64,000 bases of DNA, taken from NCBI GenBank assembly GCA_040751795.1, contig JBFMHR010000002.1, positions 1-64,000 of the forward strand. The letters are read 5' to 3'. Positions within the stretch are counted from its first letter, which is position 1. Every line of letters starts with the position of its first letter. Positions 1 through 64,000 of this stretch are shown one piece after another. Source of the DNA: Thermoplasmatota archaeon. Its GTDB lineage: Archaea > Thermoplasmatota > Thermoplasmata > UBA10834. Both the position numbers and the translations under genes were made by a program. A model generated the notes under the pieces. The model was not told where the DNA came from, did not search any database, and saw only the letters and a program-made list of their open reading frames with translations.

Positions 1-989
1 TGTATCCTCCCACATATCGGGCACGTCCTGCTGCTGTATCTCGGGTCCACCTTGACGACGGGGACCCCTCTCCACTCCGCCTTGTACTCGATGATCTGGT
101 GGAGCTTCCTCCTGGGCCATGAGCTCAGGCGCCTGTTGAGCACCTTGTCCCTGCCTCGCCTGGGGGCGCCCCGCAGGTCCTCCAGCACTATGGCCGCCTT
201 CTCATCCTCGGCGAACCTCAGCACGGCGTCCGCCACCTGGTGCATCCGGTGCTCGACCCTGTCGTGCTCCCTCCTGCCCTCGCGCCTGCACAGGCGCCTC
301 GAGGTGCGCCTGTCGTGGGCCTTCTTCCTCTGGAGCCTCCTGCGCCTGTCGTGGTGCCTGGACTGGATCTCCGCGACGTCCGAGTAGTCGGCCTTGACGG
401 GAGTGATGCGCTCCTTGCTGGCGAGCACCCCGTCCATGCTCCTCTCGTTCGTGTCGAGGGAGAGGACCACCTCAGGCTCGTACGGCCTCGGCGCCCCCTT
501 CCTGAAGGCTATGACCACCCTGTCCGGGAGGAGCGTGAGGGACCCGAGGGCCAGGGAAGGGTCGTCCAGGTACCTGCGGTGGTATCTGCTGACCACGAGC
601 CTGAGTCGGACGTGCAGGCCCGCCCTTATCGGGAGGTCCACGACGCCGTTCCCCCTGTCGAGCTTGTACGCCTGGTTCTCGGCCTTCATCATCGGACGCC
701 TGACGTACGGGACCGCACGGGCCCTCCCCTCCCTGACGCGCCTCCTGTGGTTCCTGAGGACGTTCGCGGCGACCTCGAAGGAGCAGACCAGGTGTTGGGC
801 GTACATCATCGGATGCTCCTTCCGGAAGTCCTTGTATGCCAGTTTGACGAGTGCGTTCCTCGATGTCACCCTCGCCTGGAGCCCCGCCCTGACCGCCTCG
901 TTGACCGCGAGCCGGAAGTCCTGGAGGAGGAGAGCCGCCTCGGGAGGCAGCTCCGAGGCCAGCCTGAATGCGACCCCTCTGACAGGCAT
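1..989 (-). CDS. tnpB: TnpB / Cas12f-like RNA-guided nuclease (IS200/IS605 OrfB), 3' end beyond the window edge
   Basis: Manual translation from ATG 989 (MPVRGVAFRL...) is open to position 1. It contains RuvC-I VLSLDTNERS, an Arg-rich helical segment, RuvC-II AIVLEDL, WPRRKLHQIIEYKAEWRGVPVVKVDPRYSSRT and the Zn finger CPICG. Absent from the ORF track because it has no stop in the window. Confidence 0.9.
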   Translation of the reverse strand, partial: MPVRGVAFRLASELPPEAALLLQDFRLAVNEAVRAGLQARVTSRNALVKLAYKDFRKEHPMMYAQHLVCSFEVAANVLRNHRRRVREGRARAVPYVRRPMMKAENQAYKLDRGNGVVDLPIRAGLHVRLRLVVSRYHRRYLDDPSLALGSLTLLPDRVVIAFRKGAPRPYEPEVVLSLDTNERSMDGVLASKERITPVKADYSDVAEIQSRHHDRRRRLQRKKAHDRRTSRRLCRREGRREHDRVEHRMHQVADAVLRFAEDEKAAIVLEDLRGAPRRGRDKVLNRRLSSWPRRKLHQIIEYKAEWRGVPVVKVDPRYSSRTCPICGRI

Positions 990-1025
990 GGATGAAGAGA
1001 GAGGCTTCAGTATATAACGGCCCAG

Positions 1026-1064
1026 CGGCTGCATGTAGCCAAAGGGCGTGTCTTCAGGCACGCC
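1026..1064. mobile_element. Candidate left-end hairpins of an IS1341-like (tnpB-only) element
   Basis: GGCT-GCATGT-AGCC and GGCGTG-TCTTCAGG-CACGCC stem-loops just upstream of the tnpB TATA-like box (~1010-1018); no tnpA on this side. Confidence 0.4.
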
Positions 1065-1145
1065 AGATGGTCTTGACCACCCGGATCGTGACAGAACCCT
1101 GGCCAACAAAGGTTTAAGAAAGAACTTGGCATTATGCGCATTCAA

Positions 1146-1258
1146 GCGGGGATGGCCCAGCCCGGCAAGGCGCTGGATTGCTATCCCGTTCCTTCCGGAA
1201 CCGGCAAACATCCAGTGCTCGAAAGAGCTCGGGGGTTCAAATCCCCCTCCCCGCGCCA
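1146..1258 (+). tRNA. tRNA-Ser(GCU) with a 26-nt intron at 37/38 (1184-1209), CCA encoded
   Basis: Acceptor GCGGGGA/TCCCCGC-G-CCA; anticodon arm CTGGA-TT-GCT-A^...^A-TCCAG; long variable arm GCTC-GAAA-GAGC; T-loop GGTTCAAATCC; BHB central helix TTGC/GCAA with 3-nt bulges; TTTAAG box at ~1113. Confidence 0.95.
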
Positions 1259-1363
1259 CCTTCCTCCCATCTCCATGCCGCTCGCCTGGAACGCCTCCGG
1301 ACCATGTGAGCCGTCAGGGTCCGGCCCATTCTATATTGCACGTGCACGGCGATTGTCCCGGCC

Positions 1364-1690
1364 ATGGCAGACATGACCTCCAAGGTCTGGGTCCCGAACG
1401 TGCAGCTGCTCGTCACCGCCGCCGCGCTGTTCGGCCTGCTCGCCGTGGGCACCGTCGTCTACCACCACATCGAGGGGTGGTCGTGGTCGACGTCGTTCTA
1501 CTTCACGGTGTGCACGCTGACAACGATAGGCTACGGCGACGTGGTCCCGACGACCGAGTCCTCCCGGCTCTTCACCGCGCTCTTCGCGTTGGCGGGAGTG
1601 TCCATCGCCCTCGCCTCCTTCGGCATAATCGGGGCGAGCTACCTGAGGCGCGGGCAGGCGATCCTCGAGAGGATGGGGAACGGCGGGTGA
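1364..1690 (+). CDS. Minimal 2-TM potassium channel (KcsA-like)
   Basis: Selectivity filter TTIGYGD between two hydrophobic helices; 108 aa; no RCK domain. Confidence 0.9.
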   Translation: MADMTSKVWVPNVQLLVTAAALFGLLAVGTVVYHHIEGWSWSTSFYFTVCTLTTIGYGDVVPTTESSRLFTALFALAGVSIALASFGIIGASYLRRGQAILERMGNGG

Positions 1691-1883
1691 CGCGGCCGGG
1701 GCCCGTTCGAGACGCCCCTCCGGCGAGCGTTTAGGAGTGCTCCTGGGCGCGGGGCCAGTTGGCGCTGTCCACCCCTCGAAGCTCTTCCGAGCAGCTCAGG
1801 TATTCTTATATAGTGTCACGGCATTGGCGCAAAACCGGGACAGAGGGTCCGGGTGTCAGCCGCGGTCACAGGGTCGGCCTGGC

Positions 1884-3992
1884 ATGGCGGGCAAGTACAG
1901 GGGGAAGAGACACTTGGTGTCGGGGCTGGAGCGGACGGCAGTTGGCTCGCTTGTGGCTGGAAGACGCGCGGTCTGCGTTGGATTCGCCCGTTCTCTGAAA
2001 CCCCTCCTCGTTCTGATTCTCACGCTATCGATCTGTATGGCCTTCACCTCGCTGCACGCGGCTCTCTTGCCGGATGGCGACGACGGCGATAGCAGCCGGG
2101 CAAGACTTCTGGCGACGACCTTGGTCGACTTCTCAGCGAGCCCGTCGAGGGCGTACGTGGGCGACACGATCACGTTCTTCGCGAACGCATCGAGCGATGT
2201 CTCCCCCGAGCTGACGTTCACCGTGTACTTCGACAGCCTCCTGGCCAGCTACGCGAACAACACCCAGAGCCCTGTGTACTCGACCACCGCCGGGAACCCT
2301 GGGTTCATGACCACCACCTATGCGTACGACCACCTGGGCAACCTGTCAAGCGCCTCGGGCACCTACTTCAGGGCGAAGCTCTACGTGGGGGATGGCACGA
2401 ACACTGTCTCGACATCCATCTCGGTCTACATAGTCGATAACGCGGCACCGACCTTCACCCTCAAGCTGCCCGGCAACGTCGACGTCTCTGTCGACGTGCC
2501 CGTCTCCTTCGCGACGACCGTCGCCGATGTCGACGACGACCCACTTGTCGTGACATGGGATTTCGGTGATGGGTCCGACCTCGCAGTGAACACAACCGGG
2601 CCCAGCGCCGATGGCGTCACAGTGGTCCAGTCCCATTCGTGGTCCCCCTATCTCGAGCCCGGCCTCGGAGACTACTTCATCTACTACTGGATGAACCTGA
2701 CGGTGGAGGATGATGCGGGCCACTCAACAGAGTCATCGACCAAGATCTCGATTTACATCCCGTACAACTTCGCCCCAGTCGCGACATTCTTCGTGAACAG
2801 CACGGCCGTGGACCCCGATGACATTGTGATGCTCCACTCGAGCGTCACGGACAGGGAAGGCGACTCGCTGACGTGGACCTACGAGTTCCGCAACGACACC
2901 GGGCTCTACAACACCGTGGTGCATAAGACACCCGCGACGGCAGACAATACGACGCTATGGAACAACATGACACACCAGTTCTCCCAGCCAGGGAACTATA
3001 CCGTCACGTTCTGGATATCGGACGTCCTGGACCCGGACCTGCAGGTGTTCCCGGACAACTCCTCCAAGACCATCGCTATCACCTCTGCACTCAACTACGC
3101 GCCTCAGCTCCAGGCCAACATATCCTTCTCACCTCAGCTGATCTACCTCGACGAGGCGTCCGGAATCGCGGTCGCCCAGCTCTCGATCGAGGGATACGAC
3201 CCCGATGGGGACGTGGTCTACGCCACATGGGGCTTCGGGGACGGGTCCGACCCAGGGCAAAACACCTCAGGGGGTACGCGCCTCCCATACAAATTCGTGC
3301 AGATTCACGAGTACGTTGAGTCTGGAATGTACAATGTCTCCTGCGCCGTGACGGACGGCCGGGAGGGGCACGAGGTCGTCAGGTACCTGTCGCTCGTCAT
3401 AAGGTCGAACAACAGCGCCCCCGAATGGATGGGCCTCACGAGGACGCTGTCCAATGGTACCTTTGCGACGGCCAACACGAATGTCACCCTCACCCTCACC
3501 GTCTCCGACGAGGAGATGGACCGCGTCAGGATCGGATGGTCGTTCGGCGACAACTCGTCGCTGATCATCACCGAGGTGTCGGAGTACGATGAAGACGGGA
3601 ACGGGACCAGCACCGTCCAGCACGTCTACACCGCGCTCGGGGACTACACGGTCGTCATATGGTTCACCGACGACAAGTTCGACAGCGAATGGCACAACGA
3701 CTCGCGCAATGTGACCATCTCCGTTCGGACCGCCTGGGTCAAGGAGGTCATAGTGTGGGACGCTTGGGACTATATCAGCCTCTCCTTGTTCCTCGGAGCC
3801 ATAGCCTCTGTGTTCATCTATGCCTGGTTCGCGAGCAGGTTCAGGAAGAATCTCGACTCGAAGGGCCTGACCTACGACGAATACAAGATCATGAGGCGGG
3901 AGAAGGCCGAGGCGGAGCGCGCCAAGCAAGGTTCCAAGGCCGCCCCCGAGCAGAAGACGCCGTCCAGAGATGGCAAGGAAGGAGGGAGGTAG
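1884..3992 (+). CDS. Membrane-anchored multi-PKD-domain surface protein
   Basis: N-terminal hydrophobic segment, about 5 PKD-like repeats (WDFGDGS, WGFGDGS, WSFGDNS), many N-x-S/T sequons, C-terminal TM helix and basic tail. Start uncertain. Confidence 0.8.
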   Translation: MAGKYRGKRHLVSGLERTAVGSLVAGRRAVCVGFARSLKPLLVLILTLSICMAFTSLHAALLPDGDDGDSSRARLLATTLVDFSASPSRAYVGDTITFFANASSDVSPELTFTVYFDSLLASYANNTQSPVYSTTAGNPGFMTTTYAYDHLGNLSSASGTYFRAKLYVGDGTNTVSTSISVYIVDNAAPTFTLKLPGNVDVSVDVPVSFATTVADVDDDPLVVTWDFGDGSDLAVNTTGPSADGVTVVQSHSWSPYLEPGLGDYFIYYWMNLTVEDDAGHSTESSTKISIYIPYNFAPVATFFVNSTAVDPDDIVMLHSSVTDREGDSLTWTYEFRNDTGLYNTVVHKTPATADNTTLWNNMTHQFSQPGNYTVTFWISDVLDPDLQVFPDNSSKTIAITSALNYAPQLQANISFSPQLIYLDEASGIAVAQLSIEGYDPDGDVVYATWGFGDGSDPGQNTSGGTRLPYKFVQIHEYVESGMYNVSCAVTDGREGHEVVRYLSLVIRSNNSAPEWMGLTRTLSNGTFATANTNVTLTLTVSDEEMDRVRIGWSFGDNSSLIITEVSEYDEDGNGTSTVQHVYTALGDYTVVIWFTDDKFDSEWHNDSRNVTISVRTAWVKEVIVWDAWDYISLSLFLGAIASVFIYAWFASRFRKNLDSKGLTYDEYKIMRREKAEAERAKQGSKAAPEQKTPSRDGKEGGR

Positions 3993-5015
3993 ATGCCGAC
4001 CAGCCATTCCATGAGGAGGATGCTCCTGAAGCGGAGCATCAACGTGGTGATCACGATACTCGGGATAATGACCCTGAACTTCTTCCTGATACACTTCATG
4101 CCCGGCGACCCGATCGCCAACATGATACCGAGGGACCCGAAGTTCCCGGAAGAGCTGAAGTGGGCCCTGATGGAGCAGTTCAACCTCAACGACTCGCTCC
4201 CTGTCGCGTACATCACGTACATGAAGAACACATTCACGGGGGAGTGGGGTGAATCTTACATCGAACGTCGTCCTGTGTTCGACATAATCATGGGCGATAT
4301 GCGGTGGACCGTCCTCCTCGTGGGGACCGCGACGATCATCACGCTCCTCCTCGGCATGGTCGTGGGGGCCTATGCCGCGTATAGGCGCGGCGGCGCCTTC
4401 GACCTCTCGTCGAACGGCATACTGCTGTTCTTCTACGGCATGCCCATCTTCTGGTTCGCGCTGATCCTCCAGCTGCTGTTCAGCAGCTACCCGTTGGGAA
4501 TGAACTGGTGGCCCCAGCTCCCGACGGGCGGGTACTTCGACACGCTGGACCCCGAACTCGGCTCCACCTTCCAGTGGACCATCCCCCACATCCTCAGCGT
4601 GATGAAGTACATGATTCTGCCCGCAACCACGATGGCGATAGGCTCCCTTGCAGGCGTCGCGCTCGTGATGCGGAGCTCATTGATCGACGTCATGACCGAG
4701 GACTTCATCATGACCGCGAGGGCCAAGGGCCTAACGGACTACCAGGTCCTGAGGCACCACGCCATGAGGAACGGCATGCCCCCGATGGTCGCGCTCATCG
4801 CGATGAGCATCGCCTTCATAATCGGCGGGGCCTACCAGGTAGAGGTGATCTTCAACTACAAGGGGATAGGCTATCGGACCCTATCGGCCATAGGGAACCG
4901 CGACTTCCCGATCCTTCAATTCATAGTCGTGATTGGTGGCGTGGCGGTCGTCATAGCGAACTTCGTGGCGGACCTGGTCCTCGTGTACATCGACCCGAGG
5001 GTCAAGATCGTGTGA
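3993..5015 (+). CDS. dppB: Peptide ABC transporter permease (DppB/OppB family)
   Basis: FFLIHFMPGDP N-terminus; EAA-like loop DFIMTARAKGL; DPRVK end. Confidence 0.92.
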   Translation: MPTSHSMRRMLLKRSINVVITILGIMTLNFFLIHFMPGDPIANMIPRDPKFPEELKWALMEQFNLNDSLPVAYITYMKNTFTGEWGESYIERRPVFDIIMGDMRWTVLLVGTATIITLLLGMVVGAYAAYRRGGAFDLSSNGILLFFYGMPIFWFALILQLLFSSYPLGMNWWPQLPTGGYFDTLDPELGSTFQWTIPHILSVMKYMILPATTMAIGSLAGVALVMRSSLIDVMTEDFIMTARAKGLTDYQVLRHHAMRNGMPPMVALIAMSIAFIIGGAYQVEVIFNYKGIGYRTLSAIGNRDFPILQFIVVIGGVAVVIANFVADLVLVYIDPRVKIV

Positions 5016-5022
5016 GGTGAGG

Positions 5023-5982
5023 ATGATGTCCGCAACGTGCAACCCGACACCGTCCGGCGCCAGGCAGCCCGCAACCAGCGAGACGCCCCTCCCCAGCGTC
5101 ACGGCCGTCAAGTTCCATCTCTTCGTGAAGCGCGTGATGAAGATCATGAAGCAGGTCTCGAAGAACCCCATGGGGGCCATAGGGATGGTGATCCTCTGCT
5201 TCTTCAGCTTCATAGCCGTGTTCGGCCCGACCCTGGCGCCATACGAGGTCGATGCGAGCAGCCTGGGTCAGTTCACCCCGATGCTCCAGGAGTCGCCGGA
5301 GCACTGGCTCGGCACTGATACGGAGGGTTACGACATCTTCAGCTCGCTCCTCTACGGGGCCAGGACCTCGATAATCGTCGGCATATTCGCGGCGCTGATA
5401 TCCTCCTTCCTAGGGGCGGTCATAGGCCTATACTCGGGGTACGTGGGAGGGTGGAAGGACGAGGTGGTCATGCGCGTGAACGACGTCGTCCTCTCGATTC
5501 CGTGGCTCGTGCTGATGATCATCATAGCCGCCTTCGTCGGGGAGATCAACCTCATGGGCATCATCCTCATAATAGGGTTCACGGGATGGTCCGGGACATC
5601 GAGGCTGGTCAGGGCCCAGGTCATGTCCATAAGGGAGCGACAGTACGTCGAGCGCGCGAAGGCCATAGGCGCGGGCGACTGGCACATCATAGGCCACCAC
5701 ATACTGCCTAACGTGTTCCCTCTGGTGTTCGCCAACACCATCCTCACCGTCGCCGGCTCGATCCTCGCGGAGTCGACCCTGAGCTTCCTGAAGATGAGGC
5801 CCATAGGGTCGGTCACATGGGGCTCGATGCTGTCCTACGCCCACGAGGGCATGGCCTTCCAGATAGGGCTGCCCTGGTGGATCATAGCGCCTGGCCTCTG
5901 CATCGTCGTCCTCGTCCTGGGTTTCACGCTCCTCGGGTACGCTCTCGACGAAGTGATGAACCCGAAGCTGAGGAAGCGCTAG
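5023..5982 (+). CDS. dppC: Peptide ABC transporter permease (DppC/OppC family)
   Basis: HWLGTDTEGYDIFS, YVERAKAIGA, HILPN, NPKLRKR; GAGGTGA SD upstream. Confidence 0.92.
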   Translation: MMSATCNPTPSGARQPATSETPLPSVTAVKFHLFVKRVMKIMKQVSKNPMGAIGMVILCFFSFIAVFGPTLAPYEVDASSLGQFTPMLQESPEHWLGTDTEGYDIFSSLLYGARTSIIVGIFAALISSFLGAVIGLYSGYVGGWKDEVVMRVNDVVLSIPWLVLMIIIAAFVGEINLMGIILIIGFTGWSGTSRLVRAQVMSIRERQYVERAKAIGAGDWHIIGHHILPNVFPLVFANTILTVAGSILAESTLSFLKMRPIGSVTWGSMLSYAHEGMAFQIGLPWWIIAPGLCIVVLVLGFTLLGYALDEVMNPKLRKR

Positions 5983-6342
5983 TCTCGATGCGGGACATGA
6001 GCACCGGCCGAGCAGGTCCGTCGGACCTCCCCGGAGGCGGCAGCGTCCGCTCCGGACACGCCCTCATTTGGGATCCTCAAAGGGGTAGCCAGCATGCGGT
6101 TTTTCTCCCTTGTCGAATCGAAAGAGGTTTATAGCGCATTGCAGTTACATCGCGTGTCCTTCTGCGAGGGTATGGGGGAATCAAGACTGCTCTCGGAACC
6201 ACAGGGGCGGGACAGAGTGTTCTATCATGAGCCGGGAGGCCGGGAGGGGAATTCCGGCCTGCTGTGTTCTGCACTGTCTGTGTCCGGCCCGCGTGATGAA
6301 TCCAGAAGGGCGACATAGGGAGACGAGGAGGAATGTGAGGGT

Positions 6343-9300
6343 ATGACAGGTTTTAGAGGGACAAGGATCGCTGTCTTGAGCGCGCTGGTCTTTGCAGTAC
6401 TGATGCTCGGAGTGCCCAACTTCATTGCACCCGGGCAGCAGTTCGAAGCAGCATCAGTCGCTCAGGCGGAGGACAAGGAGAGAAGCTTCGTGATTGGGGT
6501 GAGCGAGCTCTCTGTGAGCACGCTGAACCCGAACAAGTACACGATGGTCGGAGAGGGCATGGTGATATTCCCATGCTACAGCACACTGCTGCAGTACAAC
6601 CTCGACATGGAGGTCATCGGCGACCTGGCGGAGGAGTGGAGCTGCTCGAGCGACGGACTCACATGGTACTTCAAGATAGTGGACAACGCCTACTTCTGCG
6701 ACCCGGCCGCGCCCACGGTGAGGGACCCGACGCGCCTTCTCACCGCCGAGGACGTCGAGTTCACCTTCTTGGCGCTCCAGGGAGAGACGGACAGCAGACT
6801 GCACACGTACTTCCCTGACGACCTGATAACCGACTTCAACATTATCAACGACTTCGAGTTCGAGATCACCATCGGCAGACCCCACGCGACGATAATGGAG
6901 TCGTGGTTGGGCGCGATGATCCTGCCGAAGTACTACTGGGAGGGCGAGGACTTCCTGCTCTTCGACAACGCCCCGCCGATCGGCTCAGGGGCGTTCTACT
7001 ACGGCATGGACGGCCTGCCCGAGAGCGGCCAGTGCGACCTCATCAAGAACCCGATATGGTACGGCGAGGACAACCACGGCTGGCAGATGCACGTGGACAA
7101 ATGGATCATTAAGGAGGAGTTGGAGGACACCACCGCCTGGCAGGATGTCACGGAGGGGACGATAGACGTCATGCTCGGAGTGAACCCGGAGCTGTACACG
7201 AACAGCTTGCTGCCACCGAAGTACACGCCATACGTTGTGGGATTCCAGCAGTGCAACGGCTTCGTCTACGAGTTCAACCTCAACCAGATGAGCGATGAGC
7301 TCAGGCAGGAGCTCGGAGGGTCCTTCACGAGCGGCACCAACAACCAGCTCCTTCTCGACCCGACGATCAAGCTGGCGATGTCCTACTGCGTCGACAAGGA
7401 CGGGTTCATAGAGGACGTCCTGTGGGGCCTCGGGCAGTACGCGGACTCCCTGGTGGGCCCGCAGAACCCCGGGCACTACTGGTACCCGGACCCGGACCCG
7501 TACGACCCTGACGCCGCCAGGCAGATGCTCTACGACGATGGCTGGAAGTATCGGCTCGACACCACTCTCATCGAGCCGGACGACCCCGACTACGACAACG
7601 AGGACTCGGACGGGGCTAAGGGATACTACCCGCTGTGCAAGGTGGGTGGTACCGACCCGCTCGCATTCGACTTCGTGACCCTGAACACGGACAATCAGTG
7701 GTCCATGGGCGCCAAGTACCTCGTGAACTCCACCAGGCTCGGAGGCTTCGACCTCGACCTCGCGATCGAGAGCGTCTCCGACATGAACTCCAGGTGGTAC
7801 CAGGCGGACTACGATGTCTGGCTCTGGGACTGGGTGATCGGCACGACCGCGGACCCCGTCTCGACGATGGAGATCTTCACGGAGGACGGCATCGGCACCG
7901 ACCAGGACGTGTACTGGGTCAATGAGACCTTCGAGGAGGTCTACGCCGAGGCCATCATGACCGTCGACACGGCGGCTAGGAGGACGCTGACGGACCAGCT
8001 CCAGGCCCTGGTGTACGAGATGCGCGGCTGCCAGACCCCTGCCTACAGGGACGAGTTGTACGCTGTCAACGTTATGGAATGGGCGTACGCCAGCCTCGGC
8101 GACTGGAACACGAGCTACTTCCTCTTGCCGGACATATGGCCGTGGTGGCTGGCGATGCAGCTTTACCCCAACGAGAACAACGCCCCGGATCTGTTCACAT
8201 ACCCTGACGCTGTGGAGGCGCTCGTGGACGAGGAGGAGTACTTCTCGGCGGACGCGGACGATGACGACGACGCCACGGCCCTGGAGTACAAGTGGTTCTG
8301 GGGCGACGGGACGACAAGCACCTGGAGCTCTTCGGGCAGCGCCTACCACACATATGACGAGGACGGCATCTATCAGGCAGACGTGGCCGTGAGGGAGGCG
8401 TCCAGCTCGAAGGGTTTCGAGGACTACTTCATGGTCTCGAAGGGCTTCACCGTCACGGTGAGGGACGAGAGCAATGACGCGCCGACGATAACGGCGATGA
8501 CTTGCGCCCCCGCCGACCCGGACACTGGCACACAAATGTGGTTCAACTCGACGGCGACCGACCCCGAGGGTGATGAGATCTACTACACATGGACCTTCGG
8601 AGATGGCCACACCGCATATGGCCAGAACGTGAGGTACCAGTACACCGAGGACGGCGGATATGACGTCGTGCTTTCAGTGGATGACCACCGCGTCGGTGTC
8701 GCAGGCTCGAGGCCCGTGACGAACGGCGCATACGTGGTCGTGTCGCAGAACGGACCACCTACTATCACCGTCGACGACTACCCCGATATAGAGGCCAAGC
8801 AGACGGAGACATACACTGCCCTGGTATCGGACCCGGATCCGAGGGATGTCCTCAGGTACACATGGCTATGGGGCGACGGGGAGGTCACCGTCACGGATGT
8901 GCCTACTGCTGACCACGCCTACAACAGCAGAGGAGTCTACACGCTCGTTGTCTGGGCGGACGACATGACCGACCTCGACGGGCACAACAGATCCGACAGC
9001 GCCCTGGTGGACGTCGTGTCCATGGCCCAGAACAAGGAGCCTGTGATCACCGACTACATCGTGTCCAACACAGCCCCGTACACCGGCGAGGAAGTCACCT
9101 TCACCGGCGTCGCGGCGGACCCGGACGGCAACGCCCTGACTCTGACGATAGCCTTCGGCGACGACACCTTCGCGGTCGAGAGCTTCGACCCCTCGGCGGA
9201 CAACACGGAGAGGACGATCGAGGCCACGCACGTCTACGATGACGCCGACACATACACCACGTACTTCTACGTGTTTGACGGGATAGACAACGTCTCGTCG

Positions 9301-11922
9301 ATGGTGCAGGTCTTCGTCGAGGCGAACAGCGCCCCGGTCATAACCGACATGGAGGACGAGTACATCGACACGGGCGTGGAGGAGACCTTCACAGCATCGG
9401 TGTTCGACCCAGACGACGATACGATGACATACTACTGGACCTGGGGAGACGGGACACCGGGGACCGTGACGGCTGCTCCGACCGCGACGCACACATACGC
9501 GGAGTCCGGCACCTACCAGTACAGGCTCTACGCGAACGACGGGCACAGCCACAACTCCTCCGAGCTAGCCCTCGCCAATGTCAATGCCGTGCCGGTGCTG
9601 ACGCCGCTGGACCCGGTTAGCGTCGATGCGGGCATCGAGTGGACCTTCGTCGCCGAGGCTACCGACCCAGACCTGATGGACACCCTCGAGTACAGGTGGA
9701 CCTTCGGGGACGGGACGGCGACCACGGACTGGAGCACGTCCAACACCGCGGCCCACACCTACGCGGCCTCCGACACATACACCGTCAGGGTCGATGTGAC
9801 CGACGGGTTCTCGCTTGCGACGCACACGCTGTTCAGCGAGGCCACAGTCACGGTCACGGACCCGATGGTGGACGACCCGCCGACCATAGTGCCCTTGGCG
9901 GACGTGACGCTCACGGTAGACGAGGAGCACACCTTCACGGTGACCGCGAGCGACCCGGAGGGGCAGCCCCTGGTGATCACCTGGGACTTCGATGATGGCA
10001 CGGGCCTGTTCGTCGGGCCTTCCGTCGTCCATTCGTTCGCGGCCGTGGCCACCTATGACATAATGGTCTACGCTGACGACGGGGCGACCAACGTCTCGGA
10101 CACGGCGCAGGTCACGGTGGTCGGGGACGAGCCACCTGTTGCGGATGCAGGAGACGACCAGACGGTCAACGAGGACTCGCTGGTGTACTTCGATGGCTCC
10201 GGGTCGTCCGACGATGTGGACCCGCCGGGAGTCGTCGCGTACTACTGGACCATATACGATGGTGCGGTGACGATCGCGACGATGATAGGCGAGAGCCCGT
10301 CCTATGAGTTCGCGGACCCGGGCGTCTACACGGTCAAGCTGATCGTGGAGGACAGCATCGGACAGATGTCAGCGCCTGACGAGATTGCCGTGACCGTCCT
10401 CGATGTGACCAACCCGCTGGCCGTAGCGACAGCGGACCCGACGAGCGTCAGCATGGGCGACACGGTGGACTTCGATGCGACAGGCTCGAGCGACAACGTG
10501 GAGGTGACGGACTACGAGTGGTCCTTCTTCGATGGGGTCTCGTCCGTGACGTATGACATGGCGACCGCATCGCACCAGTTCGACATCGCTGGGTCCTTCC
10601 CGGTCACGCTGACCGTCTGGGACGCAGAAGGCAACTGGGACGAGGACGAGGTCACCATAACCGTCGAGGACACCGAGGCGCCGGTCGCCAACGCTGGCGC
10701 GGACGACGAGATAAACGTCGGCACGACCTACACGCTGGACGGTTCCCTGTCCTCGGACAACGACGAGGTAGTCGAGTGGGAGTGGACCTTCACGGACGGC
10801 ACGGCGCAGACTCTGAGCGGCGAGACTGCGGACTACGCCTTCGACAACATCGGTGAGTTCGTCATAACGCTGACGGTCACCGACGCAGCCGGCCTGACTG
10901 ACACCGACACCGTGACTATCACGGTCTCGGACCTCGAGGCGCCCGCGGCGGACGCGGGGGCCGACGTGTCGGTCGAGGAGGGTGCCACGGTCGACTTCGA
11001 CGGCGGCCTCTCCGCGGACAACGTCCTGGTGACCAGCTACGAGTGGGAGTTCGTGTACGACGGCGCGACCGTGACCCTGACTGGTGTGACCGCCAGCCAC
11101 GTGTTCGACATCGCCGGAACCTACACGGTCACCCTGACCGTGGCGGACGCCGCGGGCAACTCGGACACCGACACCATGGTGGTGACGGTGACCGAGGCGA
11201 CGGTCAACGATCCCCCGGTCGCGGACGCGGGCGCCGACGCCAGCATAACGGTCGGGACGGCCCACACGTTCGACGGCTCAGGCTCGTCCGCGGATGTGGA
11301 CAACTACACCTGGACGTTCGTCTACGACGGCGCGACGGTGACGCTCTATGGCGTCGGTCCATCGCACACCTTCGGCATCGCGGGCACCTACACCGTGACC
11401 CTCACGGTCGCGGACGCGGAGGGCCTGACGGACACCGACACGGTGGTCGTGACGGTCACCGAGGCGGGCGGCGACAACGTTCTGCCGGTCGCGGACGCAG
11501 GCGACGATGTGACGGCGACCGCTGGCGAGGCAGTGGGCTTCGACGGCTCCGACTCGTCGGACTCCGATGGGACGATCGTATCGTGGGTGTGGACCTTCGA
11601 GTACGACGGCGAGACCGAGACCCTCGAGGGCGAGACGGCCGAGTTCACCTTCGACGAGCCCGGGACGTACACGGTGACTCTCACCGTCACGGACTCCGAC
11701 GGCGGCACCGACACCGACACGATGACCGTGACGGTCGAGGCTGAGGACACGCCCAGCGAGGGCTCGTTCCTCGAGGACAACTGGATGTACCTCGTGCTGC
11801 TGGTCATAGTCGTCGTGGCGGTCGTGGCGCTGGTCCTGATGAAGCGCGGAGGCAGCAAGGGCGCTTCGTCCGGCGAGGGCATCGAGGGCGTCGACCAGGG
11901 GCAGTCCCCGCCGTCGAGCTGA
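6343..11922 (+). CDS. Family 5 (peptide/nickel) ABC substrate-binding protein fused to ~13 PKD domains and a C-terminal TM anchor
   Basis: Signal peptide; GDLAEEWSCSSDGLTWYFKI, TAEDVEFT, PIGSGAF motifs of SBP_bac_5; then repeats of N/D-x-x-P...W-x-(F/W)-GDG...Y-T-V-T-L-T-V-x-D; TM helix before KRGG. Confidence 0.9.
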   Translation: MTGFRGTRIAVLSALVFAVLMLGVPNFIAPGQQFEAASVAQAEDKERSFVIGVSELSVSTLNPNKYTMVGEGMVIFPCYSTLLQYNLDMEVIGDLAEEWSCSSDGLTWYFKIVDNAYFCDPAAPTVRDPTRLLTAEDVEFTFLALQGETDSRLHTYFPDDLITDFNIINDFEFEITIGRPHATIMESWLGAMILPKYYWEGEDFLLFDNAPPIGSGAFYYGMDGLPESGQCDLIKNPIWYGEDNHGWQMHVDKWIIKEELEDTTAWQDVTEGTIDVMLGVNPELYTNSLLPPKYTPYVVGFQQCNGFVYEFNLNQMSDELRQELGGSFTSGTNNQLLLDPTIKLAMSYCVDKDGFIEDVLWGLGQYADSLVGPQNPGHYWYPDPDPYDPDAARQMLYDDGWKYRLDTTLIEPDDPDYDNEDSDGAKGYYPLCKVGGTDPLAFDFVTLNTDNQWSMGAKYLVNSTRLGGFDLDLAIESVSDMNSRWYQADYDVWLWDWVIGTTADPVSTMEIFTEDGIGTDQDVYWVNETFEEVYAEAIMTVDTAARRTLTDQLQALVYEMRGCQTPAYRDELYAVNVMEWAYASLGDWNTSYFLLPDIWPWWLAMQLYPNENNAPDLFTYPDAVEALVDEEEYFSADADDDDDATALEYKWFWGDGTTSTWSSSGSAYHTYDEDGIYQADVAVREASSSKGFEDYFMVSKGFTVTVRDESNDAPTITAMTCAPADPDTGTQMWFNSTATDPEGDEIYYTWTFGDGHTAYGQNVRYQYTEDGGYDVVLSVDDHRVGVAGSRPVTNGAYVVVSQNGPPTITVDDYPDIEAKQTETYTALVSDPDPRDVLRYTWLWGDGEVTVTDVPTADHAYNSRGVYTLVVWADDMTDLDGHNRSDSALVDVVSMAQNKEPVITDYIVSNTAPYTGEEVTFTGVAADPDGNALTLTIAFGDDTFAVESFDPSADNTERTIEATHVYDDADTYTTYFYVFDGIDNVSSMVQVFVEANSAPVITDMEDEYIDTGVEETFTASVFDPDDDTMTYYWTWGDGTPGTVTAAPTATHTYAESGTYQYRLYANDGHSHNSSELALANVNAVPVLTPLDPVSVDAGIEWTFVAEATDPDLMDTLEYRWTFGDGTATTDWSTSNTAAHTYAASDTYTVRVDVTDGFSLATHTLFSEATVTVTDPMVDDPPTIVPLADVTLTVDEEHTFTVTASDPEGQPLVITWDFDDGTGLFVGPSVVHSFAAVATYDIMVYADDGATNVSDTAQVTVVGDEPPVADAGDDQTVNEDSLVYFDGSGSSDDVDPPGVVAYYWTIYDGAVTIATMIGESPSYEFADPGVYTVKLIVEDSIGQMSAPDEIAVTVLDVTNPLAVATADPTSVSMGDTVDFDATGSSDNVEVTDYEWSFFDGVSSVTYDMATASHQFDIAGSFPVTLTVWDAEGNWDEDEVTITVEDTEAPVANAGADDEINVGTTYTLDGSLSSDNDEVVEWEWTFTDGTAQTLSGETADYAFDNIGEFVITLTVTDAAGLTDTDTVTITVSDLEAPAADAGADVSVEEGATVDFDGGLSADNVLVTSYEWEFVYDGATVTLTGVTASHVFDIAGTYTVTLTVADAAGNSDTDTMVVTVTEATVNDPPVADAGADASITVGTAHTFDGSGSSADVDNYTWTFVYDGATVTLYGVGPSHTFGIAGTYTVTLTVADAEGLTDTDTVVVTVTEAGGDNVLPVADAGDDVTATAGEAVGFDGSDSSDSDGTIVSWVWTFEYDGETETLEGETAEFTFDEPGTYTVTLTVTDSDGGTDTDTMTVTVEAEDTPSEGSFLEDNWMYLVLLVIVVVAVVALVLMKRGGSKGASSGEGIEGVDQGQSPPSS

Positions 11923-11942
11923 TGCTGGGACGGACGGAAGGC

Positions 11943-11980
11943 AAACCCTTTCGGCGAAACCTCTTCACTTCTTCTTATTC
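11943..11980 (+). terminator. Probable pyrimidine-tract terminator
   Basis: AAACCCTTT...AAACCTCTTCACTTCTTCTTATT directly after the SBP stop codon. Confidence 0.5.
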
Positions 11981-12027
11981 CTCGAAGGATGAGAACATGC
12001 CGGACCGCCACCGCCGGCGGGCCGCGC

Positions 12028-12366
12028 TCACTCTATGACTGAGCCTTCCTTGGGAGCGGCCTGGCCCTCGCCGAGCCTCGACTCCAGCGCGACCATCGAG
12101 ATCATGTCCAGCTGGAGGGACGTGTGGAGGTAGTCGAGGTTCTTGTCCACGTGCGGCGAGTACTTCGGGCCGGTGTCGTCCTCGAGCATCCTCGTCAGCA
12201 TCGAGTCGATCCTGTTGGACGTGCGCGGGTCCCTCTGCAGGATGCCGCCGCTCAGAGTGAAGAACGACGGGCCCAGCGCCCTCATCTTGGTCGATGAGGC
12301 GATGGACTCCAGTCTCTCCTCGTGTCGGTCTACCACGGGCTCGGCAAGTCGGATTCCCCTGTCCAA
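12028..12366 (-). CDS. Hypothetical protein (~112 aa)
   Basis: 3' part of ORF 12028-12765; TTG start after GAGGG, TATA-like box at ~12411-12419; host-like codon usage. Confidence 0.55.
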   Translation of the reverse strand: MDRGIRLAEPVVDRHEERLESIASSTKMRALGPSFFTLSGGILQRDPRTSNRIDSMLTRMLEDDTGPKYSPHVDKNLDYLHTSLQLDMISMVALESRLGEGQAAPKEGSVIE

Positions 12367-12455
12367 ATCCCATCCCTCTGGAGTGCTAGGATATGTATCT
12401 GTCGAATTGTATATATAAGTTCGGTAGGGAGGGGGGAGTGCGCGCTGGAGGGCCT

Positions 12456-12884
12456 TCAGCAGAGGTCCTTTCTTGCCGCCAGTGCCGCCATCCGGGCCGC
12501 CTCGCGGACGAACCCGGTGCACCTGGCCTTGTGCTCCGGGGACTTGAAGTCGCCCATGTTGATTTCCCGGCACCTGGCCGACCCGAACTCGGCGACGAAA
12601 GCCTTGAACAGGGCGTTGGCCGCGTCGTAGCTCCTGGCCTTGTCCTCGCCGGCGCTGGCCCTTCCCAGGCTCGCCCCTATCCCCATGACCCCGCCGGCCA
12701 GAGCACCGCACAGGTCCTCGCTCCTGCCGACGCCTCCGCCGAAGGGCGTCGCCACCCTCAGGCACGCGTCAGGCAGGTCCACACCCTGCGCCAGGCACAC
12801 CCCCCTGAGCACCGACTCCGCGCAGTTGAGCCCGCTTGCGAAGCACTCGGCCGCGTGGTCCGCCCCATCGGCGACGTCTCGCAA
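12456..12884 (-). CDS. C-GCAxxG-C-C family putative redox-active protein
   Basis: NCAESV...FGGG...LCGALAGG...CREI...C pattern. Confidence 0.85.
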   Translation of the reverse strand: MRDVADGADHAAECFASGLNCAESVLRGVCLAQGVDLPDACLRVATPFGGGVGRSEDLCGALAGGVMGIGASLGRASAGEDKARSYDAANALFKAFVAEFGSARCREINMGDFKSPEHKARCTGFVREAARMAALAARKDLC

Positions 12885-12888
12885 CGGG

Positions 12889-13854
12889 TCACCCCTTCAG
12901 CGGGCTCTCGTCGATCCTGAGGTGCGGGTCGGTAGCGTCCATCGACGCCGTCACCCCCTCTGGTATGATGAGCTTCATCGCGCCATGGCCGCAGCAGAGG
13001 CCGGTGAAGGAGGGGACCTTCGCGAGCCCACCGATCCTGTCCTGGATCACCTCCTCGAGGCTGGGGCCGGGCAGGTCCCTCTTGGTGAAGCTGGACACCT
13101 GCCCGAAGACTATGCCCGCGGCCTTCTGGAGCTTCCTGGCCAGGAGCATGTGCGTGAGGACCCTCTCGATCTCGTACTCGGAGACATAGACGTCCTCCAC
13201 GAACAGGATGCGCCCTTCCGTCCTCACGGAGTCATCGGTGCCCAGGGTGTGGGCGAGCATCGTGAGGTTCCCTCCGATGGTCCTCCCCCTGGCCTTCCCG
13301 GGCACGACGGTCCTGAGAAGCATCCCCCTCGGGGGGTTGTCCAGCCTGCCCCAGGGCTCCGCCCTGGAGAGCATGGATATGGCCCTGTCGATGTTCTCCT
13401 TCCCTGCCGGGGGGTCCTTCTCGGGGTTGTCGCCCGCATACCCCTCTATGGACGGGCCATGGAACGTGACGAGGCCGGTCCTCTGGTTCATCGCGACGTG
13501 AAGGGTCGTGACGTCGCTGTACCCCATGAAGATCTTGGGGTTGTCCTTGATGGTCCCGAAGTCGAGGAGGTCCAGTATCCTCATCGCCCCGTACCCTCCC
13601 CTTGAGCAGAACACCGCGTCCACATCGTCGTCCGCGAACATGTCCGTCAGCTCGCGGGCCCTCGCCTCGTCCTTCCCGGAGGAGAACCCCGACCTCGTGA
13701 GGTTCCTGGTGCACTCCCCGAGGACGACCTTGTATCCGAGCTCCTTGAGGTAGTTGACGGCCTGGCCCAGCCCGAACGGTTCGGAGAACCCGCAGGGCGA
13801 GGCGATGCCTATGGTCGCGCGCTTCTCCAGCTTGCCTGGTTTCAGTGTCTTCAA
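12889..13854 (-). CDS. S66 peptidase (LD-carboxypeptidase / MccF family)
   Basis: RGGYGA, GYSDVT (Ser), GGNL, LFVEDV (Glu), CGHG (His). Confidence 0.92.
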   Translation of the reverse strand: MKTLKPGKLEKRATIGIASPCGFSEPFGLGQAVNYLKELGYKVVLGECTRNLTRSGFSSGKDEARARELTDMFADDDVDAVFCSRGGYGAMRILDLLDFGTIKDNPKIFMGYSDVTTLHVAMNQRTGLVTFHGPSIEGYAGDNPEKDPPAGKENIDRAISMLSRAEPWGRLDNPPRGMLLRTVVPGKARGRTIGGNLTMLAHTLGTDDSVRTEGRILFVEDVYVSEYEIERVLTHMLLARKLQKAAGIVFGQVSSFTKRDLPGPSLEEVIQDRIGGLAKVPSFTGLCCGHGAMKLIIPEGVTASMDATDPHLRIDESPLKG

Positions 13855-13975
13855 TGCCCGAGCCTCCCGGAGGCCGGAGTGCCGGACGCCGACTTAAATG
13901 GTGCGATGGGCCCGGGGTCCCGGGTAGCCCGGTCTGAGAAGGGGGGGGGTTTGGGGGGAGGTGTGCTCGGCGCCT

Positions 13976-14248
13976 TCACGCGTAGACGGCCTCGGCTTCC
14001 TGGAGGAGTATGTCCTCCGGCGCGGGCGTGTCCTCGATCTCGGCGGTGACCTCCATGAGGCCGAGCTCTATGTCCGCCTTGAGATACTCGAGCTCGTTCA
14101 GCACGTCCCTGCAGTCGACCTCGTGCTGGAGGTGCTCTATGTCCCCCGCCAGCCTCTCGATGCTGGCCCTGTTCGAGGCGAGGGCGGCGAGGACGTGGTA
14201 CTCGTCAGGGTCGTCGTGGGTGGCCTTGAGCTTCCTCGTCTTATTCAT
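13976..14248 (-). CDS. Hypothetical acidic helical protein
   Basis: Open frame with host-like codon usage; TTTTATATA box near 14370. Start uncertain. Confidence 0.55.
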   Translation of the reverse strand: MNKTRKLKATHDDPDEYHVLAALASNRASIERLAGDIEHLQHEVDCRDVLNELEYLKADIELGLMEVTAEIEDTPAPEDILLQEAEAVYA

Positions 14249-14395
14249 CGTGTTCCTGCCGAAGGCTCCGACGTTGCACAGCGCGATAGGGACAGCTAGT
14301 CTCCTCTTCATCTTGGCATCCCATCCCGTCGTATGACGATTGTCCGACAATATCTACTTCATCCTATATAAAATGTTCCGGACGGGGCTGGTCGC

Positions 14396-14611
14396 TCACT
14401 TGGGGCCCTGGCCCGCCAGCTGGTTGGCCTTCCTCTCCAGGTCGGCGATCCTCCTCTGGAGGGCCCTGATCTTGGCGTCGTACTTGGCCGCCTGCTCCCT
14501 CAGCTTGGCCGCCCTGGCCCTCAGCTTCGCGGCCTTGGCCAGCTTCTTGGTCGACGCCCTGAAGTCGTTCGCATCTGACGAGTACTTCCTCGCAGCCTTC
14601 ATCGAAGACAT
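14396..14611 (-). CDS. Small basic Ala/Lys/Arg-rich coiled-coil protein (71 aa)
   Basis: MSSMKAARKY...KLRARAAKLREQAAKYDAKIRALQRRIADLERK; strongly biased codons. Confidence 0.65.
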   Translation of the reverse strand: MSSMKAARKYSSDANDFRASTKKLAKAAKLRARAAKLREQAAKYDAKIRALQRRIADLERKANQLAGQGPK

Positions 14612-14869
14612 GGTACCCCGCTTCAAGACCGGGATGTGGCGATATGAACCTATGCACCCCGTTCCCAGGGCGTCGCCGTGAAAAGTGAATAATAGGGGAC
14701 TGGGATGCGCCTTGCGGATGAAGCACTGCCCCGTGACGCGTGGAACGGCCCTCGGAGAGGGCGCGGCGAGAGGCGTCGAGCCGAAGCCCGGATCACCTCG
14801 AAGCCCGCCCAGCATGCCCCGTCCCGCGCTCGGGGCGCCGTCCGCCGCCGGCAGCGGGGGTGCCTGAGG

Positions 14870-15748
14870 ATGGAGCGCAGGACGTTCCTATACCTGATCC
14901 TGGCGGCCACCATCATCATATGGGGCGCGTCCTTCGTGATCGTCGACATCGCGATCAGGGACGGCTCCTCGCCCTCGATGATCGCCATGGCCCGCTTCAT
15001 CGTCGCGTCGTCCATATTCCTGGGGTACCTTATCGTCAGGAGGCCGCAGGGCCTCGCGAGGGCGGACAGGCGCAAGTTCCTCTTCCTGGCGTTCATAGGC
15101 ATCGGGGTGTACTACACCTTCCAGTACTACGGCGTGAAGCTCGCGGGCGCCTCCATCTCGTCCATCATCGTCATGCTCGTGTGCCCCGTGGCGATATTCG
15201 CGATCTCCGCGATGAAGTACAAGGAGAAGGTCACGGACGGGGAGAAGCTGGGGCTGGGCATCTCCGGGCTGGGCTGCTTCCTGGTCATCACCGACGGCTC
15301 CCTCGCCTTCGCCTCGAACATCGAGGTCATAGTGGGAGGGCTCTTCGGCGTGGTCTGCGCCGTCTTCTGGGCGGTCTACACCATGATGGGGAGGGACGTC
15401 GTCAAGAGGTACGACCCGATGACGAGCACGGCGTACATCACGATACTCGGGACGTTCATGGCCGTCCCCTTCGCCGCATCGGACGCCGTCATCACCGGGC
15501 AATCGTTCCCGCCGAGCTTCTTCCTGGCCGCCATATATCTCGGGGTGCTGTGCACGGTCATCGGCTACGTCTTCTGGTACACCGCTCTGACGGGCCTGGA
15601 CGCGCGCACGACCGGCAGCGTGCTCTACTTCGAGCCCGTCGTGACGGTGGCCGTCGCGTGGGCCGTCCTGGGGGAGATGATCGGGTGGGTGTCTGCGGTT
15701 GGCAGCTTCGTGACGCTGCTGGGCGTGGTCATCCTGTCCAGGAAGTGA
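14870..15748 (+). CDS. DMT/EamA family transporter
   Basis: IWGASF start, two 5-TM halves, EPVVTV...LGE motif. Confidence 0.9.
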   Translation: MERRTFLYLILAATIIIWGASFVIVDIAIRDGSSPSMIAMARFIVASSIFLGYLIVRRPQGLARADRRKFLFLAFIGIGVYYTFQYYGVKLAGASISSIIVMLVCPVAIFAISAMKYKEKVTDGEKLGLGISGLGCFLVITDGSLAFASNIEVIVGGLFGVVCAVFWAVYTMMGRDVVKRYDPMTSTAYITILGTFMAVPFAASDAVITGQSFPPSFFLAAIYLGVLCTVIGYVFWYTALTGLDARTTGSVLYFEPVVTVAVAWAVLGEMIGWVSAVGSFVTLLGVVILSRK

Positions 15749-15807
15749 GCGCGCCCCTAGAAACCGTTAATATCCAGCTGTCGCCATCAGGCAGTGCCAC
15801 ACGCGGA

Positions 15808-15880
15808 AGCCCCGTGGTGTAGAGGACAATCATGCGGGCCTTTGGAGCCTGCGACGGAGGTTCGAATCCTCCCGGGGCTA
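15808..15880 (+). tRNA. tRNA-Gln(UUG)
   Basis: AGCCCCG/CGGGGCT acceptor with A1-U72; anticodon loop CT-TTG-GA; GGTTCGAATCC. Confidence 0.95.
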
Positions 15881-16093
15881 CTCCTCCCTCCTCCTGGCAG
15901 ACCAGCGCGAGACGGCCTGGAACAGCTTCGCGACCAGCACGAGGACGACCACCCACGAGACCACGATCAGGAAGAACCCCTCAGCGACGAAGCCGCCCTC
16001 GACAGCCTCCAGCAGGAACATGCCCGTGAGGGTCGCGAGCACGCCGAACACGGCCCCCCAGATCGCCGCGGTCCTGTCGACCCTGAGCCTCAA
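15878..16093 (-). CDS. Small 2-TM membrane protein
   Basis: Two hydrophobic segments; follows the nitroreductase gene by 6 nt. Confidence 0.55.
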   Translation of the reverse strand: MRLRVDRTAAIWGAVFGVLATLTGMFLLEAVEGGFVAEGFFLIVVSWVVVLVLVAKLFQAVSRWSARRREE

Positions 16094-16099
16094 TGTGCC

Positions 16100-16618
16100 T
16101 CACCAGCGGTCCCTGTGGACCAGCTCCTCGTTGGGGAGGCGCCTCCTCCTGACGCCCTTCTCCGCGGGGTACCCGACCGGGACCATCGCGACCGGCCTCA
16201 CATGGGGCGGGGTGCCCAGCGCCTCGGCGGCCTTCGCCTCGTCGAACGCGCCGACCCACACGCTCCCGAGCCCCCTGCTGTGCAGGAAGAGGCTGAAGTT
16301 CTCCACCGCCGCAGCGACGTCCTGGAGGCAGTAGAGGTCCCTGCCCCTCTCGGCGTAGTGCCCCACCCTCTGCAGGTTGGCGCAGAACACGACCACCAGC
16401 GGCGCGGTGCGGACGAACTCCTGATGGTACGCGGCGTGCATCAGCGCCTTCTTCGTCGCCGCGTCCCTGACCACCACGAAATCCCTCGACTGGAGGTTGC
16501 CCGCGGACGGCGCGAGGTTGGCCAGCCTCAGCCCCTCGTCGATGACCTTGTCGTCCACCGGGTCCCCCTTGAAGACCCGGATGCTCGTCCTCCCCTCGAT
16601 GCACTCCACGACGTCCAT
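16100..16618 (-). CDS. Nitroreductase family protein
   Basis: RTSIRVF, APSAGNLQ, GLGSVWVG, VGYP. Confidence 0.92.
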   Translation of the reverse strand: MDVVECIEGRTSIRVFKGDPVDDKVIDEGLRLANLAPSAGNLQSRDFVVVRDAATKKALMHAAYHQEFVRTAPLVVVFCANLQRVGHYAERGRDLYCLQDVAAAVENFSLFLHSRGLGSVWVGAFDEAKAAEALGTPPHVRPVAMVPVGYPAEKGVRRRRLPNEELVHRDRW

Positions 16619-16671
16619 CAGATCCGCCCTGTGATGAACGACAACCTCTAAGTATCTTGTCAACGGTCGAT

Positions 16672-16929
16672 ATGCCGGTGTCCATGCAGCGCAGCGGGAA
16701 CGCGCGGGTCAGGTGCTCCCTGGTCATAGGGTTCGGCTCCGCGTCGGAGGCGGAGAAGGTCCACGGCTCCGTGGCGCTGGACAACGACGGGTACCTCGAG
16801 ACCGAGGTCCATGGCAGCGACATCGTCGCGCGGATCGAGGCCGACTCGCTCAGGAGCCTGCTGCATACGCTCGACGACTTCCTCTCATGCGTCGGCGTGT
16901 CCGAGAGGATTGTGTCCAGGAAGGACTAG
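16672..16929 (+). CDS. pcc1: KEOPS complex subunit Pcc1
   Basis: Size and IEADSLRSLLHTLDDFL motif. Confidence 0.8.
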   Translation: MPVSMQRSGNARVRCSLVIGFGSASEAEKVHGSVALDNDGYLETEVHGSDIVARIEADSLRSLLHTLDDFLSCVGVSERIVSRKD

Positions 16930-18878
16930 TCCTCCGCCGCCTCCTTGACCCTCACCGCGATGCCGCGCTTGAACGCCAGCATCTCCCTCCTCGCCATGAG
17001 CGACCTGCCCACCGCGGCCAGCCCGCCCTTGGTGTCCACCACCAGGACGGAGTCCCCAGGCCTTATCGCGGGGTCGCAGTCGACCACGAACTTCGCGAAG
17101 ACGTTGTTGCCCTTCGCCGCGAACCCCGCGGGCTCGTCCTCGACCGTGACCCTCATGGCGCCAGGCGGGAGGACGCCCATCAGGAGCCTCGCGCCCTCCA
17201 TCTTCGGCGTGAGCCGCCCGTCGTGTGCCCTCATGGAGAAGGCGTGCACCCCGTCGATGATGACGTTCCTGATCTTGCCCGTGTTCCTCGACTTGACGAA
17301 CTCGACCTTCCTGCCGTCCAGTATGTCGGCCGCGCCCCTTCCGAACTGCATGTCGAGCACCGCCCTCACCCTCAGGAGGTCGAGGTCGAACCCCTTGGCC
17401 GCCGGCGCGACCTCCTCGAGGAACCGGAGGGTCTCGTCGCCCTCCCACATCACCGCGAGGGGGTAGCCGTGCTGGTGCGCGTGCCTCTCCATCGTCCTCC
17501 GGACCCTCTCGGCGACCTCGGCGTCGAGGTGCTCCGGGATCACGGACTGCGCTATCGGGTAGAGCTCGTCCAGCTCGATGGGCGCCGGCCCGAAGAAAGA
17601 GGCGACTATGAAGTCCGCGTCGACCTTGGCGGACACCTTCGCTATCTCCGATGCATATCCACGCGAGTAGGGCTTGGGCCCCTCCTCGAACCCTACCAGG
17701 ACCTTGGCGCCCGGCCTCCTGTAACGGGAGAAGTACCTCTCCCTGTACCTCGCGACGCTGGGCCGGTCGTAGCTCTCCGGCCCGCAGTAGAAGAACGCCC
17801 CCCTCCTGCTGGCGGGCTCGTACTCCTCGAGGAACTCGGCGTGCCTCCTCAGCACCTTCAGCACCGCGAGCAGCGACGGGTGCGCCCTCGCCCTCATCTC
17901 GACCATCTCCCACAGCGACCCGTCGTGGATGGCGTTCCTCACCTTCCTCAGCTCCTTGAGGCTGGTGAACAGGTTGTGCTCCGCGATGGCCTTCGTCCTC
18001 TCCGCTGGGCCGGCCGAGACGAGCTCCTTGACCGAGGTCGAGTTGCACGCCGGGCAGTCGCAGGCGAGGTCGTGCATGTCCCTCAGGAACCTCGTCCCCG
18101 TCGGGTACATGAATCGTTCCTCCCTCGCGTACTTCGCGTAAGATGCCGAGTCGAAGAGGTCGCACCCCAGCAGGACAGCGAACGGGAACACCATCGGGTG
18201 CCCCGCGCCGAATAGGTGGACAGGCCTCGACGGGTCGAGCCCCTTCTTGGAGGCGATGACGATCTCGGCCACGTCTGCGAACCTGTAGTCCTCCAGGAGC
18301 GGGACGACGCCCCCGATGGGGTGGAGGTCGAAGGCCATCGCCGAGAGCCTCTCCGCGCACTCCCTCCTCATCTCGGGGAAGACGCCGCCCTGGACCGTCC
18401 CGGCGAGGAGCATCCCGCCCTTCAGGGGGACGGACTCCTCCGCCCTGCGCAGGGTCTCCTCGGTGGCCGCCCTGGTCTGCTCCTCGGTCCACTCCGGCTC
18501 GGAGAACACGTCCAGTATCGTCCCGATGTCGGAGCCGATGTCCCTCTGGAACTCGACGATCTCCCTGTGGCCGACGCCGACCTTCCCGTAGACGTAGCTC
18601 TGGAATGTGCCGCTGTCCGTCATGACGGGCCCGTCGAAGTCCAGGAGCCCGTGGAGCCCGCCCCCCTGCGCCCTCTCGCGCAGCGCCTGGTCCGACCTGA
18701 TGATGTAGGAGTTGGTGATCAGGATCTCGACCTTGAACCGCTCCCTCATCTCCCGCGGTGTGATGGTGAGCTGGTTGGGGTTCACCACCGGCAGCAGCGC
18801 CGGCGTGGTGACCTTCCCGTGCCCGGTGGTGAGCTCGCAGATCCTGGCCAGGCCGTCGCGCTCCTTCAGCTCGAACAT
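16926..18878 (-). CDS. tgtA: Archaeosine tRNA-guanine(15) transglycosylase with C-terminal PUA domain
   Basis: TPALLPVVNP, MTDSGTFQ, HLFGAGHP, GCDLFDSASY, CDCPAC Zn site, PUA. Confidence 0.95.
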   Translation of the reverse strand: MFELKERDGLARICELTTGHGKVTTPALLPVVNPNQLTITPREMRERFKVEILITNSYIIRSDQALRERAQGGGLHGLLDFDGPVMTDSGTFQSYVYGKVGVGHREIVEFQRDIGSDIGTILDVFSEPEWTEEQTRAATEETLRRAEESVPLKGGMLLAGTVQGGVFPEMRRECAERLSAMAFDLHPIGGVVPLLEDYRFADVAEIVIASKKGLDPSRPVHLFGAGHPMVFPFAVLLGCDLFDSASYAKYAREERFMYPTGTRFLRDMHDLACDCPACNSTSVKELVSAGPAERTKAIAEHNLFTSLKELRKVRNAIHDGSLWEMVEMRARAHPSLLAVLKVLRRHAEFLEEYEPASRRGAFFYCGPESYDRPSVARYRERYFSRYRRPGAKVLVGFEEGPKPYSRGYASEIAKVSAKVDADFIVASFFGPAPIELDELYPIAQSVIPEHLDAEVAERVRRTMERHAHQHGYPLAVMWEGDETLRFLEEVAPAAKGFDLDLLRVRAVLDMQFGRGAADILDGRKVEFVKSRNTGKIRNVIIDGVHAFSMRAHDGRLTPKMEGARLLMGVLPPGAMRVTVEDEPAGFAAKGNNVFAKFVVDCDPAIRPGDSVLVVDTKGGLAAVGRSLMARREMLAFKRGIAVRVKEAAED

Positions 18879-18978
18879 GCGACATGATGTAACGCCTGGA
18901 GGGTAATTATGGTTTCACAGCGGCCCCCCCCGCAAAAGCATTAAGGCCGGTGCGCCTTTGCCCGCCTGGAGCATTCAG

Positions 18979-19542
18979 ATGGGCTTGTTCCAGGTATTGG
19001 CCGGTCTGGCGATAGTCTTCCTCCTGCCAGGCTACACCCTGGTCTGCCTCCTCTTCCCGCGGAGGGGGGAGCTGGACCCGGAGTACGACATAGTGTACAG
19101 GGTCGCCCTCGGGATGGGCCTCAGCATAGTCATTTCCATATTCGTCGGGTTCGGCCTGAACGCCATCAGCACGGAGGAGCAGGGGTACGTCTCAGCGGGC
19201 CCCCTGTGGGCGTCACTGCTGACCGTCACGGGGCTCTTCTTCCTGGGGGGCTGGTACTTGGGCGCCTACCCGTGGATGGGCCTCCTTCACCCGAGGCTCT
19301 ACCGCGACCCGCCCCCGAGGAAGGTCGCCGGGATGAAGGTCATGCAGACGGTCCGGGGCCGCCAGGCGGAGAGGCTCCTCATCGAGAGGGACCAGCTGCT
19401 CCGGGAGATAGACAAGCACGCGGCCCGGGCCTCGACTTCAAATCCCACGAAGCAGCTCTACTACCGCAGGAGGATAGAGCAGGCGAAGGCCCGCGTCGAG
19501 CAGGTCAACGCCGAGCTCGATCGCCTGGAGGAGGGGCGGTGA
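18979..19542 (+). CDS. DUF1616-like membrane protein
   Basis: FLLPGY...LFP...E/D-R-x-ALGMGLS pattern, 3 TM plus helical tail. Confidence 0.65.
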   Translation: MGLFQVLAGLAIVFLLPGYTLVCLLFPRRGELDPEYDIVYRVALGMGLSIVISIFVGFGLNAISTEEQGYVSAGPLWASLLTVTGLFFLGGWYLGAYPWMGLLHPRLYRDPPPRKVAGMKVMQTVRGRQAERLLIERDQLLREIDKHAARASTSNPTKQLYYRRRIEQAKARVEQVNAELDRLEEGR

Positions 19543-19543
19543 C

Positions 19544-19918
19544 ATGGCCGTGAGGAAGGGCGAGATGGAGTACAAGCTCGTCGTGGTCGTGAGGGACGAC
19601 CTCAGGATGTCCGGGGGCAAGCTGGCGGTGCAGGTCGCACACGCGGCGGTGTCATGCGCCCTGCAGGCCAAGTCCAGGAAGCCGGAGTGGTTCTCGTCGT
19701 GGTACAGGGAGGGGCAGAGGAAGGTCGTCGTCAAGGTGAAGACCCTCGAGGACCTCCTATCCCTCAAGGACAGGGCGTCCAGGGCCGGGATCCCGAGCGA
19801 GCTGATCACCGACGCGGGGCTCACGGAGCTCCCACCGAACACGACCACATGCCTGGGCATAGGCCCGGCGCCGGGGTCGCAGGTCGACCCGATCACGGGC
19901 GCGCTGCCGCTGGCGTGA
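19544..19918 (+). CDS. pth2: Peptidyl-tRNA hydrolase Pth2
   Basis: KLAVQVAHA, GQRKVVVK, DAGLTEL, GIGP. Confidence 0.95.
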   Translation: MAVRKGEMEYKLVVVVRDDLRMSGGKLAVQVAHAAVSCALQAKSRKPEWFSSWYREGQRKVVVKVKTLEDLLSLKDRASRAGIPSELITDAGLTELPPNTTTCLGIGPAPGSQVDPITGALPLA

Positions 19919-19923
19919 GGGCG

Positions 19924-20496
19924 ATGAAGGGTCAGGTCAGGGTCCTGGGCGTCGACGACTCCCCGTTCGCCTTCGGCGACAGGAGGTCGCTCGTGATAGG
20001 GGCGCTGGTCCGCGCCCCCAGCTACCTCGAGGCGGTCATGAGGACGGACGTGGCCGTCGACGGGGACGACGCGACCGACCGTCTGGTCGAGATGGTGGCC
20101 GGGTCGAGGTACGCGGAGCAGATCGCCCTCGTGATGGTGGACGGCATAGCGCTCGCGGGCTTCAACGTCATCGACCTCGAGTCCTTCCACCGTAGGACCG
20201 GGGTCCCGGTCGCGACGGTGACGAGGGACGAGCCGGACATGGGCGAGATCGAGGCAGCGCTGAGGAAGCACTTCCCGGACTGGGAGAGGCGCCTCTCTCT
20301 CGTGAAGCGCGTCCCGCTGAGGCCGCTCGACACGGGCCACAACCCCCTCCACGCCTCGGTCCTGGGGATGGAATGGGACGACCTGGTCAGGCTCGCCCGC
20401 TCGACGACCGTGAGGGGCGCCCTCCCCGAGCCGGTCCGCATAGCGCACCTGGTCGCGGCCGCGATGGTCAAAGGGGAGTCCCGCGGACGGTCCTAG
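19924..20496 (+). CDS. DUF99 family (endonuclease V-like) protein
   Basis: VLGVDDSPF, DGDDAT, DGIALAGFNVID, PEPVRIAHL. Confidence 0.88.
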   Translation: MKGQVRVLGVDDSPFAFGDRRSLVIGALVRAPSYLEAVMRTDVAVDGDDATDRLVEMVAGSRYAEQIALVMVDGIALAGFNVIDLESFHRRTGVPVATVTRDEPDMGEIEAALRKHFPDWERRLSLVKRVPLRPLDTGHNPLHASVLGMEWDDLVRLARSTTVRGALPEPVRIAHLVAAAMVKGESRGRS

Positions 20497-20560
20497 GGCG
20501 GCCGACCATGCGAAAGTCATAATACGGGGTATGGCCTGAGCTTCGCCAGGAGGGAATCGC

Positions 20561-21097
20561 ATGATCAAGAACCTCTTCACTAAGCACGAACACAGGGTGT
20601 TCTCAGGAATGACCAAGGAGCAGGCCATCCAGGGCGCGGCCTGGTACTGGCGCTCGAGGCAGTTCGGCATCAACTTCCCGTCGCCATACGCGATGGCCGG
20701 CGCGCAGTACTACTCCAAGATGGGCCTCAGGCAGCAGGTGCACATCACCTGCTTCGAGATGGGCCAGGGAGCGGGCGTGGACGTGAGCTTCTCCGGGGAG
20801 CTGACCGACGAAGGCGCGGTCGTGGGCGCAATCGGGGCGATCCTCGTGCTGCCTGTCGCCGTCGCGGTCGGGGCCGTCTCATACATCGAGTACGAGAACG
20901 ACGCCAGCAGGCTCCTGAACGACTTCTGGTCGTACATGTCCTCGTACGCGTCGAACCAGAGGCCGCCGGCGGACGAGGCGCGGCCGCCATCTTGGGCGGA
21001 GGGGACCCCCCAGGCGGGACCGCGGACGTGCCCTGGGTGCAGCGCCCCGGCGGAGCCCGACTCCATGTTCTGCAAGTACTGCGGGACCAGGCTCTGA
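20561..21097 (+). CDS. Membrane protein with C-terminal zinc ribbon
   Basis: Central TM helix; CPGC...FCKYCG. Confidence 0.75.
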   Translation: MIKNLFTKHEHRVFSGMTKEQAIQGAAWYWRSRQFGINFPSPYAMAGAQYYSKMGLRQQVHITCFEMGQGAGVDVSFSGELTDEGAVVGAIGAILVLPVAVAVGAVSYIEYENDASRLLNDFWSYMSSYASNQRPPADEARPPSWAEGTPQAGPRTCPGCSAPAEPDSMFCKYCGTRL

Positions 21098-21195
21098 GGC
21101 CGCATGCGGCATGCTGGCCTGGCCGCCGTAAAGACCGCAAGTTTTAATAGGGAGAGGGTTTTGTAGGGCCTACCTTCGCTGAAAAGGTGACATTG

Positions 21196-21624
21196 GTGCC
21201 GAAAGGAATGTACACAGCCAGGAAGCTCAAGGATGACAGGCAGAAGTTCCGGTGGAGCGACCGGTACTACAAGCGCAGGGCGATGAAGCTCAAGGAGAAG
21301 TCGGACCCGCTCGAGGGCTCTGCCCAGGCCAGAGGGGTCGTCCTGGAGAAGGTCGGCATCGAGGCCAAGCAGCCCAACTCGGCCATCAGGAAGTGCGTCA
21401 AGATCCAGCTCATCAAGAACGGCCGCCAGATCACCGCCTTCGCTGTCGGCGACGGCGCCATCAACTTCATCGACGAGCACGACGAGGTCCTGGTCGAGGG
21501 CATCGGCGGCAGGATGGGCCGGTCGTACGGCGACATCCCCGGCGTGAGGTACAAGGTCATCAAGGTCAACAACGTCTCTCTGGACGAACTCGTCCGGGGC
21601 AGGAAGGAGAAGCCGGTGAGGTGA
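21196..21624 (+). CDS. rps12: 30S ribosomal protein S12 (uS12)
   Basis: [20 protein letters not shown]; GTG start after AGGTGA. Confidence 0.97.
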
Positions 21625-21629
21625 CCGAG

Positions 21630-22355
21630 ATGGAAGATGAGAACGCACCCACGAAGGAATCCCCCGCCCCCGAGCCTGCGACCACCCCTGAGGCAGCTGC
21701 TGCACCGCTTTCCCAGGATGGACCGAAGGCCGAGGCCCCAGAGCAGGCCGCGCTCCCGAAGCCCCCGGTGGAGGAGAGGCTCCCCCCGGTCGGGAACGTG
21801 CTCCTGTTCGGCAAGTACGACGTGTCCGGGGTGACGCTGAGGGACGCTGGCATGGCGAGGTACATCGACGTGACCCCCGTGTCCGTGCCGCACACGGGCG
21901 GGAGGCACACGAGCAAGGCCTTCGGCAAGGCCAAGATGAGCATCGTCGAGAGGCTCATCAACAACATGATGCGCACCGAGGACTTCACCGGGAAGAAGAT
22001 GAAGTCCTACAAGGCGGTCGAGGAGGCCTTCGGCATAATCGCCAAGAAGACCAACCAGAACCCGCTCCAGCTCCTGGTCGACGCCCTCCAGAACACGGCC
22101 CCGAGGGAGGAGGTCACGCGGCTCCAGTACGGCGGAATATCCGTCCCGAAGGCGGTCGACGTGGCCCCCGCAAGGCGGGTGGACCTCGCGCTCAGGCACC
22201 TCTGCAGGGCGACGCTGGAGACGTCGCACAAGAGCAAGAAGCCGATAGGCGAGTGCCTCGCCGACGAGATCATCGCGGCCGCCAAGAACGACATAAACTC
22301 CGCGTCGGTCGCCAAGAAGGAAGAGATCGAGCGGGTCGCGGCCTCGGCGCGCTGA
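21630..22355 (+). CDS. rps7: 30S ribosomal protein S7 (uS7) with Pro/Ala/Glu-rich N-terminal extension
   Basis: IVERLIN, PREEVTR, AVDVAPARRVD, ERVAASAR. Confidence 0.96.
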   Translation: MEDENAPTKESPAPEPATTPEAAAAPLSQDGPKAEAPEQAALPKPPVEERLPPVGNVLLFGKYDVSGVTLRDAGMARYIDVTPVSVPHTGGRHTSKAFGKAKMSIVERLINNMMRTEDFTGKKMKSYKAVEEAFGIIAKKTNQNPLQLLVDALQNTAPREEVTRLQYGGISVPKAVDVAPARRVDLALRHLCRATLETSHKSKKPIGECLADEIIAAAKNDINSASVAKKEEIERVAASAR

Positions 22356-22438
22356 TGCGGCGCCTGAAACCACTTCCATGATTTGCTGTTCGGCGGTCCC
22401 TGATCGCTCCCGAATACAGCCAGACCCATGGTGATCGT

Positions 22439-24637
22439 ATGGGAAGGAAAGAGGACAACATCAAGAAGGCGCAGGCCCTGATGAGGCAGACCAAGTTCAT
22501 CCGCAACATCGGTACGGCCGCGCACATCGACCACGGGAAGACGACGCTCTCAGACAACCTGATCGCGGGCGCGGGCATGATGTCCGAGGACCTCGCGGGG
22601 AAGCAGCTCCTCCTGGACTTCGACGAGCAGGAGCAGGCCAGGGGCATAACCATCAACGCCGCCAGCGCGTCCATGGTCTACGACTACAAGGGCCAGGAGT
22701 ACCTCATCAACCTCATCGACACGCCCGGGCACGTGGACTTCGGCGGCGACGTCACGAGGGCCATGAGGGCCATCGACGGCGTCATCATCCTCGTCTGCGC
22801 GGTCGAGGGCGTCATGCCGCAGACCGAGACCGTCATCAGGCAGGCCATCAAGGAGCGCGTCCACCCCATACTCTTCATCAACAAGGTCGACAGGCTCATC
22901 AACGAGCTCCAGGTCACGCCCGAGCAGATGCAGCAGCGCCTGGCCGCGATCATGAACGAGGTGCACACGAAGGTCCAGAACCTGCTCCCGCCAGACCTGA
23001 AGGACAAGTGGGCGCTCAACGTGTCCACCGGCAACATCATCCTCGGCTCGGCCTTCAACAACTGGGCCATAAGCGTGCCCTACATGAAGAAGACGAACAT
23101 CACGTTCAAGGACATCTACGAGTACTGCAAGAAGGGCGACCAGAAGACGCTGTCAAAGAGGGCGCCCCTCCACGAGGTCCTCCTCGAGGAGGTCATCATG
23201 CACCTCCCGAACCCCGCCGACGCCCAGAAGCTGAGGATACCCATCATATGGCACGGCGAGCCCGAGTCCAACTTCGGCAAGGGCATGCTGAACTGCGACC
23301 CGGAGGGCCCGGTCGCGATGATGGTCACCAAGATCATCGTCGACCCGCACGCGGGCGAGGTCGCGGTCGGCAGGCTGTTCAGCGGCAAGGTCGTCAAGGG
23401 CCAGGAGATGCACATCATAGGCATGCCGAACCCGAACAGGGCCCAGATGGTGTCCCTCACGGTCGGCGCCGACAGGATCCCCGTCGAGGAGATCGACGCG
23501 GGGAACGTCGTGGCCATCTCCGGCCTGAAGGACGCCATCGCCGGCTCCACCGTCTCCAGCGACCCGGCGATGCAGCCGTTCGAGAAGATCGTCCACTACT
23601 CCGACCCGGTCGTCACGGTGGCCATAGAGGCGAAGCACACCAAGGACCTCCCGAAGCTGGTCGACGTCCTGCGCACGGTCGCCAAGGCCGACCCGTCGAT
23701 CCAGGTCGAGATCAACCAGGAGACCGGCGAGCACCTGATGTCCGGCATGGGCGAGCTCCACCTGGAGGTCACCAACTACAGGATCGTCAACGAGCACAAG
23801 GTCGAGATCAAGACCTCCCCGCCCATCGTGGTCTTCAGGGAGTGCGTCACGGGCTCAGGCGGCCCGTTCGAGGGGAAGTCCCCGAACAAGCACAACCGGT
23901 TCTACGTCGAGGTCGAGCCGCTCCCGACCGCTGTGGTCGAGGCTATGCGCTCCGGCGTGATCGAGACCGAGGGCAGGGTCAAGGACGCCAAGGCCGTCGC
24001 CAAGCAGCTCCAGGAGCTCGGCATGGAGAGGGACGAGGCCAGGGGCATCACCGCCTTCCACGGCACGAACATGCTGCTCGACACGACCAAGGGCATCCAG
24101 TACCTGCACGAGACCATGGAGCTCGTCAAGGAGGCCTACATAGAGGCGATGAACCAGGGCCCCCTCTGCAACGAGAAGTGCATGGCCATGAAGGTCAAGC
24201 TCGTGGACGCCAAGCTCCACGAGGACAGCATCCACAGGGGCCCGGCCCAGGTGATACCCGCCGCGAGGTCCGCCATCTACGGCGCGATGTGCCTCGCCGG
24301 GAGGACCCTCTACGAGCCCATGCAGAAGGTCTTCATCAACGTCCCGCAGGACGTCATGGGCGACGCGATACGCGAGATCCAGCAGAGGAGGGGCGTCATC
24401 GAGGACATGAAGCAGGAGGGCGAGATGACCGTCCTGGCCTCGAAGTGCCCGGTCTCCGAGATGTTCGGCTTCGCCGCGTCCATCAGGGGCGCCACGAGCG
24501 GCAGGGCCCTGTGGTCCACCGAGAACGCGGGCTTCGAGCCCATGCCAAAGGAGCCACTGGAGAGGACCGTGCCGCAAATCCGGCAGAGGAAGGGCCTCAA
24601 GCCCGAGCCGTACGACGCGTCGTACTACTCGGGATGA
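22439..24637 (+). CDS. fusA: Elongation factor EF-2
   Basis: AHIDHGKTT, DTPGHVDF, NKVD, diphthamide loop HEDSIHRGPAQ. Confidence 0.98.
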   Translation: MGRKEDNIKKAQALMRQTKFIRNIGTAAHIDHGKTTLSDNLIAGAGMMSEDLAGKQLLLDFDEQEQARGITINAASASMVYDYKGQEYLINLIDTPGHVDFGGDVTRAMRAIDGVIILVCAVEGVMPQTETVIRQAIKERVHPILFINKVDRLINELQVTPEQMQQRLAAIMNEVHTKVQNLLPPDLKDKWALNVSTGNIILGSAFNNWAISVPYMKKTNITFKDIYEYCKKGDQKTLSKRAPLHEVLLEEVIMHLPNPADAQKLRIPIIWHGEPESNFGKGMLNCDPEGPVAMMVTKIIVDPHAGEVAVGRLFSGKVVKGQEMHIIGMPNPNRAQMVSLTVGADRIPVEEIDAGNVVAISGLKDAIAGSTVSSDPAMQPFEKIVHYSDPVVTVAIEAKHTKDLPKLVDVLRTVAKADPSIQVEINQETGEHLMSGMGELHLEVTNYRIVNEHKVEIKTSPPIVVFRECVTGSGGPFEGKSPNKHNRFYVEVEPLPTAVVEAMRSGVIETEGRVKDAKAVAKQLQELGMERDEARGITAFHGTNMLLDTTKGIQYLHETMELVKEAYIEAMNQGPLCNEKCMAMKVKLVDAKLHEDSIHRGPAQVIPAARSAIYGAMCLAGRTLYEPMQKVFINVPQDVMGDAIREIQQRRGVIEDMKQEGEMTVLASKCPVSEMFGFAASIRGATSGRALWSTENAGFEPMPKEPLERTVPQIRQRKGLKPEPYDASYYSG

Positions 24638-24725
24638 TGGCCCAGTCCACATCCCAGGAATCTGATGGGCAAGACTAATATACCAAGAGCATCATGCTCC
24701 GAAAGAAGGCAATGGAGGCCATGAT

Positions 24726-25997
24726 ATGGCAGAGAAACCGCACATGAACTTGGTGTTCATCGGACACGTCGACCACGGCAAGTCGACCACTGTCGGCCGA
24801 CTGCTCCTCGACACAGGGCACATCGAGCCCCACGTGATCGAGAAGTACAGGAAGGAGGCCGAGCAGAAGGGCAAGGCGACTTTCGAGTTCGCGTGGGTCA
24901 TGGATGGACTCAAGGAGGAGAGGGAGAGAGGTCTCACCATCGATGTGGCGCACAAGAGGTTCAACACGCAGAAGTACTACTTCACCATCATCGACGCGCC
25001 CGGCCACAGGGACTTCGTCAAGAACATGATCACCGGCACGAGCCAGGCAGACGCCGCGGTCATAGTGGTGTCGTCCATAGAAGGCCCGCAGGCCCAGACG
25101 AAGGAGCACATCTTCCTGGCCAGGACGCTCGGCGTGAACCAGATAGTCATCGATGTCAATAAGATGGACGCCGTCAAGTACGACCAGGCCAAGTACGAGG
25201 AGACGAAGAAGGCCGTCACCGAGCTGCTCAAGACCGTGGGCTACAAGGTCGACGAGATACCCTTCATCCCGTGCTCCGGCTACAAGGGCGACAACATCGC
25301 CTCGAAGAGCCCGAACACCCCCTGGTACAAGGGCCCGACGATGGTCGAGGCGCTCGACGCGCTCAAGGCCCCGTCCAAGGCGACCGACAAGCCCCTGAGG
25401 CTGCCGGTCCAGGACATCTACAGCATCACCGGCGTCGGCACAGTGCCGGTGGGCAGGGTCGAGACAGGCGTGATCAAGCCCGACATGAAGATCATCTTCA
25501 TGCCCTCGAACAAGGTGGGCGAGGTCAAGTCCGTCGAGATGCACCACGAGCAGATGCCGAAGGCGGAGCCAGGCGACAACGTCGGGTTCAACGTCAGGGG
25601 CATCGCCAAGACCGACGTCAAGAGGGGCGACGTGGCCGGCCCGGTGGAGAGCCCGCCGACCGTCGCGAAGTCCTTCACCGCCCAGATAATGGTCCTGAAC
25701 CACCCGAGCGTCATAACGGTCGGGTACACCCCGGTGTTCCACTGCCACACGGCCCAGGTCGCGTGCACGTTCACCGAGCTCCAGAAGAAGCTGGACCCGA
25801 GGACCGGCACCGTCAAGGAGGAGAACCCGCAGTTCCTGAAGACCGGCGACGCGGCCATCGTGAAGATCACGCCGACCAAGCCGCTGGCCATAGAGAAGGC
25901 GAAGGAGTTCCCGCAGCTCGGGAGGTTCGCCGTCAGGGACATGGGCCAGACCGTCGCGGCGGGCATGGTCATCGACATCGAGAAGAAGGAGATGTAA
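24726..25997 (+). CDS. tuf: Elongation factor EF-1 alpha
   Basis: [32 protein letters not shown]. Confidence 0.98.
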
Positions 25998-26044
25998 ACC
26001 CCTTAAACCGCTTCCCAATGTTTTCCATGTGAGGTTTTGTTGAG

Positions 26045-26356
26045 ATGTCGCAGAGGGCCAGGATATCGCTGAGCGGGACGGACCCCGAGAAGGTCGACAT
26101 GGTCTGCAAGCAGATCAAGACCATCAGCGAGAAGACCGGCGTCGACATCGCCGGGCCGATACCACTGCCCACCAAGAGGCTGAAGGTGCCGGTCCGCAAG
26201 AGCCCCGACGGCGAGGGCTCCGAGACCTGGGACCGCTGGGAGATGCGCGTCCACAAGAGGCTCATAGACCTCGACGCGGACGAGCGCGCCCTGAGGCAGC
26301 TCATGAGGATACAGGTCCCGGACGGCGTCAACATCGAGATCGTCCTGAGGTCCTGA
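26045..26356 (+). CDS. rps10: 30S ribosomal protein S10 (uS10)
   Basis: [21 protein letters not shown]. Confidence 0.97.
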
Positions 26357-26576
26357 ACGGCCTGAAGGACTTGACGGATAAATCCGCCGTGCCCATATCG
26401 ACAATCTGAGGTCTTGAACTGTTTGCGGCAGGCTGTCGTCTAGGCCGCCGCCGAGCGGGGACGGAGTCCTCTCAGGATGCAGCTTCGCCCGCGCTCGCGT
26501 GCGGGAGCGCGCGCACCGCCCGCCCCGGCAAACCTATTTAACCGGAATGGCCGATGAGCCAAATCCGCTCCGGCAC

Positions 26577-26651
26577 GGGCCGATAGATCAGTGGAAGATC
26601 GCCTGCTTTGCAAGCAGGAGGTCAGGGGTTCAAATCCCCTTCGGTCCACCA
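26577..26651 (+). tRNA. tRNA-Ala(UGC), CCA encoded
   Basis: GGGCCGA/TCGGTCC acceptor with G3-U70; CCTGC-TT-TGC-AA-GCAGG; GGTTCAAATCC; TATTTAA box at ~26535. Confidence 0.96.
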
Positions 26652-26984
26652 AATCTACCGGCAGGGCGACGAACGCAATCCTCGCTATTCCTGCATCTGG
26701 ACACTCAGGTCCACCCTGCTTCGAAAATGGCGGCTCGACCGAGGGGTTCGCGCCTGAGCAGATTCCTATCATGCGATTCTCAACGAGTTGCCTCACCTCC
26801 GCGATGTTTGTCCATGCCTCACTGAGTGTCCCTTCTGCCAACCGGTGAGATGATATCTCCGACATCTTCGCCCCACTTCCAGGCGAATCTCTGACCCTTC
26901 TGGTGGACACGCATAGTTAACGGCCGCCCGACATGAGAGCTGCCGAGAATGAGAGAAGCCTGGTAAAAGGCAGGAGGAACGAAG

Positions 26985-27422
26985 ATGTCAATGGACAAGA
27001 AGGACGGAGGGCCGGACGTGGTCATCGATGGCATAGACCTGCGGACCATCGAGGCCGATGCTGAGCGATCGAACGAGAAGGAGGCGTATGGTCGTGTCTC
27101 GAGCGGGGACGACTCCCGGCTCGGTGTGATCGTCTCCGTGTCCCCCGACGGGTGCTACACCTACACGATTGAACTCCTCGTCCGCGCCCTTGCGGGCAGG
27201 ACGGAGCTCCGTGTCCGGGACATGGAGCGGGCGACACGGCTGTCCAAGGCGCTGAAGGGCCTGGGATACTCGATCCGCCACGAGGACGACGGTTGGATCT
27301 CCTGCGAGCGGGCCATCGGGCGGGACGAGGTCGCGGACGAATGCCGGGTCCTCATGGGCATAGTCCTGGCGTCCGAGGCGGAGATGAATGAGCCTGACGG
27401 CGGAAATGTGAAGGAGGGATAA
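26985..27422 (+). CDS. Hypothetical protein
   Basis: AGGAGG SD; stop overlaps the next ATG. Confidence 0.65.
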   Translation: MSMDKKDGGPDVVIDGIDLRTIEADAERSNEKEAYGRVSSGDDSRLGVIVSVSPDGCYTYTIELLVRALAGRTELRVRDMERATRLSKALKGLGYSIRHEDDGWISCERAIGRDEVADECRVLMGIVLASEAEMNEPDGGNVKEG

Positions 27423-28015
27423 TGGCGATGAAGACAGTGTTGGTTTCGTATTCGCTGACCGGGAACAACGACGCTCTGGCTGCGGGCATCGCTGCAGAGC
27501 TTGCAGCGGAACACATCAGGATCACGGAGCCGCGGGCCCGGACCATGGGGATGATCGCGCTCGACAGGCTCTTCGGCCGGACGCCCAGGGTGAGCCCCGC
27601 TGTGGAGAGCATGGACGGCTGCGACCTTGTCCTCTTCGTCGGGCCGGTCTGGATGGGGCGTGTTGCTACGCCCCTTCGCGCCCACCTCAGACACCTCAGA
27701 CGGATGCCCGTGAGATACGCGTTCGTCTCGGTGTCTGGCGGAGCCGATGGCCCCAACCTCGGCCTCTCGGGGGACCTGAGCAAAAGGGCCGGGAGGGCAC
27801 CGGCAGCGGTCATCGACCTGCAAATCGTGGACCTGCTGCCCCCAAACCCGAAGCCGACCCGTAAGGAGACAGAGGACTACCGTTTGACGGAACAGGATGT
27901 GAGAAACATGACAGGAATCGTCACAAAGAGTCTGCGAGAGGCAGGGATTGTCGAGGAGGTCGGGGTGGAGAGGGCGCGCGGGGCGGAACACACGCATGGA
28001 AGGGGGTCCCCGTGA
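27422..28015 (+). CDS. Flavodoxin-like protein
   Basis: YSLTGNN phosphate loop; LFVGPVWMG. Confidence 0.75.
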   Translation: MAMKTVLVSYSLTGNNDALAAGIAAELAAEHIRITEPRARTMGMIALDRLFGRTPRVSPAVESMDGCDLVLFVGPVWMGRVATPLRAHLRHLRRMPVRYAFVSVSGGADGPNLGLSGDLSKRAGRAPAAVIDLQIVDLLPPNPKPTRKETEDYRLTEQDVRNMTGIVTKSLREAGIVEEVGVERARGAEHTHGRGSP

Positions 28016-28932
28016 TGGGCGTCAAGGCATCCATCAGAGAGCACTCGGTCCTAGCCTACTTCGCGCTGACGTTTGCCATATCATGGGGCGGCGTCTTCCT
28101 GTTGGGCTATCCCAGCGGGATGCCGGCCCCCAGCGAGGAGGCCGCGAGGCTGTGGCCGATCGTCTACCTGCCATATTTCGTTGGCCCCATCCTGTCCGGC
28201 CTACTGTTGACAGGACTGGTCCATGGAAGGGAGGGGTACTGCGCGCTTCGCGCCAGGCTCACGATGTGGCGGGTGGGCGTTCGCTGGTACGCGGTGGCGC
28301 TCCTGACGGCCCCGCTCCTGATCGTGTCCATACTGTGCGTGCTCTCGTTGACCTCCGAGGCGTATCTGCCGGCGATAGCGACCACGGCCGACAAGGTCAG
28401 CCTCGTGATATCCGGCATCATGATCGGGCTGGTGTTCGGGGGCTTGATGGAGGAACTGGGATGGACCGGGTTCGCCACGCCCGAGCTGAGGCGGCGGCAC
28501 AGCGTCCTCTCCACGGGCCTCATCGTGGGCGCCCTGTGGGGGCTGTGGCACTTCCTCCCGACGTTCTGGGCATGCGGGGACGCCGATGGGTCGCTTTCTC
28601 TCGATTTGCTGATCCCCCCGGTCGTCTTCTACGCGGCAGTGCTGCCTGCCTACAGGGTGCTCATGGTATGGGTCCACGATCGCACCGGGAGCCTGCTGGT
28701 GGCGATACTCATGCACGCTGGGCTCACCGCCAACACCATCACCATCATGGCGCCTTCGGAGGTGGTCTCGTCCCTGGTGACATACTACCTCGTATTGACC
28801 GCCGCCCTGTGCGCCATCATAGCGGTTGTCGCGGTGACGAGCCACTGGCAGCTCCTGGGGCGACCGGTTGCGGGGCGGCTGGATGCGGGCACGGTCCCAT
28901 CGGAGGCATCAGTGGAGTGCGGTCTACAATAG
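28012..28932 (+). CDS. CPBP family intramembrane glutamic endopeptidase
   Basis: EELGWTG, WGLWH, TGSLLVAILMH. Confidence 0.9.
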   Translation: MMGVKASIREHSVLAYFALTFAISWGGVFLLGYPSGMPAPSEEAARLWPIVYLPYFVGPILSGLLLTGLVHGREGYCALRARLTMWRVGVRWYAVALLTAPLLIVSILCVLSLTSEAYLPAIATTADKVSLVISGIMIGLVFGGLMEELGWTGFATPELRRRHSVLSTGLIVGALWGLWHFLPTFWACGDADGSLSLDLLIPPVVFYAAVLPAYRVLMVWVHDRTGSLLVAILMHAGLTANTITIMAPSEVVSSLVTYYLVLTAALCAIIAVVAVTSHWQLLGRPVAGRLDAGTVPSEASVECGLQ

Positions 28933-28946
28933 AAGACCCGATTACA

Positions 28947-28999
28947 GGGGCACGGTCCGGGATTCCGGAGAAAAGACACAAATCCCCGGACCGTGTTCC
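28947..28999. repeat. Inverted repeat / hairpin upstream of the Lrp-like regulator
   Basis: CACGGTCCGGGATT-N16-AATCCCCGGACCGTG (one-base bulge), extendable with G-U pairs. Confidence 0.7.
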
Positions 29000-29013
29000 C
29001 AAAACCGTTTCAC

Positions 29014-29949
29014 ATGGACGAGACGGACCTGCGCATCTGCGCCCTGTTGAACGCCAACTCGAGAACACCCTTCCGCGACATCGCAGACACGCTGGGCATG
29101 AGCGTCCAGGCCGTCCACAAGCGCGTCAAGGCGCTCACAGACACGGGGGTGTTGCGCGCTTTCACCGCCAACCTCTCCTTCAAGTTCCTGAACGCCATCC
29201 CCGCAGGGATCAGCGGCCGCACCAATGGGTCGTCCGTGGATGATGTGGCGAGAGGTCTGGGGAAGGACGACTCATCGGCGATCGTCCATGTGTCCGGCGA
29301 CTTCCTATCGGTGATGGTCGTGCTGCGCTCCATCGGGGACCTCGACCGCTATGTCGAGTTCATAAGGACGGAGGCCCAGATGGATGCCCCGTCCGTGTTC
29401 CTCCCGTCGGTGATGGGGTTCGCGAACCTCGAGAGGCAGAACCCCCCCAGGGAGGAGTTCGAACTCACCCAGCTGGATTACAGGATCATCCTCTCCCTCC
29501 ACAGGGACTCCCGGAAGGAGATAGTCGATGTCGCCAAGGAGGTCGGCCTGTCCGCCAAGACCGTGAAACGCAGGCTCACAAGGATGATTGGCGCAGGTGC
29601 CATAGACTTCGGCACGGAGTTCGACCTCGGGGCCCAGAACGGCGTCTCCTCCCTGATGGTGGTCGAAGTGAGGCCAGGCACTGACCGAGGGCGGTTCCTC
29701 GGACAGGTGAAGGACAGGTTCGGCCCACGGGTGATATTCATGGGCGCCTACGGCAACGTCCCAGGCGGGCTGTTCGTGTTCATCTGGTCGGCGACCATGA
29801 AGGAGTTCAGGGAGACGGAGGCGTTCTTCAGAGAGGACCCGGCGGTCGCGTCATTCAAGGGCCATCTCATCCAGAACAAGTACCAGTTCCGGACATGGCG
29901 GGAGAGCTTGCTGGAGGAGAAGGCGGCGGGGGCGCCCGGAAAGAGATGA
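29014..29949 (+). CDS. Tandem-duplicated Lrp/AsnC family transcription regulator
   Basis: Two HTH units: MDETDLRI...NSRTPFRDIA and LDYRII...DSRKEIVDVA. Confidence 0.88.
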   Translation: MDETDLRICALLNANSRTPFRDIADTLGMSVQAVHKRVKALTDTGVLRAFTANLSFKFLNAIPAGISGRTNGSSVDDVARGLGKDDSSAIVHVSGDFLSVMVVLRSIGDLDRYVEFIRTEAQMDAPSVFLPSVMGFANLERQNPPREEFELTQLDYRIILSLHRDSRKEIVDVAKEVGLSAKTVKRRLTRMIGAGAIDFGTEFDLGAQNGVSSLMVVEVRPGTDRGRFLGQVKDRFGPRVIFMGAYGNVPGGLFVFIWSATMKEFRETEAFFREDPAVASFKGHLIQNKYQFRTWRESLLEEKAAGAPGKR

Positions 29950-30018
29950 GGTGCTGGTCCAGGCCATCCCGCGGACGGCGTGGAGCCCCAAGAGATGGAA
30001 GGCTGCCCGGCCGGCTCA

Positions 30019-31254
30019 ATGGCAAGTATTCTATCCGTGGTCGCACTACTCGTTCTCATGGGTCAGGCCTCGCCCGCGCCAGCCGGGAAGATAGCCCCTC
30101 TCTCATCGAGGCTGGGCTCTGACCGGGGGATCCTCTGGCTCTTCGCTGTGCTGGCAGGGATCTCGATCATCGCCTCGGCCGTGCTCAGCCTGTCCGCCGA
30201 CGGGATGGACCTCTACGGCTTCGCGTCCTCGGCGCTCGGCGGACTTAGCGCTTCGTTCACGATAGTGGGTGTGCCTGCCTACTTCCGGCACAGGGGGAGG
30301 AGCTTGACGCCCCATAGGACCGTCCTCAAGTGGGTGATGGCCATCTCCGCGATCATCGCGGTGACGCTGATCGTCTTCATCGCCCTAGCCGCGGCCTACG
30401 CCCCTGAACTCGTCATGTTCGATGGGGACTCCTCGCAAGCGCTCCTCTTTGGCATGGTGCTCGTGGTCATCGCCCTCTTCATCGTCAGCTTCATCATGTG
30501 CATCGTATCGTTGCTCCTCGCGTTCGGAATCGTCGGGGTGCTATCGGCCCTGGAGCGGAGATACGCCGCCAGGGCGCTGAGGCAGATCTCCCGCCTCAGC
30601 TCGTCCAAGGGATTCTCCATGGCCGACCGCGCGGTCAAGTGGCTGTTCAACATCCCCGACGTCCTCGACACCAAGACGCTCAGCATCTGCCCGCAGGGGC
30701 CCCGGAGGCGGGTAGCCCTCTCGGACCTCAAGGCCCCGGTGATGTGGCAGCTGGTCTTCGGGTTCGTCCTCGGTATCTACATCAGCTTCAACCCGTTCTT
30801 CTCGGACAGGTCCCCGGAAGCCCTCCTGAGGCTGTTCTCCCTTCTCACCTCCGCTTCCATCCTGATCCCGCTGATCATCCTGCCCTGGTTCCTGTTCAGG
30901 CGGCTTGGAGCGGGGATAAGCGGCCAGACGAGGCCGTTCACCCTCTTCGACGGCATAAGGTCCAGGATGTTCCAGAGCTACTTCGCCATCGGGACGATCG
31001 TGATACTCGTCAGGCTGTCCATCCAGGAGATAGCCGTGGCGCTGGAGCACTTCGTGTTCGCGTTCGCCGCTTTCATGGCCACGCTGCTCATATCAGCGAC
31101 GGTGGTCACGTACGTGTACCTCAACTACTTCGAGAACGAGCTCACGGAGGACATAGTCGAGGGGCTGAGGGGGACCGAGGTCAGGGTCATCGGTCCGGGC
31201 GAGATGGAGGAGCCCGCTCCGTCTCCGACGCCTGGTGCAGGGTCGACTCAGTGA
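30019..31254 (+). CDS. Polytopic membrane protein, unknown function
   Basis: About 9 hydrophobic segments; no recognised motif. Confidence 0.7.
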   Translation: MASILSVVALLVLMGQASPAPAGKIAPLSSRLGSDRGILWLFAVLAGISIIASAVLSLSADGMDLYGFASSALGGLSASFTIVGVPAYFRHRGRSLTPHRTVLKWVMAISAIIAVTLIVFIALAAAYAPELVMFDGDSSQALLFGMVLVVIALFIVSFIMCIVSLLLAFGIVGVLSALERRYAARALRQISRLSSSKGFSMADRAVKWLFNIPDVLDTKTLSICPQGPRRRVALSDLKAPVMWQLVFGFVLGIYISFNPFFSDRSPEALLRLFSLLTSASILIPLIILPWFLFRRLGAGISGQTRPFTLFDGIRSRMFQSYFAIGTIVILVRLSIQEIAVALEHFVFAFAAFMATLLISATVVTYVYLNYFENELTEDIVEGLRGTEVRVIGPGEMEEPAPSPTPGAGSTQ

Positions 31255-31358
31255 CCTGGACTCATCAGGAGCCTCCGCACTGGGGACCTTGGCATTGATT
31301 CGCGAATGGTGGAAACGAGCATGGTTCCTGTTGGGAAAAGGCCTTAGGTGAGGAGATT

Positions 31359-32189
31359 ATGTCCCGCCAGAGGAAGATGCAGATGACGGGCTCCGGGAAG
31401 GGCGTGGCATCGTCGGAGGCGACCAGGATCGCGAGGAAACTGGGCACGGTCTCCGGAGGCAGGGTTCTGGACGTCGCCACCGGGGAAGGGGGCTTCATCG
31501 ACATCCTCATGAAGACCCTCAAGGGCTACGACTCTTTCGTCGGGATCGACTACTACCCGTCCGACCCGTCAAAGGGCAGCATCGAGGACGCCAGGAGGGT
31601 GTACGTGGGCAAGCCCGTCCGGTTCCTCAAGATGAACGCCGAGCACATCGGGTTCGACGACGGGTCCTTCGACACCGTCTGCATATCCAACTCCCTGCAC
31701 CACCTCGACAATGTGGACAGGGTCCTGTCAGAGATGAAGCGCGTCGTCAGGCCCGGAGGTAACTTCATCCTCCAGGAGGCCTACTGCGACGGGGACCAGA
31801 CGGAGGCGCAGAAGGCCGAGGAGTTGGAGCACGAGTGGGGGGCCAGGATCGACAACCTGCTCGGGATAACCCACAACAAGACCTTCGCCAGGCAGAGGAT
31901 CATCGACATTGTCGATTCCCTTCAGCTCCGGGAGAAGGAGGTCTTCGACTCCTCTCACTCGGTGGACTGCCTGTTCTGCCCGAAGAGGCGCGAGTGCGGG
32001 GACCCGAAGCGGCAGGCGGAGCTCCACGATTCGCTCGGGGACGTGGACGCGGAGCTCGAGAGGATCGCACACCACCCAGACCTCGACTCGCGCCGTCGCC
32101 TGACCGAGGAGGGGCGCCGCGTGAAGGCGGCGATTGCCAAGCACGGCATAGCCTCGTCCTCGTACATCTTCGTGGTAGGCAGGAAGTAG
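31359..32189 (+). CDS. Class I SAM-dependent methyltransferase
   Basis: VLDVATGEG, FDTV, EMKRVVRPGG; GGTGAGGAG SD. Confidence 0.9.
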   Translation: MSRQRKMQMTGSGKGVASSEATRIARKLGTVSGGRVLDVATGEGGFIDILMKTLKGYDSFVGIDYYPSDPSKGSIEDARRVYVGKPVRFLKMNAEHIGFDDGSFDTVCISNSLHHLDNVDRVLSEMKRVVRPGGNFILQEAYCDGDQTEAQKAEELEHEWGARIDNLLGITHNKTFARQRIIDIVDSLQLREKEVFDSSHSVDCLFCPKRRECGDPKRQAELHDSLGDVDAELERIAHHPDLDSRRRLTEEGRRVKAAIAKHGIASSSYIFVVGRK

Positions 32190-32249
32190 CCTGGGGGCTC
32201 GAACGGCTCTGCAGGGACCGTAGTCCCCTCACCGCCACGGCAGGCCTGC

Positions 32250-33563
32250 CTAGACAGGCGGGTTCCCGTACTGCTTCACGGTGTAGAAGTACTCCTTGAG
32301 CACCTCGTCCCAGCCGGAGTCCTCGACGAAGTCCAGGCCGACCTTGTCGTAGTCCCTGTCGAACAGGTCCCAGTTGACCTCGAACGCCCCTATAGACGGG
32401 CAGACGAAGACCGAGAGCCCGGTCGGGACGCCCTTCATCCTCCAGCTGGCCCAGTTGTGGATTATTGCAGCGTCCGCGGCGGCGACGAGCCCCGCGCATG
32501 CGCTCGCGACCTCGGGGTAGTCCTCCGCGGTGGTCTCGCTGAGCAGAGTGAACATCGTGATTATGTCCGGGTACGTCCAGACCCCCATGTTGTTGAGCCA
32601 TATCGATGGGTCGGACTGCATCGCGGCCGTCTTCAGGATGTATCCAAGGGAGTTGTCCTTGGGGATGACCGCGTCCCTGAACGCCGAGAACACGCCGGCC
32701 ATGCCGCTGATGGCATCCAGGTCTATGACCGAGAGCGAGGCGAAGTCCTGCATGTACGGGTAGAGCGTCGGGTAGGTCCCGAGCGGCGCGGAGTACCAGT
32801 CCTCGTAGTCGTCGACGAGCTTGCAGGCGAGGTCCAGCGGCTCTATGGTGGGGTCCTCGGACAGCCCGGTGAGCAGGGCAGCGTAGTTCATCCCGTCGAA
32901 CGGGACGCCCAGCTCCGAGGCGACCAGGTACGGCGCGACCCCCCTGAGCTCGTACGCGATCTCGACCGTGCCCAGAGTGCACGCGTCGAGCGCCACGATG
33001 TCTATCTCGCCACCGGACGACTCGAGGCCGGCGCGTATGCCAGCGCCCAGGCCGTCTATCGACATCCACGCCTCGAGGGCCTCCGTGTCCGGCAGGCCCT
33101 CGTCGCAGCACAGGCCCAGGTACCCGTTCCCGTGGTCCTGGACCATGAGCATGAAGTTCTCGGACGCGAGGGACGGCTCCGTGAGAGCGTAGTCCACGAA
33201 CATCGCGAGCGTCTCGGGCGACGAGGAATTCGCCTCCCCGAGGTTCACCGTCTCGACCCACCCGTCCTCGGTGAGGATGCTGATGTTCGAGTCCACTTCC
33301 GCCCTGTCCAGGAAGACGCAGAGCCCGACGTCCTCGGTGTTGGTCAGGCTCTCCTTCCAGAGGTTCACGAAGTAGTCCGTGTACTCGTCGAGGTTGTTGT
33401 CGCTCGCCCAGAACATAGCGATCGTCCAGTCGCGCACCCCGTCGTCCTCGGATGACGGGACCTCATCGTCTTCCTCGATCGCGATCGTCATGCTGACGGT
33501 CGATGTGACCGTAACCGCAATCATAGCCACTGCCACGAGGGCGCAAAGGAGCGCCCTCCTCAT
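32250..33563 (-). CDS. Secreted clostripain-family (C11) cysteine peptidase
   Basis: Signal peptide; WT...DNNL, DHGNG (His), LDACTLG (Cys), YLVASE, SLSVIDL. Confidence 0.88.
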   Translation of the reverse strand: MRRALLCALVAVAMIAVTVTSTVSMTIAIEEDDEVPSSEDDGVRDWTIAMFWASDNNLDEYTDYFVNLWKESLTNTEDVGLCVFLDRAEVDSNISILTEDGWVETVNLGEANSSSPETLAMFVDYALTEPSLASENFMLMVQDHGNGYLGLCCDEGLPDTEALEAWMSIDGLGAGIRAGLESSGGEIDIVALDACTLGTVEIAYELRGVAPYLVASELGVPFDGMNYAALLTGLSEDPTIEPLDLACKLVDDYEDWYSAPLGTYPTLYPYMQDFASLSVIDLDAISGMAGVFSAFRDAVIPKDNSLGYILKTAAMQSDPSIWLNNMGVWTYPDIITMFTLLSETTAEDYPEVASACAGLVAAADAAIIHNWASWRMKGVPTGLSVFVCPSIGAFEVNWDLFDRDYDKVGLDFVEDSGWDEVLKEYFYTVKQYGNPPV

Positions 33564-33708
33564 GTCTTCGAACGCCAAGACCCGTTCCCCCCATGAGCGC
33601 GGCTGCGCTTCCATCGCTCGCGTTCGGGAACGACCGCGGGGTAGTTAATCCTGTTGAGAGTCAGTATGCGGCCGATGCCCATTTCTGTACACGGCAGCGG
33701 AGGCGGGC

Positions 33709-34155
33709 CTAGAGCGTTTTGACCACGATTGCGGGGAAGCAGTCCTTCCGGAACTGCGGGCAGTCCTGGCAGGTGTCCAGGTTCTTCGGCCCGCGCTCCC
33801 CGTCCCCGAGGACCCTGTACCCTATCCTCTGGTAGAACCCGGGGGCCCTCGCCTTCGCCCAGAGCTCCCTCATGCCCCTCGCCCTGGCCTCGTCCTCGAT
33901 CCTGGCGACGAGCATCGCCCCTATGCCGCGGTTCCTGAAGCTGGCATCGACGGCCACATACTCGAGGAACCGCCCGCCCTCCAGGGACTGCATGGTCGCG
34001 CAGCCGACGAGCCTCTCCCCGGCGTACGCCCCGTATGCAACGACGATCCCATCGAGCGGACCCTCCTGCATGTCCAGCCCAGCCTGGGCGCACAGCTTCC
34101 CCACGGCGTCGAGGTCGGCCGTGACCCTGATGACCAGCTCGTCTTCCCCGGACAT
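33709..34155 (-). CDS. GNAT family N-acetyltransferase
   Basis: VAVDASFRNRGIG acetyl-CoA motif; FYQRIGY; CQDCPQFRKDC tail. Confidence 0.85.
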   Translation of the reverse strand: MSGEDELVIRVTADLDAVGKLCAQAGLDMQEGPLDGIVVAYGAYAGERLVGCATMQSLEGGRFLEYVAVDASFRNRGIGAMLVARIEDEARARGMRELWAKARAPGFYQRIGYRVLGDGERGPKNLDTCQDCPQFRKDCFPAIVVKTL

Positions 34156-34250
34156 GTTCCCGGCCGCGAATGGCACCCCCTGGATAAGGAGCTGTCGATG
34201 GGACCCGCCGAAGGATTTTATCGTGTGGTCTGCCATGCCCCCCTGTTCCC

Positions 34251-34535
34251 ATGGGCGCGCGGAGGACCAAGAGCGGGCCGTTCGACGGCAAGTTGACGAG
34301 GTTCTGCACCAGCCTGATGCTCCCGGTCGACGGCGCGAGGACGGGGGAGTGCAAGGGCTGCGGCGCGTGCTGCGAGTTCCTGGTGAGGTGCCCCTTCCTG
34401 AGGCGCGACGCCTCCGGTGCCTCGAGGTGCCGCATCTACGCGGTCCGGCCCCTGCAGTGCAGGAAGTACCCGAGGACGGCCGAGGAGCAGGTCCACCAGC
34501 CGTGCGGGTACACGTTCTCGAAGGACCCGGAGTGA
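34251..34535 (+). CDS. YkgJ-like Cys-cluster (CxxCxxCC) protein
   Basis: CKGCGACC...CPFL...CRIYAVRPLQCRKYP. Confidence 0.8.
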   Translation: MGARRTKSGPFDGKLTRFCTSLMLPVDGARTGECKGCGACCEFLVRCPFLRRDASGASRCRIYAVRPLQCRKYPRTAEEQVHQPCGYTFSKDPE

Positions 34536-34574
34536 GGCCTGTCCGGGCGTCCCAGCGGCCGACGGCTGGACATC

Positions 34575-35852
34575 CTATCTGGACTTCAGCCTCGGGAGGA
34601 ACCTCGCGAGCCCGGCCCCCTTCACGCTCCCGGTCAGCAGCCGGTCCGTGTTGAATATCCAGACCGATATGGCGACCATCGCGGCCGCGAAGGCGGCGAC
34701 ATAGGCGATCCCGCCGATGACCATGGCGTAGTTGCCGAACATCAGCTCCTTCATGGCCATCATCGGGTGCGAGAACGGTATCGCGAACAGCAGCACCTGC
34801 AGCACCGTGGGGAGAGTCGAGAAGTCCTTGAACATCGTGAGGAACATCGGGATGATCGCCAGCAGCGATATCGGCATCGTGAGGGTCTGCGCCGACTTGT
34901 AGTTCTTGGCGTAGGTGCCCAGGACCATGCACATCGAGAGCGCCGCGACCAGGCTCACGAACACGGACGCCCCGACGAGGACGTAGTCGGCCGGCCCGAG
35001 GTCGAGGCCGTACTCGGCCAGGTCGACCTCGGCGGACATCTCGAGGGAGGTCATGTAGTAGTTGAAGCCGACCATGTATATGCCGGCCATCACCAGCCCG
35101 ACCAGCGCGCTCGCGAGGAGCTTCCCGGAGACGATGGAGCTCCTGCTCACGGGCAGGGTGAGGAGGGTCTCGAGGGTCTTGTTCTCCTTCTCCAGGCCCA
35201 TCGACGATATCACCATCCCGCCGGCCATTATGATGATCATCATGATGATGAACGGGACAGCGAACGACTGGGAAGAGAGTATCGAGACGAGCAGGTCCGG
35301 GGAGACCCCTTTCATCTCCATGTCATGGAAGATGGTCGTCTCGGAGCGCTCCAGGGGGGAGAGGACCACGGCGGGGGCGGTGTCGCTCGACTCGTCGACG
35401 AGGTACGCCGAGATGCTGTACGAGACCGAGTTCAGGAGGATCTCGACCGCGGTGGACGATATCGAGTCCAGCATGCCTGCCCCCTTCATCAGCCAGTACA
35501 CCTCGACGTGGCCCCTCGCGCCCGCCAGGATGTCGGAGGTGAAGTTGGACGGGAGGTAGATCAGCGCGGCTCCTCCGGCGCCGTCCACGGCCTCCAGGCC
35601 GGCGTTGAGGTCCGTCCCGTCGTACACAATCACCGCGCTCTCGTTGAGCGTCCCGAAGGCGATGTCGGACATCAGCCCGTCGTCCATGTCGACGAGGCCG
35701 ATCACGGGCGGTGCGGTGACCTCCTCCTCGATGCCCCCCATCATGGAGCCGAGGTAGCCGAACATGAGGGCCATCAGTATGACCGGTATGATGGTGCTCT
35801 TGGTCAGCAGCTCCTTGAACTCCTTCCTCACGATGTTCGTGAGGCTGCTCAT
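34575..35852 (-). CDS. ABC-2 exporter permease (NatB-like)
   Basis: KEFKELL, EKENKTLETLLTLPV, GKL. Confidence 0.9.
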   Translation of the reverse strand: MSSLTNIVRKEFKELLTKSTIIPVILMALMFGYLGSMMGGIEEEVTAPPVIGLVDMDDGLMSDIAFGTLNESAVIVYDGTDLNAGLEAVDGAGGAALIYLPSNFTSDILAGARGHVEVYWLMKGAGMLDSISSTAVEILLNSVSYSISAYLVDESSDTAPAVVLSPLERSETTIFHDMEMKGVSPDLLVSILSSQSFAVPFIIMMIIIMAGGMVISSMGLEKENKTLETLLTLPVSRSSIVSGKLLASALVGLVMAGIYMVGFNYYMTSLEMSAEVDLAEYGLDLGPADYVLVGASVFVSLVAALSMCMVLGTYAKNYKSAQTLTMPISLLAIIPMFLTMFKDFSTLPTVLQVLLFAIPFSHPMMAMKELMFGNYAMVIGGIAYVAAFAAAMVAISVWIFNTDRLLTGSVKGAGLARFLPRLKSR

Positions 35853-36568
35853 GCGGTCACCACCCTGGTGAAGACCTCCTCGATGTTGGAGGCGCCGTGC
35901 TTGGACTTGAGCTCCGAGGGGGTCCCGAGCTCGACGATCATGCCGTCGTTGATGAGCGCGATCCGGTCGCACATGAGCTCGACCTCCAGCATGTTGTGCG
36001 AGGAGAGGAGGACGGTCGTCCCCTTCTCAGAGATGTCCTTCACGGTCCTGCGGATCTCCTGCGCGTTTATCACGTCGAGGCCGGACGTGAGCTCGTCGAG
36101 TATCGTGAGCTTCGGGTCCGTCATGAGCGCCCTGCTCACGAGGAGCCTCCTGGTCATGCCCTTGCTGTAGGTGTCGACCCGGTCGTCGATCCTGTCCTCG
36201 AGCGACGCCATCGCCACGCCTTTGCGGACCATATCGTCCGCGGCCTTCCCGCTCGAGAAGAACCGGGCAATGAATTCGAGGTACTCCCTCCCCGTGAGGT
36301 TCTTGTACGCGCCAGCATCCTCTGGCAGGTAGCTGAGGATCTTCCTGACCTCGTGCGGCTCCTTCCTGAGGTCCTTCCCGAAGATGTGCACGGAGCCGGA
36401 GGAGATGCGGAGGAGGGTCGCAAGCACCCTGAGGGTGGTGGTCTTGCCCGCCCCGTTGGGTCCTATGAGCCCGAATACCTCGCCCTCGCGAACCTCGAAA
36501 GAGATGCCCTTGACAGCCCTGAACGGGCCGTAGTCCTTGACCAGGTCCCTGACCTCGATGGCGTTCAT
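35849..36568 (-). CDS. ABC exporter ATP-binding subunit
   Basis: GPNGAGKTT, YSKGM, ILDELTSGLD, SSH. Confidence 0.93.
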   Translation of the reverse strand: MNAIEVRDLVKDYGPFRAVKGISFEVREGEVFGLIGPNGAGKTTTLRVLATLLRISSGSVHIFGKDLRKEPHEVRKILSYLPEDAGAYKNLTGREYLEFIARFFSSGKAADDMVRKGVAMASLEDRIDDRVDTYSKGMTRRLLVSRALMTDPKLTILDELTSGLDVINAQEIRRTVKDISEKGTTVLLSSHNMLEVELMCDRIALINDGMIVELGTPSELKSKHGASNIEEVFTRVVTA

Positions 36569-36669
36569 GGTCGACACCAGGTTGCGGACGCCCTGCGTCC
36601 GGCACAAAGATGGGCCATCCGTACTTAGCGTTGTCGGAGGCAGTCTCCGGGCGCACGATACTTTCAGAA

Positions 36670-36705
36670 TCTATTGTATTATATAATTGATGTCAAAATT
36701 AATCT
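36670..36705 (-). promoter_or_regulatory. AT-rich promoter of the ABC exporter with TTGA-N2-TCAA palindrome
   Basis: TTATATAA box adjacent to TTGATGTCAA (36687-36696) in a GC-rich background. Confidence 0.5.
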
Positions 36706-36725
36706 TGCCGGCCGGCCCAGGGGAG

Positions 36726-37283
36726 CTACTGCCGGCCTTGAGGCTCCGGCGCGGCCCCTGGCTGCTTCGGCCTCCTGGTCTTCCTCAGGAAGCCGTACAT
36801 GGATGCGCACATCGCCGACGCCGACGCGGCGAAGACCGTCCAGAAGAGGACCGGTTCCTGCATGAGCTGGTCGATCATGCCGAGTTCCGGGACGCCCTCG
36901 TATGGCTCCTGCCACTTGGGGGGCAGCATCATGTGGGCAGGGTCTTCGAGCATGAGTATCGCGAGCGTCAACGTGGCGACCAGGCCCAGCATGAGGACGG
37001 ACGAGGTCAGGAGGATCACCACCTTCGTGTTCTCCCCCGGCGAGAGGAGGTCCCTGGACTTCCAAGAGAGGCCGTAGTAGACGAACCCGTGCTCCTCGTA
37101 CCTCTTGACGAAACCACCCTCCTCCAGCGTCTTGAGGTGGCGGTGCACCGCGGCCTTGTCGATGCCCAACGTCTCGGCTAGCTGGGTGACGGTCCTGCGC
37201 ATCGGCTGCATGGACTTGAGGATCTCGAGCCGGGAGTCGGAGGCGAGTGCGAACAGCGCCTTCTTGTCGAGCTCGACCCTCAT
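36726..37283 (-). CDS. ArsR-type winged-helix regulator with two C-terminal TM helices
   Basis: ALASDSRLEIL...TVTQLAE...VHRHLKTLEEGGFV, then two hydrophobic segments. Confidence 0.85.
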   Translation of the reverse strand: MRVELDKKALFALASDSRLEILKSMQPMRRTVTQLAETLGIDKAAVHRHLKTLEEGGFVKRYEEHGFVYYGLSWKSRDLLSPGENTKVVILLTSSVLMLGLVATLTLAILMLEDPAHMMLPPKWQEPYEGVPELGMIDQLMQEPVLFWTVFAASASAMCASMYGFLRKTRRPKQPGAAPEPQGRQ

Positions 37284-37437
37284 CCTGGGTTCCCCGAACC
37301 TGATGAAGTGCCTAGCGGCCATTTAACCCCTCCTGCCCGGCGTCGCCCGCCTCGGAACCGAGCCGGAGCTGCGCCATTACCATCCAGACCACCCTACAAT
37401 AAGCCGCCGGCCCCGTTGACCGCGGAGTCAACGGCCC

Positions 37438-38334
37438 CTACTTCATGAGTATGGCCTGCAGCCTCTCCGCCACCTTCGCCGCTTCGTCGTCGAGCGGCAC
37501 GATCTCGATCTCGTCGGGGCCTGAGACGCCTATGCCCAGCTCCACCGCCCGCCTGATCTGGTCCTGCTCGAAGACCCCCCTGCCCTCGATCCTCTTCGTC
37601 GTCCCGTGCATCTTCAGGGCGGCCACGCCGACCGCGTCGAGCGCGACCCTGTCCTTGGCCGCGAAGGTGAGCCCGGCCTTCCACCTCTTCCCCGTCATGG
37701 GCCCGCCCTCGTAGAACGCCTCGACGCCGTCCATCACGAGGAGTGCGGGGGAGTACGCGACGTTCATCTCAGCGATCATGTTCCTCTGGTTGATCACAGA
37801 GGTGTGCAGCTCGGTCATGTTGCCCCCGTGCACCATCCCGGTCGTGAGCTTCAGGGACATCGTGAAGTGGCCGCCGTACTGGTGCGTCTTGAGGCAGCAG
37901 AGCCCGATGACCGCGTCCGCCTCGAGGACAGGCTTTGCGAATAGGAAGCCGTTCCTCCAGTGGCTCCCGGGAGGCGTGATGCGTGTCCACCTGTCCTTGG
38001 GCATGGTGTCGAAGACCAGGCACTCGACGCCCGTCTCCTCCCCGAGCTTGAACACGCCCTTGTCCTGGAACACCTTGGTGGTCTTCGCAGGCCCGCTCCT
38101 GTCCCCTATGGTGACCTTCCCGGGCCCCTGCTCCTTGACGAGCTCGACCATCGTCCTGAGTGTGTCGATGTGCGTCGAACCAGGGGCAGGGTCCGCGGTG
38201 TTGAAGTTGGGCTTGATCAGCACGCCCTTCCCCTTGAGGTCGGGCATCCCGAGCGCCGCCACGACCTTCCTGGTCGCGCTGGACCTGTCCGTCCCGGCCG
38301 CCAGCGCGACTCTCCCATCAGCCATCCCTGTCAC
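37438..38334 (-). CDS. DUF362 domain protein
   Basis: VLIKPN, LKTH, TMSLK, D-x-VALD motifs. Confidence 0.88.
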   Translation of the reverse strand: MTGMADGRVALAAGTDRSSATRKVVAALGMPDLKGKGVLIKPNFNTADPAPGSTHIDTLRTMVELVKEQGPGKVTIGDRSGPAKTTKVFQDKGVFKLGEETGVECLVFDTMPKDRWTRITPPGSHWRNGFLFAKPVLEADAVIGLCCLKTHQYGGHFTMSLKLTTGMVHGGNMTELHTSVINQRNMIAEMNVAYSPALLVMDGVEAFYEGGPMTGKRWKAGLTFAAKDRVALDAVGVAALKMHGTTKRIEGRGVFEQDQIRRAVELGIGVSGPDEIEIVPLDDEAAKVAERLQAILMK

Positions 38335-38367
38335 TACCTCTTCGAGGACTACATTGCCCGCGCTAGA

Positions 38368-38853
38368 TTAGATTTGCGCAGAAACGGCCTCCATGGCCAT
38401 CCTCACGGCTTCCTTCGGGGTCTCCGCCTCGGCCAGACCGGGTATGGGCTTGTCGTAGGCGCGTTCCAGCTTCCATGTGTCAAGCCCTATGACCGTCCTG
38501 CCGAGGTTGAGCGCGTGCGCGATTTCGGACAGCGTCCCGAAGCCCCCGCCGACCGCGATGAGAGCGTCGGCGCTCTTGACGAGCATGACGTTCCTGCCTA
38601 TGCCCATGCCCGTGACTATGGGTATCTGGACGTACTTGTTGGCGTCGTCCTTGAAGTCCGAGGGTATGATGCCTATGGTGAGGCCCCCCTCGGCCCGGGC
38701 GCCCTTGCAGACGGCCTCCATGACGCCGCCCAGCCCGCCGCAGACGACGGCCGCTCCCCTCTTGGCTATCTCCCTCCCGACCTCCTCCGCGAGCTCGTAG
38801 GTGCGCCGGTCGGGCCTGCTAGCCCCTATGACCCCGACGATCTTGAACGTCAT
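38368..38853 (-). CDS. TIGR00725 / LOG-SLOG family protein
   Basis: CGGLGGVMEA, TGMGIGRN, GGGFGTLSEI. Confidence 0.9.
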   Translation of the reverse strand: MTFKIVGVIGASRPDRRTYELAEEVGREIAKRGAAVVCGGLGGVMEAVCKGARAEGGLTIGIIPSDFKDDANKYVQIPIVTGMGIGRNVMLVKSADALIAVGGGFGTLSEIAHALNLGRTVIGLDTWKLERAYDKPIPGLAEAETPKEAVRMAMEAVSAQI

Positions 38854-38969
38854 GCCGCAGGGTACAACGCCTCCCCCGGACTTAAATGCGAGCCAGCGTC
38901 CCGGCCATCCATCGACATGTTTATTAAGCAACTGAATCGATATTGCCGTGTTATCGGAGGCTCCCCCAG

Positions 38970-39503
38970 ATGCCAACGGATATCAGAGGCAGAGTAGAGG
39001 AAGACAGGGGTATACTGAAGAAGATCCAGACCTTCATACCTGGATTCAGAGGCTACAGGCTGAGAGAGGACCTGCGCGACGCGGACAGGATGCTCAGGTC
39101 CCAGCTTGCCCAGAAGCTCGCGCTCGAGAGGCGCGGGCTCGAGGAGTGCAGGGGCCTGGTCGTCCGGAGCTACGGCTCGAAGGAGCTCGACCAGATCGGA
39201 GGGCTCATAAGCCAGTTCAAGAGGGTCGAGGGCGCTGTCACGCACGCGGAGATGGGTTACTCCGGCTTCGCCGCGGACATCCAGATCAAGGAGACGGAGC
39301 TCGACAGGCTCTACGAGCACGACGCGAGCATGCTGGACCACCTGGTGGCCATGCACGCTAGCATCGACTCGCTCAAGAACTCCCTGATGGCCGCCGACGA
39401 GGCGTCGAGCCACAGGGACCTGATGAACATCAAGGCCAGGATCACGGACTTCGAGGACCAGTTCAACAGGCGGATGCTCGTGATCCAGGGCACGGAGGTG
39501 TGA
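38970..39503 (+). CDS. Helical protein, first gene of the SPFH operon
   Basis: IPGFRGYRLREDLRDAD motif; predicted all-alpha; 4 nt from the next gene. Confidence 0.8.
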   Translation: MPTDIRGRVEEDRGILKKIQTFIPGFRGYRLREDLRDADRMLRSQLAQKLALERRGLEECRGLVVRSYGSKELDQIGGLISQFKRVEGAVTHAEMGYSGFAADIQIKETELDRLYEHDASMLDHLVAMHASIDSLKNSLMAADEASSHRDLMNIKARITDFEDQFNRRMLVIQGTEV

Positions 39504-39507
39504 TGAG

Positions 39508-40629
39508 ATGAGCGTCATAGGTGCGGAGACTTTCAACTGGGAGGACGCCAACAAGCGCGGGAACATAATGTTCCGCGTGCCCAGGAACATAAGGTGGAAC
39601 GACAACATCGTGGTGCGCGAGGACGAGATCGCCGTGTTCTTCAGGGACGGCAAGGCCCTCGCGTACATCGACAGGCCCGACAGGTACGCGCTCACCTCGC
39701 TGAACGCGCCCATCGTGGGGGCCATAGTCAAGTTCCTCTCGGGCGTGCAGCAGCAGGCCGAGGTCGTCTACCTCCAGAAGCGCGCGTTCGACGGGAAGTA
39801 CGGGAGCAAGCAGCCCTACCCCTTCAGGGACAAGGAGTTCGGCATGGTCAACCTGAGGGTGTTCGGCGAGTTCAGGTACAAGGTCTCGTCCCCCGCCAAC
39901 TTCGTCAACCAGTTCGTCGGCACGTTCAACTTCGCCACGAGCGCGGAGGTCGAGGAGAGGATCAAGGAGCAGATGATCATCCTCATCTACGACTCGATCG
40001 GCGACATGAAGAACGAGGGCATGGGCGTGGCGGACATCGCGGCCAACCTCACCAGCATCGAGCAGGTGGTGCTCGCCAGGACCAAGGACCACTTCGACCT
40101 GTACGGCATATCCATCGACAAGATATCCGGCCTGTACATCTCGATGCCAGAGGAGGTCCAGAAGGCCGTCGACACGCGCTCGTCGATGCAGATCCTCGGC
40201 GCGAACTACATGCAGTACCAGACCGGACAGGCCATGCGCGAGGCGGCCCAGAACCCGTCGGGCGGCGCGGCCGCCGCGGGCGTCGGGGTCGGCGCTGGCA
40301 TAGGCATGGGCTGGACGATGATGGACTCGATGCGCACGGCGCAGACGGCCCCCCCTGCGGGGACCGCCGCTGCCGCCGGCGCGGCGCTGGTGGTCTGCGC
40401 GAAATGCAACACGCAGAACCCGCCCGGCAACAAGTTCTGCGCCTCGTGCGGGGCCAAGCTGGGGCCCGCGACCGCGCCCTGCCCCAAGTGCAAGGCGCAG
40501 GTCTCGGAGGGCTCCAAGTTCTGCCCCGAGTGCGGGGGGCCCATGGCCGCGACCAAGAAGTGCGGTTCGTGCGGCGCGGATGTCGCGGCGGCGTCCAAGT
40601 TCTGCCCGGAGTGCGGGAAAGAGGCCTGA
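39508..40629 (+). CDS. SPFH/Band-7 domain protein with three C-terminal zinc ribbons (YdjI-like)
   Basis: IVVREDEIAVFFRDGK, LRVFGEF, Gly/Ala-rich helix GVGVGAGIGMG, 3x CxxC...KFCxxCG. Confidence 0.88.
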   Translation: MSVIGAETFNWEDANKRGNIMFRVPRNIRWNDNIVVREDEIAVFFRDGKALAYIDRPDRYALTSLNAPIVGAIVKFLSGVQQQAEVVYLQKRAFDGKYGSKQPYPFRDKEFGMVNLRVFGEFRYKVSSPANFVNQFVGTFNFATSAEVEERIKEQMIILIYDSIGDMKNEGMGVADIAANLTSIEQVVLARTKDHFDLYGISIDKISGLYISMPEEVQKAVDTRSSMQILGANYMQYQTGQAMREAAQNPSGGAAAAGVGVGAGIGMGWTMMDSMRTAQTAPPAGTAAAAGAALVVCAKCNTQNPPGNKFCASCGAKLGPATAPCPKCKAQVSEGSKFCPECGGPMAATKKCGSCGADVAAASKFCPECGKEA

Positions 40630-40654
40630 CGGAGGCTGAGGGGTACACGGAGGG

Positions 40655-41407
40655 GTGGGATACCTGGCCAGCATAAAGTGCCCGAAGTGCGCGGCGCCTG
40701 TGACCTTCGACGCGGAGACCAAGTTCGTCAAGTGCACGTACTGCAGCTCGCAGGTGTTCATAGACCGGAGCGGGGCGGGATTCTACTACGCCGCGCCCTT
40801 CATGGTCGACGAGACGAACGCCGTGGGCGTGTTCAGGCGCTGGGCGGCAGGCTCCACCAAGGCCAAGGACCTTGACAGGCTCGCCCAGGTCGCGGGGGTC
40901 AAGAAGAAGTACTTCCCCGTGTACATGTTCAAGAGGGACGTGAACGGCAAGGAGCAGGTCTTCGTGGAACCGGCCGGATCCACGACGCTGCCTGGCCTCC
41001 ACAGCCTGAAGGTCCCCGCCACCGACCTCAAGATCTTCGACGCGTCCTTCGACGTCGGGGGCGCGGAGCTGGTCAAACCCGACATAGAGATGGGCGCCTA
41101 CACCGAGAAGCTCCCCGGCACCGCCAAGGAGCAGGCCCTCGTCTTCTTCCCCATATGGAAGCTCGACTACGTCTTCAACCAGAAGCGCTACGAGGTCGTC
41201 ATCGACGCCTCGGCGGGGGAGGTGTTCTCCTCCGAGTTCCCGACGCGCAGCTCGATGGCCTACATGGCCGTCGCCGGGATAGGCTTCGTCGCCTTCGTGG
41301 CGGAGGGGCTGCTCGCTGCGGCGTCGCTCCCCCTGGCGATGGGGCTGATGGCCGTGACCGTCGCGGGCGTATTCTTCATCGCCCTGCACGTCGCGAGGAG
41401 GATGTGA
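40655..41407 (+). CDS. Zinc-ribbon membrane protein
   Basis: CPKCAA...CTYCSS; YFPVY and FFPIW motifs; 2 C-terminal TM. Confidence 0.8.
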   Translation: MGYLASIKCPKCAAPVTFDAETKFVKCTYCSSQVFIDRSGAGFYYAAPFMVDETNAVGVFRRWAAGSTKAKDLDRLAQVAGVKKKYFPVYMFKRDVNGKEQVFVEPAGSTTLPGLHSLKVPATDLKIFDASFDVGGAELVKPDIEMGAYTEKLPGTAKEQALVFFPIWKLDYVFNQKRYEVVIDASAGEVFSSEFPTRSSMAYMAVAGIGFVAFVAEGLLAAASLPLAMGLMAVTVAGVFFIALHVARRM

Positions 41408-41411
41408 TACC

Positions 41412-42416
41412 ATGTCCGGGATATCGGTCGGCCTCAACTGCCCCGCGTGCGGGGGGGCCATATCGGTCGTGGAGGGCGAGGACACCGTCCCATGCCAGTA
41501 CTGCGGGTCGATGCTGTTCATCGAGGGCGACAAGGGCGTCACCACCATAGCCTTCAAGAGCAAGGTCCAGAACCCGAACGCCGTCGCCGCGGCGCAGGCG
41601 TGGTGGGCCCGCGGCCTGAAGGCCAGGGACCTCAGGAAGGTGGGGCAGGTCACGGAGGTGTACCCGATCTACCTCCCGTTCTGGCGCGCCCTCACCAGGG
41701 CCGCAGGGTGGATATGCGGCTACGAGGAGAGGAGGCACACGGACAAGAACGGCAGGGTCACGGTGGAGAGGATCCCCAAGGAGGTCATGGTCCTCCAGGA
41801 CTACACCTTCTCCGAGATAGCCTGCGACCCGGGCGACCTGGGCATACGCACCCTGAGGAACTTCGCCGGGGAGACCAGCTTCGCCGACTTCGAGATGATC
41901 CCCACGTTCGAGGCCACCACCAGCAAGGACGACGCGGTCACCCGGGCCAAGAACGACGCCCTCTCGAAGGCTAGGGCCGGCGCGAGGGTCCCCCATGTCA
42001 CGTTCGAGCGGCTGCACGTCCTGCCGAAGCGCCTGTCGATGGTGTACTACCCCGTCTGGGTGGTCCGCTACAAGTACCGCGACAGGATGTACATGACGAC
42101 GGTGGACGGCGTCACGGGCCAGACCATGTCCGGCAGGGCCCCGGGCGACCCGCTCTTCCAGAGCCTCGCGGTCACGGCGGGCACCTCGATAGGGGGCCTC
42201 ATCGCCGCGGCGGGGCTGATCTTCTCCGACGGCACGGCCGAGATCGCCATAGGCGGCCTGGCCGCGGGCGCGGCGGTGCTGTTCATCATGTACAGGTTCT
42301 TCAGGCACGGCTCCGAGATAGTCGAGGGCGAGTTCAAGGAGAGGAAGGGCTCGGCCAAGCAGAGCCTGAGGGAGATAGGGGACCTGGCCAAGCAGATACA
42401 GGGAGGGATGAGATGA
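41412..42416 (+). CDS. Zinc-ribbon membrane protein (YdjG-like)
   Basis: CPACGG...CQYCGS; YLPFW; YYPVW...VDGVTG; 2 TM. Confidence 0.8.
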   Translation: MSGISVGLNCPACGGAISVVEGEDTVPCQYCGSMLFIEGDKGVTTIAFKSKVQNPNAVAAAQAWWARGLKARDLRKVGQVTEVYPIYLPFWRALTRAAGWICGYEERRHTDKNGRVTVERIPKEVMVLQDYTFSEIACDPGDLGIRTLRNFAGETSFADFEMIPTFEATTSKDDAVTRAKNDALSKARAGARVPHVTFERLHVLPKRLSMVYYPVWVVRYKYRDRMYMTTVDGVTGQTMSGRAPGDPLFQSLAVTAGTSIGGLIAAAGLIFSDGTAEIAIGGLAAGAAVLFIMYRFFRHGSEIVEGEFKERKGSAKQSLREIGDLAKQIQGGMR

Positions 42417-43000
42417 GGGTCGTACAGGTCAAGTGCCCTTCGTGCAACACCCCGATATACTCGAAGGAGCGCGACAGGCTGTTCTTCTGCGACAAGTGCA
42501 ACACGCTCCACGTCCGCGACGGCGGCGCCTCGAAGGTGGAGTACGAGGTCGCCGAGTTCAACGCCTCCGCCCAGGGCGACAAGGTCTACATGCCCTTCTG
42601 GAGGATGTACAGCTCGTTCAAGATACACTCCAAGAGCAGCGAGGGGGGCCAGCTCTTCAGGCTCTCGTCGTGGCTCAAGGGCGGCGGGGACACCGGCAGC
42701 CTGTTCATCTACCTGCCGGCCTCGGAGATGGACGCGAACTCGATGAAGTACTGGGCGACCGCATTCACCGCCAACAACCCGAGGTACGCCACGAGGCTCA
42801 ACTTCGGGGGCGTGAGGCGCCTCCCCGCGTCGATGGGCATGGAGGAGGCCAAGAGCCTCGCCGACTTCGTGGTGGTGACCATGGAGGCGGAGAAGCCCGG
42901 CGTGCTCCAGCAGCTCAACTACACGCTGACGGTCAACGACGCGAAGATCGTCTACCTGCCCTTCGTGTACGCCCAGGGCGGGATGAGGCCGGCCCTCTGA
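42413..43000 (+). CDS. Soluble zinc-ribbon protein, paralog of the two upstream genes
   Basis: CPSCNT...CDKCNT; YMPFW; VYLPF. Confidence 0.78.
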   Translation: MRVVQVKCPSCNTPIYSKERDRLFFCDKCNTLHVRDGGASKVEYEVAEFNASAQGDKVYMPFWRMYSSFKIHSKSSEGGQLFRLSSWLKGGGDTGSLFIYLPASEMDANSMKYWATAFTANNPRYATRLNFGGVRRLPASMGMEEAKSLADFVVVTMEAEKPGVLQQLNYTLTVNDAKIVYLPFVYAQGGMRPAL

Positions 43001-43006
43001 GGAAGG

Positions 43007-43729
43007 CTACCTTCCCCTGCCCGCCCTCTTCCGGGAACGGAAGTCGGCGATGATGTCGGCGTGGTCGAAGGCCATCTCTGGCACACGGTCCAGGGGCACC
43101 CACTCCGCCGAGCCTGCGTCGTCGCCGGCCTTCAGGGTCCCTCCGGTCGGCCGCAGCTCGTAGACCGCTGTCACGAAGTGCCCGCGCGGGTCCCTGCCCG
43201 GCGCCGAGTAGACCCCCAGCAGCCGGACGACCTGCGTCCGCAGCCCCGTCTCCTCATGGACCTCCCTCACGACGCAGTCCTCCAGCCTCTCGCCGTACTC
43301 CACGAACCCGCCGGGGAGGGCGTGAGAGCCCTTGAACGGGTCGTTCCTCCTCCTGATGAGGACGACCCTCCCGTCCTTGTGCACTATCCCGTCGCAGGTG
43401 ACCGACGGCCTCCTCCAGTGGTTCTCGAACTGGCTCTGCAGGGACGAGGCCCGGTTGTCGTACTCCGAGAGCACCTCCTCGCCGAGCGGGGTGAGAGCCG
43501 TCTCCCCTCCCTTCCTGCCTCCCCGGGAGGAAGCGACGATGTCCCCCCCGGCGTTCTCGGCGATCCTGTGCAGCACCCCCCATGCGTGCCTGTAGGACAT
43601 GCCCATCTCCTTCGCCGCCTCGGATATGGACCTGGTCTCCTTGATCCTCCTCAGGAGGTGGGCGCGGCCGTCGCTGACTATGAACCTCCCGTCCTTGACG
43701 AGCCACATCTTGATGTCGAGGTCGTACAT
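43007..43729 (-). CDS. ModE-type HTH fused to NUDIX hydrolase
   Basis: SISEAAKEMGMSYRHAW...RGGRKGG..LT; Nudix box GGFVEYGERLEDCVVREVHEETG; RDPRGH, AFDH. Confidence 0.9.
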   Translation of the reverse strand: MYDLDIKMWLVKDGRFIVSDGRAHLLRRIKETRSISEAAKEMGMSYRHAWGVLHRIAENAGGDIVASSRGGRKGGETALTPLGEEVLSEYDNRASSLQSQFENHWRRPSVTCDGIVHKDGRVVLIRRRNDPFKGSHALPGGFVEYGERLEDCVVREVHEETGLRTQVVRLLGVYSAPGRDPRGHFVTAVYELRPTGGTLKAGDDAGSAEWVPLDRVPEMAFDHADIIADFRSRKRAGRGR

Positions 43730-43790
43730 CGGAGCGGGTGGCGTATCTGTCCCTACAAGTGAAATACCTTTGCAGTGCCGGGGCGAGGGG

Positions 43791-45431
43791 TCACCTCAGC
43801 ATCGGCATCTTGAGCTTCCTGGACTTGGCGACCCTGACCGCCTCCTCGTACCCGGCGTCCGCGTGCCTCACGACGCCCATCCCCGGGTCGGCGGTCAGCA
43901 CCCGCGTGATCTTCTCCTCGGCCTCCTTGGTGCCGTCCGCCACGACCAGGAGCCCCGCGTGGGTCGAGTAGCCGATGCCCACGCCGCCGCCGTTGTGGAC
44001 CGCGACGAGGTCGGCGCCCGCCGACGCGTTGACCAGTGCGTTCAGCAGGGGCCAGTCGGCTATCGCGTCGCTCCCGTCCATCATGCCCTCGGTCTCCCTG
44101 TTGGGGGATGCGACCGAGCCGCAGTCGAGGTGGTCCCTCGTGATCACTATGGGCCCGGAGAGCTCCCCCGAGCCGACCATGTCGTTCATGATCCTGCCGA
44201 ACCTGGCCCTCTCTCCGTACCCGAGCCAGCACACCCTCGCCGGCAGCCCCTCGAAGGGGACCTTCGCCTCCGCGAGCCTGATCCAGTTGACCAGCTGCTC
44301 GTTCTCCTTGAACTCCCTCATCACGACCCTGTCCGTCTTGAGGATGTCCTCGGGGTCGCCGGAGACTGCTATCCACCGGAACGGCCCCCTCCCCTCGCAG
44401 AACATGGGCCTGATGTAGAGGGGGACGAAGCCCTTGAAGTCGAACGCGTCCGTCACCCCGACGCGCTGGGCCTGAGCCCTGATGTTGTTGCCGTAGTCGA
44501 ATACGACGGAGCCCTTCCGCATGAACCCGAGCATGGCCCTCACGTGCTCGCCGATGCTGTCCAGCGCCCTCCTCCTGTACTGCTCTGGGTCGGACTTCCT
44601 GAGCGCCGCGGCCTCCTCGACGGACAGCCCCTTGGGGATGTACCCGCCGAGCTCGTCGTGGGCGGAGGTCTGGTCCGTCACGAGGTCGGGCACGACGCCG
44701 CGGGACAGCAGCTCAGGGTGCGTCTCCGCACAATTGCCCACGAGGCCGATGGAGAGCGCCTTGCGGGTCCTCTTCGCGTCGAGGGCCGCCTCCAGCGCCT
44801 GGTCAAGATCGTCTGATACGGTGTCGCAGTACCCGATGCTGGCCCTGCGCTCTATCCTCTTCCTGTCCGCTTCGACGGCCAGGCACACGCCCCCGTTCAT
44901 CGTGACGGAGAGCGGCTGCGCGCCGCCCATGCCGCCGAGGCCACCCGTGAGGACGAGCCTCCCCTTGAGGGTCCCGCCGAAGTGCTTCCTCGCGCACGCG
45001 GCGAATGTCTCGTACGTGCCCTGGATGATGCCCTGGGTGCCAATGTACGCCCATCCCCCCGCGGTCATCTGGCCGTACATGATCAGCCCCTTGGCCTCGA
45101 GCCTGTAGAACTCCTCCCACGTGGACCACCTGGGCACCAGGTGGGAGTTCGCGGTCAGGACCCTCGGCGACGCCCTCGTCGTCCTGAATACCGCCACGGG
45201 CTTGCCCGACTGGACCAGCATGGTCTCGTCGTCCTCAAGGCGCTTCAGGGTCTCGACTATCGCGTCGTAGCACTCCCAGTCCCTCGCCGCCTTGCCCGTC
45301 CCGCCGTATATGATGAGCTCCTCGGGCCTCTCGGCGTTCTCGAGGTTGTTCTGGAGCATCCGGAGGATCGCCTCCTGCCTCCACCCCTTGCAGGCGAGGT
45401 CCTTCCCTCTCCTAGCCCTGACGTCCCTCAT
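43791..45431 (-). CDS. hutU: Urocanate hydratase
   Basis: [39 protein letters not shown]. Confidence 0.97.
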
Positions 45432-45512
45432 ACTGGTCGGTCGTAAGACGGCGACCAGGGTATTAGGTTTTCGGATTCGACGCTGGGGATGCCTTTATCA
45501 TGGGGGCGGTGC

Positions 45513-46508
45513 ATGACCGCGGACGTCATGTTCGACATACCCACAGTGCTCTCGGCCGACGAGATACTGGACAAGGCCTTCAAGAAGGCGTCCAAGATAG
45601 AGCACCAGGGCGTCACCCGGCTCGAGACCGTGAGGGAGATCAACATAGCCAAGGTGAAGTCCTCCAGCGATATCATCGTCACGACCATGGGCAAGTACGT
45701 GAAGGCATTCCCGAGCATAGGGAAGCTGAGCCCGTTCTACTCAGAGCTCATAGACATGGCCGTTGGGACGGACAGGCTCCGGAAGTCCCTCGGGGCCATA
45801 GACTGGTCGAGGGGGCAGGTGGCGAAGGTCGCCAAGCAGGCCGTGAGGGACATGTCGGCCGCCGAGAGGATCGGCCACATAGACGAGATCAGGCGCGGCG
45901 CGTACGGCCGCATCTCCTCTGTCGTGAAGCAGATCTCGAAGGAGCTGGACTTCGTCGCCGCGGCGAGGAACACCATCAGGAAGTTCCCGACAGTATCTCC
46001 GGACGACCCGACCATAGTCATTGCCGGCGCCCCCAACGTCGGCAAGAGCCAGCTGATAGGTCGCATCTCCACCGCGAAGCCCCGCGTCGCCGTCTACCCG
46101 TTCACCACCCAGGAGATCTCCGTGGGCACCTTCCAGAAGAAGTACCTCAGGTACCAGGTGATAGACACGCCCGGGCTGCTGGACAGGCCCTTCGAGGAGC
46201 GCAACGCGATAGAGCTGAGGGCGATCCTCGCGCTGAGGCACCTCTCCGACGCCATCATCTTCGTCATCGACCCGTCCGAGACGTGCGGGTATCTGATGCC
46301 CCAGCAGGAGCACCTGCTCTCCGAGATCGAGAAGGAGTTCGAAGGGGTGCCCATATTCGTGGTCGAGAACAAGTCCGACCTTGTGTCCAGCGGGTCGGAC
46401 AGGATGAGGATATCCGCGGAGACGGGCGCCGGCGTCGCAGAGCTGGTGGACACGGTGGTCGCGGCCCTGAGGGAGAGGCGGGCCGCGGGGAGCCCGGGCG
46501 CCGCATAG
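45513..46508 (+). CDS. NOG1 family GTPase
   Basis: GAPNVGKS, YPFTT, DTPGLLDRP, NKSD. Confidence 0.92.
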   Translation: MTADVMFDIPTVLSADEILDKAFKKASKIEHQGVTRLETVREINIAKVKSSSDIIVTTMGKYVKAFPSIGKLSPFYSELIDMAVGTDRLRKSLGAIDWSRGQVAKVAKQAVRDMSAAERIGHIDEIRRGAYGRISSVVKQISKELDFVAAARNTIRKFPTVSPDDPTIVIAGAPNVGKSQLIGRISTAKPRVAVYPFTTQEISVGTFQKKYLRYQVIDTPGLLDRPFEERNAIELRAILALRHLSDAIIFVIDPSETCGYLMPQQEHLLSEIEKEFEGVPIFVVENKSDLVSSGSDRMRISAETGAGVAELVDTVVAALRERRAAGSPGAA

Positions 46509-46652
46509 TCGTCTGGGCAACGCTTATAGTAGCACGAGGCGATTCGCCGCCGGGATAGCACCTAACCGCCCCGTCCGGACGGCCTCTCAGCCATCCAGCA
46601 GGGCGGTGCAACGGGGGAGCGCGACACGGCGGGCGTCGTCTGCAGCAGGTCA

Positions 46653-49600
46653 ATGGAGGAGTACTTCTCATCGCTCCAGCGTGAGGTGGACGAGTGCTAC
46701 GGCGTGGTCCGGCGGGCCCGCGCGAAGGGCCTCGACCCGGGGACCGACGTCGAGGTGCCCCAGGCGTCCGACCTGGCGGCGCGGGTCGAGAAGCTCCTGT
46801 ACGAGTGGGAGGTAGAGGGCGTCGCGGACCGGATAAGGGAGCTGGGGCGGGACCACAACAGGGAGGAGGTCTCCCTGCTGATCGCGAAGGAGTACGCGAG
46901 GATGCCCGCCAAGAGCGTGGAGTTCGCCATCGAGAGGGCGGTGAGGGTGGGCCTCGCAGTCCTCACCGAGGGGATACTCGTCGCGCCGCTGGAGGGGATT
47001 GCCAGCGTGTCGCTGAACAAGAACCCGGACGGCTCCGACTACCTCACCGTGTACTTCGCGGGGCCGATAAGGTCTGCCGGGGGCACCGGACAGGCCATGA
47101 GCGTGCTGATAGCGGACGTCGTCAGGCGGGAGCTGGGCATAGGCAGGTACATGCCCAGCGCGGGCGAGGTCCAGAGGCTCAAGGAGGAGATCCCCCTCTA
47201 CAAGTCCTGCCAGCACCTGCAGTACACCCCCACCAACGAGGAGATCGAGATCATCGCCCAGAACGCCCCCATATGCGTGGACGGCGAGGGGACGGAGGAC
47301 GACGAGATACAGGGGTTCAGGGACCTCCCCAGGATAGCGACGAACAAGGTGCGGGGAGGCGCGTGCCTCGTCATCGCCGAGGGGCTGTGCCTCAAGGCCC
47401 CCAAGGTGCAGAAGCACGTCAAGCGCCTCGGCATCGACGGCTGGGAGTTCATAGACCAGTTCCTGGACCTCAAGAAGAAGGGCGTCCAGGAGGGCGCCCC
47501 CGAGATATCCTCCAGCTCCAAGTTCCTCAAGGACATAATCGCCGGGAGGCCCGTGCTCTCGTACCCGTCCAGGGTCGGAGGCTTCAGGCTCAGGTACGGG
47601 AGGACGAGGGCCACGGGCCTCGCCGCGCTCGCGCTGAACCCCGCGACGATGATGGTCCTCGACGACTTCGTCGCGATAGGCACCCAGGTCAAGATAGAGC
47701 GCCCGGGGAAGGCGGGCGCGATGACCCCCTGCGGGACCATCGAGGGGCCCATAGTCCTGCTCGAGAACGGGGACGTCGTCCAGGTGGACACGCCCGAGGA
47801 AGCGAGGGCGGTCAAGGGCAGGGTCGGGGAGATCATAGACGTGGGCGAGATCCTCGTCCCGTTCGGGGAGTTCGCCGAGAACAACCACCTCCTGGTGCCG
47901 GCCGGCTACTCCCTCGAATGGCACCGCGAGGAGCTCCTCGCCAGGTGCGGCAGGCTCCCGGAGGACTGGGAGTCGCCGTCCTTCGAGCGGGCGGTCGAGA
48001 TGAGCCGCGAGCTCAAGGTCCCCCTGCACCCGAGGTACAACCTGTTCTGGTACGACCTGTCGCCCGAGGAAGTCCTCACGCTGAGGGAGAAGGTCTCGGC
48101 GGCCGGATGGAGGGACGGCCGGCTCCGCATCAGCGAGGACCAGTCGGTGAAGTCCCTCCTCGAGAGGCTGGGGGTCCCGCACAGGGTCTCGCAGGGCTCT
48201 TACGAGGTGGGCGAGTGCTCCCGCCAGCTGATGCTCTGCCTGGGGCTCGAGCCGTGCAGCGGTGGCCTCAGGGCCAACGGCAACGCGGTCCCGCAGGCCG
48301 GCAAGAGCCTGGACCTGGTCTCGTCCCTGGCGGGCATGGAGGTCAGGGCCCGCGCCGTGACAAGGATAGGCGCTCGCGTGGCCAGGCCGGAGAAGGCCCG
48401 GGAGCGCAGGATGAAGCCACCGCCGCACTGCCTGTTCCCGGTCGGCCACGCGGGAGGGCCCCAGAGGCTCATCAACGCGGCCTCCGCCGCGGGGGAGGTC
48501 AGGATCGAGCTGGGGGAGCGCGTGTGCCCGGCGTGCGGCTCGAAGGGCTTCATGCCAAGGTGCCGGTGCGGCTCCCACACGAGGCCCACGGGCGCGTCCA
48601 GCCTGCAGGCCGTGCCCTTGTCGGACATGTTCGAGACGGCCCTCGCGAACCTGCGCGAGAAGCGCGCCCCGGAGGTCAAGGGGGTCCAGGGGATGATCTC
48701 CAAGGACAAGACCCCGGAGGCGCTCGAGAAGGGGATCCTCCGGGCCAACCACGGCCTCTTCGTGTTCAAGGACGGGACGATCAGGGTCGACATGACCGAC
48801 GTGCCGCTCACCCACTTCCGCCCGGCGGAGGTCGGCATAGACGTCGAGGCCGCGAAGGCCCTCGGCTACGAGAGGGACCACCTCGGGAGGGAGCTCACCA
48901 GCCCGGACCAGCTCCTCGAGCTCAAGGTCCAGGACGTCGTGATACCGGATTCGTGCGTCGACTACCTCGTCAACACGACGAGGTTCATCGACGACCTCCT
49001 CAGGGACTTCTACGGGCTGGAGCCGTTCTACGCGGTGAGGACCAGGGGCGACCTGGTCGGCCACCTCGTCGTGGGCCTCGCCCCGCACACGTCGGGAGGG
49101 GTCCTGGCCAGGATAGTCGGCTTCACCAGGGCCCACGTCGGGTACGCCCACCCGTTCTTCCACGCGGCGAAGAGGAGGAACTGCGACGGGGACGAGGACT
49201 CCGTCATCATGCTCATGGACTGCCTCCTGAACTTCTCCCGGGCGTTCCTGCCAGAGAAGAGGGGCGGGCTGATGGACGCGCCGCTCGTGCTCACGACCAG
49301 GCTGGACCCGAACGAGATCGACAAGGAGGCGCACAACATGGACGTCTCCTCGTGCTACGGGCTGGACTTCTTCAGGGCGACGCAGAGGTACGCCCACCCG
49401 AAGGAGGTCGAGGCTTCGATGGACCTCGTCGGGGGGAGGATCGGCACCGTCCTGCAGTACGAGGGGCTCGGCTTCACGCACGAGGTCTCGGACATCTCCG
49501 ACGGCCCGGTCACGTCCGCCTACACGTCCCTGGAGTCGATGGACGAGAAGCTGGACGCGCAGATGTCCCTGGGCGTGAGGATAAGGGCCGTGGACGTCCA

Positions 49601-49931
49601 GGACGTGGCGCACAGGGTCATCACCCGGCACCTCCTCCCGGACATTCAGGGGAGCCTCAAGAGGTTCACGGGCCAGCAGCTGAGGTGCCCGAAGTGCAAC
49701 GCGAAGTACCGCAGGATACCCCTGAAAGGCGTCTGCTACTGCGGGAACAAGCTGACCCTCACCGTCCACGAGGCCGGGGTGAGCAAGTACCTGGAGAAGG
49801 CGAAGGCGATTGGCTCGAAGTACGGCGTCCCGGCCTACACGCTGCAGAGGATAGAGCTGCTCGAGAACTCGATAAACTCGCTGTTCCAGTCGGACAAGGT
49901 CAAGAACTCGAAGCTGGACGAGTTCCTGTGA
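46653..49931 (+). CDS. polC: DNA polymerase D large subunit DP2 (no intein)
   Basis: AGPIRSAGGT, GGFRLRYGR, PHTSGG, HAAKRRNCDGDED, C-terminal Zn finger. Confidence 0.97.
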   Translation: MEEYFSSLQREVDECYGVVRRARAKGLDPGTDVEVPQASDLAARVEKLLYEWEVEGVADRIRELGRDHNREEVSLLIAKEYARMPAKSVEFAIERAVRVGLAVLTEGILVAPLEGIASVSLNKNPDGSDYLTVYFAGPIRSAGGTGQAMSVLIADVVRRELGIGRYMPSAGEVQRLKEEIPLYKSCQHLQYTPTNEEIEIIAQNAPICVDGEGTEDDEIQGFRDLPRIATNKVRGGACLVIAEGLCLKAPKVQKHVKRLGIDGWEFIDQFLDLKKKGVQEGAPEISSSSKFLKDIIAGRPVLSYPSRVGGFRLRYGRTRATGLAALALNPATMMVLDDFVAIGTQVKIERPGKAGAMTPCGTIEGPIVLLENGDVVQVDTPEEARAVKGRVGEIIDVGEILVPFGEFAENNHLLVPAGYSLEWHREELLARCGRLPEDWESPSFERAVEMSRELKVPLHPRYNLFWYDLSPEEVLTLREKVSAAGWRDGRLRISEDQSVKSLLERLGVPHRVSQGSYEVGECSRQLMLCLGLEPCSGGLRANGNAVPQAGKSLDLVSSLAGMEVRARAVTRIGARVARPEKARERRMKPPPHCLFPVGHAGGPQRLINAASAAGEVRIELGERVCPACGSKGFMPRCRCGSHTRPTGASSLQAVPLSDMFETALANLREKRAPEVKGVQGMISKDKTPEALEKGILRANHGLFVFKDGTIRVDMTDVPLTHFRPAEVGIDVEAAKALGYERDHLGRELTSPDQLLELKVQDVVIPDSCVDYLVNTTRFIDDLLRDFYGLEPFYAVRTRGDLVGHLVVGLAPHTSGGVLARIVGFTRAHVGYAHPFFHAAKRRNCDGDEDSVIMLMDCLLNFSRAFLPEKRGGLMDAPLVLTTRLDPNEIDKEAHNMDVSSCYGLDFFRATQRYAHPKEVEASMDLVGGRIGTVLQYEGLGFTHEVSDISDGPVTSAYTSLESMDEKLDAQMSLGVRIRAVDVQDVAHRVITRHLLPDIQGSLKRFTGQQLRCPKCNAKYRRIPLKGVCYCGNKLTLTVHEAGVSKYLEKAKAIGSKYGVPAYTLQRIELLENSINSLFQSDKVKNSKLDEFL

Positions 49932-49934
49932 GGC

Positions 49935-50771
49935 TCACTCCTCGAGCTTGGATATCTGCTCCCTGATGCCCTCGAAGCGCTCCTCGAGCGTCTTCAGGCC
50001 CCTCACGAGGAGGTCCTTGGCCGTCAGTGACCCGTCGGTCTCGAACCGGAAGTACATCCTGGACGGGTCCCCCTCGACCTTGATGACCCCCGCCTCGCAG
50101 ACCTCCGTGCAGGCGCCGCAGAGGTTGCACCTCTCCGGGTGCTTGGCCACGACCTTCTTGTCCTCCTTGACGAGGACGTCCTTCGGGCAGACGTCGACGC
50201 AGCTGGCGCCGAGGTCGCACTTGTCGTGCTTGATCGTGATCTTGGCGGCGTACCTGTAGCCGGCCCCGAGCGCGGCCTGCCACTTGGCGTGCTGCCTCCC
50301 GGTGCCCAGCTCCGCGGTCGCGTACACCAGCAGGGCCTGGTCGTCCTCGAGCTTCACTATGGGTATGAGGTCGTCCTTGACCCGGAACTTGTCGCTGCCG
50401 ATTGGCTCCAGGTCGCCGGAGTAGACGGTGCAGGGCCCCTTCTTGTTGAGCGAGTACATTATGGTGCAGCTCGGGCACCCCTCGCCGTTGCAGCTGCACT
50501 TCGACCTGAAGACGAAGGTGTCCAGGTCCGTCGGGACAGGCACCAGCGAGAGCCTGTGGGAGAGTATCTCGTCGAAGAGCGGGGTGATGCTCTCGAACGC
50601 CTGGCCCCCCTCGTCCATGATCGGTCCGAGGTGGAACTCGACGTTGTCTATCGCCATCTTCGGCACGTCCGCCGTGATGGTCCTCCTGAGCGCGTTCACG
50701 AAAGTCGGGTTCGTGTCGCTGATGACGAGCTGAGCCTTCGTAGGCGTCATCTCGACTATGTCGATCTTCAT
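49935..50771 (-). CDS. rpoD: RNA polymerase subunit D (Rpo3) with ferredoxin-like domain
   Basis: NALRRT, HRLSLVP, HAKWQ, CDLGASCVDVCP / CNLCGACTEVC. Confidence 0.95.
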   Translation of the reverse strand: MKIDIVEMTPTKAQLVISDTNPTFVNALRRTITADVPKMAIDNVEFHLGPIMDEGGQAFESITPLFDEILSHRLSLVPVPTDLDTFVFRSKCSCNGEGCPSCTIMYSLNKKGPCTVYSGDLEPIGSDKFRVKDDLIPIVKLEDDQALLVYATAELGTGRQHAKWQAALGAGYRYAAKITIKHDKCDLGASCVDVCPKDVLVKEDKKVVAKHPERCNLCGACTEVCEAGVIKVEGDPSRMYFRFETDGSLTAKDLLVRGLKTLEERFEGIREQISKLEE

Positions 50772-50780
50772 CTGATACCC

Positions 50781-51164
50781 CTACACCCTCCGGCCCCTTC
50801 TGCCGCCCTTCTTCTTGGTGCCGTCGTGCGGGACCGGCGTGACGTCCTCGATCCTGCCGATCCTCAGGCCCGCCCTGGCGAGGCCCCTGATGGCCGCCTG
50901 CGCCCCCGGGCCAGGCGATGCGGACCTGTTGCCGCCGGGCGCGCGCACCTTGACATGGATGCTGTCTATGCCCTTCTCCTTGGCGATCTCGGCCACCTTC
51001 TCCGCGGCCTTCATCGCCGCGTACGGGGAGGCCTCGTCCTTGGCCGCCTTGACCACCATTCCGCCCGTGGCCTTCGTTATGGTCTCGGCCCCGGTTATGT
51101 CCGTCACAGTGATGATGATGTTGTTGTAGCTCGCGTAGACGTGAGCTATGCCCCACTTGCCCAT
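50781..51164 (-). CDS. rps11: 30S ribosomal protein S11
   Basis: [23 protein letters not shown]. Confidence 0.97.
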
Positions 51165-51165
51165 A

Positions 51166-51858
51166 TCATCCGCCCTCCTGGTCCGGGGCCTCGGGGACCG
51201 CTGCCTCGGCCTCCTTCTCCTCCTTCAGCTCCGTCTTGATGATCTTGGCCAGCTTCGGCTTGGCGACCTTGATCTCGTCCTTGTCCTCGGTCTTGGTGGC
51301 CTCGGCGGCCTCCTTGATCTTCTGCAGGTCCTCGGGCTTGGGCCTGACCGGGTGCAGCTCGTTGGAGATGGGGGACTTGACGTGGTAGTCGATCTGCTCC
51401 TCCTCTCCCCTCTTGACGTAGTACCCGGGTATCGTGACCTTCCTGCCGGAGATGGATGCGTGGCCGTGCACGATGAACTGCCTGGCCTGCTTCGGGGTGA
51501 ACGCGAGCCCCTTCCTGTATATGACCGTCTGGAACCGCCTCTGGAGCACCGCCTCGGTGTTCAGCGACAGGACGTCGTTGAGGGTCGCGCCCTCGGCCGG
51601 CAGCAGGGCCAGCCTCGCGCAGCGCTGGAGCAGCTCCTTGGTCTCGACCTCGGCCTGCCTGTCCCCCGTCCTGACGCGCGCCTGGAGCTCCCTGCTCTGG
51701 GCCCTGAGCGTCCTGACGAACGACTGGGCCCTCCAGAGCTCCCTCTTGTTCTTGAGGCCGTACTTCATGAGCAGCTCGTTCTCGGCCTTGATCCTCTCGC
51801 CCTCCCACGGGTGGGACGGCTTCTCGTACTTCCTCCTTGAGAACTTCGGGTCGCCCAT
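51166..51858 (-). CDS. rps4: 30S ribosomal protein S4
   Basis: [24 protein letters not shown]. Confidence 0.97.
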
Positions 51859-51866
51859 GGCTCACA

Positions 51867-52442
51867 CTACTCCTTCTTCTCCTCGGCTCCCGCCTGGGCC
51901 GGACCCTCCTTCTTCCTCATGACGCCCATGGTCATGCCGGTCCTGCCGTTGGACCTCGTCCTCTGGCCCCGGACCTTGTGGCCACCCTCGTGCCTGATGC
52001 CCTTGTAGCACCTGATCATCTTCATGATGTTGACGTCGTCGCGCCTGAACAGCTCGACGTCGTTGCCCACGAGGTGCATGTCGGCGCCGCTGGACCAGTC
52101 GCTCTGCCTGTTGACCATCCAGTGGGGCACCTTCTCGGAGTATTCCATGATGAGCTTCTCGAGCTCGCTGGTCTTCTCCTCAGACAGGTCGCCCATCTTG
52201 GCGCTCCTCGGGACCCCGGCCATGCGGGCGATGATCTCGGCCGTCCTGATGCCCACGCCCTTGACGGAGTTCAGGCCTATGACGACGTCCTTGTTGCCGT
52301 CGACGTCGGTGTTGACCATCCTCACGATGTACCTGAAGTTCTCGTCCCTCTTCTTGACGGGAGCCGCCGAGGGCGCGCCCTCCGCCTTCTCGGCCTGCTT
52401 TCCCTTCTGTCCCTTGGGCTTGGGCTCCTTCTGTTCTGCCAA
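51867..52442 (-). CDS. rps13: 30S ribosomal protein S13
   Basis: KGVG, YKGIRH, VRGQRTRSNGR; TTG start after GGAGGT. Confidence 0.96.
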   Translation of the reverse strand: MAEQKEPKPKGQKGKQAEKAEGAPSAAPVKKRDENFRYIVRMVNTDVDGNKDVVIGLNSVKGVGIRTAEIIARMAGVPRSAKMGDLSEEKTSELEKLIMEYSEKVPHWMVNRQSDWSSGADMHLVGNDVELFRRDDVNIMKMIRCYKGIRHEGGHKVRGQRTRSNGRTGMTMGVMRKKEGPAQAGAEEKKE

Positions 52443-52597
52443 ACGGTGACCTCCACGGCCCTGATTACAGTCAGCTCCCCCGGCGTATGATGGCTCTTGC
52501 CTGGGAAGTGATTCCCCGACACACTAAGGTGTATAAAACACTTATGCTCGGCGCCGATGCCAGGTTGGGCGCCTCCCGCGGGGTGCCAGTCCCCCCG

Positions 52598-53437
52598 TCA
52601 CCGCCCGCCGCCCCTCGCCTTAGCCCTCTCCCTCTCGATCATCCTCACCGCCTCCGCGGCCCCCTGGTCCAGGGTCACCGGGACGCCCACGGTCCCGTAC
52701 CCCATCGCACCGAGCCTCCTGAAGAGCCTGGACACCTGGGGCGGCTCGAGCCCGGCGGCGTCCAGGACGTCGTCCCTGGCCACGAGCTCGGACAGGGGCC
52801 CGTCGAACACCACAGAGCCGTTCAGGAGCACCACCCTGTCCGCGACCTCCCCCGCGGCCTCGAGGTCGTGCGTCGCTATGAGCATGGTCCTCCGCATCCC
52901 CTTCAGGATGCCTATCAGCCCGGAGCGCGAGCGAGGGTCGAGCCCTGCGGTCGGCTCGTCCAGCAGTAGGACGCCCGGCTCCATGGCCAGCACCCCCGCT
53001 ATCGCGACGCGCTTCTTCATGCCGTGGCTGAGCCTGTGCGGCCTCCTCTTGGCGAGGCCCTCCGCCGACACGCTCCTGAGGGCCCTGAGGACGCGGTCCC
53101 CGACCGAGTCCATGCCCAGGTTCACCGGCCCGAAGGCGACGTCCTCCTCGACCGTGGGCATGAAGATCTGGTCGTCGGGGTCCTGGAAGAGGAGCCCTAT
53201 GTGCCTCCTGACGCCGTCCGCGGTTCGCTCCTCCAGCGGGTCCCCCATCACCTTGACCGAGCCCTGGAACGGGAACCTGAAGCCGGCGACCAGGTGCAGG
53301 AGCGTGGACTTGCCGGCGCCGTTGGGGCCGACCACAGCGACCTTCTCCCCCTCATCGACGTCGAGGTCGACGGCCTTCAGCGCGGGCGTCCCGTCCTCGT
53401 AGGAGAACGACAGGCCCTTGACCTCGAGGGCCTTCAG
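52598..53437 (-). CDS. cbiO: ECF transporter ATPase CbiO/NikO
   Basis: GPNGAGKST, FQDPDDQ, LSHGMKKR, LLDEPTAGLD. Start uncertain (CTG 53437 or ATG ~53491). Confidence 0.9.
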   Translation of the reverse strand: MKALEVKGLSFSYEDGTPALKAVDLDVDEGEKVAVVGPNGAGKSTLLHLVAGFRFPFQGSVKVMGDPLEERTADGVRRHIGLLFQDPDDQIFMPTVEEDVAFGPVNLGMDSVGDRVLRALRSVSAEGLAKRRPHRLSHGMKKRVAIAGVLAMEPGVLLLDEPTAGLDPRSRSGLIGILKGMRRTMLIATHDLEAAGEVADRVVLLNGSVVFDGPLSELVARDDVLDAAGLEPPQVSRLFRRLGAMGYGTVGVPVTLDQGAAEAVRMIERERAKARGGGR

Positions 53438-54189
53438 GCGACCGCCCCCAGCTGCAGTCCGACCAGCACCGTGGAAATGCACGCGAACCATGCCATGAAC
53501 GCGAGGTCGGCGGCCCTCAGGGGCGGGGCCCGCACGAGCCTCATGTCCGACCTGAACCCCCTCGCCCTCAGCGCCTCGTAGCCGTCCTCCGCCCTCGCGA
53601 CCGCCCTGACGAAGACCATCCCGGCGGTGTAGCTGATCACCCTCAGTCCCCTCGAGTCCAGGAGGCCCCTCCCGCCCCTGAAGCCCCTCGCCCTCCTGGC
53701 CGTCCTCATCCTCTCCAGCTCGTCGCCGAGGAGGAGTATGTAGCGGTAGGTGAGCATCAGCAGGGTGGAGACGAGCCTCGGCACCCTCAGCCTCCGGAGG
53801 CCGTGGAAGAGCTCGAAGGTCTCCGTGCCGCTCGCGAGCACGAGGAGGGCCACCACGCAGGAGCTGGTCCTGGCCCACATGTCGAGCCCCCGCTCGACGC
53901 CCGAGAAGAGGAAGACGGAGACGGAGGCGACGAGAATGAAAGGCAGGGCGCCGAGGTACATCGTGGCCAGGTGCCGGTACGGTACCTGGCTCATGGCCGC
54001 GAAGCACACCGAGATGAGGAGCGAGGCGATGACGAGTCCGGTGCTGGTGAGGAGGGCGGTCGCGACCACGAATGCGACGACGCCGACGATCTTGGCCCGT
54101 GCGTCCAACGCGCCCAGCCAGCTCGCCCGGGCGTGCTCGTCGAGCTCCTCAGGCCGGGTGTGGTGTCCGCGCACGTGAGCGACGATCAT
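53434..54189 (-). CDS. cbiQ: ECF transporter T component CbiQ/NikQ
   Basis: LDARAK, YRYI, ARRARGF, ALRARGF. Confidence 0.9.
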   Translation of the reverse strand: MIVAHVRGHHTRPEELDEHARASWLGALDARAKIVGVVAFVVATALLTSTGLVIASLLISVCFAAMSQVPYRHLATMYLGALPFILVASVSVFLFSGVERGLDMWARTSSCVVALLVLASGTETFELFHGLRRLRVPRLVSTLLMLTYRYILLLGDELERMRTARRARGFRGGRGLLDSRGLRVISYTAGMVFVRAVARAEDGYEALRARGFRSDMRLVRAPPLRAADLAFMAWFACISTVLVGLQLGAVA

Positions 54190-54195
54190 CCGACA

Positions 54196-55188
54196 TCATT
54201 CTGCCTTCTCGCGAACGCCGAGAACCTTCATGAGCCCGAGCCCTGCCAGGGCCACGGCGACGAAGCCGAGGATCCCCGCGAAGAGGGCGGCGAAGTACGT
54301 CTCCCCGTATGAGAACGGCGATGTCAGGAGCGGATTCCCCTCCGCGACGGCCGCGTCATCCATCGTCTTCTCGAGCCCGTCGGCCCCCTCGCTGGAGTAG
54401 ACGAAGTACAGGGGGAGCGCCAGCGCGAAGGCGACGATGATGGCGGTGGTCGCATGGGCGACCCGGCTTGAGAGAATCCCTCTGAGGCCCGGAGCGGTTG
54501 CCGTCCCAGCGTCCCTGGCCTTGAACATCTCAGGCGAGACCATCAGGACGTACGCCGCGACGCCAACCGTGATGACCGCCTCCCCGACGCCTATGACCGC
54601 GTGGTAGGCCAGCATCGCTGGGATGGAGACGGTCGCGGCGATTCCGTACGCCCCTCCCGAGACCGCGTAGCTGACCGCCAGCTCGGCGGCGCAGGCGGCC
54701 GCCGCGACGAAGACGGATGCCCACGCGCCCGCCCCTATGGCGATGGCCTCGCCGGCCGTGAACGCCTTGCCAGCGGGCGCGCTGCCCCTGGAGAGGAGGG
54801 GTCTGAGCAACGAGTAGACGCCCCATCCGATCAGGGGCGCGATCACCGCCATGTTGACTGCGTTCAGGCCGAACGCGGTGAGGCCCCCGTCGCCGAACAT
54901 GAGGGCCTGGACCAGCAGGATCACCGTCATGCCGACTATGGCTACAACAGGTCCGACCATGATCGCCAGCAGGGCCCCTCCGATGAGGTGGCCCGTCGTG
55001 CCCCCGCCTACGGGGAAGTTGAGCATCTGAGCGACGAACACACCAGCGCACAGCACCGCTATCCTGGGGAGGTCCTTGTCCCTCACCCTCCTCCCGGACA
55101 GGTAGATGGCCACCGCTGCGACCACGGCGAACTCGGCCCATCCGAGCCCGGCGACCAGCGGGTCCATGAGCCCATCCGGAATGTGCAT
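54196..55188 (-). CDS. cbiM: ECF S component CbiM/NikM fused to an N-like domain
   Basis: MHIPDG metal-binding N-terminus; GTTGH; GDGG; ADGLE in the C-terminal part. Confidence 0.92.
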   Translation of the reverse strand: MHIPDGLMDPLVAGLGWAEFAVVAAVAIYLSGRRVRDKDLPRIAVLCAGVFVAQMLNFPVGGGTTGHLIGGALLAIMVGPVVAIVGMTVILLVQALMFGDGGLTAFGLNAVNMAVIAPLIGWGVYSLLRPLLSRGSAPAGKAFTAGEAIAIGAGAWASVFVAAAACAAELAVSYAVSGGAYGIAATVSIPAMLAYHAVIGVGEAVITVGVAAYVLMVSPEMFKARDAGTATAPGLRGILSSRVAHATTAIIVAFALALPLYFVYSSEGADGLEKTMDDAAVAEGNPLLTSPFSYGETYFAALFAGILGFVAVALAGLGLMKVLGVREKAE

Positions 55189-55201
55189 CCTAGCCTCCTC
55201 G

Positions 55202-55231
55202 CGTAATACGATTGTGCGTTTTCGTAATACG
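55202..55231. promoter_or_regulatory. Putative NikR operator
   Basis: GTAATAC-N14-GTAATAC (each within CGTAATACG) between the TATATA box (~55247-55252) and the cbiM start. Confidence 0.75.
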
Positions 55232-55316
55232 ACAACGCCGGCTCCGTATATATTCCCTGCGGAGGGCGCCTCCGGATGTCAGAAGGGTTATGTCGGTCCT
55301 CGCCCTTCCCACGGCC

Positions 55317-55727
55317 ATGGCGGGCAAGGCGCGCGTCTCCCTGAGCCTCCAGGAGGACCTGCTGAAGGAGTTCGACTCCGTGGCCGAGGGCCTCGGCCAC
55401 CCGACGAGGTCCAAGGCGGTGAGCGAGGCCATGAGGGAGTTCGTCTCCGCCAAGAGGTGGGACATGGCCAAGAAGGGCGTCGTCCCTGGGGTCATCCTCG
55501 TCACGTACGACCACCACGCCAGGGGGCTCAACAGGACCCTGACGGGCCTCCAGCACGACTACCACGACGTCGTCGGCGCGACCATGCACATCCACCTGAC
55601 GAAGCACACATGCCTCGAGGTGATCTCATTCGAGGGGGAGTCGGAGAGGGTCCGCTCCCTCGCGAGGACCCTGCAGTCGCAGAAGGGCGTGCTCGACCTC
55701 AAGGTGGTCACCGCCCCCTCGACGTGA
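55317..55727 (+). CDS. nikR: Nickel-responsive regulator NikR
   Basis: Ribbon RVSLSL, RSKAV, YDHH, H-x-H and CLEV Ni ligands. Confidence 0.93.
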   Translation: MAGKARVSLSLQEDLLKEFDSVAEGLGHPTRSKAVSEAMREFVSAKRWDMAKKGVVPGVILVTYDHHARGLNRTLTGLQHDYHDVVGATMHIHLTKHTCLEVISFEGESERVRSLARTLQSQKGVLDLKVVTAPST

Positions 55728-55824
55728 GCGACGGGGCAGGTTCAATTGTAAAACAGCACATCGGAAAGAGACTTCTCGGAATTTGTGCATAAAGGGCGCG
55801 TCGTCCGGGCTCGCGTCAGCGCCC

Positions 55825-56418
55825 TCAGTGGCCGCCGATCAGTATCAGCGCGATGGCCGTCGCGAGCCCCGCGATCACGAACCGCAGCCCGGTGTAGACG
55901 ATCATCTCCTTGATGAGCGAGCCGAGGTAGGCCCCGAGCACGAAGAGGAACGCGAGGGTGATGGCCGTGCCGGTGACGACCGCCTCGTCGAGGGGCATCA
56001 GGAAGAACGGTATCAGGGGTACGAAGGCCGCGACGAGGGGCGCCACGCCGTGCGCGAGCGCGCTCACGAAGATGCTCACCCCCATGGCCTCCTTCCTGGT
56101 GCCCTCCACTGTGCAGAGCATCGCCTTCTCCAGGTTCTTGTGGCTCAGGAGGTGCTCGACCCTCTCCGCCTCGTAGGCGCCGACCGCGCTCGAGACCGCC
56201 AGGGCGACCGCGCCGGCGACGCCGGCGCCGATTATCAGCCGCTCCGCCAGCTCCGGGTGCAGGCTCGCCTCCGCGACGTACGCGCCGAGTATCACGCCAA
56301 GGATCGTGAGGGCGCCGTCGAAGGCGCCTATGACGAAGTACCTCCTGGCGATGGTGCCCGACTTGGTCAGCTCGAAGTGGAACTTCAGTCTCTTGAGGCT
56401 GTCCTTTATGCTGATCAT
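55825..56418 (-). CDS. VIT1/CCC1-like membrane transporter
   Basis: RRYFVIGAFDG, GAYEAE, PLIPF. Confidence 0.8.
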   Translation of the reverse strand: MISIKDSLKRLKFHFELTKSGTIARRYFVIGAFDGALTILGVILGAYVAEASLHPELAERLIIGAGVAGAVALAVSSAVGAYEAERVEHLLSHKNLEKAMLCTVEGTRKEAMGVSIFVSALAHGVAPLVAAFVPLIPFFLMPLDEAVVTGTAITLAFLFVLGAYLGSLIKEMIVYTGLRFVIAGLATAIALILIGGH

Positions 56419-56425
56419 CTGTCGC

Positions 56426-59122
56426 TCACTCTTCACCGAGGGCCTTCCCAACGGCCTCGACCGCCGAGTCGAGGGCCTGCTCTATCCTGGCCGCGTCCGG
56501 CCCCCCGCCCTGCGCGAAGTCCGGCTTCCCCCCGCCGGAGCCGCCCACGAGCTTCATGGCCTGCGACACCGGCTCCCTGCAGTCCAGGTCGACGTCCTGG
56601 CTCCTCGCGACGACGAGCTTGGCGCCGCCCTGGTCCGAGCCGAGGACGGCCACCGTCTTGGGGTGCGCTATGAGCTGCTTCGCCAGGCTGACGAGGTGCT
56701 TCATGTCCTCCGACTGCATGTGCCTGACGACCCTGACGCCCTTGACCTGGGCCGCCTTATGGACGAGGTCCTCGACCGTCTCGCCGACGAGGCCCTTCTT
56801 GACCGAGTCGAGGTCCTTCCTCAGCTCCCTCCAGTCGGCCATGAGCTTGTCCACCGCGGGCACGAGGCCCTCCGGGGTCGTGTTTAGCTTGACGCTGACG
56901 TCGGTGACCGCGTCCCACACGGCCATCATGCGCTCCACCGCGGACATGCCCGAGGCGAACTCCAGCCTCACGACGCCGTCCTGGATGCGCTTGGTGGAGA
57001 GTATCTTGATCGCGCCGACCTCGAGGGTGTTCCTGCAGTGTATGCCTCCGCACGCCTCGACGTCGAAGTCGCCGATGCGGACGACCCTGATCTCCTTGCC
57101 GGGGACGGCGCCGCCCTGGTACAGCCTGAAGCCGTACCTCTTCTCCGCGACGTTCCGCTCCATGAAGGAGCCCTGGACCTTGATGCCCGCGAGGACCGTC
57201 TCGTTGGAGATCCGCTCTATCCTCTCGAGCTCGTCCTGGGTCAGGTCCGCGTAGTGGGTGATGTCCAGCCTCGCCAGGTCGGCCGCCTTGTGCGCGCCGG
57301 TCTGCCAGATGTGGTTGCCCAGCACCTTCCTCGCCGCGCCGTTGATGATGTGCGTGGCGGTGTGGTGCCTCTGCAGGCGCCTCCTCCGCGGCTCGTCTAT
57401 CGTGCTCGTGATGAGCTTCCCTGGCTTGGCCTGCATCTCGCCCTCGACCCTGTGGACGACCACGTTGCCCACCTTGTCGACGTGCACGACCTTCATGTCC
57501 TTCATGAAGCCGAGGTCGCTCTCCTGGCCGCCCCCCTCCGCGTAGAAGTACGACTTGTCGAGCACGACCAGGTCGCCCACGACGGCGAGGACCTTGGCCC
57601 TGAACTTGTACTTGTAGGGCTCCTTGTAGAAGAGCTGCTTGGTGGCCGGGAGCCCCTTGGGCAGCTCCGTCTTGGCCGCCTCCTCCTCGGCCTCCTTCGA
57701 CTTCGCGTGCCTCGCGGCGACCTGCTTGTAGAAGTCGTCAGGCACCTTGACGCTGGACGAGGCGAACTCCGCCACCACCTCGGGGTTCAGCCCGTGGGAG
57801 TCGTAGAGCTCGATGAGGTCCTCGTCGGAGATGGCCTTGCCCTGGTGCCTCAGGGAGTCCTCGAGCCTCTTGACCACCCCCTTCCCCTTGGTGAGCGTCT
57901 CGCCGTACTTGTCCTGTTCCACGTCCACGAGCTTGAGTATCTCGTCCCTGTTCTCCTTCAGGTCGGGGAAGTCCTTGGCGAACTGGTCGATCTGGAGGGC
58001 CACGACCTCGGAGAGCCTCCCCTGGAGGCCGAGCTGCGACATCTCCCTCAGGGACCTCCTGACCAGGAGCCTGGCGAAGTACCCCTGCCTGACGTTGGAG
58101 GGGACCACGCCGTCGCTGAGCATGAACATGAGCGCCCTGGTGTGGTCGCAGACGACGTACATGCTCTCGAACGGCCTGATGATGTCCATGAAGTCCTCCG
58201 CCTTCATGCCGAGGCGCGCGGCCGTGTCGGCCCTGAGCGCCCTGACGTCCGCGGCCGTCTCGATCTTGAGCGAGCCAGCGACCTTGGAGTACTCCGACAG
58301 GACGCGCTCGTCGGCCCTGACCCCGGCGGACTGCCTCAGCTTCTCCAGGACGGGCCCGAACACGGCCTCGTAGGCCGAGGGCGTGCCCTGCGACATCCAT
58401 GTGAGGCGCTCGAGCCCGTAGCCGGTGTCGACGACCTGCATGTCCAGCGGCCTGGTGCGGCCGTTCTCGGTCGCGTACGCCATGAACACCAGCGTTGCGA
58501 CCTCGACGCCGCCCAGGAGGACCTCGACGCACGGCCCGGCGTTGCCGCCGCCCTCCCACCACGCCTCGGAGTAGTTCACGAGCTTCGGGTCGAGGCCCTG
58601 GACCTCGGTGAGGAACTTGTGGCACAGCTCCGTCGTGCGGTCCTTCCAGTAGACCTCCTTCCCCTTCTTGTTGAAGACGTGGTGCGCCATCATCTCGAAC
58701 ATGGTGAAGTGGGAGCCCGTCTTGCCGACGTTGTCTATGTCGTTGAACCTGACGCACGTCTGGGAGATGCCGAGCGGGTTGGCGGGCGGCTCGACGACGC
58801 CCTGGATGACCCAGGGCTGGAAGCCGTAGATGCTGGCCTGGGTGAAGAAGACGTCGTCCCTCCACCTGGCGGTGATGGGGTACCGGGCGATCCTGGTGTG
58901 CCCCTCCCTCTCGAGGAAGGCCAGGAAGCTCTCGCGCATCTCGTTGACGCTGAGCTTCTCCTTGAAGAGCGGCCTCCCAATGAACGTGTACTCGACGCAG
59001 GGCGCCTCGCCGCACGTGTCTCCGTCCCCGAGGGTCCAGAAGAACTTGCCGCAGGTCCTGCACTGCTTCCGCTGGAAGCCGTTGCCCTTGAAGAACTCGA
59101 GCTCGTAATCCTTCGGGTCCAT
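56426..59122 (-). CDS. alaS: Alanine-tRNA ligase (archaeal type)
   Basis: ARWRDD, TCVRFNDIDNVG, DTGYGLER, HTATH editing motif, GGGKP. Confidence 0.97.
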   Translation of the reverse strand: MDPKDYELEFFKGNGFQRKQCRTCGKFFWTLGDGDTCGEAPCVEYTFIGRPLFKEKLSVNEMRESFLAFLEREGHTRIARYPITARWRDDVFFTQASIYGFQPWVIQGVVEPPANPLGISQTCVRFNDIDNVGKTGSHFTMFEMMAHHVFNKKGKEVYWKDRTTELCHKFLTEVQGLDPKLVNYSEAWWEGGGNAGPCVEVLLGGVEVATLVFMAYATENGRTRPLDMQVVDTGYGLERLTWMSQGTPSAYEAVFGPVLEKLRQSAGVRADERVLSEYSKVAGSLKIETAADVRALRADTAARLGMKAEDFMDIIRPFESMYVVCDHTRALMFMLSDGVVPSNVRQGYFARLLVRRSLREMSQLGLQGRLSEVVALQIDQFAKDFPDLKENRDEILKLVDVEQDKYGETLTKGKGVVKRLEDSLRHQGKAISDEDLIELYDSHGLNPEVVAEFASSSVKVPDDFYKQVAARHAKSKEAEEEAAKTELPKGLPATKQLFYKEPYKYKFRAKVLAVVGDLVVLDKSYFYAEGGGQESDLGFMKDMKVVHVDKVGNVVVHRVEGEMQAKPGKLITSTIDEPRRRRLQRHHTATHIINGAARKVLGNHIWQTGAHKAADLARLDITHYADLTQDELERIERISNETVLAGIKVQGSFMERNVAEKRYGFRLYQGGAVPGKEIRVVRIGDFDVEACGGIHCRNTLEVGAIKILSTKRIQDGVVRLEFASGMSAVERMMAVWDAVTDVSVKLNTTPEGLVPAVDKLMADWRELRKDLDSVKKGLVGETVEDLVHKAAQVKGVRVVRHMQSEDMKHLVSLAKQLIAHPKTVAVLGSDQGGAKLVVARSQDVDLDCREPVSQAMKLVGGSGGGKPDFAQGGGPDAARIEQALDSAVEAVGKALGEE

Positions 59123-59182
59123 CCGACTTCTCTGCATGAGTCCTCAGGATTTAACGCTTGTGCTGGGGGCGTGCCAGCATCG

Positions 59183-60397
59183 TCACGGGAAGGAGAAGCC
59201 GGGGTCGGAGAGCCTGTCCAAGTAGGCGCTGACGGGAGAGCCCTCCTTGATCGCCTTCGAGACCTTGTTGACGTCCTTCTTCGTCCCGAGCAGTATGGCA
59301 CCGATCATCTTCCCGTCCCTGACGACGAACTTCCTGTAGACGCTGCCGTCCGGGGCCAGCGCGCGGATCTCCTGGAACGTGCTCTCGGGCGGCTCGTGCT
59401 CGCTCCTCACCGTGCCTATGGAGGTGAGGTCGATGCCCATCACCTTCAGGGTGTTGGAGGGCACGGTCCCGCGGTAGTCCGGGGCCTCCTGGCCAAGGAT
59501 CTTCTTCGCGGCGACCCTGGCCTGGTCCAGCGCCGGCGGGATGATCCCCCAGGTCCTGCCGTCGAACTCCGCCACGTCCCCGACGGCGAATATATCCGGC
59601 TCGGTGGTCCTGAGGGAGGCGTCCACCACTACGCCCCTGTTGACCTTGAGCCCGGCGTCCTTGGCCAGCCCGAGATTGGGCCTGGCCCCCGCCGAGACGA
59701 CTACCATGTCCGCGTCGACGGCCCTGCCGTCCTTCAGCTGCAGGCCAGTGACGGAGGCCCCGCCCAGGACCTCTTCCGTCTCGGCCCTGGTCATGACCTT
59801 GATGCCGCCCGCCTCGACCCACCTCTGGAGTATCTCGGCGCCCTCGTGGTCCAGCTGCCTCATGAGCAGGTGCTCGGCGTACTCGAGGACCGTTATCCTC
59901 AGCCCCTTGAAGCCTGTCGCGAGGGCGCGCGCGGTCTCGAGCCCCAGCAGTCCCCCGCCGATGATGGCCACGTCCTCGGCCTTGGAGGCGGACGACATGA
60001 TCCTCTTCGCGTCGTCGAGGGTCCTCAGGGTGAACACGTCCTCCTTCGGGAGGCCCTTGAGGGGCGGGAGGAACGCGCTGGCCCCGTTGGCCAGCACCAG
60101 CCTGTCGTAGGCCACCTTCTGCCCCTTGACGGTGACGGCCCTGGCCCCCGGGTCGATGCGCTCGACCTTGGAGCCGAGGTGGAGGGCGATGCGGTTCTTC
60201 TGGTACCAGTCCAGCGGGAAGAAGGGCATCTCCCCCTCCTTGACGGAGCCAGAGATGAGGTCGATGAGCTTCGGCCTCGCGTAGTACGGCGCCGTCTCGT
60301 CCGTGTATATGGAGATGTCAACGCCCGCGTCCGCGTCCCTCAGAGCCTTCGCGACGTTCGTGCCAGCGACGTTGTTGCCGATGACCAGTACCTTCAT
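59183..60397 (-). CDS. FAD/NAD(P)-dependent oxidoreductase (rubredoxin reductase / NirB N-terminal-like)
   Basis: YDRLVLANG, IGGGLLGLE, IFAVGDVAE, SNTLKVMGIDL. Confidence 0.88.
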   Translation of the reverse strand: MKVLVIGNNVAGTNVAKALRDADAGVDISIYTDETAPYYARPKLIDLISGSVKEGEMPFFPLDWYQKNRIALHLGSKVERIDPGARAVTVKGQKVAYDRLVLANGASAFLPPLKGLPKEDVFTLRTLDDAKRIMSSASKAEDVAIIGGGLLGLETARALATGFKGLRITVLEYAEHLLMRQLDHEGAEILQRWVEAGGIKVMTRAETEEVLGGASVTGLQLKDGRAVDADMVVVSAGARPNLGLAKDAGLKVNRGVVVDASLRTTEPDIFAVGDVAEFDGRTWGIIPPALDQARVAAKKILGQEAPDYRGTVPSNTLKVMGIDLTSIGTVRSEHEPPESTFQEIRALAPDGSVYRKFVVRDGKMIGAILLGTKKDVNKVSKAIKEGSPVSAYLDRLSDPGFSFP

Positions 60398-60547
60398 TCT
60401 CCCGCTCCCAGACCCTGCCTTCATCCCACGCCATGTTTCTGCGTCTGATTAAGGTTGCGGCGGAGGCGTTCGTGTGTGGGTGTGCCCGGAGGGGAGACCT
60501 CAGTTACCTTCATATCTGGTCCAGGCGATTATTCGCCCGGTGGATCG

Positions 60548-61186
60548 GTGGCGAGGTGCGCGTGGTGCGGAACAGACAACGCGCCCGACGGGAGCTTCTG
60601 CCTGAAGTGCGGGAAGCCCCTCCCGTGGGGGCTGGTCTCAGGCGCATGCGAGAAGTGCGGCGCGGACAACGCGCTCGGGATGACGAGGTGCGGTAGCTGC
60701 GGCGCGCCCCTCTCGGCGCCGCGGCAGGCCCCCCAGCCCCAGGCGGCTGCGCCCAGCGGCCCGGTGTGCAAGTGGTGCGGGAAGCAGGTCCCTCCCGGGA
60801 GCGACATGTGCTGGGAGTGCGCGGAAGGCCCCGGGGAGGACTACATCCCGGAGGTGGAGGGCGGGGGCCGCTCTGAGACGCTGAACGCCGCTGGCGCCAT
60901 GCTGATCATCGCGGGCGTCATCATGCTCATCCAGGGGGTCCTCTTCGTGGCCAACGTCCCCGTGCTCGGCCTGGGGGTGGGGTACCTGGTCTGCTGCGGC
61001 TTCCTCGAAGTGCTCTTCGGGGTCGGCGCCATCATGGCCGGCCTCTCTGCGACGAAGCGGGAGAACTTCGCCCTCGTGGTGGTCGGCTGCGTCCTGGCGA
61101 TTGTCGGCTTCGGCGCGGTCATCGGCACCCTGCTCGGGGTCATCGCCCTCCTGATCGTCCTTGCAGACAGGGGGGAGTTCGATTGA
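60548..61186 (+). CDS. Zinc-ribbon protein with a C-terminal 4-TM domain
   Basis: Three CxxC...CxxC units, then hydrophobic helices ending RGEFD. Confidence 0.75.
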   Translation: MARCAWCGTDNAPDGSFCLKCGKPLPWGLVSGACEKCGADNALGMTRCGSCGAPLSAPRQAPQPQAAAPSGPVCKWCGKQVPPGSDMCWECAEGPGEDYIPEVEGGGRSETLNAAGAMLIIAGVIMLIQGVLFVANVPVLGLGVGYLVCCGFLEVLFGVGAIMAGLSATKRENFALVVVGCVLAIVGFGAVIGTLLGVIALLIVLADRGEFD

Positions 61187-61563
61187 CCGCGTCGGAGGAC
61201 GCGCCCTGCGCGGACGCCCCGGGCCCCGAGGACCGGGGGAAGGTGCGCAGGGAGCTGCTGGCCGCGTCCGTGCTCCTGGCTGTGGCCGGCGTGCTCGCGA
61301 TCGTCCAGGGCGGATTCATATTCTACGTCGCAGCGGACCTCGGCAGCACCATCAACCCGCTCATAGGCCTCTGCTCGATGCTCGGCCTCCTGTTCGGGGC
61401 GATAGCGGTGATGGCTGGCTACGGCGTCCATGTCCGCTCGGGGTTCAGGTTCCTGGTGGTCTCGTGCGTCATCGCCGTGTTCGGCGTCGGCTTCTTCGCG
61501 GGGTCGGCCCTGGCCTTCGTCGCCCTGTACCTGGTCGGGAGGAACAGGGACGAGTTCCGCTGA
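61183..61563 (+). CDS. 4-TM membrane protein, paralog of the upstream gene's C-terminus
   Basis: Same helix pattern, ending RDEFR. Confidence 0.7.
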   Translation: MTASEDAPCADAPGPEDRGKVRRELLAASVLLAVAGVLAIVQGGFIFYVAADLGSTINPLIGLCSMLGLLFGAIAVMAGYGVHVRSGFRFLVVSCVIAVFGVGFFAGSALAFVALYLVGRNRDEFR

Positions 61564-62620
61564 GGCGGAGCTCGCGCTGACCGGTAAGGGAAATTAGAAA
61601 GGAAGGAACGCAGCAGTTCGCATGTGCAGCACGTATAACGGCTGAGCCGATATTGCCAGGCCAACATGTTGTTTAGCGGCTACAACTTTTAGTAGCTGCG
61701 GGCTGAATGCCTCGGCGAACCTTGGCACTTACACCCCAGCTCTATCAACGCCATCATGTAATGGCGGTTGTGAGGTGCCTCGTTTTCGGGGCGGCTTCAA
61801 GCTTAGATGCTTTCAGCTTTTATCCGCTATCGCGTGGCTGCTCAGCATTGCCCTGCCGGACAACTGATAGACTAGAGGCGACGAATCCTCGTTCCTCTCG
61901 TACTAAAGGATCCTTCCCGTCAGGCACCAAGACGCTTCCAGCAAAAAGCAACAAACCTGTCTCACGACGGTCTGAACCCAGTTCACGATCCCTTTTAATG
62001 GGCGAACAACCCCACCCTTGGCAGCTGCTGCACCACCAGGATAGGAAGAACCGACGGCGAAGTAGCAAGCCTCCAGGTCGATATGGACTCTTGCTGGAGA
62101 CGACTCAGTTATCCCCGGGGTAACTTCTCTGTAATCACTGACCCCCACTTGTGAGGTACAGTGGTTCGCTAGGCCCTGATTTCTCATCGTGGTTCGTTGT
62201 TGGGCCGAACCACGTCAAGCCGGCTTTTGCCCTTGCACTCTTCGGTAGATTTCTGACCTACCTGAGCCGACCTTAGGGCGCCCTTGTTACCTTTTTGAGG
62301 GCGTGGCGCCCCACCCAAACTGCCTACCTACCGGTGTCCATCCGAAGATGTAAGTGGTACGAGTTCAAAAGGGCGGTGTTTCATCGTCGACTCGGAACTG
62401 ACCTAGCGGCCAGCCCTGGTAACGTCTCCCGCCTACGCTACACATTCGAGCTCATATCACAACGACAGGTTGCAGTAAAGCTCCACGGGGTCTTCGCTTT
62501 CAGCTGGAAGTTGACGGACTGTGCGCCGTCATGTAGGTTTCACCGGCCTCGACGCGGGGACAGTAGAGCTCTCGTTGGGCCTTCATGCAAGTCGCCAATT
62601 AAGCGACAAGGTATTACGCT

Positions 62621-63318
62621 CACATCTGTTACTTTCGAGACCTCCGATTGCTCGGAGGCGGGACACGATTTCTCGTGGCCTCCTCATGTCGCCATGAGGG
62701 TCGGACTATATCTTCATCCATCCGGATGTTCGGCGTATAGTCTCTGAGGATTCTAGACGCAGATTCGTTTCGCCTTCTGTTCATCTCACTTGCGAGTATG
62801 GCTACTTCCCTTAGTCCTGCTGCAGTCAGATGTTGACCTCTGTCAATGATCCGGACTGCTTGCGCGAACTTCTTGAAGTCGTTCCGCTTCTTTGTCCGCA
62901 GAGGATTTCTATCAAAGAACTCCACAACCTTCTTCAGGTTGTCTAGTCCACGTACTCTGAGTTCCATCCGATCGCCGTTGTTAACGACGACCGATCCACA
63001 ATCGAAGAACGATTGCATGACTCTCAGGATGCCTATGTCTCTGCGGTGCTGTACTACGCGGAACTCTGGCAACACCTGCCAACCCATCTTCATTCGTGGT
63101 TGACGATTGATGCCTATATGGAAGCAACCTTCTCCATCGACGAACCCGACGACCCAATTCGCATCTAGCCTTTCCTGCTGATTACCTGCACCCATCACAT
63201 TGTCACCAGGCACTCGAGGCCTTCTCCTTATCTCGAGGAGTTGACCGAAAGTGCTTCGGTAGTGTGAGATACTCAGGCGTTCCAGCATATGGCCGAATTT
63301 TACTAAGGCAACGCAGTC
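62621..63318 (-). mobile_element. Group I intron at 23S position L1931 (698 nt)
   Basis: Exon junction UAAGGU^AGCG; terminal G; P1 UAAGGU/GCCUUA with U-G; P AUGCUGGAA, Q AAUCAGCAGG, R UCAGAGACUA, S AAGAUAUAGUCC; P3 UUCGGC/GCCGAA; P8 CAUCC/GGAUG; three GNRA-capped P9 hairpins. Confidence 0.93.
62629..63195 (-). CDS. Single-motif LAGLIDADG homing endonuclease
   Basis: WVVGFVDGEGCF, F-x-V-x-Q, FFDCGSV, PLRTKKRNDFKKF; GGTGA upstream of the ATG. Confidence 0.93.
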   Translation of the reverse strand: MGAGNQQERLDANWVVGFVDGEGCFHIGINRQPRMKMGWQVLPEFRVVQHRRDIGILRVMQSFFDCGSVVVNNGDRMELRVRGLDNLKKVVEFFDRNPLRTKKRNDFKKFAQAVRIIDRGQHLTAAGLREVAILASEMNRRRNESASRILRDYTPNIRMDEDIVRPSWRHEEATRNRVPPPSNRRSRK

Positions 63319-63352
<34 letters not shown>

Positions 63353-64000
63353 ACGGTCCTTCGTTCCCTTGTAAGGGAGTTTCAGATACCGTCACTGGGC
63401 AGGATTCAGCGGCAATACGCATCCTTTCGGACTAGCTGCCACCTTTGTTTTGGTTAAACAGTCGGGGCTCCCTTGTCACTGCGACCAGCTCATCACTGAG
63501 CTGGCACCGCTTCTCCCTAAGTTACGCGGCTAATTTGCCGAGTTCCCTCGCGTCAATTAACGCCGACAGGCCTTGGACTTCTCATCCAGGGGCACCTGTG
63601 TCGGATCTTGGTACGATCGTTCCAGTTGTTTAGCACATCCTTTTTCACGGGCACCAGGGATAGGCTGAAGGGGGCCTTCGCCCCCCTACTCGTGATTTCA
63701 CCCGGTTCTCGCCATTACGGCTCTTCCCGGGCTTATACACTTGAACAGATTGGCGCTCCTGTTCAGCATACCCCGATACGTCAGGATGTGCGCAGAGACT
63801 GGCACGGTGCAGGAATATTAACCTGCTTACCCTTTCGACGTTCTCGATTAAGGAACGCCTTAGGATCGACTAACCCTCGACTGACGAACATTGTCGAGGA
63901 ACCCTTGCCCCTACGGCCGAGCGGATTCTCACCGCTCTTTGCTGCTACTCCCACCAGGATCCTCATTCGAACGCGGTCCATTCGATCTCACGACCGAACT

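Follow-up and report, generated by a model that had tools for sequence, protein, structure and literature searches.

The window, which is the whole stretch of 64,000 nt that was analysed, carries near its end part of a 23S rRNA gene on the minus strand, and within this gene lies an insertion of 698 nt that holds a reading frame for a LAGLIDADG protein. The three nested features are as follows.

61669–64000, minus strand: 23S rRNA gene, the part inside the window (LSU_rRNA_archaea, 1505.5 bits); the gene continues to contig position 65296
62621–63318, minus strand: very probable group I intron of 698 nt, inserted at the point corresponding to E. coli U1931^A1932; its terminal G is 62621
62629–63195, minus strand: predicted homing-endonuclease gene of the single-motif LAGLIDADG_1 type; ATG at 63195, 188 codons and a stop

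Read directly on the minus strand, the 5′ exon ends in ...CUCUUAAGGU, with the U at 63319, and the 3′ exon starts with AGCGUAAUACC, with the A at 62620. In the 2904-nt rrlB gene of E. coli K-12 the U of UAAGGU is position 1931 and the A that follows is 1932, and intron-less relatives have both exons joined at exactly the point at which the insertion interrupts the window's gene. The whole 23S rRNA gene, at contig positions 61671–65296, reaches 2690.1 bits with LSU_rRNA_archaea, and its Rfam alignment holds a single large insertion, of 699 nt, at the place of the intron. The earlier note on this DNA had described a 698-nt insertion at U1931^A1932 ending in G, and both its coordinates and its site prove exact by sequence reading and rrlB numbering.

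The contig measures 404,090 bp, with the 23S gene 61 kb in; among the other genes of the window are those for archaeal EF-2, for an archaeal alanine-tRNA ligase and for DNA polymerase II (large subunit). An oxidoreductase gene at 59183–60424 has its best match within a few kb of the 23S site and in the same orientation in three related genomes (G006, G004 and G018), and the gene is also found in G017. The 16S rRNA gene is on a different contig, and a scan of the 10 kb beyond the 23S gene showed neither a 5S nor a 16S gene; that 16S and 23S are unlinked presumably agrees with a Thermoplasmatota-like host. Among the outcomes that the earlier note had named as undoing its reading was that the rRNA segment might be an assembly chimera from another organism. 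Such an origin might be suspected as rRNA genes are often misbinned and as the G+C content is 0.54 in the rRNA part against 0.65 for the contig; however, rRNA in a high-G+C genome usually has the lower G+C content. The depth of the gene within a long contig, the archaeal genes around it and the neighbouring gene kept in relatives all speak against a chimeric assembly, which is very unlikely, to the point of having a nearly negligible chance.

Ribozyme core and covariation

The fold proposed for the intron consists of the following parts, given from the outermost pairings inwards to the 3′ hairpins.

63319–63325, minus strand: last 7 nt of the 5′ exon (UUAAGGU), exon strand of P1; 7/7 paired, with U 63319 in a U-G pair
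63303–63315, minus strand: internal guide sequence, with the P10 strand UGCGUU at 63310–63315 and the P1 strand GCCUUAG at 63303–63309
62615–62620, minus strand: first 6 nt of the 3′ exon (AGCGUA), exon strand of P10; 6/6 paired, two of them G-U
63292–63297, minus strand: P3 5′ strand UUCGGC, pairing with 62729–62734; 100% of homologue cells paired, two pairs with double changes
62729–62734, minus strand: P3 3′ strand GCCGAA, from window pairing and homologue covariation
63282–63287, minus strand: P4 5′ strand UGCUGG, pairing with 63176–63181; 100% paired in homologues
63274–63277, minus strand: P5 5′ strand CCUG, from window pairing and homologue covariation
63204–63268, minus strand: P5a/P5b arm; P5a pairs 63262–63268 with 63191–63198, P5b pairs 63258–63261 with 63204–63207
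63208–63257, minus strand: extension of the P5a/P5b arm, about 50 nt, present only in ORF-containing copies (alignment A1)
63176–63188, minus strand: P5 3′ strand (63185–63188) and P4 3′ strand (63176–63181), also codons 3–7 of the endonuclease
63164–63168, minus strand: P6 5′ strand CUAGA, pairing with 62753–62757
62758–63163, minus strand: L6 insertion (intron positions 156–561), the body of the endonuclease gene, missing from ORF-less copies (A1, BLAST)
62753–62757, minus strand: P6 3′ strand UCUAG, from window pairing
62736–62742, minus strand: P7 5′ strand GACUAUA, pairing with 62704–62710; one pair varies between A-U, U-A and G-C
62715–62728, minus strand: P8 hairpin, with double changes at 4/5 pairs
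62704–62710, minus strand: P7 3′ strand UAUAGUC, with J8/7 before it, from the Rfam alignment, covariation and window pairing
62682–62699, minus strand: P9 hairpin with a GCGA loop, from window pairing and covariation
62661–62680, minus strand: P9.1 hairpin with a GAAA loop; 7/8 paired, one C-U mismatch in the window copy
62641–62658, minus strand: P9.2 hairpin, paired in the window; homologue alignment weak

In the window copy P3, P4, P5, P5a, P5b, P6, P7, P8, P9 and P9.2 are fully paired, and P2 is absent. When the intron was compared by BLAST with 41 genomes, including the window's own (G000), matches were found in 12. The copy in G010 is full-length at 704 nt, of which BLAST covers 694 nt at 78% identity, while several other relatives hold introns of 250–284 nt at the same site that match only intron positions 1–60, 113–156 and 562–698. 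As alignment A1 displays, the core is interrupted twice in ORF-containing copies, once by about 400 nt that bear the ORF and once by about 50 nt.

The fold was examined in an alignment (A3) of 20 different ORF-less L1931 introns from the window's class, each with 8 nt of exon on either side, using a structure written from the G006 sequence that comprises P1, P10, P3, P4, P5, P5a, P5b, P6, P7, P8, P9, P9.1 and P9.2. Standard pairs occupy 94.3% of 1585 cells, a figure biased upward since the structure was derived from one of the aligned sequences, compared with a mean of 83.1% after shuffling (0/500 shuffles as high) and 34.6–38.7% when the partners were slid by 1–3 columns. The stronger evidence for a group I fold in this alignment is the double changes, with both sides altered at 32/81 pairs against 5–8 in the slid controls; P5a alone has them at 6/7 pairs. 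Pairing is 100% in P3, P4, P5a, P5b, P6 and P9, 98.6% in P7, 98.0% in P8, 96.3% in P5 and 95.6% in P9.1, and the splice-site U-G is retained in 20/20 homologues. P10 is merely 56.9% paired across a badly aligned stretch, and poor alignment also affects one pair of P6 and part of P9.2. Because compensatory changes occur in the same helices of the 20 homologues, the pairing of these helices in the window copy is more than chance.

Rfam Intron_gpI (RF00028) scores the window copy at 39.9 bits (E 1.8e-8) and aligns only its 3′ half sensibly; this lies under the gathering cut-off of 50 bits because the ORF splits the core, and six ORF-less introns from five related loci, one locus having two, score 62–68.7 bits, above the cut-off. 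A model built from A3 (R1) finds the window intron in two pieces, one of 141.8 bits (62613–62925), in which the 5′ half is forced into the ORF, and one of 80.3 bits (63094–63326). As read from the match table, R1 further recognises 79 of the 80 named loci, bacterial and archaeal, in which this endonuclease is encoded, one of them from Pseudothermotoga; the exception, L040, starts 30 nt before its endonuclease match. What the earlier note had put forward is borne out in several parts: the guide sequence pairs with both exons along the full length of P1, splice-site U-G included, and of P10; the core is complete and the P9 hairpins have GNRA loops, apart from the single mismatch in P9.1. Rfam's single group I model, used where the note had suggested subtype models, places the ORF-less homologues above the cut-off and the window copy below it. 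The note's overall claim, that an archaeal 23S gene is interrupted at L1931 by a group I intron carrying a LAGLIDADG gene, is supported by covariation, intact helices, the Rfam scores of homologues and Pfam.

The insertion might otherwise be a bulge-helix-bulge intron of the classical archaeal kind, which the tRNA splicing endonuclease would cut and which merely carries a LAGLIDADG gene. The genome does have a gene for this enzyme, a frame of 393 codons with two tRNA_int_endo domains that represents a two-domain tRNA-intron endonuclease, and bulge-helix-bulge introns with LAGLIDADG genes are known in archaeal rRNA (PMC6125680). However, no bulge-helix-bulge motif (two 3-nt bulges and a 4-bp helix) was found at the junctions in the 16 registers examined: the 4-bp central helix forms in 0/16, and the best register reaches 3/4 pairs, with 2/4 and 3/4 in the flanking helices. 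As covariation and Rfam also favour a group I fold, this alternative has only a very slight probability. The insertion is very probably a mobile group I intron and a member of the family found at position 1931 of 23S rRNA in many bacteria, organelles and archaea.

The endonuclease gene

The longest open frame in the intron spans 62629–63288 and has 219 codons. All three ORF-containing copies known from the class (G000, G010 and G079) share an ATG at intron position 124, which is 63195 in the window, and the endonuclease product is probably the 188-aa protein that starts there with MGAGNQQERL. The upstream ATG at 63288 was ruled out as a common start, the frame being closed upstream in G010. 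Pfam LAGLIDADG_1 (PF00961) matches in one stretch, residues 47–145, with 87.9 bits against a cut-off of 23.1. The best solved structure is PDB 5gkk, a ‘putative homing endonuclease’ of 170 aa (E 3.6e-49, residues 41–198 of the 219-aa frame), and the match takes in the stretch DEDxVxP, whose codons in the window lie in J8/7-P7 of the ribozyme; a whole-word literature search found no paper naming 5GKK. The double-motif enzymes I-PanMI and I-OnuI match the window protein twice, once with each half, thus displaying that the window endonuclease is of the single-motif type. Single-motif LAGLIDADG enzymes act as homodimers. The motif GFVDGEG is near-invariant in 23 relatives, in which its D, G, E and G are invariant.

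The body of the gene lies in L6, and the gene overlaps the ribozyme core at both ends. The first 32 nt of its 567 nt (stop included) form P5a′-P5′-P4′-P6, and the final 129 nt, again counting the stop, extend through P6′, J6/7, P7, P3′, P8, P7′, P9, P9.1 and P9.2, with the stop 8 nt before the 3′ splice site. Two protein motifs, GA[GD]NQQERL and SRILRD, are almost invariant in the endonuclease family because the RNA fixes the residues in question. In many relatives the protein ends sooner, near P3′/P8, so the long C-terminal tail of the window protein may be incidental and, encoded as it is by the 3′ domain of the ribozyme, may be without protein function. Among the codons that lie only in L6, dN/dS is 0.18 for G000–G010, 0.08 for G000–G079 and 0.08 for G010–G079; such low values outside the ribozyme indicate that the endonuclease protein has been under purifying selection.

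Distribution, origin and mobility

A match to the ORF-less intron at E <= 1e-8 is present in 31/401 sampled genomes of the class, G000 included, a count which is a lower bound since many bins are without rRNA. By family, these are 10/45 in f1, 1/3 in f2, 1/7 in f15, 4/11 in f23, 13/33 in f25 and 1/3 in f27. Three f25 genomes (G150, G118 and G377) hold two homologous introns 8 nt apart, at L1923 and L1931, and in G124, of f27, an L1923 intron accompanies an L1931 site that is empty.

Of 5141 candidates from the database, 4788 are related to the endonuclease protein at E <= 1e-10; the closest, at 95% identity, is on a contig of 1.9 kb. Among species-representative genomes, in a scan that covered records other than the window's own and its nearest, at least 516 loci encode a related endonuclease. 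The best 80 of these are 43–62% identical, and their hosts include Woese-, Aenigm-, Nano-, Micr- and Pacearchaeota, Methanosarcinales, Nitrososphaerota and many bacterial phyla. The endonuclease tree holds 78 sequences, 5/82 loci having been dropped for a match of less than 111 query residues or a stop inside. In this tree the three copies from the class form one side of a branch with an SH-aLRT support of 95.7, and the path to the nearest other endonucleases is about twice as long. Explaining the domain labels takes at least four changes on the tree, two of them forced by starred branches; judging by this, the endonuclease family has crossed domains in its history.

The window copy itself looks like a resident of the class rather than a recent arrival from a distant lineage. 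The earlier note had held it probable that the element came by cross-lineage homing; this receives no support, as the intron family is resident in the class at the frequency given above and the endonuclease groups with the class's two other copies. What the data do bring out is exchange among close relatives, where the form of the intron and the identity of the exons disagree.

This disagreement is seen in the genus of the window's archaeon, for which 12 genomes were compared. The ORF-containing intron occurs in G000 and G010 and the ORF-less intron in G006; the site is empty in G001, G002, G004, G005 and G009; and neither intron nor empty site was found in G003, G007, G008 and G011, genomes which are 55–84% complete. 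The exons of G006 and G010 are 99.8% identical over 1800 nt and yet hold different forms of the intron, while the introns of G015 and G018, which belong to another genus and have exons 94% identical to those of G006, match the G006 intron at 96% identity. Pairwise identities between ORF-plus and ORF-less introns are rough, being taken from global alignment of unequal lengths, and BLAST figures are the safer ones. Such a mismatch between intron and exons would be expected from lateral exchange, or from loss followed by re-invasion. In the mechanism proposed here, the product of the gene in L6 should, as a dimer, cut intron-less 23S genes at the site, and repair would then copy the intron in; this mobility is suggested by the family to which the intron belongs and by its patchy distribution. 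There is about an even chance that the genus, with its empty, ORF-plus and ORF-less sites, is in the middle of a homing cycle, with ongoing lateral traffic of the intron among free-living archaea that have one 23S gene apiece. If true, it would be a natural system for studying how homing can proceed without a second allele in the cell.

The protein could instead have ceased to act as a homing endonuclease and be kept as a maturase, with the intron now mostly inherited vertically. Purifying selection fits either role, the gene overlaps the ribozyme core at both ends, and a review ascribes a maturase-like activity to the protein encoded in the 23S intron of Thermotoga neapolitana (PMC3984707). 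However, the catalytic motif is intact, and both the occurrence of empty, ORF-plus and ORF-less sites within one genus and the intron forms at odds with exon similarity indicate ongoing gain and loss, which makes a purely maturase role unlikely, with a minor share of the probability. The reading preferred here is that of an endonuclease that still serves homing.

Nesbo and Doolittle reportedly described, in 2003, self-splicing of the 23S L1931 intron with a LAGLIDADG gene of Thermotoga/Pseudothermotoga. The Pseudothermotoga locus in the present data (L037) encodes an endonuclease 50% identical to the window's and has an R1 ribozyme match of 74.4 bits; the Thermotoga/Pseudothermotoga introns differ from the window intron in having a bacterial host and distant sequences. 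In CPR bacteria, LAGLIDADG_1 genes are described in 23S insertions at 1917, 1931 and other sites, and those at L1931 are, like the window's, single-domain LAGLIDADG_1 enzymes, of about 180 aa, inside group I introns (PMC11270868). The hosts there are bacterial, and one enzyme was tested biochemically.

Archaea themselves were still held to be free of group I introns in a 2014 review (PMC3984707). Nawrocki, Jones and Eddy then reported in 2018 a set of 39 archaeal group I introns, 27 of them of subtype IB4 and 21 with LAGLIDADG ORFs, in hosts that are mainly DPANN phyla and Thaumarchaeota together with three Euryarchaeota contigs (PMC6125680), which matches what the earlier note had said of this literature. 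LSU/1931 is the commonest archaeal site, with 15 introns in Table 1 of that study, all typed IB4. These share with the window intron the host gene, the insertion position and similar lengths, about 250–400 nt without an ORF and about 680–760 nt with one; a LAGLIDADG ORF is present in about half, and they also co-occur with L1923 introns (PMC6125680). The LSU/1931 hosts in Table 1 are Thaumarchaeota, Woese-, Pace-, Micr- and Nanohaloarchaeota, one Euryarchaeota contig from a hypersaline lake and one contig unassigned to phylum, and none of the accession prefixes matches the named loci of the present analysis. The literature searched yielded no report naming an L1931 group I intron in Thermoplasmatota and, from 2019 onward (titles and the starts of abstracts), no survey of archaeal group I introns beyond PMC6125680.

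Archaeal L1931 group I introns have thus been in print since 2018, and the window intron adds a well-supported, structurally complete example, leaving knowledge of how such introns work unchanged. In this archaeal class, where 31/401 sampled genomes carry it, the L1931 intron is a resident and recurrent element, not a one-off. The by-product of most interest is that sites within one genus may be empty, ORF-plus or ORF-less, and among such close relatives this mix is a usable test bed for archaeal intron mobility. In practical terms, where the intron goes unrecognised, the rRNA genes of these organisms will be mis-sized or broken in annotation and in the design of amplicons or probes.

Splicing

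The intron would be transcribed inside pre-23S rRNA, where the guide sequence would pair with the end of the 5′ exon as P1, with the U-G at the cut, and a free guanosine bound in P7 would attack there. The terminal G (62621) would next occupy the guanosine site while P10 holds the 3′ exon, and the exons would be ligated. These steps are those to be expected from the intact fold and the general mechanism of group I introns. The endonuclease protein may in addition help the intron RNA to fold, as reported for its Thermotoga neapolitana relative.

Public contigs from three RNA runs (X3, X8 and X13) and one DNA run (X1) were compared with 61669–64000 at 97% likeness. Intron contigs, 97–99% alike and of low depth, occur in all four runs, and contig ends that pass from 62620 straight into 5′ exon sequence occur in X3, X8 and X13 and equally in the DNA run. 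The only joint listed across the intron, from 62620 to 63319 and skipping 698, is in X1, with one side of 22 letters. As the joined form is present as DNA in these communities, the junction pieces in RNA runs prove nothing about splicing; they may come from intron-less relatives, and ratios of exon to intron depth are confounded because relatives share the exons. The public runs also place near-identical introns in sediment, wetland and soil samples, in which the empty junction is present as DNA.

Since junction pieces appear alike in RNA and DNA runs, it could be proposed that the group I fold is kept without splicing and ligation in the cell, the intron being either retained or excised so as to leave a fragmented 23S rRNA. 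This is improbable, with a small chance of being right: the helices of the catalytic core, the U-G pair and the terminal G are all intact, and across the class the helices are kept by compensatory change, as selection for splicing predicts. An intron that is spliced by its own ribozyme and leaves ligated exons remains the favoured reading.

The protein route to splicing is also represented in this genome. In the tRNA gene at 1146–1255 the anticodon loop contains ..UUGCU.., the variable arm is long and 28 nt are inserted behind the anticodon; the gene can be read as an intron-containing tRNA-Ser(GCU). The suggestion that ribozyme splicing and EndA splicing coexist in this cell accordingly holds at the level of genes, given the tRNA_int_endo gene and the tRNA-Ser(GCU) intron, and both routes have already been noted together in other archaea (PMC6125680).

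Related introns at other 23S positions

The L1931 ribozyme model, a covariance model built from the 20 ORF-less L1931 introns of the class, reaches its top scores (156-160 bits) on ORF-less introns elsewhere in bacterial 23S genes, and the P1 sequences of these introns differ from the L1931 P1. Several 23S sites in those bacteria are thus occupied by one ribozyme family, the same as that at L1931.

ORF-less introns found by the model at other 23S places in named bacterial loci
L049:2615-2923
L026:667-957
L088:1023-1314

Within the class, three genomes of family f25 hold homologous group I introns at both 23S positions 1923 and 1931, 8 nt apart; in family f27, one genome has an intron at L1923 but an unoccupied L1931.

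Introns at L1923
L110:1483-2004, twin L1923 and L1931 introns (G150, f25)
L113:1497-2025, twin L1923 and L1931 introns (G118, f25)
L114:1223-1748, twin L1923 and L1931 introns (G377, f25)
L116:1497-1764, L1923 intron beside an empty L1931 site (G124, f27)

Possible target-site variant and P5b loop

The 3' exon following the ORF-containing intron of locus L115 (genome G079) reads AACGUAAU, and AGCGUAAU in the others; the empty site of genome G026 carries the same change as L115, which may represent a natural target-site variant. The P5b loop is about 50 nt longer in all three ORF-containing introns (the window, G010 and G079) and in none of the 20 ORF-less ones.

63208-63257 (-), extra stretch of about 50 nt in the P5b loop; equivalent place in G010 and G079

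The stretch could form two small hairpins, includes a purine-rich AAGGAG sequence and may serve endonuclease expression; in some distant relatives the predicted endonuclease start lies inside or upstream of it.

tRNA genes and the tRNA-splicing endonuclease

1146-1255 (+), tRNA with GCU anticodon (Rfam, 43.7 bits)
35877-35957 (+), tRNA-Ser(TGA) call (ARAGORN)
G000:C23:100992-101789 (-), tRNA-splicing endonuclease gene, same genome as the window

The first is read as an intron-containing tRNA-Ser: its variable arm is long, and 28 nt are inserted 3' of the anticodon. Rfam detects this tRNA, but it is missing from the ARAGORN list. The ARAGORN tRNA-Ser(TGA) call lies within long open frames of both strands, and the Rfam tRNA model falls below its cut-off at this place. 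The endonuclease, with 393 codons in one frame and two tRNA_int_endo domains, is of the tandem-repeat form.

Open frames flanking the 23S rRNA gene

60540-61563 (+), pair of small open frames flanked by the oxidoreductase and rRNA genes

In the first frame, Cys-x-x-Cys pairs recur ahead of hydrophobic stretches. The second frame is hydrophobic, and its tail resembles that of the first.
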